From Eledone cirrhosa (taxonomy: Eukaryota), in assembly GCA_964016885.1 (NCBI GenBank), contig OZ024741.1, positions 77,438,001-77,502,000 of the forward strand: a stretch of DNA of 64,000 nt. The letters are read 5' to 3'. Under the pieces are notes generated by a model. It saw only the letters and a list, made by a program, of their open reading frames with translations, did no database searches and was not told where the DNA came from. Of this stretch, positions 1 through 64,000 are shown piece by piece. Numbering within the stretch: position 1 is the stretch's first letter; each line of letters starts with the position of its first letter. The translations under genes were made by a program, and so were the position numbers.

Positions 1-310
1 ACATTTCAACCAGGTTTGATGGTCTTTTGTCTCTTGTTCACGATTTCACCGAGTTTATATTCATAGAGATCTGGGACTTGTCTATTTCTTCTCACTTTCC
101 GTTGCTTAAACCATTTTGTTTGTTACCCTAACGTCCCCTTTATTTACGTGTCCCAACGACTTTTTTTAGCCGTTGTTCGCACCAACCTGAGGCATATGGC
201 CCTTAAAGCGATGAAATGCCTGGGACGGTTGGAGGGTCACTGATGAAGGACTCACTTTTTCATATGCACCACCATTTGCAACGGGCAGCCATCATTATTA
301 TCATATTTAC
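1..310. repeat. Dispersed non-coding repeat (same family as 60058-60840), ending in (TA)n
   Basis: 1-260 aligns by eye to 60576-60840 (acatttcaaccaggtttgatggtc...cactgatga) and 100-310 aligns to 60058-60275. Confidence 0.85.
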
Positions 311-792
311 ATATATATATATATATATATACAGTATATATATATATTTATATTTCTCTTCTTTTCAGGCCCTCTTTTTTCTTTTCTTCCTCGCTCTTTC
401 TTTCTTTCTCTCTCTCTCTCTTTCTCTCTCTTTCTTTCTCTCTCTCTCTCTTTCTCTCTCTTTCTTTCGCTCTCTTTCTTTCTCTCTCTCTTTCTCTCTC
501 TTTGTCTCAGTCTGTCTATCACACCACCCTCTCTCTCTTTATGTATGTATGTGTCTGTGTGTGTATATGTGTTGCTTTTTAGTTGTAACTGGTTACAAAA
601 CAATTATAACAACAAATATGTTGCACAATAAATATGTCGCACAACAGGTTTATATTGAACACTGTAACTATTGTTTGACTGGACAGGTCACACTTCCCAG
701 TCGCTTAAACAATCTCTTACAACATCGGGCGTGTGAGTTATGTAAGACGCGGGAAAGGAAGCTTGAACAGCTGATTGAAGCTGCATCGATAT

Positions 793-1088
793 CTTCTTCT
801 TCTTCTTCTTCTTCTTCTTCTTCTTCTTCTTCTTCTTCTTCTTCTTCTTCTCCTTCTCCTTCTCTTTTTTCTTTTTCCTCTTCTTCTTTTTCTTCTTCTT
901 CTCCTCATCCTTCTCCCCCCCCCCCCCTCATCCTCATCCTCCTTCTCTGCTTCTCCTCCTCCTCCTCCTCCTCCTTTTTCTTCTTTTTCTTCTTCTTCTT
1001 CTTCTTCTTCTTCTTCTTCTTCTTCTTCTTTTTCTTCTTCTTCTGCTTCTTCTTCTTCTTCTTTTTTTTCTTCTTCTTCTTCTTCTTC
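793..1088. repeat. (TCT)n/(CCT)n microsatellite
   Basis: Directly visible; source of the poly-S/F/E/R ORFs. Confidence 0.97.
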
Positions 1089-1587
1089 TGATGCTGATGC
1101 TGCTACTGCTGCACACTTAATGTTTTGTTCGTACGTTGTGTTATTGCTTTTCAAGGTGTTTACCCGTTTAGGGGCTTGTTATATTTCGTTTATATTGTTA
1201 TATACCGTTTATATTTCACATTGCGAAAGCAACAGTTTATATTTTCAGTTTCGGGGTAATATCTTTATTTAAAATACTAGTTTCTACCCCAGCCACCACT
1301 ACCAAAAAACTAAGGCAACCCCCATCTATCCACAGAATGGAACAGCCAAAGTTATTCGTCCGGTAAAAAGAGCAGTTACAAGAAAGTTTTCATTGTCGAT
1401 TATATGGTTGCCTTCCACCTTCACTGTCAACCAGAACACCGCCACTACCACCACTACTACTACCACATCAACAACAATAACAGTAACAGTGGTGACAGAA
1501 ACGACAACAAGAACACTAATTGCAATGGCATTATCACAACAGCAGCAGCAGCGACAACAGTTATAAAAAAGGAAATAGCAGAACACC

Positions 1588-1721
<134 letters not shown>

Positions 1722-1879
1722 ACCACAACAGATAGCAATGATAACGACGATGACATCGACAATAAAAACAACAACTACGACAGAAACAAAACCACAAACA
1801 GAAGGTCCTTCGCTGGCATGACAGAAACAACTTTCCCCAATTATTCTTAGAAGATAATCATACGAACTTAACACAACCG

Positions 1880-2420
1880 GGAACAAATGATTAAGATCGA
1901 AGAGAGATGGGTCGCATTAGTGGTAAAACCTCACTTGATAGAAGGAACTGCAAAAAACTTCTATATCACTGTAGGTCAGTCAAATGTCGACGCCTAGAAA
2001 GAGCAATGCAGTTCAAGAACATCGAGGTCCTCTTTAAAAACGAGTCCCTCTTGCTGCAACATGACATGGTCTCATGTTGCATTGGGGGTGTTCCTTCTCT
2101 TTTCTACATACCTTGCGAGGAGAACGGTCAGATTAAGGATATCAGCTGTCCCTCCGGGGCTGGGTAACTGGTAAATTTTAGTTCATCGCCTTGGTGCGAA
2201 GCAATACCCTCCTTGACTGGAAGAGTTCTTGGTGAGAGATTTGGTCTGGGATCATTCTAGAGGTCCTACTCCAGATCAAACTGGAACACCTGGAAAGGAC
2301 CCTAGAACTCTTTCACCTGCTGAACGATGTGGAGCTATGGACTCGGTTGAAGGCAGAAAGCCCTGGTGCCACTTGTGTGATGCAGCAAATCACCTACGAG
2401 CTTTACGCGGATAGACCAGA
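1880..2420 (+). mobile_element. Degenerate non-LTR retrotransposon ORF1 (gag-like) remnant
   Basis: VEGRKPWCHLCDAANHLRA resembles a CCHC knuckle of Tx1/L1-type ORF1; frames are broken. Confidence 0.4.
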
Positions 2421-3049
2421 TTTGTTCGCCGATGTTCTGGCAGTCTACAACAACTGACAGTAAAATATGAAAATCCCCAGCTGTAAAGTTTGGGCAAAAC
2501 GGAACACCCTAAAGTTTTCTGCCGTGCGGAGAAAGATACAAGATTATAGCACCCTGCTCCAGCTCCACTGATGCTACCAATATCCCGATTACTGCCGTCA
2601 TAACAGCAGCAACAACAAAACAACTGCAACAACAACAATAACAACAACACCTACAAGATCTACAACTAAAACAAAAACAGCAGCAGCATCAGAAAGAGTT
2701 ACAACAAACACATGAGAGAAACCAATAACCACAGCAACAGCATGAGAAACACAAATACAAGGAAAATATCACTAACAACAACAATAACATCAAGAACAAA
2801 AATAATCATAATCACAACAACCACTAATAACAGAACGAGCGTCTCAACTAGACAGTTCCCCGAATTTACGAACTGGTGGAGTTAGGGTTAGGGTTAGGGT
2901 TTGTTCATTCCAATAAAGATAAAAGTTTCACATCAGTTGTAGGAGAGGATGAGGGAACCCTAAGTAAGAGTTAGCAATCAGTTCAATTAATAATTTAACA
3001 TGCAGGTAGATATCAATCAAGGCTAGATTCTTTTAGAAGTCTAGAAACA

Positions 3050-3395
3050 TATCGCTTATTAGTGCTTTATTTCTCCATGTCAGACTTATTCGCTGCAGAC
3101 TTGGCATCCGTCTACTGTAACTGTCAACTGACTGGGAACATTCCAGTCGTGTAAACCAGGAAGTGATGACGCTGCCGATAAAAAGCCCGAAGGTGTTCAT
3201 CAAGAGGTTGGCGTCTGTCGACGGTATTTTAGGTGACAGATCTGTGCGATTCCTAAAAATTCTATGCACTATAATCTCCACTTCATCTTAAAGGGGGTTG
3301 GAAATACAGCCAGCTTCGGCGGAGCGCTGATCAATCTAGAAGTTCAAAGCTTTCATACTGAGTTGACTATCACTACCATGCAACTGTCCTAAGAG
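3050..3395 (+). mobile_element. Degenerate Tx1/L1-like RT fragment
   Basis: Translates with shifts to ...FGGALINL..KAFH.VDYHYHATVLR, like GGSLINLDQSKAFDRVYHRYLAAVLR in the 42935 ORF. Confidence 0.6.
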
Positions 3396-3595
3396 NNNNN
3401 NNNNNNNNNNNNNNNNNNNNNNNNNNNNNNNNNNNNNNNNNNNNNNNNNNNNNNNNNNNNNNNNNNNNNNNNNNNNNNNNNNNNNNNNNNNNNNNNNNNN
3501 NNNNNNNNNNNNNNNNNNNNNNNNNNNNNNNNNNNNNNNNNNNNNNNNNNNNNNNNNNNNNNNNNNNNNNNNNNNNNNNNNNNNNNNNNNNNNNN
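3396..3595. other. Assembly gap (200 N)
   Basis: Run of N. Confidence 1.
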
Positions 3596-3783
3596 CCACA
3601 AAGCCATCGATACATACATACATGCATACATACATACATACTTACATACATGCATACTTACTTACATACATGCATACATACATGCATACATACATGCATA
3701 CATACAGTCATACATACATACTTACATACATACATGCATACATACATGTATGTATGTAAGTATACATACATGTATGTATGTAA

Positions 3784-4081
3784 GATGAGGAGCTTACAAA
3801 TCCAGTATCCAAGATACACCTTTAGCTTCATACCCATCATTATTGGTGCTACGGGTTATATACCAACCCGCTTGGACCAAAGTATGACCGAACTTGGATT
3901 TGCGGACAAAAAGCGCAGCTCCCTAATTCATAGTCTACAAATGGCTGCGATAGCTGGCACCTTCAAAATATGCAAAACATTCTTGCGATTCAAGGGATGA
4001 CAATTTCTTTTCTTTTACAACCTTGCCACCAGGAAGGTGGCCGGTCAAAAAAATATACTCGAAATTAAGAGAAAGAGAAAA
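3784..4081 (+). mobile_element. R4/Dong-like LINE 3' end (family A) embedded in (TACA)n
   Basis: Near-identical to 9343-9640 (MRSLQIQYPRYTFSFIPIIIGATG...KTFLRFKG*), ending gaaagagaaa|acatac. Confidence 0.85.
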
Positions 4082-4262
4082 CATACATACAGGCATACAT
4101 ACACACAATCATACATACATATATACATACATACAGTCATACATACATGCATACATATATACAGTCATACATACATACATACAGCCATACATATGTATGT
4201 ATATACAGTCATACATACATACATACATACATATATACATACATACATACATACATACATAC

Positions 4263-4695
4263 ATGATGATGGCTGCCCCCTCGTTATCGAGTATGGCCAT
4301 TGCATGATATACCATTATTAATAATTATTAATTCATTCTATCGTGCAATGCCTGCGCGTGAAGATATTTTTTAAAGTGAGGAAAGACTGTGCACTGAGCC
4401 AATCCCACTCTCTGAGCGACAGTAGCTATAACCCGAAAAGAAGAAAAGATCAACATCATCGGTAACTACTGAGCCGCAGGTTTTATATCGGAGTCATCCC
4501 AGTTTCCTGAGTTGCCTTCTCCTAGAAGAATGCCCTGACAAAGGCTAGGGGTCCTTCACTCCCAGTTGTTTAACCGCGCGATCGGGTATCCAGCCCGACT
4601 ATTTCTATGTCCCCGCGCATTCATATGTACACGTGTATATACATATTTACACATTTTTGGATGGCCGTTGACTCTTATGGGTTCTTCCGCCCTTT
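4263..4695 (-). mobile_element. RTE-derived non-autonomous cassette (variant B)
   Basis: Similar to 18526-19090; carries RTE-type 5'UTR motif ctaggagaaggcaac and an RTE-type 3' end followed by an (ATGT)n tail on the - strand. Confidence 0.65.
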
Positions 4696-4726
4696 GTACA
4701 TACATACATACACACATACATACATA

Positions 4727-4905
4727 ATTGTTTCTACGTTTGGCACAAGGCCAGCAATTATCCCAGTGTATTACTGGTGCTTTATTTTATCGACCCCGTA
4801 AGGATGAAAGGCAAAGTTAACCACGGCGGGATTTGAACTCAGACCATAAAGGGCCGTAACTCTTTGCTGCAAAGCATGGCGTCAGACCCTCTACCGATAC
4901 TGCCG
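4727..4905 (-). mobile_element. tRNA-derived Nin/Deu-domain SINE
   Basis: Reverse complement has A box ggcagtatcgg, B box gagttcaaatcc and core gcctttcatccttacggggtcgataaaataaag. Confidence 0.9.
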
Positions 4906-4936
4906 CAAACTCGTGTTCGAGCATTGCCATTGCCTG

Positions 4937-5270
4937 CTAAAATGCTAAAAAATGTGAGGCATGAATGTGGCTCTTTAAACCAGCCAAAGACTTGCACTTT
5001 CTGGCACACACATGGCAACTGTAGACTCCTCTGGGACTTTCCACTGCTTGGTTCTGACTGTGTTTTCTCATATGTCTTTTAAGATCGTAATCTACATGAG
5101 GTCTACTGATTTGACTTTGTTCATGTCTAATCAAACCAGCTTTGCTCAGGCAGACTCGACCACAGTGCTGGCAAACCAAATTTTTGACAGGAAGATGCCC
5201 CTCCTTGGTCAACGGGGCCCTGTGCTTAAACACACCTAAGCACAATGGTAAATCCGACACTGCATACATA
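4937..5270 (-). mobile_element. RTE LINE C-terminal zinc-finger fragment
   Basis: CQHCGRVCLSKAGLIRH...CHVCARKCKSLAGLKSH, the typical RTE ORF C-terminus. Confidence 0.7.
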
Positions 5271-5355
5271 CATATATACAACATACATGCATACATGCAT
5301 ACATACATACATACATACATACATACATACATACATACATACATACATACATACA

Positions 5356-5389
<34 letters not shown>

Positions 5390-5689
5390 CATACATCCTT
5401 TTATTCGTGTATTCAAACATGCTTACATGTTTATTCGTACAAATGTAATAGGATTTCGCATATTTAATATACTGAGCTGAAAAATGTTCGATTAACTGAG
5501 GTTTGTTTACTTATGAAATTAGTAAACAAAAACACCCTCTAGCGGTGACTAAAACCTCAAAGCAACGTGCAAGAAAGATAACTTTAATAAAATCAGTTAA
5601 TTGAAATTTTGGAAAAAATGAAAAATTGTGTAAAAGAATGTTATCCGGTTTTTAAGCCAACTGGTAAGAACGGCGGACATATTCCTGTC

Positions 5690-6035
5690 TCTCGTCCTTA
5701 TGGAGTCGATTAAATAAAGTAGCGGTAACGTACTTGGGGTCGATTTAATCGACTTTCTCCTCCCCCAAAATTGTTGGCCCTGTGCCCAGATCAGAAACCC
5801 TTATCTACCCTTGTTAATGGTGGATTGGCATTATCGGTAAAGCATCGGACACCATGCTACATGGCATAGTATTACATCCCTTTACGCACTGATTTCAAAT
5901 CCCAACCGTGGTTAGCTTTGCCTTTCATCCGTACGGTGTTGATAAAATAAAGTACCAGTGACGCAATCGGGTCAATTTAATCGACTTTTCCCTCCCCGCA
6001 AAAAACTGTTGCCTTATGTCTAAATCGGAAGCAAT
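5690..6035 (+). mobile_element. Two diverged SINE copies (one partial, one full)
   Basis: ggtggattggcattatcggt...ttcaaatccc...gcctttcatcc...gataaaataaagtaccag. Confidence 0.8.
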
Positions 6036-6938
6036 TATCTCTCCTCATCATTACATATTCCATTCAGTCGACAAGACTCGGTAATTGTGTGCATTGCCTA
6101 GGAGATTGTTGATGATGAAGACATTCTTTTGTTCGTTCATTACACGTGTTTCGTCTTTGTTTTGTTTTTTTGTTTTGTTTTTTTCCTTTGTTCGTGTAAC
6201 GTTGCTATATACACCTTGCATGTAGTGATGATGATTATGAATATCTACAGTATGACTGAAAAAATACCTCAGTGATGAGTTCGGTGTACAAAATACACAG
6301 TCGAGCTAATGAGGGAGTCTCTATGTGGTCACTGAACTTGCAGTCAAATCTCCCGCGAATCAAACGAATGACACGTTGGATAATGTAGTACTAGATACAC
6401 TCTGCCTGAAATGATGGGAGTGTCATGTTTTGAACGCTTTAATCAGGTTCACCTTAAAATAAACAATGGCATACATATTCATTCAGACATACATATAATA
6501 GCTTTAGTTAAACTATGTGTAAAATAATAGCAAATTGTGATTTGTTGAACAGTTATTTATTAGATGACAAACATTGACAAACGTAAGGAAGAGTGATCTA
6601 CCCCTGAAGTTCAGATCTTGTTACATGCCTCATCGGAAATCTGTTTTCTCCAGACCAGTTCAATAAGAAGTCTGCAGTAAAGGACCGCTGTCAACGGTTT
6701 ATCTTTTACAAGCAGGCAGTGCTCTACAATATATTCATACTTTTTAATGTAGGATATATATATTTTTAATTAATATACTACTTTAGAGTCACTTTGGAAA
6801 GTAAACAAAGTGTTACATTACGGATTTCTCTCTCAGGAATAAGTGACATCGATCAAGTAGTTTCCAGTATTCTTAGGTCTTCATAAGGAAGTTTACTTTA
6901 TACAATGACACTAAATTGGAGTAACAGGTTAGATATCA

Positions 6939-7133
6939 ATGACTGAACTTGGATTTGTGGACAAAGGGCACAGCTCCCTAATTCATAGACTACAAATTGC
7001 TGCAATAGCTGGCACCTTCAAAATTTGCAAAACATTATTGCGATTCAAGGGATTACAATTTCTTTTATTTTACAACCTTGCCACCAGGAAGGTGGCCAGT
7101 CAAAAATGTACTCGAAATTAAGAGAAAGAGAAA
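6939..7133 (+). mobile_element. R4/Dong-like LINE 3' end (family A)
   Basis: MTELGFVDKGHSSLIHRLQIAAIAGTFKICK; same 3' UTR, followed by (ACAT)n. Confidence 0.85.
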
Positions 7134-7396
7134 CATACATATATACATGCATACATACATACATACAAACATACACACACACACACACACACAAATACAT
7201 ACATACATACATACATACATACATACATACATACATACATACATACATACATACATACATACATACATACAAACATACACACACACACAAACATACATAC
7301 ATACATACATACATACATACATGCATGCATACATACATACATACATACATACATACATACATACATACATACATACATACATACTTACATACATAC

Positions 7397-7895
7397 ATGG
7401 TGGCTGCCAACTCGTTTTCGAGTACGGTCACTACTTTATATCCATGTAAGAGAACCCCTACCGATGCGCTGAACGAGTGTGACTTTTTAGTCCAGCCAGC
7501 GACTTGAAAACTCTGGTACAAACACTACTCTTGTGACAATTATTGACACATAGTGCTGGGCCCATGGAACCATGTGATGACAAGTGCAGAGAGATCTCCA
7601 GATATAAAGCATTGCCTGTGCCGTGAAGCTTTTATAGTGAGCAAAGGCACTGCACAAAGCCAGTCCCACTCTCTTAATTCTGCCTTGACAAAGGCTAAGG
7701 GGTCATCTCTCCCGGTGATTTTGGATGGCCATTGAATCTTAAGAGCTCCTTTGCCCTTTGACAGGTTTTGTTTTTAGTCCTGCAGGATGTCCAGAGTCAC
7801 CCTCCTCACCAAGAAACCTTGGTTGGGTTGCCAGTTTAGTCGCCAACGACCCGACCATGAGACAGGTTGTACTGGGATACATGTTACCAGTAGCA
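7397..7895 (-). mobile_element. RTE-derived non-autonomous cassette (variant A, internally deleted)
   Basis: Near-identical to 19159-19762 but lacks about 95 bp between ctctcttaa and ttctgcc. Confidence 0.8.
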
Positions 7896-7948
7896 CCATA
7901 CATATATATATATATCTATATACATACACATACACATATATATATATC

Positions 7949-8022
<74 letters not shown>

Positions 8023-8055
8023 TATATATATACATATATATATACATATATATAT

Positions 8056-8088
<33 letters not shown>

Positions 8089-8109
8089 CACATACATATA
8101 TATATATAT

Positions 8110-8161
<52 letters not shown>

Positions 8162-8165
8162 ATAT

Positions 8166-8232
<67 letters not shown>

Positions 8233-8420
8233 TATACACACATCTACATACATATACATATACATATATATATCCATATACATATATATATATATATATA
8301 TCTACATACACACACTCATACATACATACATACATACATACATACATACATACATACATACATACATACATACATACATACATACATACATACATACATA
8401 CATACATACATACATACATT
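7896..8420. repeat. (TA)n/(TACA)n compound microsatellite
   Basis: Directly visible. Confidence 0.97.
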
Positions 8421-8425
8421 CATAC

Positions 8426-9640
8426 AATTCTAACGCCAACATTTGGCCTGCTGAACTGGCCATTGCAAGAACTAAGTGAGATGGATGTTACAACTCACAA
8501 ACTTCTCAGTGTTACTGGGAACTTTAACATCAATGGTGATGTGGATAGGCTATACTTCTCACGCAAGGAAGGTGGCCGGGTCTAAAATCAATATTAACAA
8601 CATATCAGACCCGGATAGTAACACTGAAGCAACACCTTCAACAGAGGAAAAAGGTTGGCAACCATCCTGCCCAGGTTTATGAGCATGAAAAAAAAAATAT
8701 CATTAGAATAGCGACTGATCTGGAGGAGAGATATGGAATAAAGCCTGATATATATCTCTCACCCAGAGAAATCGGAAGATCCTATTCAATGTTCAAACAA
8801 GATAAAAAAAATTGACCAATTTACAGAAAAAGTTGTGCATGGATACTTGAGGCGTAAAACACAGACCATAGAGGGGATAAACCACTCAAAAAGCCATGAC
8901 ATCACACCTTGAGGGATATCTCTATGCAATACAAGAACAAGAACTCCCTACCAAATATCTACTGCACAAAAGCAGCTGACAATAAATGTAGGCTATGTAA
9001 AACAAAGATCGAGGATGTAAGCCACATTGTTGCCAGCTACGAAAGAATGTCATCTCGCTACTACCTCCCCATGAGACACGATGGGATAGCTAGAACCATC
9101 TGGAACGCACTTCGGAAAACAAAATTAACAACAAACGAGGAAGAATATATTGAGACAGATGGCACTAAGGAATACTGGTGGAACCTGAAAATAAAAACTG
9201 CCACCAAATTAAAGCACAACCGGCCTGATATTGTTGTTTGGGACCACACATTGAAAACGTGTTCTGTTGTGGAGATCAGCTGCCCACTTGATGTAAACGT
9301 TGTCAGAAAAATACAGGAGAAGGAGGACATCTACGGACCATTGATGAGGAGTTTACAAATCCAGTATCCAAGATACACCTTTAGCTTCATACCCATCATT
9401 ATTGGAGCTACGGGTTATATACCAACCCGCTTGGACCAAAGTATGACTGAACTTGGATTTGCGGACAAAAAGCGCAGCTCCCTAATTCATAGTCTGCAAA
9501 TGGCTGCGATAGCTGGCACCTTCAAAATTTGCAAAACATTCTTGCGATTCAAGGGATGACAATTTCTTTTCATTTACAACCTTGCCACCAGGAAGGTGGC
9601 CGGTCAAAAAAATATACTCGAAATTAAGAGAAAGAGATAA
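8426..9640 (+). mobile_element. 5'-truncated R4/Dong-clade LINE (RT thumb, Zn knuckle, restriction-like endonuclease), family A
   Basis: [15 protein letters not shown]; CRLC...HIVAS...RHD; NRPDIVVWD...VVEISCP. Both junctions lie in (TACA)n. Confidence 0.9.
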
Positions 9641-9959
9641 CATACATACATCTAGTAGCCAGGACAAGTGTATTAGCAACTGTATAGCGAAGAATATAAA
9701 CTATTAAATTGTTTCAAGAAAAGTTTATTTGTTTTTGTTTTTTTTGTTATATTTTTTTAATCGCCATTGGACAAGTATTGATAAGAATCCTATTGAGTTA
9801 ATTTTGGCTATGATTAACCTCATCAAAAAGTGAATATTTACAACAGAGTTATGTCCCTTCGTTTTGGCAAATAAACGCGCGTTCATATTACCTCTCCACA
9901 ACTGGACATTGCTCTATCTTTAGGATACTAAAGAAGTAAATAAAAGCAAAGACAAATCT

Positions 9960-10142
9960 AGTCTGCTATCCCAGTTTTCAAAAAGGGAAACAAATCCCTT
10001 GCCGTGATTACCGTCACATCTCACTCACCTCTCATATCATTAAGGTATTTGTGAGAGTGATGAGATCACGAATAACTCAGTTTCTCGAAAGAAACAATCT
10101 GCTGAACTCCAACCAGCATGGGTTCCGTAGTGGACGGGATTG

Positions 10143-10143
<1 letters not shown>
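9960..10143 (+). mobile_element. CR1/L2-type RT fragment
   Basis: PVFKKG...[43 protein letters not shown]. Confidence 0.8.
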
Positions 10144-10237
<94 letters not shown>

Positions 10238-10252
10238 TTATATATATTAACA

Positions 10253-10363
<111 letters not shown>

Positions 10364-10380
10364 CACACACACACACACAC

Positions 10381-10700
10381 ACGGTGAATTGGCAGAGTCA
10401 TCAGAACGTCAGATAGAATACTTTATGACATTCGTTCCGGCTCTCTGCTCTCGGAGTTCCAATCCCGCTGAGGTCAACTTTGCCTTTCATCTTTTGGCGG
10501 TCGATAAAAAGTAACAGTCTAGTAATGGGGTCGATTCTTCCTTTATATGTCTTTCTCATTTCCTCTCTCTCACTTTCTATCTTTCTCTGGAAGAAATCTG
10601 CCTGAAGAGGGATGGGCTCCGCCAGGTTTAAAATGCTCAAGAAATGCCGGATGTCAATACGGCGCCTCTACGACTCTATCAGGAGTTAGGGGACCATACA
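10381..10700 (+). mobile_element. Composite SINE: tRNA head + Nin core + CT-rich linker + distinct 3' module
   Basis: A/B boxes and Nin core at 10381-10535; the 3' module 10600-10700 recurs at 27755-27870 (-) and 28247-28345 (+). Confidence 0.7.
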
Positions 10701-11588
10701 TTCATTTCGTAAATATACTTTATCAGACAGACTCCCATTTATTTACATCTGTTTAACGATTCATAGCATCGACTATGGAACACTAAATTTACCTTAATAC
10801 ACATTTAACACAATAACAATTAACTAAATTGACGTCCAGGAGGACATTATTTATACAACGTTCAGCTGATTTACTGCGCTTATTACATTTAGTACCTATG
10901 TATAGATATAAGTATATAATTCTCCGTGGACAGAAGAGGCTGATAAGTGATATCTGAAGAAAAGCTAACAGGGCTCAAAACCAGGCCAAGTCAGTCACTG
11001 ATCTGTCTTTGGAAAATATATTGACAATATCCAGAAACATTTGCTTGGCTTTGTCCAAAGTTTCACTGCGTCGGCTAAAAAAATTAAATTTTCTTCATAA
11101 CATTCAAATATATCAATACATATCTTTTAATGCAAGAGCGATTCATGAATGTATGTATGTTTGTATGTATGTATATATGTATGTACGTATCTACGTATGT
11201 ATGTATGTATATATGTATGAATGTATGTTTGTATGTATGTATATATGTATGAATGTATGTATGTATATATGCATGTATGCATGTATGTATGTATCTATTT
11301 ATGTGTATATGTGCGTGTAAATACATACATTTATGCATACATACATACATGCATGCATACATACACATGTGTGTGTGTGTGCGTGTGTGTGCGTGTGTGT
11401 GCGTGTGTGTGAGCGTGTGTGTGCGTCGCTTTTAGTTAAAATTTAGTTGCAAGTCTTTTACACTTGACTGTCCTTGTTTGTCTTCAAAATTTACATTTGA
11501 TTGGAAGCCACATGACTGAACATGATTGAAAGTGAGAAAATTATTAATCAAGCATCCATCTTCAAACATATAATGTCACAAATAGAAG

Positions 11589-11619
<31 letters not shown>

Positions 11620-12058
11620 TATTTAAAAAAAAACATCAACATAAATCTGAAACCGTTGAAGTGCCTAAGTGCATAAACCAAAATTGAACGAGAGAGCGGG
11701 TAAAGAAGTGGGAGAAGGACAGATAGGAAAGAGGCGGGGTATAGAGAGTAGTACAAAAAGAAGGTATGAAAGAGAAAGAAAATAAAGAGAAGGAGAGATA
11801 ATATGTTATACAGAGAGGATGTAGATAGATGGAGATGGAGATGGCAAACAGACATAGAGAAATTTGCCTGAATTGCAGAAGATGGGCGAGAGGAGAGAGA
11901 GAAACAAAGGGGAGAGTATGAGACAGAGATAGGGAGAATGAAAGAGGGTGGCAGAAGAAATAAGAAAAATAGAGAGAAAAGGAGAAGAAATAGGAGAGAG
12001 GAGACACGAAAGAAATTGATGTCCGTGCGACAATTATTAAATGAAATAACACTTTGTT

Positions 12059-12121
<63 letters not shown>

Positions 12122-12144
12122 CGCGCGCGTGTGCGTGTGTGTGT

Positions 12145-12175
<31 letters not shown>

Positions 12176-12204
12176 CACGTGATGTCACTGCCACCTATTT
12201 CGTC

Positions 12205-12233
<29 letters not shown>

Positions 12234-12237
<4 letters not shown>

Positions 12238-12581
12238 GTATAATAAACAATACAATATAATTACCTCATTACCAGAGGTTTCCCGAATAAGACGAATACA
12301 AGAAACGTCCTCATTCGTTCGTCAGACAAGGCAATTTAAAACATAGTGAAATATTTTAAAAATCTCCTCAAGCAAATTTTTCAAATATTTCACTATGTTT
12401 TAAATTGCCTTGTCTGACGAACGAATGAGGACGTTTCTTGTATTCGTCTTATTCGGGAAACCTCTGGTAATGAGGTAATTATATTGTATTGTTTATTATA
12501 CATTAAATATTTAGCTCTGTAACTTACATAGAGCACTCTTCACTCCTATGACTTTTTCAATTTTCAACGGAAACTTCAATA

Positions 12582-12583
<2 letters not shown>
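12234..12583 (+). mobile_element. Fold-back mini-element in (TA)n carrying an HHR
   Basis: Inverted arms 12234-12363 and 12375-12505, then an unpaired tail of about 80 nt. Confidence 0.85.
12403..12480 (+). ncRNA. Type I hammerhead ribozyme (mirror copy 12259-12336, - strand)
   Basis: aattgccttgt-CTGACGA-a-cgaatgaggacg..cgtcttattcg-g-GAAA-cc tct gg-TA-atgaggtaatt: 11-bp stem I with wobbles, long stem II, 3-bp stem III, GUA cleavage site at 12467-12469. Confidence 0.75.
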
Positions 12584-12653
<70 letters not shown>

Positions 12654-12729
12654 ATACTTTGGGAGGGTCATGTTGCCAATAAATTCAGAAACAAAATATA
12701 TATATATATATATATACACGTATATATAA

Positions 12730-13110
12730 AGTCCTCGTGTATGGTCAGCTTAGCAGCGGCAACAGGTAAGTTGGCAGACTACGATATCAAATCTCACTGC
12801 TCTTGCAATCTATTTCCGTGATTGCGAACAAATTGCTGATGACAGAAAGGACTGGAGAGAAAGGTGCCATAGTGCGATCAAGGGCTTTGAATCCAGTCGC
12901 ATGGAGAAATTGCGTGTTGACCGAACAGGGACGAAGCAACGGGCCTTGATACCTGCAAGACTGTCCATAAACTCTTGCTCTTGCGACCTATGAGGCTTGG
13001 TCTGTGGGTCACTGGCGGGGTTGAAATGTCACATGAGATGCCGCCATCCAGAGAGCTGAACTTTTGTTGGACACTCATACGTCGGATATCGACGGGAGAG
13101 AGTCCATCAT
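12730..13110 (+). mobile_element. RTE LINE 3' fragment
   Basis: CEQIADDRKDWRERCHSAIKGFESSR...CDL*GLVCGSLAGLKCHMR followed by an RTE-type 3' terminus. Confidence 0.75.
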
Positions 13111-13115
13111 ATATA

Positions 13116-13334
13116 TAACAAAGAAGGTATGGTAAGATACCAGGTGGACCATAACACACCAGAGCACTCGATACTTAGGGTAGTAGAGTGGGTAATAGTG
13201 AAAAAATCAGGACCCCGACGGCTGAACTCCGGCCGTTTCGACAGCTAGATCCGAACGAATCTAGCTGTCGGATCCTGTTCGGATCTAGCTGTCGAAACGG
13301 CCGGAGCTCAGCCGTCAAGGTCCTGACTCTTTTC

Positions 13335-13340
<6 letters not shown>
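13116..13340 (-). mobile_element. Fold-back mini-element (family shared with 16290 and 29016)
   Basis: Palindrome about 13200-13336; tail 13116-13195 matches the reverse complement of 16400-16478. Confidence 0.85.
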
Positions 13341-13383
<43 letters not shown>

Positions 13384-14011
13384 AAATTTAAATTTATGTC
13401 TGTATATATACAGCGCAGAAGTAACAATGACTGCATAAATGTGTAATTAATTTATAGATTTAGTATATAGACATGTAGCTATGTAAAATTGTGCATACTT
13501 CCCTGTAAATTGGACAACCACAGGGAAAGACGTAAGTGAGGGGCTTACATACTCTATCACTTATAGTAGTATCCTGAAGTGGACGTACTCATTTGCAGAC
13601 TATTAACGCTCATGCTGGAAGTTAATTTTGATATATTATATGATATACATATCTTCTGATGAAAAACACAAAAGGTTCGAAAATCGATTCTAGGCATTTA
13701 TCATGTTTTTAATTTATAGGGAAGTATGTAAAATTAGGCGTGTTTATATGTCTATATATTAAATGTGTAAATATATATGCATATTTACACAGTCTCGCTT
13801 ACCTCTCCACTGTATATCAATGGACATATATCAATCTTTGTGACCCTGAAAGGATATCATATACCTTGCCTTTCCTCCTTTGTACACGGTGATAGAAAAG
13901 TAACTCCATGTTGAATACCGAATGATACCTCACCATGCTGCAAGATGAAATCTGGCTAGTTATCTGTACTTGGGAGAATATTGAAGATTTGATTTTGCTA
14001 TTATTGGCTGA

Positions 14012-14390
14012 ATACCCACTTTCCTGGGAGATGGATGGGTCGTCGTGGTCCGCATGAGTAATCAGCCAGAAGCCCTGACTTAACACTCTGCGACTTTTTT
14101 CTTTGGGATCGGTTAAAGGAGCAAGTCTACTCTACCAAACCAACGACTTTGAAAGAACTTGAAGGGCGAATACGAGAAGTTGTCTTCCATCCCACAAGAG
14201 TTCCTGGTGAAATCAGTTGATGCGTTTCCCGGGCAGCTTGAAAAGCTGGTGGCGAACGCTGGTACCCATATTGAATTTTAAATAAAACTCCGTGCAATAC
14301 GCTTTCTTCTTATTCATTTCTTGTAAAACTTATCGTTAAAAAATAAATTATAAGAATTTTAAAACAGGGAGTTACTTTTCAATCACTGTA
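14012..14390 (+). mobile_element. Tc1/mariner transposase C-terminal remnant with right end
   Basis: GRWMGRRGPHE*SARSPDLTLCDFFLWDRLKEQVY...GTHIEF*; ends ...cactgTA. Confidence 0.8.
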
Positions 14391-14762
14391 CATACCAAAG
14401 AACGAGTCCTGTACGTCGTAGTAGGTCGTGTTAGAATTAGCAACGAAATTTTACTCAAATCATACTCTTTTGTGCTGTTATCCGAACATTGCCGAGTACT
14501 CCTGCTAGTAAGATATAAAAAGTAAAGTGTTTATTGAATCAAGAAGTGAAAATTAAGGTTTATGGTTTGTTGTTAGTACGTACAGTAATATTTGCTGTCT
14601 AACTCAACTGGATGTCAGATGATGACAATGAAACAATGATGGTTACGACACCTTTATTAGTTTATTCTTTTACTTGTTTCAGTCATTAGATTGCAGTCAT
14701 GCTGGGACACCACCTCGATGGTAGCACAATTTTTTATCTTTTTCTTTCTTTTTTTTCCACAG

Positions 14763-14809
14763 GTTCCGGAGCTTCATTGAATGGCCTGAACCAAATGGAC
14801 AAGAAGCAT
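14763..14809 (+). CDS. Host gene coding exon (phase 1->0), (G)SGASLNGLNQMDKKH
   Basis: Polypyrimidine tract + cag acceptor and gtaagt donor; phase fits the next exon. Upstream exon not found. Confidence 0.7.
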
Positions 14810-15144
14810 GTAAGTGGGAAAGATTTACTGACATATCTTACTCAGTTTTCGCTGAGTGACAGAGTGCATGTGTGCATGTGAGCGTGTGTATATATGTGCG
14901 TGTATGTGTATGTTCATCTGTGCGTATATGCATGTGTGTGTATGCGCATGTGTGCTTATGCGCATGTGTGCGTGCGTACATGTGTGCGTGTGTGCATGTA
15001 TATGTGTGCATGTGTTCATGTGTGTTCATATGTACGTGTTTGCATGTGCGCGCGATCTATAGAATTAAATAGTAATAACGGATCACCCAATCTTAATCTT
15101 CTTGAAATAGAACCTAAATTTCCCTCAAATCAAAGTTAAAAAAG

Positions 15145-15212
15145 TTGTGCCCATTATGTATTTTGCATGCTAAATTGGAAAATTTAGTATGCAAAATACA
15201 TAATGGGCACAA
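15145..15212. repeat. 32-bp-arm hairpin with GGAA loop
   Basis: ttgtgcccattatgtattttgcatgctaaatt-ggaa-aatttagtatgcaaaatacataatgggcacaa. Confidence 0.9.
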
Positions 15213-15351
15213 GTTGAATAGATTTGTTTATAGATACGCTCAAACAAAAATGATGTGGAGCTAAACAACGACAACAATAACAACAATAACTACAACAATC
15301 CCTTCATCCTACTCACTGCTTCTTCTTTTCTTTTCTATCCTCTTTTCATAG

Positions 15352-15595
15352 GAAGCCGAAGAAGAATTAGAAGACCAGCTTCATTTGGAAAAACGTAAAG
15401 TGGAGAACAGTAGTGATAGAAAGATGAATGTGGAGATGACAACTACCATGGATGTAACAACAGAGGCGGATTCATTAATGACGACAGAGCTTAACGAGCA
15501 GAACATTCTGGAGAAACTTGGCGTTAAAGGCTTCGTCCATCTGCTCTCCTCTGTCTTTGAGCATCATCCGGAAGTGTTGAATGAATTCCTCGCCA
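15352..15595 (+). CDS. Host gene coding exon (phase 0->1), EAEEELEDQLHLEKRK...PEVLNEFLA
   Basis: tcttttcatag acceptor, gtaagt donor, open frame. Confidence 0.8.
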
Positions 15596-15647
15596 GTAAG
15601 TCTGCTGGATATCTACTCTACCATTTATGTACACATTAAACGTATCC

Positions 15648-16280
<633 letters not shown>

Positions 16281-16289
16281 TATCTATCT

Positions 16290-16478
16290 ATAGGAAAAGT
16301 GTCAGGACCCCGACGGCTGAGCTCCGGCCGTTTCGACAGCTAGATCTAGCTGTCGAAACGGCCGGAGCTCAGCCGTCGGGGTCCTGACTCTTTTCCTATT
16401 ACCCACTTTACTACCCTAAGTATCGGGTACTCTGGTGTTATGGTCCACCTAGTATCTTACCACACCTTCTTTGTTATC
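16290..16478 (+). mobile_element. Fold-back mini-element
   Basis: Near-perfect 110-bp palindrome 16290-16399 centred on AGATCT, plus a tail of about 80 nt. Confidence 0.9.
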
Positions 16479-16483
16479 TACGT

Positions 16484-17860
16484 ACTGGAACGAAGTGACG
16501 GCCAAGGTGTTTGCACTCACCCAGAAGTGGGCCGAGTGCAAACTATCCTTGAAAGGTCGAGCGGAGGTGGCGAACACTTTTATAGCGTCCGCCATCTACT
16601 ACCGCTTGACCGTCGTGCCTTGTCCAGCCAAAACGCTCGCCAAAATGGAGCGCGCGCTCTTCCAATTCCTTTGGAAGAGGCGGGCTCCTTTGGTGAGAAG
16701 ATCCATCTGCTGCCAACACCCTTCTAACGGAGGGCTGGGGATGCCGTGGTTGACGATGCGCAAACACGCGCTCAGGCTGCGACATCTCTACGTATTCCTC
16801 ACCGGACAACCGGTGTGGGCCCCGTTCGTGAGGCGAGCCTTCCCACAACTCGTCTCGCTGACCGAGCTGCAGTCCTGGGTCAAGCAAAGACCGAGGAAAA
16901 TGGGCGACTGGCACATCGAATGTGCTCAGGCGCTCACAGCTCTCTGGCAGGCGGACCCGGCGATCAGTGGAGACTCCACTTCGTCATTCTATAGAGGGTT
17001 GATCCGCAGCAAGTGTGACGACGCGCTCGGTGACATTCTAGGCGTAGAAGATGAACTGGCCAGTCTGTTCGGTAGGACCTTCCGCCCGGGACCGATGGAC
17101 AACTTCCAAAAGTCCCTGGCCTGGCAGTGCTACCGAGGAGCTCTACCAGTTCGAGACAAGCTCTACAGACATGGGCGCCCGGGCAGGGACCCTGCAAAGA
17201 AGATCTGTCCGAGATGCGTGCGAGACGAAGAAACCGTCGCGCACGCATTCATACACTGCCCGGGCGTCACTGACCTGTGGGGCTATGTAGAACGACTATT
17301 GTCGCGGGTGGGACCAATCCGGTTGACCACCGAGTCCATTGTCATGATCAAACCGCCACCCTCCTTCAGAAACGAAGGAGAGGCGGTTTTCCTTTGTGTG
17401 ATAGCTATGGCGAAAGAGGTTGTATGGTGGACAAGGTTGAAAGGGCTGAGGTCAGACACCATTCTCTCTGACCAACAACTGATTCTTTTTTTCAAATACC
17501 ACTTTGGAAGAAGAATCAAGATGGAGAGAGAGGTGCTGTACCCCAGCAAGTTTTATGAAAGGTGGGTGAAAGTGGCGAGAATGGCCCGAGTGAATGGGCC
17601 TTCTCTCTATATCAGCCTGTAGGTTGAGGAAAAGGGGGAGGAGAGGAAAGGAGTACAAACTCTTCGTACTCCTGGAGATGAGGGTTGCACATTTTTTCGG
17701 GGGTATGTGTTACCCATATGAACTGTCTCCCCTATTGGGGAAAATCGACTAATTTTTTAAATTGCATTTGTGATAACATTTTACACGTTTTTATTGTATG
17801 TAAACTTCTCCCTTTGTATTTGTCCCCTTCTTTTGTGCCCCTGTGGCTAATAAAGAAACA
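16484..17860 (+). mobile_element. 5'-truncated Tx1/L1-like LINE, ORF2 C-terminal half in an intact frame
   Basis: LSLKGRAEVAN...FLWKRR...GGLGMP...CPRC...ETVAHAFIHC (zf-RVT-type CCHC). Confidence 0.9.
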
Positions 17861-18007
17861 TATCTATATACATACATACATACATACATACATACATACA
17901 TACATACATACATACATACATGGATGAATTCCTCACCAGCAAGTCTGCTAATATCTACTCTACCACTTATGTACACATAGGTGTATCTATCCATCGATCC
18001 ATCCATA

Positions 18008-18480
18008 CATGATGGCTGCAAACTATGCTAAGAGTACTGCAATCGCTTGTCAGATTATAGAGTTTGGTGGCACTTTTAGGCTACGGCCAGTCACACAAAC
18101 CTGTAACATATCCTGAACAAGCATTGCCTGTGGAGAAAGGCCTTGCACTCGACTAATCCCACTCAATGAGCATCGAAAACACTACCCGAAAAGGAGAACT
18201 GGTCAACATCATCGGCTGCTTCCGAAGCAACAGGTTTTTTTTTTTCAGAGTTTCCCTTTCCTAGAAAGGTGTTGTGACATATGGGGGCCTTTCAGTCCCA
18301 AGTGGAAAAATAAGTACTATTTGGATGGCCGGGTCTCGTGGTCGGGTCGTCGGTGACTTAACCGGAAACCCCACTAAGCTTGCTTGGTGAGGAGGGTGAT
18401 ATTTGGACACCCTGCGGGATGAAATAAAAGACCGGCAAAGGGCAGAGGAACTCAACAGAGTCAACGGTCATGCAAATAGT
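18008..18480. mobile_element. Diverged RTE-derived cassette (variant C) with inverted 5' part
   Basis: 18008-18300 is colinear with variants A/B; 18320-18480 is the opposite-strand version of their 5' region. Confidence 0.6.
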
Positions 18481-18525
18481 ACGGTTTTTTCCATTCATTC
18501 AACCATACATACATACATTCATACA

Positions 18526-20453
18526 TGATGATGTCTGCCCCCTCGTTATCGAGTATGGCCATTGCATGATATACCATTTGCCTTTCATCCTTACGGGGTC
18601 GATAAAATAAAGTACCAGTAATGCACTGGGTAATTGCTGGCCTTGTGCCTAAAGTAGAAACAATTAATTAATTCTATCGTGCAATGCCTGTGCATGAAGA
18701 TATTTTTTAAAGTGAGGAAAGACTGTGCACTGAGCCAATCCCACTCTCTGAGCGACAGTAGCTATAGGTTTTATATCGGAGTTATCCCAGTTTCCTGAGT
18801 TTCCTTCTCCTACATGAATGCCCTGTCAAAGGCTATGGGTCCTTCATTCCCAGTGGTTTAACCGCGCGGTACATGTGTATATACATATTTACACACTTTT
18901 GGATGGCCGTTGAATCTTATGAGTTCTTCCGCCCTTTGTCAGGTTTTGCTTTTTGTCCTGCAGCGTGTCCAAAATCACCCTCCTCACCAAGTAAACTTGG
19001 TTGGGTTGCCGGTTTAGTCGCCGACGACCCGACCATGCGACAGGTTGTACTGGGTTACATGTTACCAGTAGCACTCAAAAGTGACCCGACATGCATACAT
19101 ACATACATACATACATACATACATACATACATACATACATACATACATACATACATACATGGTGGCTGCCAACTCGTTTTCGAGTACGGCCACTACTTTA
19201 TATCCATGTAGGAGAACCCCTACCGATGAGCTGAACGAGTGTGACTTTTTAGTCCCGCCAGCGACTTGAAAACTCTGGTACAAACACTACACCTGTGACA
19301 ATTATTGACACATAGTGCTGGGCCCATGGTACCATGTGACGACAAGTGCAGAGAGATCTCCAGATATAAAGCAATGCCTGTGCCGTGAAGCTTTTATAGT
19401 GAGCAAAGGCACTGCACAAAGCCAGTCCCACTCTCTTAACCAAGATGATATTTACCAAAAAGAAGAACAAGTCAACATCATTGGATACCATCAGGGTTGC
19501 AGGTGTTATATCAGAGTTTTCCTTCTCCTAGAATTCTGCCTTGACAAAGGCTAAGGGGTCATCTCTCTCGGTGATTTTGGATGGCCATTGACTCTTAAGA
19601 GCTCCTTTGCCCTTTGACAGGTTTTGTTTTTAGTCCTGCAGGATGTCCAAAGTCACCCTCCTCACCAAGAAACCTTGGTGGGGTTGCCAGTTTAGTCGCT
19701 AACGACCCGACCATGAGACAGGTTGTACTGGGATACATGTTACCAGTAGCACCAACTGGTGCATACATACATACATACATACATACATACATACATACAT
19801 ACATACATACATACATACATACATACATACATACATACATACATACATGGTGGCTGCCAACTCGTTTTCGAGTACGGCCACTACTTTATATCCATGTAGG
19901 AGAACCCCTACCGATACGCTGAACGAGTGTGACTTAGTCCAGCCAGCGACTTGAAAACTCTGGTACAAACACTACACTTGTGACAATTATTGACACATAA
20001 TGCTGGGCCCATGGTACCATGTGACGACAAGTGCAGAGAGATCTCCAGATATAAAGCAATGCCTGTGCCGTGAAGCTTTTATAGTGAGCAAAGGCACTGC
20101 ACAAAGCCAGTCCCACTCTCTTAACCAAGATGATATTTACCAAAAAGAAGAACAAGTCAACATCCTTGGATACCATCAGGGTTGCAGGTGTTATATCAGA
20201 GTTTTCCTTCTCCTAGAATTCTGCCTTGACAAAGGCTAAGGGGTCATCTCTCCCGGTGATTTTGGATGGCCATTGACTCGTAAGAGCTCCTTTGCCTTTT
20301 GACAGGTTTTGTTTTTAGTCCTGCAGGATGTCCAAAGTCACCCTCCACACCAAGAAATATTGGTGGGGTTGACAGTTTAGTCGCCAACGACCCGACCATG
20401 AGACAGGTTGTACTGGGATACATGTTACCAGTAGCACCAACTGGTGACCTGAC
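18526..20453 (-). mobile_element. Head-to-tail run of three RTE-derived cassettes (B 18526-19090, A 19159-19762, A 19846-20453) separated by (TACA)n
   Basis: Direct repeats visible; - strand carries ctaggagaaggaaaactctg (RTE-type 5'UTR) and a 3' end ...ggcagccacc(atgt)n; no ORF. Confidence 0.8.
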
Positions 20454-20477
20454 ATAATACATACATACATACATACA

Positions 20478-20511
<34 letters not shown>

Positions 20512-20517
20512 CATACA

Positions 20518-20905
20518 TGGGTGGATTATTAAGGCTTTACAGTTAGCTACCGCAGTCCCACAACCATTGGTAGCTGCTGTTGAACGCCTGACCAAGAACT
20601 GGTACTCCAATTTGATCCTTAGAGGTGAGAAGGAGCAAGTTAAGACTGATAAGATACATTACCAGAAGGGCATCTTTCAGGGTGATAGCTTGTCTGTGCT
20701 ACTCTTCGTTCTCTCACTGAATCCACTATCTTACCTACTCAGGAAACAAGGTGGACAAAGAAGTGGGCCCAGAAGTATCTCCCATCTTTTCTTTGTTGAT
20801 GACCTGAAGTTGTATGGGCCAAATATCAATGACATCAAGAAACAATTGGACCTCATTACACAATTTTCAACCGACATCAAAATGAAATTTGGTGAGTCCA
20901 AAGGA
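20518..20905 (+). mobile_element. R4/Dong-like RT fragment
   Basis: KGIFQGDSLSVLLFVLSLNPLS...HLFFVDDLKLY; starts directly after (TACA)n. Confidence 0.85.
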
Positions 20906-21534
20906 AAAAGATTTTTTCAGTAGAAAATGCTGAAGAAATTCTTTCAGTGCAATATCAAAACATTTATTTATTTATAAAGAGGATATTTCCGCATTTAATA
21001 ATGGTACCGGTTTCAGCATTATATGCATTGTTAATTGCAGATATGCATAATATGGTTAAGTTACATATTTATACAAATAATATTAATAAAAAGTGGAAGA
21101 AAAATTATTAATTTTTACATACATATTTTGAAAGGAGAGTTCTTATCTGTGTCTGTGTTTGTCCTTCTTTCTCTGTTAGTTGATTTCTTTCTTTTTTAAA
21201 AATAAAAATTAAAATGTTTTACCTTTTTCCTTTTTATCTTCCTTTTATATTTTTCCTTATTTTCTTCCTTTTACATTTTTTTTATTATTTTATTATTATT
21301 TTTTATTATGTTTTAACCATTGCCTGTATTTTTTGCTTATGTGTGCCATCAATTGTATCTGCATCTTGTGAAATCTACTTGTGCCCTGGCATTTAGTTGT
21401 GGTGCTTAACAACCCCAACATGTACCCCTTCCTTGTTCGCCATCTCCGATCTCCCTATCTTTACCCTCTATTGCATTCCGATTGTTCGTGTGACTAGGCT
21501 TTGTGGAGCTTATACTCAGCACTGTGTTTATTAA

Positions 21535-21579
21535 GCTCTGAGGATTCCTACCAAACAGTATGGATGAAACATTGTAAGC
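21535..21579 (+). ncRNA. Type I HHR at a PLE-like 3' end
   Basis: gct-CTGAGGA-t tcc tac..gta t gga t-GAAAC att GTA-agc, followed by AATAAA and (TA)n. Confidence 0.65.
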
Positions 21580-21617
21580 AAATAAAAACTGTTTGAGTAT
21601 GTACGCGTTCTTTGGTT

Positions 21618-21686
<69 letters not shown>

Positions 21687-21927
21687 ATATTTCGTGTGGT
21701 GAGTCATAGTTGGATTAGGTTTACCTCTATTTTGATGTTGGGTGGATTTACAATAGAAGAAATTTCATACATACATACACCACCATCATTATCATCGTCA
21801 TCATAACCATCATTAGCATCATCATTATCATCATCGTCGTCATCATCACCACCATCGTTGCTGTTTATCGTTCTTTTTTTTATTTTATGATGTTTTTCTA
21901 TTAACATTCTTCATTCTTGGTCTCCAG

Positions 21928-22070
21928 GGAAGAGCAATCTTCTGGAAAAATTTTCATCTACAGCTGGGTCTCCTCGCCACCACGTCAGACCACATCTGCT
22001 CGAAACTGAGGATTCTGCCAGTTACCTGCCTGTTCACTACAAGAAGTCCAACTCAATAAACCACAGATTA
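21928..22070 (+). CDS. Host gene coding exon (phase 1->0), (R)KSNLLEKFSSTAGSPRHH...NSINHRL
   Basis: ctccag acceptor, gtaagc donor, open in the required frame. Confidence 0.75.
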
Positions 22071-22819
22071 GTAAGCATCAAAATTGAACATTTGACACTA
22101 CAGTTCGTATAGTCAATGACCAGTATGTTTAGCCCCAAGCCAGCTCTCATTGAGCAGACCAATTATCAAAATCGTTTCATCCATGACTATCGCATCATTT
22201 TCTTCCTCAGACATAATATATCTAGCCACCTGCACTCGTCACTACGTTCAAATTAATGGAAAATATAAAACATAAATATAAAACATAAATATAAAACATG
22301 AATGTTAATATTTCAAGTTCTAGACGCCTTGATTGGTCATATGGTTGATGACGTGGCGCCATAATCGTCAAGCATCAGGAGATAGTTCTTCTTTTTATTT
22401 TTTAAAGATAATCAGCAGAAACTTTAGCATATATCGACAAGTTGTGATAAGCTCTTATTTTTTTCTACTGTATCAGCACGGGTGATGGATGAAGCGGAAC
22501 TTCTCTGTTAGGTAAATGTAGCAAAACATAAATCTGTTTCTAAATGCTGGCGTTCTGTCAGTAATTACCTTTATCATGTTTGTATTCCTCCGTGCAATCT
22601 TTAATTTCCAAAGGATTTTGGATAGAGAGTTGTGTTTTCTAGAAATCTGCAGCAAAACGAGCTGTTTCTACTACTGGTATAGTTTTTTGTTTTTTTTGTG
22701 AGTGTGTTTTTTTTTATTCAGTCTTATATGGTAGCTTCAGTTGTTATTTTTTATCATCAAGCATTCACCCTGTTTTCTCTTTATTGTTATCTGTTTTCAT
22801 TGTTTCTAATGATACAAAG

Positions 22820-23035
22820 AGCGGTGATTTGACAGTATCAGTAGAGCGTCGGATACTATGCTTTGCAGCATGAAGTTGCGGCCTTTTAGATTCTGATTTC
22901 AAATCCCACCGGGTTGAGCTTTGCCTTTCATCCTTACGGGGTCGATAAAATAAAGTACCAGTAACGCACTGGGGTCGATTTTCATCTCCCTCCCCCCATC
23001 AAAGTGTTGACATTGTATCTAAATCAGAAACCATT
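22820..23035 (+). mobile_element. tRNA/Nin SINE
   Basis: Degenerate A/B boxes + gcctttcatccttacggggtcgataaaataaagtaccag. Confidence 0.85.
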
Positions 23036-23082
23036 ATATCTAATGAAACAATAAGATAATAGAACTAAACAATTTCTTTCAG

Positions 23083-23140
23083 CCTCTTAGAAGACATTAC
23101 AACACAGCAGAAAAGAGATACCAAAACCACATCTACCACG
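23083..23140 (+). CDS. Host gene coding exon (phase 0->1), PLRRHYNTAEKRYQNHIYH
   Basis: ttctttcag acceptor, gttagt donor; bridges the phase between the 21928 and 28510 exons. Confidence 0.7.
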
Positions 23141-23532
23141 GTTAGTTAGCACCATTTTCATGCTTATTGTTGTTGTAGTTGTTGTTGTTGTTGTTGTTGT
23201 GTAGCCTCGGGTCAGTTTGGTTCAAACAGAGCCTATTGCACGCAAGTAATTCAGCAACAAACTTACTACCACCCAAAATTTGTTGATTTTCAATGCTCAG
23301 CTAGATGTATGCTCCTAGTATACACTCCCACGCGTAGTGGTGAGTCAATACTGTGGTACAGACAAGATATGTTGGTCGTTTTATTGTTGTTGCTGTTTTC
23401 TGGTGCTACTCTTGTTGGCTGGTTGTTTGTTTTTGTCGATTCCAGGATGTTTGAACAGCATTTTTATCTAAAGACATTTTTTTCCAATTCCGCCCGACCC
23501 GTCCCTTCAATCTATCTAATTTCGCATTCTTT

Positions 23533-23654
23533 CTTCTCATGAAGGACTAGCGTCCGAAACGTTAAGGCCCTCTTCCTGCTATTTCAAGCGTTAACCTAGT
23601 ATATTCCTTCCATATTCTGTACCGATTGTGTTGTTATTTCTGTTTACCTTTTAA

Positions 23655-23660
<6 letters not shown>
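23533..23660 (+). mobile_element. PLE-like terminal fragment with decayed HHR
   Basis: ctt-CTcATGA-a-ggac tagc gtcc-GAAACGTTA-agg (G5 mutated); related copies at 54055-54120 (+) and 55516-55628 (-). Confidence 0.6.
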
Positions 23661-23712
<52 letters not shown>

Positions 23713-23713
<1 letters not shown>

Positions 23714-24115
23714 TACAAAGTGTTAAAACGATCAAATTTTAGTTTAGAATTATTAGCTGACAATTGTTTCTTCCAGAGGGAAGTCTGTAATCATCGGAGC
23801 ATAAGGAATGTCGAAACATGTAACTAAAATCCTAGTCATTTAGAACATTTAGAACATTTAGAACATTTAGAACATAAATGTTCTAAATGACTAGGATTTT
23901 AGTTACATGTTTGGACATTCCTTATGCTCCGATGATTCCAGACTTCCCTCTGGAAGAAACAATTGTCAGCTAATAAATGTTCTAAACTAAAATTTGATCG
24001 TTTTAACACTTTGTATCTGGGCTCTGTAAAACACTTGAAAATTTACATTGAGCCTTTTGTCATACCGGTAACTGGCTAGTACTTAGTACTACCCTACATA
24101 TTTATAGTTATATCA
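23713..24115 (+). mobile_element. Fold-back mini-element with HHR pair (23756-23800 -, 23926-23970 +)
   Basis: Arms about 23713-23849 and 23876-24016, (agaacattt)n at the turn, tail about 100 nt; gct-CCGATGA-ttccaga..tctggaa-GAAAC AATT GTC-agc then AATAAA. Confidence 0.85.
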
Positions 24116-24142
24116 AACATATATAAATATAAATATTCTTAT

Positions 24143-24221
<79 letters not shown>

Positions 24222-24227
<6 letters not shown>

Positions 24228-24670
24228 AAGGTTGCTTGGGTGCGTCCATAGGCGGTATGCCAGTTGAGCACTCTATGCTCCTTCGGAGCAGAGTATGATA
24301 ATATGGAAAACGAAGAATCAGTGACGCATCGGAACACAAATTTATTACGTATTACAAATAAATTTGTGTTACGATGCATCACTGATTCTTCGTTTTCCAT
24401 ATTTTATGTGTATATATATATATATATATATATTTTAAATAGAGGTGTGACACACGAGTAAAAAGGAAAAGAAAATGCTGACAAATTTTTCCCAGTGAAA
24501 AATAGTTTAATTAGGAAAAAGTATAAATTAGTAATAAGTATTGGTTAGTATTCAGTTTTAGTTTTAGTTTTAACTGAATACTAACCAATACTTATTATTA
24601 ATTTATACTTATCCCTAATTAAAGTATTTTTCACTGGGAAAAATTTGGCAGCATTTTCTTTTCCTTTTTA

Positions 24671-24673
<3 letters not shown>
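24222..24673 (-). mobile_element. Two adjacent fold-back mini-elements (24222-24407, 24433-24673) without a visible HHR
   Basis: Arms 24299-24345/24356-24403 and 24458-24558/24572-24672; one-sided tails; (TA)n flanks. Confidence 0.8.
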
Positions 24674-24761
<88 letters not shown>

Positions 24762-24769
<8 letters not shown>

Positions 24770-25370
24770 GTGAGGTTTTTTTTACAAAATGAAAAATAAC
24801 CGGAGTGTCCTACACGAGTGAAAGTATAAAAAAAAAAGATGAAATCGAAAATGCAACTGGAGTCTTATTTTTAAAAAAATATATATATTTATTTGGTTCC
24901 TTTACCGGTTTCGCAGTTCTTCTGCTTTTCAAAAGTCATAATTGACAGCCATAATTTCATTTATAACCAATCAAATTACGTTTATTTATAAAAAGCATTC
25001 GTGAGCCCCCCTTTTTTTAAGTAAAAAGAAATTCAAACACTCAGATATGAAAAAACAACCTGTTACCACCCCTCCACCCCTTGTTTGAAGAACTTTGTAA
25101 CGGAACTGGCTCGAAATTTATTATAATTATTGACCAACCAATTAAATTACTTCTCGAAAAACCTGGCATTTCGAGCCACTTTTTCCATATAAAACAAGTA
25201 ACATTCAGAGACCAACCAGATGTGAGAAAAACCACAGACCCTCGATCTCAACTCTACTTTTGAAAAGCAGAAGAACTGCGAAACCGGTAAAGGAACCAAA
25301 TAAATATATATATTTTTTTTAAAATAAGACTCCAGTTGCATTTTCGATTTCATCTTTTTTTCTTTATATA
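24762..25370 (-). mobile_element. Fold-back element with U3-A8 variant HHR pair (24900-24935 -, 25257-25292 +)
   Basis: Arms about 24826-24937 and 25255-25365; ctt-TTGAAAA-gcag aagaa ctgc-GAAA CCGG TA-aag. Confidence 0.8.
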
Positions 25371-25377
25371 TATATAT

Positions 25378-25940
25378 ACTTCGTTTTTTAATTTGTTTTG
25401 CAAGAATTCTCATCTGAAAATGTGTGTTGAAACAGATATTGTTATACTTTGGGAGGGTCATGTTGCCAATAAAAACACACGCACCTGTTGATTTTCACTT
25501 AAATTTATTACAAATTTCTGGTTGGTTGGTTGGTTCAATAACCAGATGGTTGTTTATTTATTGTCAAACCGCTTTCGTCATAAATTCTGTGACCTCCTCA
25601 GTGACTGATTTGCTATTTTGTGTCTCTCCTTTGTTCTGTCCTACACCATCTTGTTTTTTGTGTGTTGTATGCGTTATATCCAGGTGTCTGTGTGTTTTTA
25701 TTTATCTATATGTTTATTTACGTGTCACTAGCTGGTTGTTTGTTCTATCTGTGTATATCTGGTTTATTTTATTAGTTTGGTTCTTGTGTGTCTCTGTATG
25801 TCTTTATGTCCATAATTACTAGTTGTGATGTTGATATTCCACTCATGTTTTCTGTTTAATTTTGGTTTGAGTTCGTTTATGTTTGTCGCTTCTGTAATTT
25901 GTCGGAGTATTGCGTCGTTTCTGTATGTGGATATAATTAT
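25378..25940 (-). mobile_element. PLE 3' remnant: GIY-YIG C-terminus, 3'UTR, HHR (25563-25605) and tail
   Basis: ISTYRNDAILRQITEA...KLNRKHEW parallels ISKHRNDPADRQIREA...RLNRKNEW (57112 ORF); gtca-CTGAGGA-g gtcac..atgac-GAAA gcgg TT-tgac. Confidence 0.8.
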
Positions 25941-25991
25941 ATACAAAGATAAGGACAACTACAAGGACACAGCACCACCAACACCACCCTA

Positions 25992-26095
<104 letters not shown>

Positions 26096-26229
26096 GCTCA
26101 TTCGTTTATTTACAAATCCCTGGAACTAGCTTGACTCAAACAAGAAAAGTATTCTCACATCGTTTGAGGCCGCTTTGAATTCTACAAAAAAGAGAATCAA
26201 TAGACCTCAAAAAAAAACATAAATGTAGG

Positions 26230-26385
26230 TATGCATACATACATAATGCATTCATACTTACATACATACATACTTACATAATACATACACACATACATAC
26301 ATACATACATACATACATACATACATACATACATACATACATACATAATGCATACATACATACATACATACATACATACATAATG

Positions 26386-26417
<32 letters not shown>

Positions 26418-27203
26418 CATACATAGACAGATACATGCATACACATATGCAAACATAGATGCATACATACATGGATACATGCATGCACACATACATACTT
26501 ACATACATACTTACATACTTTCATATATACTTACATACTTACATACATATATAATGGATACATACATACATAGACACATACATATATGCAAACATGTAAG
26601 CATAAATGCATACATGCATGCATACATACATATATACATACATACTTACATACATACTTACATACATACACCATACATACATACATTCATTCGCACATTT
26701 ATATTTATATGCAAGCATACATGCATAGATTCATGTAAGCATGCAAGCGCGCCAGCATACACGCATACATATACATACATGCATGCATATACATAGATGC
26801 ATACATATATACACAGATTGATTTATACATACATACATGCATGCATACTTACATACATACATACATATATACATACATACATACATACATACATACATAC
26901 ATACATACATACATACATAGATTCATGCAAGCATGCAGGCGCGCCAGCATACACGCATAAATATACATACATGCGTGCATACATTCATTCATACATATAC
27001 ATACATGCATGCACATACATAGATGCATACATATATACACAGATTGATTTATACATACATACCTACATGCATACATACATACATACATACATACATACAT
27101 ACATACATACATACATGCATACATGCATGCATGCATACATACATACATACATACATACATACATACATACATACATACATACATACATACATACATACAT
27201 ACA

Positions 27204-27232
<29 letters not shown>
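26230..27232. repeat. Degenerate (TACA)n array with an internal duplication (26723-26835 / 26915-27062)
   Basis: Directly visible. Confidence 0.9.
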
Positions 27233-27234
<2 letters not shown>

Positions 27235-27469
27235 GTGCTTGTACATGTACGTACGTGCGTGTAATTGCATTAAATGGCTTTAAGGGGATTCGTGTATGTT
27301 TGAAAGGAATTACATGCTATATATTAATTTAATGAAAGCTGCCACAGAATGAAAAATGTCGCTTTCCATTAATTTAACTGATATAAACACGAATTACACA
27401 AATTAGATTAAAAAACGGAACACTAAGTTTCAGATTTTTTAAATATATATCTAAAATTAATAACACGAA

Positions 27470-27508
<39 letters not shown>

Positions 27509-27679
27509 GTGTGTAAATTTTATTCACAGTTGTATAAATAACATTACAAATTGTTCACAATTCTTTCAGAATGAAAATATAAAAACATAATAATTCAATT
27601 AACTATTGCTAGGAACCTCACAAATATAATGCATCAATATATATATTTATATATATATGTATACACACACACACGCGCG

Positions 27680-27732
<53 letters not shown>

Positions 27733-28208
27733 GTGCTTTGTATTTATATATGCATGCATGGTCCCGTATCTCCTGATGGAATCGTATAGAGGCCGAAGTG
27801 GCATACGGCGCGTCTAAGGCATTTTAAAGCCTTGCGGAGCACATCTCCTCTCCAGGTCTGAACACAGCAGATTTCTTCCAGAGAGGGATAAAGAGAGAGG
27901 GAGAGTGGAAGTGAGAAAGAGATATAGACAAAGAATCGACCCAGTACTAGACTGGTACTTTTTTACCGATCTCGAAAAGATGAAAGGCAAAGTTGACCTC
28001 GGTGGCACTGTCTTTATATTCATTCATATAACAATACTCCTTTCGGTACCAGCCTGCGTGAACCCATATCATAGTTGGAACGGTACAAATGACATGGAGT
28101 ATTTAATTCTGCCCACACTTGAATTAACTTGAATTAATTGATTATGGGGACGCAAATGCCACAATGATAATTAGTTAATTGATCATTTGAATAAAGACTA
28201 TAAATATA

Positions 28209-28248
<40 letters not shown>

Positions 28249-28361
28249 CCTGGAGGGATGGACTCCGCCAGGCTTTAAAATGTCCAAGAAATGCCCTATG
28301 TCAATACGGCGCCCCTACGACTCTATCAAGAATTACGGAACCATACTTATATACACACACT

Positions 28362-28501
<140 letters not shown>

Positions 28502-28509
28502 TTCCCTAG

Positions 28510-28835
28510 GTTCTGTTTTCCGTTCCCTGGAGAAAGGTGTGGCGGGACATCGGCAGCAGGACACATTTGGCCAAGCGCTGAAACAGCAACAACAATCAGA
28601 ACAACTGGCTTTGCCAGAGAAACGCAGTGATGTCAGAAATCGTCCAGTGGAAGAAAGTAAAAGTAGTAGCAGTAACAGCAGCACTAACGACCATACCAAC
28701 TCTGACGATAAGATAGCCAGACATTTTATGAACGATAAAAATAAGCAAGACAAGGTCAACATCAACAAGACTGTTGTTGTGACCCATGTTGAAACAACTA
28801 TGGAAGAAGCCCAGAATAACCATGGAAATGTTGAG
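28510..28835 (+). CDS. Host gene coding exon (phase 1->0), (G)[16 protein letters not shown]...NHGNVE
   Basis: ccctag acceptor, gttcgt donor; corresponds to ORF 28539-28844. Confidence 0.75.
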
Positions 28836-28865
28836 GTTCGTTAATATTTCGCATCCTTCTCCTCC

Positions 28866-28912
<47 letters not shown>

Positions 28913-28913
28913 T

Positions 28914-28966
<53 letters not shown>

Positions 28967-29015
28967 TATAGATATATATTTCCCTTTCTCTCTCACTATA
29001 TATATATATATATAT

Positions 29016-29215
29016 AGGAAAATGTTGGACCCCGACGGCAGAGCTCAATCCGTTTCGACGGGTATTTCTGAACTCTGGAGTCCAGAAATAGCCGTCGAAA
29101 CGGCTTGAGCTCTGCCGTCGGGGTCCAACATTTTCCTATTACCCACTCTATTACCCTAAGTATTGAGTACTCTGGTGCGTTATGGTCCATCTAGTTCCTT
29201 ACCACTCTTCCTTCG

Positions 29216-29218
<3 letters not shown>
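29016..29218 (+). mobile_element. Fold-back mini-element (13116/16290 family)
   Basis: Palindrome 29016-29139 plus a tail of about 80 nt, with (TA)n on both sides. Confidence 0.85.
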
Positions 29219-29253
<35 letters not shown>

Positions 29254-29256
<3 letters not shown>

Positions 29257-30097
29257 TATGTATACGTACATACATATATGTATACAGACGTACAGTAGTA
29301 AGTATATATATATACATACATGCACACATATATATATGTACGTATGGATTCACCGAACATTTATTATAATGCTCGGTGTGTTTGTAAACAAACATCCCGT
29401 ATTAAGCCGTAGTGTCTAGCAACCATCGTTGCTCATTTGTTCAACACTGACAAAGGAACGCTGTACTAGTTTCAAGCTTATTAGCTATCGTCAGCAACGT
29501 ATACCTTCCTGCCAGATGATTGAACGTCTGAAAGTATATACTTTCCTTATGCATATTAACGGCTGAGCAACCTAATTTGCATATCGAGTGGGTTAATCGG
29601 CTGGGTGCATCGAAAACGATAAACGGAAAAAATGAAACGAAATTTCATTTCCCACTCTTAGTACGGCTGTTACTTAAATATAAGTATGGATACGTACATA
29701 CATATATGTATACAGACGTACAGTAGTATGTATATATATATACATACATGCACACATATATATATGTACGTATGGAAGGTATGCAGGAAGGTATACGTTG
29801 CTGACGATAGCTAATAAGCTTGAAACTAGTACAGCGTTCCTTTGTCAGTGTTGAACAAACGAGCAACGATGGTTGCTAGACACTACGGCTTAATACGGGA
29901 TGTTTGTTTACAAACACACCGAGCATTATAATAAATGTTCGGTGAATCCATACGTACATATATATATGTGTGCATGTATGTATATATATATACATACTAC
30001 TGTACGTCTGTATACATATATGTATGTACGTATACATATATTTAAGTAACAGCCGTACTAAGAGTGGGAAATGAAATTTCGTTTCATTTTTCCGTTT
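29254..30097. mobile_element. Retrozyme-like non-coding HHR element: 1.2 tandem monomers (-) folded back onto a + copy
   Basis: Direct repeat 29254/29682 (period 428 nt); inverted arms 29254-29511 and 29784-30040; HHRs at 29459-29499 (-) and 29796-29836 (+): cgttg-CTGACGA-t agct aata agct t-GAAA CTAG TA-cagcg. Confidence 0.8.
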
Positions 30098-30120
30098 GTA
30101 TGTATATATATATATATATT

Positions 30121-33100
30121 ATGAAAGTAAAACAAAGAAGCCTTCAATACATCAAAAGTCTTTATTAGCCAACAATGTTTCGTCCTATTAAGGACTCATC
30201 AGGGCAATTAAAACAACAAGAAGTATTATCGGCCAATACAAGCCGGAAACTCCGAAGAATATGGAGTGTACATACACTAAAGTATTGCAAGATTATGGGC
30301 AAAAATATATAATAAAAATATATAATAAAAATTACTAAGGAGGTGTATAACATTAAGAACCATATTACAAATATAGTCCAAAGCAAAAAAAACCTAGAGC
30401 TAAACAAAGGTGGTTATATAGAGCAGGAATTATATATAATACAATGTAATATAATATAATATACCTTTACCAATATTAAAATTACAATAAAAATCAAAAG
30501 GTACAATATACATATGTATATATGTACGCACACGTACGCACACATACACATACATCAATACACATATCCATCTTCAACTGCACAAATTAAACCTTATTAA
30601 GAGTTTAAATATAAATAAGCATGATAGGAATAAAAATAATAATAATAATAATAATACATATACCCAATATACATGAGGTAATAATATGATATTATTATAA
30701 GTAGCACATATAATATATAATAAACTATACAATTATATACTACATAATATAATATAATAGAATAGATAATCTCCGGTTAATTTACACAAACAATATAGAT
30801 GTCGCAATAATACTATAATAATAATATACTAACATTTATAATATACAATATATAATGGCATTCAAGTTAACAAATCAATTCATATAGAGTTACAGAGTAG
30901 GTGAGGAAAAATAAATTGTACAATACCCAAAAATTATGATGGTACAAAAATATAAACATCCTACATGATATATAAAGTTTAACATATCATAATGTTACAT
31001 ATAATTAACGGTAAGTAATAAGGATCGATATTACAATAACAAATACAATATAATATAATATAAAATAATTAACATAATATAATATATAATTACTTATAAT
31101 TACAAGGTTGGTAAACAGACATGTATGTGGATGAGTGAGTAAGGGCCAGACAGTAAATATAATGCACAGTAGTATTACAAATAAAATATAAAATATAAAA
31201 TAAAATAAATAAATAGAATCAACCGGAAATTAAAAAACAAAAACAAAAGTATACATTTAGGTCTCACATGCAGTTAAGTAAAAACTTAGGAAATAACCCC
31301 GGTAAATGACTCGAAAACCCTATTTGATAAATTAATATTAAAAATATTTAAAATATCCAATAAGGCAGTATAATATTAGCTATGGTTTAAGTAATTAAAG
31401 TTTATAAACGTTAATATTTCGTTACAAATATTTACAAAAAGGAATGAAATTTTTTACTATCAAATACATAACGATATCTAAAAAACTGACTTAAGCAGAA
31501 TTATGGTAGGCTAATAGGGACAGAAATGAAGAAATATATGGAGGCATAAAATCATAGTCAATATACTATATTAAATAATAGAAAGGAGCGTAAAAGAGGG
31601 GGGGGGGATTAAATATAATCCTAATCTATTTGGAGGGGTTGACAATAAGTTTATGTGCGCATGGGGAGGGGGGATAAGGGGGGGGGTATCCAAAGAAGAA
31701 TCCAAATAAAAATAAAAATAAAATAAAATAAAATAAAATAAAATGAAATAAAATAAAATAATGTAAAATATATAATCAGATATATACTCATAAGGTGTTA
31801 ATAGTGAAAATTTAATGCGTAAGAAGATAGATATGGTATAGTAGCCAAAAGATTATGAGAGCTAGAATAAAGAGTCGTCAAAAACCAATGATAATAATGA
31901 TGATAATAATGGTGGTAAACAAAAGAACCTAAACTAAAAAATAAGTAATGGAATATATCAGCTAATGGATACAATTTGTACTACTAGAACCTTTAGGTTT
32001 ATAATAAAAGTATGAATTAGAAATAGCGTGGGGGCAAGAAGAGAATATCTCAGACTTTCTATTAAGTAAGGATTCGCTAGAGAAAATTATAGAGTGTGTC
32101 TCGAGGATACAGAGATTACAAAATTTAGTATGTGTAGAAAGGTTATTAGAGCGTGCTACTAAATGCCAGTTAAGGCTATATGGTATATTAGCCCCCTTAA
32201 GATCCCAGATATAATGTGCTAAAGAAGTAGAATTCTTAAACTTAACATGTTTGAAATTAGAGATATGAGAGTTAAACCTAGTCTTAAAAGTGTTAGATGT
32301 AGAGCCTATATAAGTTCTATTATAGGAATTAGTTATAACTACGCAAGCATAGACAATGTTACCGTTTAAAGGCAGTTACCGTTTAAAGGGCAGTTAGCAC
32401 TCACTCTACAGTTGCACTTCCGGGTGTTATTGGTTGGCTCAAGTGGTGATGCATTACACGTAGGATTGCTATTAGATAAGGTCTGTTCTGGTGGTAATGC
32501 ATTTCCAGATCTGTTCAAACTAGTAGTATGTAGAGAGGAGAATCCATCCCTAATTTTCCTATTGTTAGTGCTAGCTAAATGAGAACTAATATTAGGGGTG
32601 GTAGAGAATGAAAGTTTAATAACATTTTTATTAAAAATACTATGGTATTTATGAGAAGGGGGGAAATTTTTCTCTAAGATAGAAAAGAAAGACCTAGGGA
32701 TATTAGTTAATACTTCCTGATTATATGGCGGGTTAAAATAAGTATTTAATCTCCTTCTATTTTTATTCTTACCAACTCTACCATTATCAAATATCCCACC
32801 ATCAAGACTAGGGTTACTACAAGGATTAGTTAAAACCGCATTATTAGAATCAGCCAAAATTCCATTAAGTCTCTTACTGTTTCTACCTCTAGTAGATCTG
32901 CTGATGTCTGGAATCCCATCAAAAGGATTAGGGCCAATAATAGGATCAGTAGAAGCAACATTATTAGAATAAGATCTAGCAAAATTATCACCAATGAGTG
33001 AGCGCTCAGAGGGTTCGACTTGTTTCCTAGAGGTATTATATTCACTATTACGAGTCCCGTGGGTTAACTTATGGATGGGTTCAGATACACCTATGTAATT

Positions 33101-33303
33101 TTTACGGTTATTATGCTTCCTACTCCCATTCATAGCCATGTTATGTGATATTATGTTATTATTATTAAAAGTAAGCGGAGACTTTCTAAGGTTACTATTA
33201 TTATAATGAATTTTACTAGAGTAACCGGAATTTGCTAGGGCATTATTATAGTACTCCGCATGTTCATTAAATGTTCCTACGTCCTTAGAGAGTGTGGAAA
33301 TCC
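30121..33303 (-). mobile_element. 5'-truncated Penelope-like element: RT C-terminus, long linker, GIY-YIG, about 1.8-kb AT-rich 3'UTR
   Basis: RISTLSKD...YYNNALANSGY...YFNPPY...CNCR...CPLNGNC; after a frameshift NIVYACVV...YIGSTSNTFKTRFNSH...CNLC...LLNRKSE...CPH; (TA)n at both ends. Confidence 0.9.
30168..30205 (-). ncRNA. Canonical minimal type I HHR at the PLE 3' end
   Basis: gcc-CTGATGA-gtcct taat aggac-GAAAC att GTT-ggc then AATAAA. Confidence 0.85.
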
Positions 33304-33531
33304 TATATATATATATATATATATATATATAATGGAAGTGGGAATAATAAAGATAAAATAAAAACCCCAAAAAACGATATAAGTACATAAAAATAACCGT
33401 GCATATGAGACCTTTGGGTAGTTTTTCCTCATATTTTGGCCTTATTGGTCAGCTGTGTCTTTCATTGTAATTGTATATACGAGTCCTATAGAAATAGATC
33501 CAAATAACATTAGAGTTACATTTATTGACAG

Positions 33532-34326
33532 GATTCCACCACTCTGCAACCAATTGGTAACAGACTTCCTACAGCAGACCTTAAAAAGAACTCTCCCATT
33601 TCGAGAGACGATTCAACGGGAGACAATGCTAAATTCCAGTACGAAACCGACTTACAAAGAACATCTTTCGGTGAAAAGAAATTCTCAAATGGTGTTCCAA
33701 TTTTACCGATTACAGAAGAGAAACCAATGGAAATTGCACAACGGTCAGAGGTTTCGAGAACCCAGATACATAAACAGACTTCATCGGTAAAACATGAATT
33801 GCAGGATGACGATCAACTAACAGACAAACAGTTGGATTCAGAAAGGAATTCTTCAGCAAAAATGATAAAAGTTCATAAACCCACTGGTGCCTCCCTGCAG
33901 AATACGGAAGACAGGGACTGGGTTGGTGTTGGTTATGCAAGGCAGGTTGCAACGTCTGCCAGTAAAACTACTGCTCCTGGTAAACTTTCAAAAGAAATTC
34001 AATCTTCAGTAGTTGACCAAAACGTGAAGGAAAGTCACAAGAATGATAAGGAAGTTGGTTTACCACTTCAAGTACCAATATATTCTCATCGTAGACTCGT
34101 TCCAAGAAGGATAAATCGCACGAAAGATATTCGATCTAGCGAAAACAATGTCTCGTTACAATCTGTAGTTAAGAACACTGATGATATGGACAGCAGAACC
34201 CATCAAATACATCAGCAGATGTTCAAAGAACGTCAACTTAAACCTGTGCTGAATACAACTAAAACAAAAATGGCTGAAAAAACAACACACGTGGTTATCA
34301 AGGATCAAGATAGCAACAATGACGAG
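33532..34326 (+). CDS. Host gene coding exon (phase 0->0, 265 codons), DSTTLQPIGNRLP...DQDSNNDE
   Basis: ttgacag acceptor, gtaagt donor, 795 nt open; in frame with ORF 33727. Confidence 0.85.
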
Positions 34327-35827
34327 GTAAGTACAAGCAATAATGTTTGTGCTGTTTTCTTCTTTTCCTTCATTTTTCAGTTTGATAACATTTTTTTAGT
34401 CACTCACAAAAATTAGATTTAGGTATGGAGCCATTTGCATATCTAATAAATCGTAAGAAATAATATTTAACAGTGACGGTGAAAGTGACTATAAAGTTTT
34501 AAATTACATTAAATTACATGTTTAGAAAATTAAATTGAACAATAAACAATTTTCTTTGCTAGAACCTTTCGCTTCCAAGTTTGCAAGCACAATAAACTGT
34601 TTGTTTACTCGTGTGTGGATGTGTATGGTGAAAGGGGCGTGTGTCTTTGTAATAAACCTTTGTAATGGACCTTATTTTATTGAGTATGGAATAACAAAAA
34701 ATACATAGCCGACCATAATAAGAGAACTTGATCTGATTAATATCTAATTCCCATACGCCAAGATCAGATTTTCCCTTCATTCCTTCATGGTAGAGTAAAT
34801 AAGAACAAGCTTTATGTCGGAACTATTCAATAGGCTATATCACACATATCCTTTTACATTATTCAGTTTTGTGCCAAGATCAAAGGAACTCATATTTATG
34901 ATGGCTTATTAACTGGTTAGTATTTGAAAAGAACATGTGCACAGTTCTCTATCAGTCAAAGATTCTATGGCAGATTAGTGCTGGGCAAGAATGACCAGAT
35001 TTTAGGTGTCCACGAAGACCTACTTAAAAGTCTGTTCCGAAGGACTTTCAGCCTAGGGGCTATTGACTATGCAATTGAAAACTCATCGTCGAAACCGATG
35101 GAGGCACATTTGTGATTTTATAAGTATTATTATTGTTGTTTATCGTGGACGCATGCGTTTTACAGATCTCTGCTTCGAAGATGATTTCTTCGGAGATTAG
35201 TTGAGAGGAGAAAAATGTGTTGTTTTTTTTTATCCACAAAGTTTTTCGGGATATTTAAACTCCAGTACCGGGGGGTAAAAAGGATTTGTATTCACATATT
35301 TTAATATGTACACGGTTTTTGCAAGCAATCATTTTGCACTGATTCAATGCGGCCACATCTGCGGAAAAAGGTGCTTGCAACAATGGTTGTAGCAATGACT
35401 GCGTCCATCCTAACTCCACCCGACTATAAAATTTTTGCAGATACATAGAAAATTTAAAAAACAAAGTCAGAAAAATTATAAACAAACCAACACAGTTATA
35501 AGAACAAATAGTTAGAATTTAAAAAGCACAAAAGAAAATAAAGAGCAAATCGCAAATTTAAATGACTGTAACAAATACACCAATAACAAGAACATCAGCT
35601 CACGTTTTTTTGGCTTTGCTAACCATAAATTAACTCCAGGTGAAAGAAAAAGCATGAAAAAGGTATTTCACAAAAGAGGGTGCATCTGAAAAACGTATCT
35701 GAGGACAAGGGTGCAAATGAGAAGACACTGTTTTTCAAATAAAATGAGACCTCGTTGATGTATGACAGGGTATATCCTCTCTCGGCAAAAAATGTGGAAG
35801 CTCGTTATCATTATTCAAGATTAAGAA

Positions 35828-36040
35828 GGGTGGTGGATTAGCAGTATCGTAAAGCGTTGGACAATATGCTTTGCGGCATAGTTACGACCATTTACGTTCT
35901 GAAATTCAAATCCCACTGAAGTTAGCTTTGCTTTGCATCCTTACTTGGTCGATAAAATATAGTACGAGTAACGCACTGGGATCGATTTAATCGACTTTCC
36001 CCTCCCCCAAAATTGTTGGCCTTGTGCCTAAATCAGAAAT
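35828..36040 (+). mobile_element. tRNA/Nin SINE (diverged)
   Basis: ggtggattagcagtatcg...ttcaaatccc...gtcgataaaat. Confidence 0.8.
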
Positions 36041-36401
36041 CATTTTTTTAAATGAGGCTGAGGTGAGAAGGCAGACTGTTCTTGTGCGCTAAGCGCATGT
36101 CCACAGGATGGTACAGCAATGCATGACAGGATAAATACAATGATCTTCGCCAGAGACTTTAGTATCGATGTGAACCCATGGCTTATAGTCACCTTTTACA
36201 TCAGTGTGTCTATATGTGTATAACCGCATCAGACCACTTTAGGAGTAAATAGCAGCTAGGAATTTTGTTGATTGAAAAGATTGAGGTGAACCCGGTCTTT
36301 TTCAAAGCACTATTCCTGCACATGTGCTATACAACTGTATGAAAGCCCAGAAGGAAAATTCTTTTGTTGTTCTATATGTGTGTGTATGTGTGTGCGGCGT
36401 T

Positions 36402-36439
<38 letters not shown>

Positions 36440-36519
36440 TCCACATGTTCTTAAACCCATTTGTGTGATACTTTTTGTTCTGTAAGCATGGGATGTTATG
36501 CCATACAAAATAAATTATT

Positions 36520-36578
<59 letters not shown>

Positions 36579-36579
36579 T

Positions 36580-38360
36580 ATTATGGTTCATCTTTGTAAA
36601 TCCCAGACTCTGAAATGTTAAATGATCTGGTTATGAAGTTAGGTAGTAGTCAGCATGTTGAACAGGTCCCTCACTGCATCCTCTCCTGTGCCTTACAAGA
36701 CTTTTCTTAAAATCCTTTCTGTATCAAGAAGTGCTGTCTTCAGCATGACCCGTGACCTTACATCAATGCCGATTCTATTGACGCAGTCCTCAAAATTGTC
36801 CGATATGAATCCCAATACTCCGATCACAACTGGAATCACTAAAACCTATTTTATTCCCCACAACTTTCCAACCTCTTCCGTCAGTAGCTCATACTTCTCC
36901 ATCTTTTTATGTTTTTTATCCTTCACTCCACTATCTCCTGGAACAGATATATCGTCTATTTTTCTTCTTGTTCACAACTGAAATGTCTAACCTTACCTCA
37001 ATCATTCCATCGCATTGAATGATGGAGTCCCACAAAAGCTTAAATTCGTCCTTCTCTAACACCCCTTCTGGTCTCTGCTCATACCATTTTTCAGATATCA
37101 TCCAATGGATATATCTGACAACATTATCATGTCGTCTTTTGTACTCTCACTGTGCCAACTTAACACATTCACTTACAATATGGTTGACCATTCCTCCTTT
37201 TGTTTTACACATTCTACATTATGGTGATGTTATTATTGTGTCAATATGATGTTTAATGTAGTTAATTCAAAGAGCCTTTTAGGTGCTGCACACCAGAGCT
37301 TTACTGTATCTTTTCAGATCGCCATTTAAAGCCACAACCAGCTCTTTTCCCAATCAATGCCTACTTTATCTTTAGTGTACTGTTCCTGAATAAGTTTATC
37401 CTTCCATCCTTTTCAAGTTCTTTTTCACTCTCTTCCATTGCGTGCCACTGCATCAGTAGATTTCAGTGAGTCGAGGTCTCTTATTTTTGACATGTTACCA
37501 CTTACATTTTTAAGGTACCAACCCAAGCCAAGTTGTTTTCTTCACCTTTGACACAATTTTCACAACTTATTAGTCCCCAACCTCCTTTCTCTCTTCCAAC
37601 ATAAAGTCTTGCAACATCACTCTTTGGGTGGAGTTCGTTACATCCTGTCATCAATTTCCTAGTTTCCCTATCAATACTTTTCAATTCCTCTTTCTTCCAT
37701 TTAATAACTCCTGCCCCATAACGCATGAGAGACACAGCCCATATATTTGTTGCCTTGATCTTATTCTTTCCATTCAATTTAGACATTACAAATCTCACCT
37801 GCCTGAGGTATTCTTTTTTTAACATCTTCACTGCTTTCTCTTTGATCTTATCCAACTTACAGACTCCCAAATACTTGTATCCTTCCTCCTTCTTTAATAG
37901 TCTGGCCATTTGCAAGCTCAATCCCTCTACTCTTTGTTAGTTTCCACCGTTTCAAGGTTATAACGCCACATTACTATTATTCCCAGTCTGTTCCGAAGGA
38001 GATTCGAGCTCAGGATTATTGATAACTTCCAGAAATCCATCACTTGGCAGTGCTACAGGGAGAGGGGGGGGCACTGCCGGTTCGAGATAAACCTACAGGC
38101 ACAAACGTGCTGTCAGACGGACCTACCCGAGATGGTTGGTGGTAAGCTCTCTTTTCACATTTTGTATCCTGCCTTCACTCTTCTCAATACGAGGGACAAG
38201 GGTATGAGGGTAAAGACAAACAATAAAGGGGAGATACTCTCCCCTTGGAAGATACCTCTTTTGATTTTCATTCCTCCCAAAGATTCTTCCTCTGATGTTA
38301 TCTCTGTCTCCCATGTCTTCATGCTATTACCGTCGATGTTGTCTGCCACCTTTCCCCTTC
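36580..38360 (-). mobile_element. Degenerate R4/Dong LINE, interrupted at about 37975-38125 by a patch containing Tx1-like sequence
   Basis: RGIFQGESISPLLF; YKYLGV; HPKSDVARLYVGREKGGWGL. Confidence 0.8.
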
Positions 38361-38404
38361 CCTTCAAATTGCTGGCCTTGTACCTAAAATAGAAACAATT
38401 ATTA

Positions 38405-39920
38405 TTATTATTATTTTTATTATTATTATTACAGTTGCATTTATCTTGCTTTATTTTCATACGAGTTATCACCAAGTCACAAATAGTGACCTCAAGAGAC
38501 AACAAGGTCCGCCATGTTCAAGAAAGAACACATACACACATACATGTTTCTTTAGGTGTTTAAACCTGTGATGTATTTATATCGACAGTATCTTCCTTAG
38601 TATAAGGACAGTTCCTATTAGTACTATCTTTTGTATTTCTCCTATACGCGGGTTTCCTGGGATTTGCGATAAGTAATGATTAGACCCCTTAGGTGTCATT
38701 CCTAGAGTGCCTACAACCACTGGTATTGTTTTAGTTCTCAACTTCCACATTTTTCCAATTTCTATCTCCATTTCTTTATACTTGCTCAATTTTTCAAGTG
38801 TTTTTATAGATACATTCTTGTCTATTGTAACTGACATATCAATTAGCAGGCATACCCTCTTTTTAAAGTCCTTCGGTATTATATCAGGTCTATTTGCATC
38901 TATTTTTCGGTCTGTTTGGGTGTAAAGTTCCACAAGATTGAGATGTGATCTTTTTCAAGTACGGGAGGTGATTGATGCTCCCACCAATTCTTTTGATGGG
39001 GCAGGTCAAAATGCTTACACATTATCCAATGTATGTATTGTACAGCTCTGTCGTGCCTGTTTAGGTATTCGGTTGGAGCTATAGGACTGCACATTGAAAT
39101 TATATGATCAATGGCCTCTGGTTGTTTTTTACATACACGGCATAATGGGTTGCATCCATTTTTTATTATGTTGGCTTGATAATTTTTTGTTGGCAGACAC
39201 TGATCTTGTGCTGGTATAATCAGTCCTTCAGTCTCCGATTTCAGTCCAGATGATGCCAACCACTGATGGGTTAAAGTTTTGTCAACATCAGGATTGTTAG
39301 CTCTTTCTGGGTATTTTCCATACAGAGGCTTTTCTTGCCATTTCTTAGCCAGTTTCTGTAGCAGTTCTTTCTTTGCAGTTACTTTTACCTGCTTTGCTTT
39401 TTCTGAGTTTTTCATTTCAGCAGTAAATGGAACTTCTGAAATTTGTAGTCCATTACTGTATCTTTGTGCATCTTTTGTAATGGAATATGATCTTTTGATA
39501 CTTTCATGTTTCAAAACGAGTTTGATCATCCAATCATGTGATTCCCTTAGATATGCAGATAATCCAATTGTTGCAGTTTTCAATACAATATCTAACTGGA
39601 TTAATCCACGTCCTCCTTCTTTCCTAGGGAGATATATTCTATCTGTATCTGTCTTAGGGTGATGCATTCTGTGCATGGTTAAGAATTTTCTAATTTTTGT
39701 ATCGAGCCTACAGATCTCTGTGCTTGACCAGTTGATGACATTGTAACTGTAGGTTACTACTGGTATGGCAAGTGTGTTTATGGCATCGATCCTATTCCTT
39801 GCATTCAATTCCGTTCTTAATATTGCTCTTACTCTGCGGTAACATTCCTTCCTTATCCTTTCCCTCATTGTCGAGTGCTTGATTCCGTCTCCTTCATAAA
39901 CACCTAGATATTTGTAAGTT
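38405..39920 (-). mobile_element. 5'-truncated R4/Dong LINE in (TAA)n
   Basis: YKYLGV...HPKTDTDRIYLPRKEGGRGL...CRVC...HIISMC...RHD; NRPDII...LIDMSV; (ATT)n at both junctions. Confidence 0.92.
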
Positions 39921-39940
39921 TTTATTATTATTATTATCAC

Positions 39941-40412
39941 TTTTTATTTGCCTGGTGGCCATGGTAAAAGAGATTGTATGGTGGACACGTCTGAAAGGGT
40001 TGAAGACGGGTACTTTCCTCTTCGGTGACGCTCTCATTAACGTTTTCAGGTTTCACCTGAAGAGGAAAATCAAAGTGGAGAGGGAAGTGCTGACTTCCAG
40101 CCAGTTTGTTGAAAGGTGGGTAAGAGAGGCAAGAATGGCCCGTGTGAATCAGCCAACTCTGAGTGTGTGCCTGTAGCATCGTAGGAGGAAAACTGGAAGA
40201 GGGCATTTTCCCTAGTGGTCAGGGTAACCATGGCTTTTCTTATGGGCTTTCTCCATGAGCGATCCTCGGAGGTCTCCCCCCTATTGGGAATTTTTCATTG
40301 TTTCCTTTTGTCACACTCTGTTTTGTTTTGTTTTTACACGCAGAAATGCCCATTTGTATTGTCCTTAATGTTATACTTTGTGTCAACCCTTGTGGTTAAT
40401 AGAGAAAGCATT
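39941..40412 (+). mobile_element. Tx1/L1-like 3' end (family B)
   Basis: AMVKEIVWWTRLKGLK...RVNQPTLSVCL* plus 3'UTR. Confidence 0.85.
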
Positions 40413-40414
40413 AT

Positions 40415-40570
40415 TTGGTGGATTGGCAGTATCGGTGGAGGGTCGGAAGCCATGCTTTCCAGCATAGTTACGTCCCTTTACGATCTGATCTCAAATCCCG
40501 CCGAGGTTGACTAATGCACTGGGTAATTGCTGGCCTTGTGCCTAAAGTAGAAACAATTATTATTATTATT
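40415..40570 (+). mobile_element. Internally deleted SINE with (ATT)n tail
   Basis: Head and 3' end present; Nin core missing. Confidence 0.8.
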
Positions 40571-40890
40571 CCTTCCTCGATGTCTATGACATCGCGGATA
40601 GCGTCGATATATTCCTGGTCAGTTTGTATAAGCAATTGCATGCCTATACCTGACCCTATTTTCTCTACTTGCAGCATGGTCGTCCTGTCCTCGATTCCAG
40701 CAAGGACAGACGCGGCCAGCCAAGGTATGGGCATGTCGGGTGGGACCTGGGTAACTTTGACCCTCACAATTTTCTGCCCGCAGTAGGAGGGCACCAAGAC
40801 TATCTCCTCGCTCTTTAGAGTTTCCAAAGAGTGAGACTTCGCTTTTGGGGGGGGGGGGGCGAAAAGTACGTCTACTGTGGCGTACTTTCT
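40571..40890 (-). mobile_element. Probable Tx1-type ORF1 fragment, inverted relative to the adjacent ORF2
   Basis: GC-rich open frame ...LVPSYCGQKIVRVKVTQVPPDMPIPWLAA... abutting the + strand RT. Confidence 0.5.
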
Positions 40891-40898
40891 GCCTCGGG

Positions 40899-42800
40899 TG
40901 ATAGGGTCGACCATCGGTACCTGGCGGCGGTCCTCGAGGCAGCCGGTTTCGGGCCCGTTTTCAGGGGTTGGATCGCTGCGATGTACAGCGACATCTGCTC
41001 AGTTGTGAGGGTGAACGGTCACCTGTCGCAGCCGTTTAGCATCATGCGCTCGGTCCGCCAGGGTTGTCCCCTCTCATCTCTCTTGTACGTATTGGCTCGC
41101 GGGCCGTTACTACACAAACTGGGGGCGATGAGGGGCGTCCCACGCGAACTAGGATGCGGGAAATCCGAGTCGGCTTGCGCCGATGACGTCACCGTGGTGG
41201 TGTCGAGCACCAGACACGTCCACATGCTCGGCACCGCTCTCAAGGAATACGAAGCGGTGACAGGAGCAAAGATAAACCAGGAAAAGTCGGTGGGCTTGCA
41301 GCTCGGTACCTGGAGAGGCAAGTCCATGCCGTCCGACAGCGTCGTGAGGCTTTGGACGGACTGACCGGTTAAATTGCTCGGGGTCTGGTTCGGACCGGAC
41401 CTCCAGATGGAGAAAAACTGGAACGAGGTGACGAGCAAGGTGGCCTCCCTCACCCAGAAATGGGCCGAGAGGAAGCTATCCCTGAAAGGCCGGGCGGAGG
41501 TGGCGAATGCGTACATCGCATCCGTAATCTGCTACCGCCTCACCGTCGTCCCTTGCCCCGGCCCAACTCTCACCAAATTGGAGCGCCTCCTCTTCCGCTT
41601 TTTGTGGAAGGGACGCGCTCCCATGGTCAGACGATCACTCTGCTGTCAACACCCGTTGCGTGGAGGATTGGGAATGCCATGGGTGATGATGCGCAAACAT
41701 GCGCTGAGGCTGCGACATCTCTGGTGCTTCCTTGACGAAGAGCAGGTGTGGTCGCCGTTCGCCAGGCACGTTTTCCCACAGCTCGTCTCCTTGACGGAGC
41801 TGCAGTCCTGGGTCAGAAAAAGACCGAGGGATAGCGCTTGGAAACTGGAATGTCTCCAGGCTCTCACTGCCCTCTGCCAGCTGGGCACTAGTATCGGTGG
41901 AACATCCACCTCGGCGTTCTATAGAGGACTAGTGGAGGGGAAGAGCGACGATGTTCTCGGAGATATCCTGGGCGTCGAAGATCAGCTGTTTGGTCTCTTC
42001 CGGAGAACTTTCAGCTCAGGGCCTATGGATAACTTCCAAAAATCCCTGGCCTGGCAGTGCTACCGGGGAGCGCTGCCGGTTCGAGATAAGCTCTACAGGC
42101 ACGGAAGTGCCGTCAGCTGAGCCTGTCCGAGATGCGCGCAGAGCGACGAAACCGTCGTGCACGCACTAGTTCAGTGCCCGAGCATTGCTGACTTGTGGAG
42201 TTATGTCGAACAGTTGCTGTCACGTGTAGGACTGATCCGGTTATCGACTGAGTCCATTGTGCAGATGGTCTCGCCGTCTTCCTTTGAGGAGGAAGGGCAG
42301 GCGGTTTTCATCTGCCTGGTGGCCATGGCGAAAGAGATTGTGTAGTGGACAAGGTTGAAAGGGTTAAAGACAGACACTTTCCTCTTCGGCGAATCCCTAA
42401 TTAACTTTTTCAAGTTTCACTTGAAGAGGAAAATCTGGGTGGAGAGGCAAGTGCTGCTTTCTAGCAAGTTTGTTGAAAGGTGGGTGAATGTAGCGAGAAT
42501 GGTCCGAGTGAACGGGACCACTCTGAATATACGTCTGTAGTTTGAGAGATGGAAAAATTGAGAGAGGGCGCTTGCCCTGGTGGTCAGGGTGGCCGTGGTC
42601 TTTTGTGTGGTTTTCGCCACGAGTAACCCTCGGAGGTTTCCCCCCCTATTGGGGAATTTTTCATTGTTTCAATTTTCATATTTATTGTTTATATATATAT
42701 ATGTTTCTATGCCCTTTTTTTTCTTTTCTTATATAAATAATAAAAATATTTACACGCACAAAACCCACATTGTACCGTCCTGTGCCGTCTGTAATGTTTT
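40899..42800 (+). mobile_element. Tx1/L1-like ORF2 (RT to 3'UTR) with in-frame stops
   Basis: DRVDHRYL...SVRQGCPLS...CADD...CPRC..HALVQC. Confidence 0.92.
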
Positions 42801-42810
42801 TCTTGATGTC

Positions 42811-44578
42811 ATAACTCTGCTAGATTTTGGCCAAGGTGCTAGCAAAGAGGTTGGCGCTTGTCGTTGGTGGTCTGGTGGGAGAGGCGTAGACATGCGCCAT
42901 TCCCGACTGATCCATCCACGACAACCTCCACCTCATGCGATACATCGTAGAGAAGGTAGCTAGGGAACCTGGCACGGGTGGGTCCTTGATCAATTTAGAT
43001 CAGTCGAAAGCTTTCGATAGGGTCTACCATCGTTACCTAGCGGCAGTCCTTAGGGCGGCTGGCTTTGGGCCCGTCTTCAGAGGCTGGATCGCTGCCATGC
43101 ACAGCGACATCTGCTCTGTGGTGAGAGTGAACGGTCACTTTTCGGAACCGTTCAACATCATGCGCTCGGTCCGCCAAGGATGTCCCCTCTCGTCCCTCTT
43201 GTACGTATTGACTCTCGAGCCATTACTGCACAAACTGGAGACGTTGAGGGGGGTCCTGCGCGAACTGGGATGCGGAAGATCCGTGTCAGCATATGCGGAC
43301 GATGTTACCGTAGTGGTGTCGAACGCCAAACACATCGAGGTGATCGGCACTACACTAAGAGAATACGAAGCGGTGACAGGAGCAATGATCAACCAGGAAA
43401 AGTCAGTGGGCCTGCAGCTCGGCACCTGGAGAGGCAGGTCTATGCCGTCCAACAGCGTCGTCGGGCGCTGGACGGACGGACCGGTTAAATTGCTAGGGCT
43501 CTGGTTCAGTCCGGACCTCCAGACGGACAAAAACTGGGACGAGGTGACGAGCAGGGTGGCCTCTCTCACCCAGAAATGGACGGAGAGGAAGCTATCCCTG
43601 AAAGGTCGAGCAAAGGTGGCTAACGCGTACATCGCGTCTGTCATCTGCTACCGCCTGACCGTCGTACCTTGTCCTAAGCCCCGCCTGACTGCGCTGGAGC
43701 GTTTGCTCTTTCGCTTTTTGTGGAAGGGACGCGCTCCGATGGTCAGGCGGTCCATCTGTTGTCAACACCCGCTACGTGGAGGGCTGGGCATGCCGTGGCT
43801 GATGATGCGCAGGCACGCGCTCAGGCTACGACATCTCCACCTCTTCCTCGACGGTGATCAGGTGTGGTCGCCGTTTGCTAGACACGTATTTCCCCAGCTC
43901 GTTTCCTTGACGGAGCTGCAGTCCTGGGTCAAGCGAAGGCCGAGAGGGAGCGCCTGGAGACTGGAATGTCTTCAGGCGCTCACAGCCCTCGACCAATCGG
44001 GCAATGTGAACGGTGGAAACTCCACCTCGGCGTTCTATAGAGGATTAGTGGAGGGGAAGAGCGACGACGTACTTGGAGAAACTCTAGGCGTCGACGAAAA
44101 TCAACTAGCCAATCTCTTCGGAATAACTTTCGGGCCGGGGCCTATGGACAACTTCCAGAAATCTCTGGCCTGGCAGTGCTACCGAGGAGCCTTGCCAGTT
44201 CGGGATAAACTCTACAGGCATGGAGGTGCCGTTAGCCGGGCATGTCCGAGATGCGCGCAGGGCGACGAAACCGTCCTGCACGCACTCGTCCAGTGTCCGA
44301 AAATTGCTGACTTGTGGGTTTATGTCGAACACCTGCTTTATGTCGAACACCTGCTGTCGCGTGTAGGACGGATCCGGCTATCATCTGAGTCCATCGTGAG
44401 GATTTCCCCGCCCTCCTCCTTTAGCCGGGAAGGGCAGGAATTTTTCATTGTTATTTTTTGTTACATCCTCTGTTTTTGTTTTTTACACGCAGAAATGTCC
44501 ATTTGTACCGTCCTGTATTGTCCTGCACTGTCCTTAATGTCTACTTTATGTAAACCCTTGTGGTTAATAAAGAAATCA
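42811..44578 (+). mobile_element. Tx1/L1-like ORF2, 556-aa open RT region, 3'-internally deleted
   Basis: LDQSKAFDRV, RQGCPLS, YADD, zf CCHC; ends aataaagaaa|tcattatt. Confidence 0.93.
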
Positions 44579-44642
44579 TTATTATTAATTATCATTATTA
44601 TTTAATAATAATATTATTATGTCTTTTATTCTTTATTTTCAG

Positions 44643-44702
44643 GAGGCGTTGATGTCCCTTGTATCTCACTTCAACACGAACAACAAACAACACAAACAGT
44701 AA
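44643..44702 (+). CDS. Candidate terminal exon of the host gene (EALMSLVSHFNTNNKQHKQ*)
   Basis: Strong tttattttcag acceptor; phase 0 fits 34326. Other readings are possible. Confidence 0.35.
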   Translation, partial: EALMSLVSHFNTNNKQHKQ

Positions 44703-44741
44703 ATATGTATGACAAATGAATGGCCAAACTCAATTTCATAA

Positions 44742-44812
<71 letters not shown>

Positions 44813-45114
44813 TTATTTGGGTGTGATTTCGTACTACGAAAGAATGAGCTCACATTATGTAAACAGAGATAATTTATATATTCAAATACCTAAATACGTT
44901 GTATTACTAATACACTAAAAAGAAACTACCAGTTTCATCGACATTATTGGCAAAAGTGAGTAATTACCATCATTTTCTTTAGAACTTGCATGTATGTCTT
45001 ATCATGATAAAACACATACAAATTCTGGTGATGGAGAATATGTGCTTTTTGCCAATAATGTCTTTGGAACTGGTAGTCTTTTTAGTGATTTATCAATATC
45101 ATGTATTTATGTGT

Positions 45115-45202
<88 letters not shown>

Positions 45203-45559
45203 GATATCTGTCTAACATGTGCACTTGACCACGAATTTTGTTGGGGAAGGATGTAGCGGTATAATCGATTGAATCGAAGCCAAATATTTGACTGCCTACT
45301 ACTTAATTTTATCGATACCGTTGAGGTTGTCGATAAAATAAGTTCCAAGCAAATACATGAGTTTGACTTTCATCCTTCTAAGAGTCAACAAAATAAAAGC
45401 ACCAGAAGTTTGAATTATATCATTTGCATGGGGGTGAAATAAGTGGAAATAATTTTACCGATAAAATAGTGTAACAATCAAGTCGATGTAAATAACAAGT
45501 CGCTCACCTCAAAATGTCTGACCTCCTGCCTATTTTAGAAATTATTGTTAGGTATCACA

Positions 45560-46180
45560 AGCAGTGGATTAACTGAATCGTTAGATACTTTATTATATTT
45601 GTTCTGGCCTTTTACGTTCTGAGTTCAGGTCCTGCTGGGGTTAACTTTGCTTTTAATCTTTCCAGGGACGATGAAATAAAGTACCAGTCAAGTACTGTGG
45701 TCGATGTGATCGACTTTTCCCCTCGCACCAAATTTCTAACCTTGTGCCGAAATTAGAAGCCATTATTATTATTAGTTTGGGGCGGTGGATTGGCAGTATC
45801 GGTGGAGGGTCGGACGCCATGCTTTCCAGCATAGTTACGTCCCTTTACGATCTGAGTTCAAATCCCGCCGAGGTTGACTTTGCCTTTCATCCTTACGGGG
45901 TCGATAAAATAAAGTACCAGTAATGCACTGGGTAATTGCTGGCCTTGTGCCTAAAGTAGAAACAATTATTATTATTAGTTTTATTAGAGGGCGGTGGATT
46001 GGCAGCATCGGTAGAGCGTTGGACAACATGCTTTGCTTCATATAGTCACATCCCTTTACGTTCTGAGTTTAAATCCTGCCGAGGTTAACTTTGTATTTCA
46101 TCCTTACAGGGTTGATTTAATCGACTTTACCCTCCCCCAAAACTGTTGACCTTGTGTCTAAATTAAAAACCATTATTATT
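45560..46180 (+). mobile_element. Three head-to-tail SINEs
   Basis: Copies at about 45560-45770, 45778-45975 and 45988-46180, each ending in (ATT)n. Confidence 0.9.
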
Positions 46181-46184
46181 ATTA

Positions 46185-48520
46185 GTCTTATTTTATTGCG
46201 TGTTGTCACTGCATTACCGAGCACAGCTCTGTGTGTCTTGGAAATGTGCAGTGTTGTTTTTGGTGTTGTTTCTATTTTGTTGAAAGTAGTCTACTTAATA
46301 TGCATGCAGTGCCTAGTAATATTTTCTGTAAGTTGGATATATTTGTAAGTCCTGGGATATGGATTATGTATTTGTCTGTGTGTATGTATGTGTGTGTGTA
46401 TTTGTGTGTGTGTGTGTGTGTCTGTTTCCTAATTTGCAGAGTAGTTATTTTATAAGGATTTTGTAAGGATTATTTCTATTTTCAACATCCACTTTCAGGT
46501 TATCTCAATTTCTAGATCTTTATATTGTGATAATTTCTCCATTTCTTTTTAAGAGGTGTACTGTCATCTGTTGGAATTGATAAGTGGGTTAGAAGATATT
46601 TATTTTCCTGCTGTTGTTTTATTACAATATCTGGTCGATTAGCCTTGATCTCCCTGGTTGTGTGTATTGGCATATCCCAGAGTATGGTTTCTTCGTCATT
46701 CCTTGATACCTTTTTTGGTGTATGCCCATGCCTCCTTTTTCTGTTGTCATTTCATAATGCTGGCATAACTTCCAGTGTATGTAAATCCCAACTCTGTCAT
46801 GCCTGTGAATATACTCTTTCTTGGCTAAGACTGGGCAGCCAGAAACAATATGGTTAATCCCCATCTACACATATACTGCAGTTACTTACTGTGTTCTGCT
46901 TTATTATGTTCTTTTGTCGGTTTCTGCTGACGAAGCTTTGATCTTGTGCTGTAATTATAAATCCTTCAGTCTCAGCTTTGAGCCCTGCTCTTCTATTATG
47001 AATTTTTCTTAACTATCCTCTCCCTGCTCAGATATTTCGGATATTGGTCATATAGGAGTTTTCCTTGCCATCGCTTTATCATGGCCTTTTGGAGACTTGA
47101 TAATAGCTTAGGTTTCAGCTTTTTCACCAGTCATGCTGTTGTTTCTTGTTTTTCTTCAAAATGATTTGCCATTTAAGATGTTGCTCTGTATTCGTGGGCT
47201 TCCTTGAAGTCAGAAAACATTTTGTTTTTGTTCGTATTTTATAACTATTTGTATTAACTCTTCATTATTCTACACTAGATATGTTTGAGTCCTATAGAGG
47301 ATATTTTATAATAGTCTTCTAGTTGCATAAGGCCCCTATCCCTGTATTCGTAAAAAATATAATCTTTCTATATCTGATTTTCGGTGGTGTATTCTGAATG
47401 GAGTAAATATTTTTCTTGTTTCTTTTGTCTAGTTCTTTTAGTGTCCAGTTAAGAATACTTATACTAAGCTTATTACTCGGTCAACTAGAGTATTGATGCT
47501 TATTATCTTACTTTAGTTCTGACTTAATTATTAATCTAATGCGTCTACAATATTCCTTGCTGATCTTTTCTTTCAATTATGTTTGGTCTAATTCTTTTTA
47601 TTTTAGTTTCTTTATCCAGAATCATATTATTAATTCTAATTAATTTTCTGCTTTTCGGTGTTGCCTTGACACATTTTTCTAGTCCAAATTTCAAACCTAT
47701 TTCTCTTGTAAATCTGTGTACTGCCTGCAGTGGGGTTTCCACTTGTCTATCATCTGCAGCGTGCAATGTGAGGTCGTCCATACACAAGAGATTGTTGATT
47801 TTCTTATCTACGTCCAGTTCTGTTTAGTATCTCAGTTAAGGATGTCAGTGCAAGGCAGAAAAAAGAGTGGGGATTGAGAGACCCCGTGAAATATTCTTTT
47901 CTTGATAGAAATGGGCTTGGTTTTTATATTTCTTTCTTTTATCTGTATCTGCAGAATTGTTTGCCACATACTCATGATGGAGCTAATTTATTTGTGGAAA
48001 GTGTTTCAGGGTCCACATGTGAGGAATACTGTCAAAAGCCTTCTTGTAGTCAATCCATGCCATACTAAGACTCTTTCTTGTTCTACAGTTTCGGGTTATG
48101 AAATTGTTGATCCGTAACTGCTCTTTACAGCTATATGAGTCTTTTCAGCATTCTTTCTATTAAGAAAACAGTTGTTTTCTTTTAAGGTGTTTGTTCAATC
48201 TCGGTCATATTATGGCAGTTGAGATTTGAAAGGTTGTGGAAGGCAGATTATGGTCCTGTAGATTTGGGTGTTTGCTGCATCTTTAGTTATGGGGGTAAGA
48301 AGTGTTTTCTCTTCAGCGTAGCAGTCAGGTCTCATTAAATACTCTACCTTATGAGTCCCTGTTAAGTGTTTTAACTAGAAGTTTAGGATCCTGTCATGAC
48401 ATGGTACTTTCCAGCTATTTAATTGTTTGTTTGTTGGTTTTTCAGCGTATTGGTTATTTCTTCTGTTCTTAAGACCTCCCACAATTGTTCAGTCTTTTGC
48501 AATATTCTTTTGCTAGAGCC
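46185..48520 (-). mobile_element. Highly degenerate R4/Dong LINE
   Basis: MDDLTL...GLKFGLEKC; NHIVSGCPVLAKKEYIHRHDRVG. Confidence 0.8.
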
Positions 48521-48877
48521 AAGAGCAGTGAGTTGGACAAAACTGTGATGTGACTGACAAAATGCCTTACAGTATTTTGTTTCATCTGAGTCAAATCCAG
48601 CCGAGGCCAACTTTGTATTTCATTCTTCTGGGGTCGATAAAATAAAGTACCAGTTAAGTATTGGGTCGGTGGATATAATCGACTGCTTTCTTCCCAAACA
48701 AATTGCTGGGTTTGTACTTATATTAGAAATCATTATTAATATTCTTATTGGGGCTTCTGTTTGTTTTTATGTTCTTATATCTATAGATTCATTTATTTGT
48801 GTTTTTTCACATCCAAATATAGTGGGACAATCAACTTCTCTTTTTTTTTAATGTTTGAGGCGTTGATTTAGGGTTTC

Positions 48878-48918
<41 letters not shown>

Positions 48919-49018
48919 GGGGTATGTGAGTGTTTTTGTGTTTCTGTTTATGTGAGTGTATGTGAATATAATATATATAAATATACATCCCTTCCCCATA
49001 TATATATATATATATATT

Positions 49019-49125
<107 letters not shown>

Positions 49126-49383
49126 CACAGATTGATAATGATAGTGTCACACGAGTGTAAAGGTAATTGAACATTAAAAAGTGCTCAATATACTCAAGTA
49201 GAGTGGAATAAACTTTATTCAAAGCTGAGTTTGATTGAGGTTCAAGTTTCACAGGTGATTAGTGATATCACAATGCAGATTTTATTTATAACAGAAACAA
49301 TTAGACCTATAAAGAGTGTGAAGTAACTATACGCCACGCCTAGCCATTAAACATGACCAAACAAATACAAATATGTCTTAAAC

Positions 49384-49849
49384 CAGAGGTTCTCAAGTGA
49401 GCACTACGCCCCCAGGGGGCGGTAAAGATGATATAATAGTATATTAAATATCAAATGATACATATTATATATGAATATAGTAAAATAAAAAAATATATAA
49501 TATTTATTTATACATAGTATATATCATGGATTGGCAGTATCAGTAGAGGGTCGGACGCCATGCTTTGAAGCATGGAGTTACCTCCCTTTATGATCTGAGT
49601 TCAAATCCCGCCGAGGTTAACTTTGCCTTTCATCCTTACAGGGTCGATAAAATAAAGTACCAGTAATACACTGGGATAATTGCTGGCATTGTGCCAAAAG
49701 TAGAAACAATTATTTATATATAAATTAACGATTTTATTTATTATATGTTATTTACAATTTGCGTGTAGCCAGGTCTCTCTGATTGGGGACGCTGAAGATA
49801 TTACGTGGCCGTGATAGGGGTAGTGGCCCAAAAAGTTTGAAAACCTCTG
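49384..49849. mobile_element. hAT (Charlie-like) MITE with a nested SINE (49527-49712)
   Basis: TIRs cagaggttctcaa / ttgaaaacctctg; perfect 8-bp TSD tcttaaac at 49376-49383 and 49850-49857. Confidence 0.9.
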
Positions 49850-49966
49850 TCTTAAACGAATAAATAAATTTCTCAAAAAATAACACATAAGAGAGGAAAC
49901 GAAAAAGTGTTGGAAGCATCGTCAACAAATACTGCCCACGAGAGCTAATAAGAACGGAGGCGTTGC

Positions 49967-50023
<57 letters not shown>

Positions 50024-50091
50024 TGTGTTTATCTAAGAAACTGATTCGACGAAATTAGTATATTTATCAACTCACTCAGACTCAGCAGTGA

Positions 50092-50129
<38 letters not shown>

Positions 50130-50254
50130 TGTGTATATATGTGTGTGTATGTGTATAAACACATATATATGTATGTATACATATATACACATATATATAT
50201 ACATATATATATATATACATATATATATACATATATATATACATATATATATAC

Positions 50255-50297
<43 letters not shown>

Positions 50298-50389
50298 GTA
50301 ATAATAATAATAAATGTGAAGACTAAAATCCAAAGAAGATCCCGTTAAGGGTGAAAGCAGCGATTCTTTGCTTAAACTTTAATCTGTTA

Positions 50390-50586
<197 letters not shown>

Positions 50587-50824
50587 CACTGAACAATGAA
50601 AGAATTAGTGAACAAAGTAACGTAGTTATTAATTCATTTGTTTTACGATCGTTTCAGCTAAGCAGACAGGAATGGGCACGTTAATCGATGGTTTACATGT
50701 AAATCCATAGCGCCCGCTTCTAAATGCATGTCCTACCTGCTGGCTTCGTGGATCGGAGAGAGGGACAACACTTTAAAAAATACAGTTGTTAAAATATATA
50801 GTTGAAAGCTATATTTTTTTTATT

Positions 50825-50859
<35 letters not shown>

Positions 50860-50888
50860 GCATATACATATACATATACATACATACA

Positions 50889-50968
<80 letters not shown>

Positions 50969-51219
50969 CTATTATATATATATATATATTATATTATCTA
51001 TTATACATTTATATATTATATTATATATTTTTTGTGTGTATGTGTGTGAGCGTGTGTCATTTGCCTTGTACATCAATTATTCTTATTAATTATTTGTGGC
51101 AATAAAAGAATGTTTAGTGAGGTAAAGTCCTTTCAATGCCGCTGTGGTAATTAGAGAAATCATTAAAGAAATCATCATTATTATTATTGTTATTATTATC
51201 ATTATAATAAATAAATGAA

Positions 51220-51250
<31 letters not shown>

Positions 51251-51267
51251 ATTATTATTATTACTAG

Positions 51268-51315
<48 letters not shown>

Positions 51316-51599
51316 ATTTTATTATTATTTTTACATTTATCATGAGTGTCATACTCTTCTATACCTTAGATACTATTTTGTAATTTTGACAGTCTTGTAT
51401 TAAAAAAATATTTTAAAACAAAGTATTTCATTCGTTGTCTTATTTCCTTGTTGTTTTCTCCTTTCATTTTATTTAAAATGTATTTGTTTACTTTGTAATG
51501 CAGTGAATGTTTACATTCTTAAATGTGAGAGCAAAACAACACATTTCAATTAATTAATCTTCACATTAAAGAAAGGACTAACATATTTTCAATTATGAA

Positions 51600-52660
51600 T
51601 GTTTATGAAATTTGGTCCATGTGAAGATGAAATAGAAGCGTAATGGTAGAGTATGTCGAAAATAACCAGCTCCGATGCATTCTCTTGTTACAACCTGTTG
51701 TGGTAAATCTTTCTTGGAGCTTGGCTCTTTTAGGTGAAAGACCTTTGAGATAAATGAATAACCGTGCACCATATCGAAATGGATGAATATGCAAAATGGC
51801 TTGTTTTCGATACCGTGAAACCACTTAAGGACGTTAACACAGCAGTTCCAGGGCTCTAGTCTCGTAATATTCTTAATTTGGGAGTAGCAATGTCGATAAT
51901 GTGCTTGCTAATAAGAAAGGTGTATAAACCTGCATTTGAGATTAGAGGCGAAGTTGGCATTGTGGTTCTTAAATGTGATATACGGTTTGTGCGTGACTAA
52001 ATGGTTCATGTTGCCGTCTATTTATACCTGTATTTGTGGTCATATGAGGAGTGGTTTGGGATTTTTGTGTGTGTTATAGTAATATTATTTGTCAAGGGTT
52101 GGTGGATTGGCAGTATCGGTAGAGGGTCGGACGCCATGCTTTGCAGCAAAGAGTTACGGCCCTCTATGATCTGAGTTCAAATCCCGCCGAGGTTAACTTT
52201 GCCTTTCATCCTTACGGGGTCGATAAAATAAAGTACCAGTAATGCACTGGGTAGTTGCTGGCCTTGTGCCAAAAGTAGAAACAATTATTTGTCACGGGTT
52301 GGGAGTGTGCAATAGCGTTTAGTTCGTATATAGTCTTTGATTTATCTGCAAGTATGCGGGCGTTGAGAGATTGCTTTAATAGGTTCATTCAATTATTCAG
52401 GTTGATTTTAAATGAATTATTGTTGTGTCGAAATGGAATCTTTATAATCGGGTTGTTATTGTTTGATTCGAAGTTGTCAAGGCATTTAACTTGGGAGATG
52501 AGCATTTTAACATTTTGAATGTGTACTTATTTGTTAGTGTTCCGGTAATCCTATTTGCTTGATTATGTTTTCCATTTCTTTGATGAGACATATGATACAG
52601 AGTTCTTTGGATGGTATTTGTATCTTCTTCAAAGAATAAAGGAGGAAATACTTTCCAGCC
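51600..52660 (-). mobile_element. Degenerate PLE RT N-terminal region interrupted by a SINE (about 52100-52290)
   Basis: NIQIPSK..., ADKSKTIYEL...NNIT, FIHFDMVHGYS; SINE flanked by a 19-bp TSD attatttgtca(a/c)gggttgg. Confidence 0.7.
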
Positions 52661-53234
52661 TTCAACTGTATATATTTAGGTATCTACACAGATGTTGCCG
52701 ATAAGCACCGGTGACACAGTGATTACCTTGTTACTATCGTCGTCAGAAATGTAGGCAACTAGTGAATGATCAGCTGTAAATCTATAACCAATGACTATTG
52801 TTCACAAATTGCAATATAAGATAGATAAATAAATAAATAAATAAATACTTGAAACGGAAGTACTACTTGAAGTATGAATGAATATCCATTTTACTTCTTG
52901 CAAGCAATGTAACTAAGGCAAGTCAAGTTAAAACTGCAAGATCGGGCTACAAATAACGGATAACTATATTTCAGGACTGCACGTTACTACTTCTTTAATT
53001 TATGACTATTTGCTACTTTAATTTTAAAATACCAAAGAAAGAACAATTTATTTTATATTTCATTCACAAGTATTGGGTATTGCTCGTTATGATTCTAGTC
53101 AGGAACTATTTTACGATAACAGTTGCCAAGAATCACTTATTGCTTCACTCAGCTATATGAATTGAAGACATTGTTGTAATGGTGAGAAAAGGGTTAACTG
53201 TTGATGATTTGTATTATGACTCCTTATATTCTTA

Positions 53235-53575
53235 ATTTTTTTCAAGAAATTTATTCAAAAGCAAAAAAAACAAAAACTTATTTAGTAAAAAAAAAATATT
53301 ATAAAGGGGAAACAAAAAGAAAGAAAGAATAGGGAAATATAAAAAGAGAGAAAGAAAGAAGAAAAAGAACGGGTGTCGCAGGGGGTGATGGGGAGGGTGA
53401 TTGGGCTTTGGGCCTAGGACAAGGGGCAGGAGTGCTGCGCTCCGCGGACAATATGGCAAAAGCATTCCCCCGGACGATGGCCAGTAACACCCGCTGCAAC
53501 AGCCACCCAACCTCGCGGGGCTCCCTCCTCAGGTGGGCCGCCGACGCTCCGATCTTGCGGAGGAGCTCGGCAGTA
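53235..53575 (-). mobile_element. CRE-clade LINE 3' end
   Basis: GWLLQRVLLAIVRGNAFAILS matches the CRE C-terminal QR.S.A.QRGNA motif; T-rich 3'UTR. Confidence 0.7.
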
Positions 53576-54169
53576 CTTTAATATTTTAATTTTGATATAT
53601 AAGAATCCTATTGAAAACCATTAAATTATAACTAAGTAAATTAGAACCGAACTTTGGGCGATCCTTCTATATGTATTTTTAATTTATTTGTAACAATTTT
53701 CATTTGGTGCTATATTTAACAGAATGTTCTACATTTGTGTTAATTTCTGTGAAATTGATCTGGCAAACATGAGTCAACCTGTCTGAAATCAGTTCTTTTG
53801 TAAGCTGGAATCATGGAAGAAGTGGAACTAGGAACTGTGCAAACTATAAAAAAAAATACTTGTCATTTACTTATAATTATTCACAATAATGAAATAGTAA
53901 AATCCGAGGATATTTATCACTACCACTTACTCGTAGTTCAAAGTTCGAATTTGGTGCACGGGTACATTAACTAACAACAACACGTGCTTTCTTTCTTATC
54001 TACTTTTGACTCGTTTTCTTTTTTTCCATACTCTCGCCTATCTTTTTTCTCTATCTTCCGATGAAGGACTAGCGTCAGAAGTAGTAAGATTCCTTTCCAA
54101 CTATATCAAGCATTAAACTGATATATATCATCGTTGTATTGTATTGTTCTCCTGTATTATTTTTACTTG

Positions 54170-54562
<393 letters not shown>

Positions 54563-54629
54563 GGGTTCAATCGGGGTTAACCACAGTATGGTACTCAATA
54601 CATTGGTAGAGTGTAAACATTAAATTTAA

Positions 54630-54940
54630 TATAGAAATGGCTTCTACAGGACTAGAACTATTTCATTCGAAAGAAATCGTCAGGAAAGCCCTGATGATTT
54701 CTTTCTTTCAAATGAAACAGTTCTAGTCCTGTAGAAGTCATTTACATATATATATATATATTTGAAAAAAGGAAAAGAATGACTTCACTTGTAGTTTTAA
54801 ACAATTTGATTTAATTTTATATACCAAATCATAATATTATAAAATTAAATCAAATTGTTTAAAACTACAAATAAAGTCATTCTTTTCCTTTTTGTCAAAT
54901 ATACTTAACTGTACCAAGAATTTCACACATTTTCTAATAT
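54630..54940. mobile_element. Two small fold-backs; the first turns at an HHR-like core
   Basis: 54630-54745: ..tcgtcagg aaag ccCTGATGA..GAAACAGTTC. 54760-54900: palindrome plus tail. Confidence 0.7.
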
Positions 54941-55103
54941 ATATATACATATACACATAATAACATATATGTGTGTGGGGGGCGTGCGTGCGTGCGTGCG
55001 TGTGCGTGTGTGTGAGTATGTGTGTGTGTAATTATTTATACTAAACTCGTTCTATGGACTGAGTGTTCTTACCCTTGGATATTTCTACCAAAGCTTTACT
55101 ACA

Positions 55104-55141
<38 letters not shown>

Positions 55142-55286
55142 AGGGTTGACGGACCCACCATATTTATCAATGCCAGTACCGGTTGGATCTCAGCGCACTC
55201 CATGGGCAATGTAAGATACATTACCAGAGTATGCACAAAGTTATTTGCTTCAACACAACCCACGTAAAACGGGTGCCTATAAGGTT

Positions 55287-55396
55287 CCCGGTCTCGAGTT
55301 TCTGCCGCACTAATGCAGCAGTAAGGTGCACTGCACCATCTGTCTGCATATCTTATGCAACAATGCACAATGGGCTTATGCGGCTTCATCAGCGGG
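55287..55396 (-). ncRNA. HHR with greatly expanded stem II, within a (TA)n-flanked unit at 55140-55484
   Basis: cccg-CTGATGA-a gccgca [about 70 nt] tgcggc a-GAAA CTCGAG AC-cggg; U16.1 is replaced by A. Confidence 0.6.
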
Positions 55397-55478
55397 TATC
55401 GCCTAATCAATAACCAATCGATCGACAGAATCCAAAGACCAGTCTATGCCGGCCATGACTGTTTGTGACGACTGACAC

Positions 55479-55518
<40 letters not shown>

Positions 55519-55629
55519 TGTAAAAAGTAAATAGAAATAACAACACAATCGGTACAAGATATGGAAGGAAAATATTAGGTTAACGCTTGAAATAGCAGGA
55601 AGAGGGTCTTAACGTTTCGGACGCTAGTA

Positions 55630-57695
55630 ACTACAGGATCTCCTACTTCCTCTCAATGGTTATACGCCCCATAATCAAGATGTCCCAAGATGTATGTGAC
55701 AGTACAGAGGACCTCCTCAGCAGAATCAGTGAGTGCATAATAGGCAGCATGGATGTGGTGTCACTGTACCCATCCATTAACATTGATTTTGCTGTGAAAA
55801 GATGTGTGGATATGATCATTGAGAGTGAGGTGGAGTTCTGCGACGTCGACACAGACGAACTGGGCCTCCTACTTAGACTTACCTACGACACTGACTACCT
55901 AGACAGCCATGACCTTAGACGTTTCTGTCCCAGTAGACCTATAAGGGGTAGACCCCCCACCATAACCTCAATGGCAAAAAAGACTCCCATGGGAAGGTGG
56001 ATTGGGTGGACCAAAGCTATACAGACCCCCAAAACAATGATCAGGTAAGAAAAATGGTCGCACATGCAATAGGGGCTAGTATCAAAACTACCCTAAAGGG
56101 CCACATATTTAAGTTCAACGAGAAGATCTACACCCAAAATGAGGGAGCAGCCATTGGCGTCAGCATAGCTGGTGATGTTGCCAACCTTTTCATGGTATGG
56201 TGGGAAAGGAGACTTAAAGATCTCCTTAATGAGAGCTCCATAGACTTCATCATATACTCTCGTTATGTAGACGATATCAATATAGTTATAAGAACATCCC
56301 CACTAGAAAGCACTAACAAGTTTGATTTAGAACGTAGCACGATGGAAAGCATCCAGCAGATAGCTAATTCCATACACCAGAATATAACTGTAACTATTGA
56401 CTTCCCTTCCAAACACCCTAACAATAGACTACCTGTATTAGACACAGAACTCTGGATTAACACTAGAGACGAGAGAGCCCAAATTCTCCACTCACACTAT
56501 GCTAAACCCATGGCCTCCAAATACCTGATACTCAAAAACTCAGCAATGTCCAGTAGTGCTAAGTTTAATATTCTGATCGCAGATTTGGTACGAGTGATGA
56601 AGAATGTGTCCCGCATGTGCGACCCAACAGAAATGGAAAGACACATCCAACACTTCATCAACCGCGTGCAGTTATCTGGCTACAACCAAAGAGACAGAGT
56701 TAGAGTATACGAAGGAGCCATGGAGAAGTATAAAACCCTCATAGAACTGGACATGAAAGGAATTTGCCCATTATACAGGAGCAAATCATGGAATAGCTTA
56801 GATAGGGCTAGACATAAGATAGGGAAAGCCACCTCATGGTACGACAACCAGAGATACCAGAGTGTCATGTTTGTGGACGCTACCCCCGGAGGGAAATTAG
56901 CTAACCAGTGTAGAAAGGCCCTGAGAAAGACCCACTTAAAAATTAAGGTGGTAGAAAAGCCATAAAATCCCTGATCAGCAAAACCTACCCTTTTAAGAAA
57001 ACCCACTGTACCAATAGGCAGTGTATCATATATAAGGTAAACCCCCGGATAAACTGTAAAACTAGAAACGTAGTCTATAGCATAAGATGTACAGAGGGTA
57101 CTTGCAGAAACATGACAACAACATACATAGGTGAGACAGCTCGTAGCATAGGTGAAAGGATAGACCAACACTGGGGGGAACTAAAAGGACGAAAAAACGG
57201 GTCAGTGCTATACGAACATGCTAGACAACAACATGACGGTAACATAGACAACATAGAAATTAGAATAATATCTAAACATAGAAATGACCCAGCAGATAGG
57301 CAAATCAGAGAGGCCAGTGAAATAGAAATTAGAAGGCCAAGACTAAACAGAAAGAATGAATGGAATAACAACAACACCCAAACAAACAACACTGACCTAA
57401 GAGAAGTATAAATAAGTAAATAAAATAAAATAAATAAATAAATAAATACACAAACACAATAACAACAAGCACATAAACACACACTAGTCACCCATCACAC
57501 AGCAAACAAAACACTATACACACACGGAAACGTATGCGCAAAGAAGACAAAATAAAATAAACAAACAAGCAAATAAATAAATAAATATATAGACAGACTG
57601 AATAAAAATGGCGTAGACATATAATACAACAGGAGGAAACGATAACACCACTGACGATGTTGCAGATGTGCAACGAAAGATTTATGAAAACTATA
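55630..57695 (+). mobile_element. 5'-truncated, frameshifted Penelope-like (Neptune-like) element
   Basis: SMDVVSLYPSI, GAAIG, YSRYVDD, Cys-rich linker, VVYSIRC...YIGETARSIGERIDQH; 3'UTR with HHR. Confidence 0.93.
57649..57686 (+). ncRNA. Type I HHR at the PLE 3' end
   Basis: ca-CTGACGA-t gttgca gatg tgcaac-GAAA gatt TA-tg. Confidence 0.7.
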
Positions 57696-57701
57696 TATAT
57701 A

Positions 57702-58415
57702 TGTTGTTATACTTTGGGAGGGTCATGTTGACAATAAGAAACACACGCACCAGTTGCTTTCACTTCAATTTATTATATATTTATAAATTTACAAATTTAT
57801 AAATTTATAAATTTCTGGTTGGTTGGTTGGTTCCACAACCAGATAGTTGTTTATATATAGTCATAGTCCTTTCGTCACACACTCTGTGACCTCTTCAGTG
57901 ACTGGGGATTCCTTTCTTTGTTTCTGTGCCTCTCCTTTGTTCTGTCCTACGCCATTTTGTTTCTGTGTGTGTGTTGTGTGCTCAACCAATAACATGTAAA
58001 TAAATAAATAAATAAACAAATAGATAAATGAACATAAACACACACAGACACCCGGGTGTGGCGCATGCGCAAACTGAGCACACAACACACACACAGAAAC
58101 AAAATGGCGTAGGACAGAACAAAGGAGAGGCACAGAAACAAAGAAAGGAATCCCCAGTCACTGAAGAGGTCACAGAGTGTGTGACGAAAGGACTATGACT
58201 ATATATAAACAACTATCTGGTTGTGGAACCAACCAACCAACCAGAAATTTATAAATTTATAAATTTGTAAATTTATAAATATATAATAAATTGAAGTGAA
58301 AGCAACTGGTGCGTGTGTTTCTTATTGGCAACATGACCCTCCCAAAGTATAACAATATCAGTTTCAACACACGATTTCAGATAAAGAATCTTGCTAAACA
58401 AATTCAGAAACGAAA
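57702..58415 (+). mobile_element. Fold-back PLE end with HHR pair (57859-57903 -, 58156-58200 +)
   Basis: Arms of about 280 bp at 57702-57983 and 58075-58358, plus tail; agtca-CTGAAGA-g gtcaca gagtg tgtgac-GAAA ggac TA-tgact; same family as 25378-25940. Confidence 0.88.
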
Positions 58416-58678
58416 TATATATATATGTGTTTGTGTCTATATTGTATCTGTATTATTTTTGACCGTCGGTCAGTCAATGGCAACATTGAGGACCGAGTAA
58501 GTTAGATTACCGATATAAAAGACACAGAAGCGAGAAGCGAAAACCAACCAAACAGTGAGTGTGTTCTGTTGTTAATTCTGGCAATATTACACAAATATGA
58601 CCCACCCCAAGTATAACAATATTTGTTTCGACACACGATTTCATATAAAAAAACCTCGCAAAACTAATTCATCGCCGC

Positions 58679-58755
<77 letters not shown>

Positions 58756-58971
58756 CACACGCACGTACATACATACACATATATTCATATATGTGTGTGT
58801 GTGTGTATGTGTGTGTATGTTTATGTGTATACGTATGTATCTACATGTATGTGCGGGTGTATGTATGTGTATGTATAAATCTATATGTAGGTGTATATAT
58901 ATATATATATATGTATGTGTGTATATATATATATGCGTATGCATGTGTGTATATATGTGTGTGGATATGTG

Positions 58972-59004
<33 letters not shown>

Positions 59005-59490
59005 AGATATGTGTGTGTATGTGTGCATATGTGTGTATGTATGTAATATATATGGACTGTAAATATATTTACATATAGGGAAGTGAATATGTGAGCTAGT
59101 ATGTCCGCCTCCCACACACACTTCTTCTCCCAAACCAATATCAACAACATATATTTCTGACAAATGCTCCAAAACTATCCTCCTTTTTTTCTTTTTACTG
59201 TCATCCCATTCTTATCAAAAGACATGTATCTTACACCTCATTAAAACCCACCACCACCACCACCACCAGACACCCACCTAAATTCATCTTTGATATAGAA
59301 ATTTGTAGAAGTTATTCTTTATAAATTTAAGAGAGTTGATTCAGCTATAAGAAACGTATTTGAAAAACATCCTGCTATTATACTCATCAAAGGTCATCTA
59401 TTGAAATAAAACCAGTAGGAGGGGATTTTTTACAACCACTTTCTTAAACACCCTTATCTTGATGTCAACCTTCACCATTTTCTGTGTGTG

Positions 59491-59593
<103 letters not shown>

Positions 59594-59822
59594 GTGTGTG
59601 TATTTTTTAATTCCTTTAAATCTTCATCAACGCTCATTAACACCACACCCACACATCAGACACATCCAAATCTCTCTTATATATAGTGTCACACATCACA
59701 ACACAACCTGATCTCAGTTTGACAATCGTCACCGACGAATGCGAGATAGTTCTCCAAGAAAGTTAACCAGGAATCTTTAAAATTCTTGCCACGGAAGTTA
59801 ACAAAGTACTTACTAGATCTAC

Positions 59823-59980
59823 CACGCCATGCTTTCCAGCATACTTACGTTCCTTTACGATCTGAGTTCAAATCCCGCCGAGGTTGACTTTGCCTTTCAT
59901 CCTTACGGGGTCGATAAAATAAAGTACCAGTAATGAACTGGGTTATTGCTGGCCTTGTGCCTAAAGTAGAAACAAATATT
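59823..59980 (+). mobile_element. 5'-truncated SINE
   Basis: B box + Nin core + 3' end. Confidence 0.88.
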
Positions 59981-60057
59981 ATATTATAAAATTAAATCAA
60001 ATTATTTAGCACTACAAGTGAAGTCATTCTTTTCCTTTTTTTAATATATATATATTT

Positions 60058-60833
60058 CTGCTGCTTAACCATTTTGTTTGTTTACCCTAGCGTCCCCTTT
60101 ATTTACGTGTCCCAACGACTTTTTTTAGCCGTTGCTCGCACCAACCTGAGGTATATGGCCTTTAATGCGACGAAATGCCTACGACGGTTGGATGGCCACT
60201 GATGAGGACAAACTTTTTCATATGTAACCCATTTGCAGCGCCGCAGCTCCATTATTATCATATTTACACATATATTTTTTCCTCCGCTGCCACCAGTCTG
60301 TTTCGTTCTTTGTGTATTTACCCTTTCTAGCAGTCTCTCTCTCTGTTAGCCTCTTCCTCACCTTTCACTCACTCACTCTCTGTCACTACCTCTCCTCCTC
60401 CCCTTTCTTCCCGTTTGACCTGTCCGTAATCCTTTTCTCGCGGGCACTTGACCAAGCCGGTATGAATTTTTTTCTCTCTCTCGTCTGCGACTTCACAGAA
60501 CTTATGTTTACCGAATTCGCAGACCAGACCCCTTCTTCCTCCCGTTAGACCTGTGCGAAATTCCTTCCTTGCTCACATTTCAACCAGGTTTGATGGTCTT
60601 TATTCTCTCGTTCACGATTCCACCGAATTTATATTCATAGAAATCTGGGACTTGTTTCCTTCTTCATCACTTTCTGCTGCTTAAACCATTTTGTTTGTTT
60701 ACCCTAGCGTCCCCTTTATTTACGTGTCCCAACGACTTTTTTTTAGCCGTTGCTCGCACCAACCTGAGGTATATGGCCTTTAATGCGACGAAATGCCTAC
60801 GATGGTTGGATGGCCACTGATGAGGACAAACTT

Positions 60834-60840
<7 letters not shown>
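60058..60840. repeat. Partial tandem (period about 615 nt) non-coding repeat in (TA)n
   Basis: 60058-60220 is repeated at 60674-60840. Confidence 0.85.
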
Positions 60841-60866
<26 letters not shown>

Positions 60867-60868
<2 letters not shown>

Positions 60869-61245
60869 AGGAAGTTATAGTTCACTTGAAGCATTGTGTA
60901 ATGAGGTATAAACGTTTGTATTTGTAAAGCCAAAACAATGCAGGTATGGACATAGAATATAAATGCAAATGCAAAAGATATTGTTGACAATTAGTCTTTT
61001 ACCTTAAATTTATTTAAATGTCCTTAATTTTCGAGATAATATCTCTTCTTCGGAGGGAGGTAAAGCGGTTAAACCAATGTTCTAAATAGCTTTACTTCCC
61101 TCCGAAGAAGATATATTATCTCGAAAATTAAGGACATTTAAATAAATTTAAGGTAAAAGACTAATTGTCAACAATATCTTTTGCATTTGCATTTATATTC
61201 TATGTCCATACCTGCATTGTTTTGGCTTTACAAATACAAACGTTT
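60867..61245 (-). mobile_element. Fold-back element with C4-variant HHR pair (61022-61056 -, 61099-61133 +)
   Basis: cct-CCGAAGA-a gagat att atctc-GAAA AT TA-agg; arms about 160 bp; tail 60867-60905. Confidence 0.8.
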
Positions 61246-61261
61246 ATATATATATATATAT

Positions 61262-61999
61262 ATGTAAGTATGTATACATACATACATACATACATACATA
61301 TATGTATACAGACGTACAGTAGTATGTATATATATACATGCACACATATATATATGTACGTATGGGTTTACCGAACATTTATTATAATGCTCGGTTTGTT
61401 TGTAAACAAACAGCTCGAATTACGCCGTACAGTGTTCGGCAACCATCGTCGCCTTTTTGTTCAACACTGACACGGGAACGATGTACTAGTTTCAAGCTTA
61501 TTAGCTATCGTCAGCATCGTATTCCTTCCTGTCAGATGATTGAACGTTTGAAAGTATATACTTTCCTTATGCATATTAACTCCTTATGCATATTAACTCG
61601 ATATGCAAATTAGGCTGCTCAGCCATTAATATGCATAAGGAAAGTATATACTTTCAAACGTTCAATCATCTGACAGGAAGGAATACGATGCTGACGATAG
61701 CTAATAAGCTTGAAACTAGTACATCGTTCCTTTGTCAGTGTTGAACAAAAAGGCGACGATGGTTGCCGAACACTGTACGGCGTAATTCGAGTTGTTTGTT
61801 TACAAACAAACCGAGCATTATAATAAATGTTCGGTAAACCCATACATACATATATATATGTGTGCATGTATATATATATATATATATATATACATACTAC
61901 TGTACGTCTGTATACATATATGTATGTACGTATACATACTTACATTTAAATATGAGCCTTACTAAGAGTGAGAAATGAAATTTCGTTTCATTCTTTTCC

Positions 62000-62003
<4 letters not shown>
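61262..62003 (+). mobile_element. Fold-back copy of the 428-nt HHR family (HHRs 61479-61519 -, 61686-61726 +)
   Basis: Arms about 61262-61579 and 61626-61944, tail to 62003; cgatg-CTGACGA...GAAA CTAG TA-catcg. Confidence 0.88.
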
Positions 62004-62030
<27 letters not shown>

Positions 62031-63215
62031 CCAATATTGGTGTATACAATTTTCGTCCTGTTTTCCAGTCAATTAAGCCGCATAATTCCTCCTACCTGTA
62101 TTATTTTTCTGTATTCGTTTCAGGTCAGTCTGATGATTTAAACAAGTAACAGAATAAAAAATGTAGTTGAATAAATTATATTGCAATCAGATGGAGGGGA
62201 ATGGAAAAGAGGAAGAGAGAAGGATGCTGGTGGAGGAGGGGAATGTTTTGTGTTGGACTCTTTCTTGGAGAGAGGAGTTTTTTTGTTATTCTTTTATTCT
62301 TTTGCTATATATACAAACATACATGCATTCATCCATCCATCCATCTATACATACATACAAACATATGTATGTGTGTGAGAGAAAGAGAGAGAGAGCGTGT
62401 ATGTGTGTCTGTGTGTGTGGGGGGGGGGGGGTTCAGTAAAAATGTTTTGGTGAAAAACAAGAGTTGGCAGGAAAAAGCTCTTTACATTCGTAGTGTGTAG
62501 TTACGATGGAGATTCAGTACAAGAATAACATTAAAACAGATGCTGATATTACATAAATCGTTTATTCATTATAATTATTTCAATGGTTCCTTATGCAATC
62601 TCAGATGCAATTTATGCATTTGTTTTTTGGTATGGGAACGATATCTTCAGATGAAATAACCGTTTATGTGATATGCTACAGGCAAAAAAAATACATGTCC
62701 TTCTTTTCGCTTGGATAGACGTACATGCTCGCCGGCATATCACAATAATTGTATAACTGCACCTATGATAGTGTAAGGATCTGACAAAGTCACATGAATA
62801 ACCATGTAACAGAAATAGAAAATAGAGGTCCGATTCGATACGGGGACAGCCTGCTAATGTGCTGTTATATCGATAGCCAGGGGCCCGAATATCACATTAT
62901 CAGTTAATGCCAGCATTGTGGGCTAGTAGGCGTGGAGGAGGTGTGGGTTTTCAAGTGACGACAGAAATAAATCCGTCCTTAGAAAATACCATTCATTATT
63001 TATAACCTCTATTTTTCTATCTTCTATCTTCTATTCTCTGTATGGGTTCGACGTAATCATGCTATATAATTCTGCAAATAACACCTGATGAAATCGTCTA
63101 GTCATGCATCATAATCGGGTGATAGGGCAGGGTCATTGAAATATGTATACTGCTTTCGCGAAAATAAAATTCTAAAGTAAATTTTCCAGTCCGTCCTTCT
63201 GTTGCTGTTTTATTG

Positions 63216-63302
<87 letters not shown>

Positions 63303-63312
63303 ACACACACAC

Positions 63313-63384
<72 letters not shown>

Positions 63385-63390
63385 ACACAC

Positions 63391-63435
<45 letters not shown>

Positions 63436-63457
63436 TATATATATTTATATATATATA

Positions 63458-63507
<50 letters not shown>

Positions 63508-63605
63508 GGCCCCAAAAAATGTATACGCACTTTGATTAGAAAACTTCAATGTATTTGCCAACATGATAGCGACCACTCAAGATTCCTCACATTTACCGCT
63601 TCTCA

Positions 63606-63714
<109 letters not shown>

Positions 63715-63839
63715 TACATACTCAGACTCACACATACACATTTCTTAAATAACTCTGGTGTTTATAACACCTTTACAGGTGAGATAATTACATACTTCAC
63801 ACTGATAAATCAATAGGCTTTATAAAGAAAGTTTAAGTG

Positions 63840-64000
63840 CTGTTGTTGTTGTGGTGGTAGTGGTGGTAGTAGTGGTGGTGGTGGTGATGGTAGTGGTGAT
63901 GGTAGTGGTGGTGGTAGTGGTGGTGGTAGTAGTGGTAGTAGTAGTAGTGGTGGTGGCAGTGATAGTGATGGTGGTCATGGAGGTGATGGTAGTGGTGGTG
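63840..64000. repeat. (GGT/AGT)n microsatellite
   Basis: Directly visible. Confidence 0.95.

Follow-up and report, generated by a model that had tools for sequence, protein, structure and literature searches.

Two-armed, one-tailed insertions of a 428-nt non-coding repeat with a predicted hammerhead suggest PLE-mediated mobilisation in Eledone cirrhosa

Retrozymes and their link to PLEs form an already published class. According to the available text of Cervera & de la Pena (2020; PMC7229834), metazoan non-LTR retrozymes are non-coding tandems of low GC content with one type I hammerhead per unit, ranging from dimers to long multimers and co-existing with PLEs, traits that recur in the family described here; their mollusc case is Mytilus, with units of 350-390 bp. 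EN+ PLEs, in turn, are described as carrying an optional tail on one inverted pLTR (PMC3846280; PMC8557442 Fig. 2), and the accessible account of PLE reverse transcription gives two RT start sites bracketing the tail, nicking and extension of both strands, a predicted dimer and an AT-rich target (PMC11167929). The literature that we searched contained no published account of the 428-nt family, nor one of retrozymes with tail or inversion signatures, with the proviso that the supplements of Cervera 2020 and Li 2026 may list related elements; the words 'ribozyme' and 'retrozyme' are both absent from the main text of the Octopus vulgaris repeat paper.

We analysed a stretch of 64,000 nucleotides (G000:C2:77438001-77502000, hereafter the window) and ran pattern searches across the 3.0-Gb genome (1,796 contigs). 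Unit coordinates (u) run along the hammerhead strand from u1 at 29681 and comprise segments D (u1-61) and A (u62-169), the hammerhead region (u170-242) and segments B (u243-333) and C (u334-428). The first-pass annotation had seen a direct repeat of head-to-tail monomers in 29254-30097; rather than two tandem monomers, the interval is a head-to-head, two-armed insertion in (TA)n, with a 256-bp inverted arm of 99% identity (29257-29512 versus 29783-30038) that this annotation did not mention (Table 1). The direct repeat that it reported does have an offset of 428, but extends over merely 102 bp at 97% identity, mostly TA-rich palindrome. Likewise, one hammerhead per unit agrees with the CTGACGA at 29494 on the minus strand, but the minus arm holds a single hammerhead, and the second in the interval (29801) lies on the opposite strand. 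Its other observations stood: the minus strand runs past the tail end (TTTTCCGTTT, 29630-29621) and at 29620 passes directly into the sequence that lies upstream of the hammerhead; on the plus strand the tail is a genuine terminus, at 30097 and again near 62003; and there is no ORF, a natural pair of adjacent units having ATG ORFs of at most 71 aa. The tail-less arm stops at u428 and the tailed arm 61 nt further on.

Table 1. Coordinates of the insertion and its surroundings in the window, and loci of the related families
Feature	Position	Strand	Remarks
(TA)n target microsatellite, left side	29217..29253		sequence
Tail-less arm, 1.24 units (C hairpin, tail segment D, A, hammerhead, B, C hairpin)	29247..29776	-	3' end enters (TA)n
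Segment C, TA-rich palindromic hairpin	29247..29348	-	alone has a direct repeat at offset 428, with its other copy at 29675-29776
Predicted minimal type I hammerhead, first copy	29458..29500	-	predicted cut 29464/29463
ATGCAAAT octamer, predicted promoter element	29575..29582	-	80 nt upstream of hammerhead core; also in two related families
Segment D, 61-nt 'tail' with hairpin, internal here	29621..29681	-	read through into next unit; junction 29621/29620
Head-to-head joint of two 5'-truncated arms	29774..29790		GGA microhomology, then short templated repeat (GGAAGGTAT)
Inverted tailed arm, 0.7 unit (hammerhead, B, C, tail D)	29783..30097	+	99% identical to first arm
Predicted hammerhead, second copy, opposite strand	29795..29837	+	predicted cut 29831/29832
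Terminal 61-nt tail of plus arm	30037..30097	+	sequence
(TA)n target, right side	30098..30121		shared, tail-to-tail, with unrelated coding PLE (30121-33360, minus)
Second family insertion, ~88% identical	61258..62005		tail-less minus arm and tailed plus arm, head-to-head near 61580-61596
466-nt sister family, examples	L231:3396-5248 (G000:C3:101.99 Mb); L255-L264, L295-L314		arms up to 16 units, 68-70-nt tail
Sister-family insertions with locus-unique fixed alleles	L303, L314, L298, L312, L296, L285, L240, L253
441-nt family	L323, L325, L326, L330, L333, L334, L337, L339-L341

With a single hammerhead on each strand, the locus is unable to release a monomer; it is a dead-end product and no source of circles. 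Several other repeats were seen in the window. At 29000-29216 there is a short repeat, non-coding and with an inverted repeat of high GC content inside it; this element recurs next to (TA)n tracts, often adjoining 428-family insertions, and was also found beside L006, L012, L066, L095 and L122. Inverted pairs of hammerhead-like cores at 12325-12414 and 54683-54691 are probably ends of other PLE-type elements, and an abundant, dispersed SINE-like repeat lies at 18512-18670, 45814-45972, 52133-52291 and 59824-59982.

Exact-pattern searches of the genome returned 7,592 matches to the tail, 3,062 to the tail-to-A junction and 12,554 to the hammerhead, while reversed controls returned 0. The junction at 29620 is therefore not confined to this locus, and all 40 sequences scored (of 850 candidates) span it at 96-100%. 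The tandem arrays that the first-pass annotation suggested looking for exist: one has ~24 units, another at least 35 full units, and sizes overall run from 2 to >35 units of 420-430 nt each, none of the arrays examined having a long ORF. Long arrays contain higher-order repeats, ABAB at C1:49.58 Mb (L165) and period 5 at C5:83.33 Mb (L169), indicating that DNA-level duplication acts on them. Higher-order periods of 2, 5, 4 and 6 (L165, L169, L166-L167 at C1:51.77 Mb, and L298) could separately reflect satellite-like turnover, multimeric templates or assembly effects. A plant-type LTR retrozyme (type III hammerhead in LTRs, PBS, PPT, 4-bp TSD) was rejected on the type I topology, the tandem and inverted arms and the lack of an internal region. 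As judged from its sequence, this is a large, real family that carries the sequence features of non-LTR retrozymes and appears to work like one.

A sister family with a 466-nt unit is 63% identical to the 428 unit and has a canonical hammerhead (G-C closing pair, GUC). It gave 1,633 exact hammerhead matches, and among the best 40 of the candidates scored, 40/40 were 100% identical; with so many identical copies, the sister appears to be young.

The predicted hammerhead of the 428 unit consists of stem I (ACGUUG:CAGCGU), CUGACGA, a stem II closed by U.U, GAAA, a short palindromic stem III (C-UA-G) and a GUA cleavage triplet. In sequence and predicted structure each unit thus has one type I hammerhead, albeit one with a U.U closing pair and no Rfam Hammerhead_1 match for its motif down to E=10. 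An Rfam search found nothing at gathering level; Hammerhead_1 scored the hammerhead of the neighbouring PLE (30164-30208) at 29.1 bits, below the cut-off of 34, and sub-threshold miRNA matches on the TA-rich hairpin were rejected as compositional. In most windows the fold of the isolated motif was no better than that of shuffled sequences, with z-scores of -1.5 to 0.1, as against -2.65 for the 61-kb copy; the whole-unit z of -7.7 was set aside, because the palindromic TA hairpin inflates the folding score. The evidence for the motif lies in its conservation. The core is intact in 97/107 copies of a sample chosen on the motif, and across 48 loci not chosen on it, none of the 234 other 31-nt windows is as well conserved as the core. 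Within the family, the u185/u221 pair is U.G in 97, A-U in 26 and G.U in 17 of 149 sequences, and in an alignment of four sequences, few enough to be indicative only, 5 of 13 pairs changed on both sides with stem I 100% paired. A core that is the most conserved part of a non-coding unit and covaries between families 63% identical points to a selected structure. The U.U pair has a parallel in the axolotl HHR_Amex2, which has the same pair at the helix II base and is reported in the available text of PMC7229834 to show weak cleavage of the monomer but good cleavage of the dimer. Among predicted Xenopus retrozymes, cleavage was found in 1/9, according to the accessible part of Li et al. (bioRxiv 10.64898/2026.07.22.740005).

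To describe insertions, we took the loci of the hammerhead matches listed on C1:1-36.3 Mb (76 loci, 78 insertions). Among these listed matches, 41 of the 78 insertions are two-armed and head-to-head (27 with one tail, one with two, 13 with one end damaged), 36 are one-armed (18 tailed, 10 tail-less, 8 damaged) and one is ambiguous. Exactly one tail is thus present in 27 of the 28 listed two-armed insertions with both ends intact (p=1e-7). Alternating AT adjoins 79/97 intact 3' ends of the same listed matches versus 8/38 5' ends, marking a microsatellite target, and the junction is read through in 58 of these 78 insertions. Again, the sister family showed one tail in all 27 two-armed insertions with intact ends (19/19 consecutive C1 loci, 8/8 others), so that the two families pooled give exactly one tail in 54/55. 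An automatic count over 21 loci selected on the junction, including the window locus, gave six one-tail, two no-tail and one two-tail case. By coordinates and flanks we read both no-tail cases as composites, L004 being an inverted duplication with its flanks and L017 two merged insertions; L018 is a genuine two-tail exception, and the two-tail case L094 also remains one. One nested copy, L008, has a target-site duplication of ~10-12 bp.

The family therefore has the traits of a non-autonomous PLE: two alternative 3' ends that differ by the tail, variable 5' truncation and an inverted 5' copy. Coding PLEs of this genome likewise end in (TA)n in these two ways, their tails being ~60, 68 and 90 nt long. 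This two-armed inverted layout, with one tailed and one tail-less end, is the strongest evidence for PLE mobilisation. That there is nearly always one tail suggests coupled priming, in which a single event would start synthesis on both of the cut DNA strands, likely on circular or multimeric RNA; the two ends of one insertion would then be made together, each strand from a different start site. We put the probability at roughly 0.7 that the locus is a two-armed insertion of an abundant non-coding repeat with a predicted hammerhead, copied in trans by a PLE RT/GIY-YIG protein from circular or uncleaved multimeric RNA.

The 5' ends bear on the nature of that template. They fall near the predicted cut in 1/120 cases in the 428 family and 2/73 in the sister, where an indel at the cleavage site was present in 1/154 units. 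As a cleaved linear monomer would stop the cDNA at the cut, such scattered ends argue for a circle or an uncleaved multimer. Raw identity is uninformative here (3.6% difference within versus 5.5% between insertions), and diagnostic sites were used instead. In the 428 family, the units and arms of one insertion have a subfamily haplotype in common, with differences at 7% of the diagnostic sites outside CpGs, compared with 42% for separate insertions. Eight sister-family insertions carry alleles that are unique among the examined loci and fixed in every covering unit of both arms (Table 1); one of them, L303, combines seven full units and two such alleles with zero private changes. Fixation throughout both arms implies passage through one monomer, most simply by rolling-circle copying. 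Single contigs of 496 and 497 nt (monomer plus 30) for the 466 unit, from two of four sequence runs of unspecified kind, were not counted, because tandem DNA yields the same result as a closed loop.

There are contrary cases. Variants common to the first unit of each arm only occur in L297 (two sites) and L304 (one site), one of these three sites being a CpG, and haplotypes are mixed within one arm in L162 and L085 of the 428 family, so multimers were probably templates as well. The same cases fit PLE-driven insertion from a linear, uncleaved read-through transcript of a homogeneous array, with a weak or incidental hammerhead and no circle. Long arrays are present as possible templates for such a transcript, the U.U at the stem II base agrees with it, and PAc, as far as the available text of PMC11167929 goes, uses unprocessed RNA, with ribozyme mutants inserting normally in vitro. 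We nevertheless consider a purely linear template unlikely, since the fixed, locus-unique alleles in both arms of the eight young insertions require passage through one monomer, and the conservation and covariation of the hammerhead core speak against an incidental motif.

Far less probable is a satellite derived from an orphan PLE pLTR by DNA-level amplification, whose inverted arms would be fold-back or self-priming products. The higher-order repeats of the two long arrays and the inverted flanks of L004 are what such a process would leave; Li et al., in the part of their preprint available, discuss local amplification of solo pLTRs, and Arkhipova et al. suggested that head-to-head repeats arise by self-priming on an antisense template. 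However, this origin does not fit the dispersed copies, whose 3' ends are of two fixed kinds and lie in (TA)n while their 5' ends are scattered, the arms break at different points without mirroring and each has its own target junction, and neither the near-constant single tail nor the target-site duplication at L008 would be expected.

Turning to the partner, we looked for copies joined to an RT/GIY-YIG ORF, and none of the 76 unbiased loci had an ORF running into the unit. PLE remnants lie near 11 of the 76, none co-linear with the unit (judged by coordinates, and by sequence for L158, L130, L081, L104 and L159). Four copies considered as PLE-joined (L006, L008, L104, L081) proved to be nested or adjacent insertions, and a variant with C at the stem II base (L095, L122), considered as an autonomous partner, turned out to be another non-coding subfamily. 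PLE ORFs are very abundant, protein searches giving ~58,000 and ~35,000 candidates, whose GIY-YIG and RVT_1 matches are weak and fall short of the Pfam cut-offs. Among 91 PLE loci of three families and the two window elements, none showed a pLTR with homology to the 428 unit; matches to the 428 unit and its sister near those 91 loci are separate insertions, and the sampled PLE families carry their own, unrelated hammerheads and tails. The PLE that adjoins the locus is 5'-truncated, with an N-rich linker, a cysteine motif, GIY-YIG, a 1.8-kb 3' UTR and its own hammerhead; we read it as Neptune-like. Elsewhere in the window (55596-58700, plus strand) lies a PLE of a young, abundant family, with 97-98% protein identity among top matches and open frames of up to 1,217 aa, which has a 60-nt tail and hammerhead-like motifs of two different kinds, one at 57651 and the other at 57898/58161 within an inverted pair of 284 bp. 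That the unit is merely the pLTR of a coding PLE, and its copies that element's 5'-truncated insertions, is the least credible alternative, since, for all the abundance of PLEs and the one at this locus, the tail runs at every exact junction counted into the unit's own upstream segment and not into an ORF, no neighbouring remnant at the 76 loci is co-linear, and the hammerheads and tails of the sampled PLE families differ from those of the unit.

A possible promoter provides a further lead. The octamer of Table 1 lies at u100-107 of the 428 unit, and a search for it at a distance of 70-100 nt upstream of hammerhead cores found 6,188 matches, against 2 for controls. This search pattern turned up more sister variants and a third family, with a period of 441 nt, the same tandem permutation, three octamer-like sites upstream and two 3' ends in (TA)n, with a tail of ~40 nt. 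Four other loci (L324, L329, L331, L344) resemble further, older octamer-plus-hammerhead families. Since the octamer is imposed by the pattern and most matches are copies of a few families, we treat the promoter as a lead only. Among coding-PLE hammerheads, 1/47 has an octamer within 200 nt upstream. The promoter of newt satellite 2 contains an octamer. That hammerhead satellite is described as being transcribed from an internal snRNA-type promoter (PMC2220036, available part), and the likeness is to a hammerhead repeat with an internal promoter, here predicted from an octamer 70-100 nt upstream of the hammerhead in three families.

Taking up again the preferred reading, in which a PLE copies circular or multimeric RNA in trans, we envisage the following course. 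Multi-unit arrays elsewhere would give rise to transcripts, possibly started at an internal promoter that includes the octamer; cleavage by the hammerheads would turn these into ~420-430-nt monomers, which a host ligase may circularise. A PLE protein, probably a dimer, would nick both strands of (TA)n and prime reverse transcription on each, on one strand at the tail-less site and on the other at the tailed site 61 nt downstream. Each cDNA might then be extended around the template, past the intact ribozyme site, over a distance set at random, before microhomology joins the two truncated cDNA ends head-to-head; DNA-level duplication would later reshape long arrays. More tentatively, the families may be active RNA-circle parasites of PLEs, in which one dimer primes both strands in a single event, its subunits at different start sites, and copies a monomeric circle by rolling-circle synthesis. 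Such parasites, if real, would account jointly for three features of all EN+ PLEs, namely tail, 5' inversion and tandems, and the 466-nt sister would be a system that still moves and has an octamer-type promoter of its own.

Overall, the arrays, the insertion signature and the sharing of alleles support what the first-pass annotation had proposed, a retrozyme-type family of non-coding head-to-tail monomers that may use a multimeric or circular template and PLE mobilisation. Novelty is moderate, the class being known, and the family is chiefly a useful mechanistic test case; what this analysis adds are the one-tail counts, the 5' ends that ignore the cleavage site and the locus-unique alleles fixed in both arms. 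The near-strict one-tail rule yields a prediction that can be counted, namely that at any one target the start sites of the two strands differ, and the young, nearly identical sister with its canonical hammerhead offers material for testing circles, cleavage and partner.

Compared with the metazoan retrozymes of PMC7229834, as its available text presents them, the units here are slightly longer (420-430, 441 and 466 nt versus ~170-400 nt). Circles and cleavage were demonstrated there, whereas here both are predictions; conversely, the tails, two-armed insertions and microsatellite targeting seen here are undescribed in that text, where PLEs figure only as candidates for the partner role. Li, Clavereau & Pollet (2026; bioRxiv 10.64898/2026.07.22.740005) use co-occurrence and pLTR homology, in the accessible part of the preprint, to argue that the retrozymes of animals derive from PLEs and are non-autonomous; their survey, as given there, covers 35 species (31 vertebrates, three insects and one coral), with no mollusc and no insertion-site evidence. 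Chlamys non-autonomous elements such as MRC1, as far as PMC8557442 is available, are likewise PLE derivatives with multicopy head-to-tail insertions, but most Chlamys have no hammerhead and the non-autonomous ones match the 3' end of their partner, a match not found here. With EN+ PLEs the 428 and 466 families have in common partial tandems, an inverted 5'-truncated copy, an often one-ended tail, an AT-rich or (TA)n target and a hammerhead in the repeat, going by the available portions of PMC3846280, PMC8557442 and PMC11167929; unlike these, the units have no RT or GIY-YIG ORF, their tails measure 61-70 nt versus 30-40, and the one-tail pattern, only qualitative in that literature, is nearly strict. 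PLE mobilisation and circular templates of animal retrozymes have so far been argued from co-occurrence and pLTR similarity, whereas here the insertions themselves bear the PLE signature.
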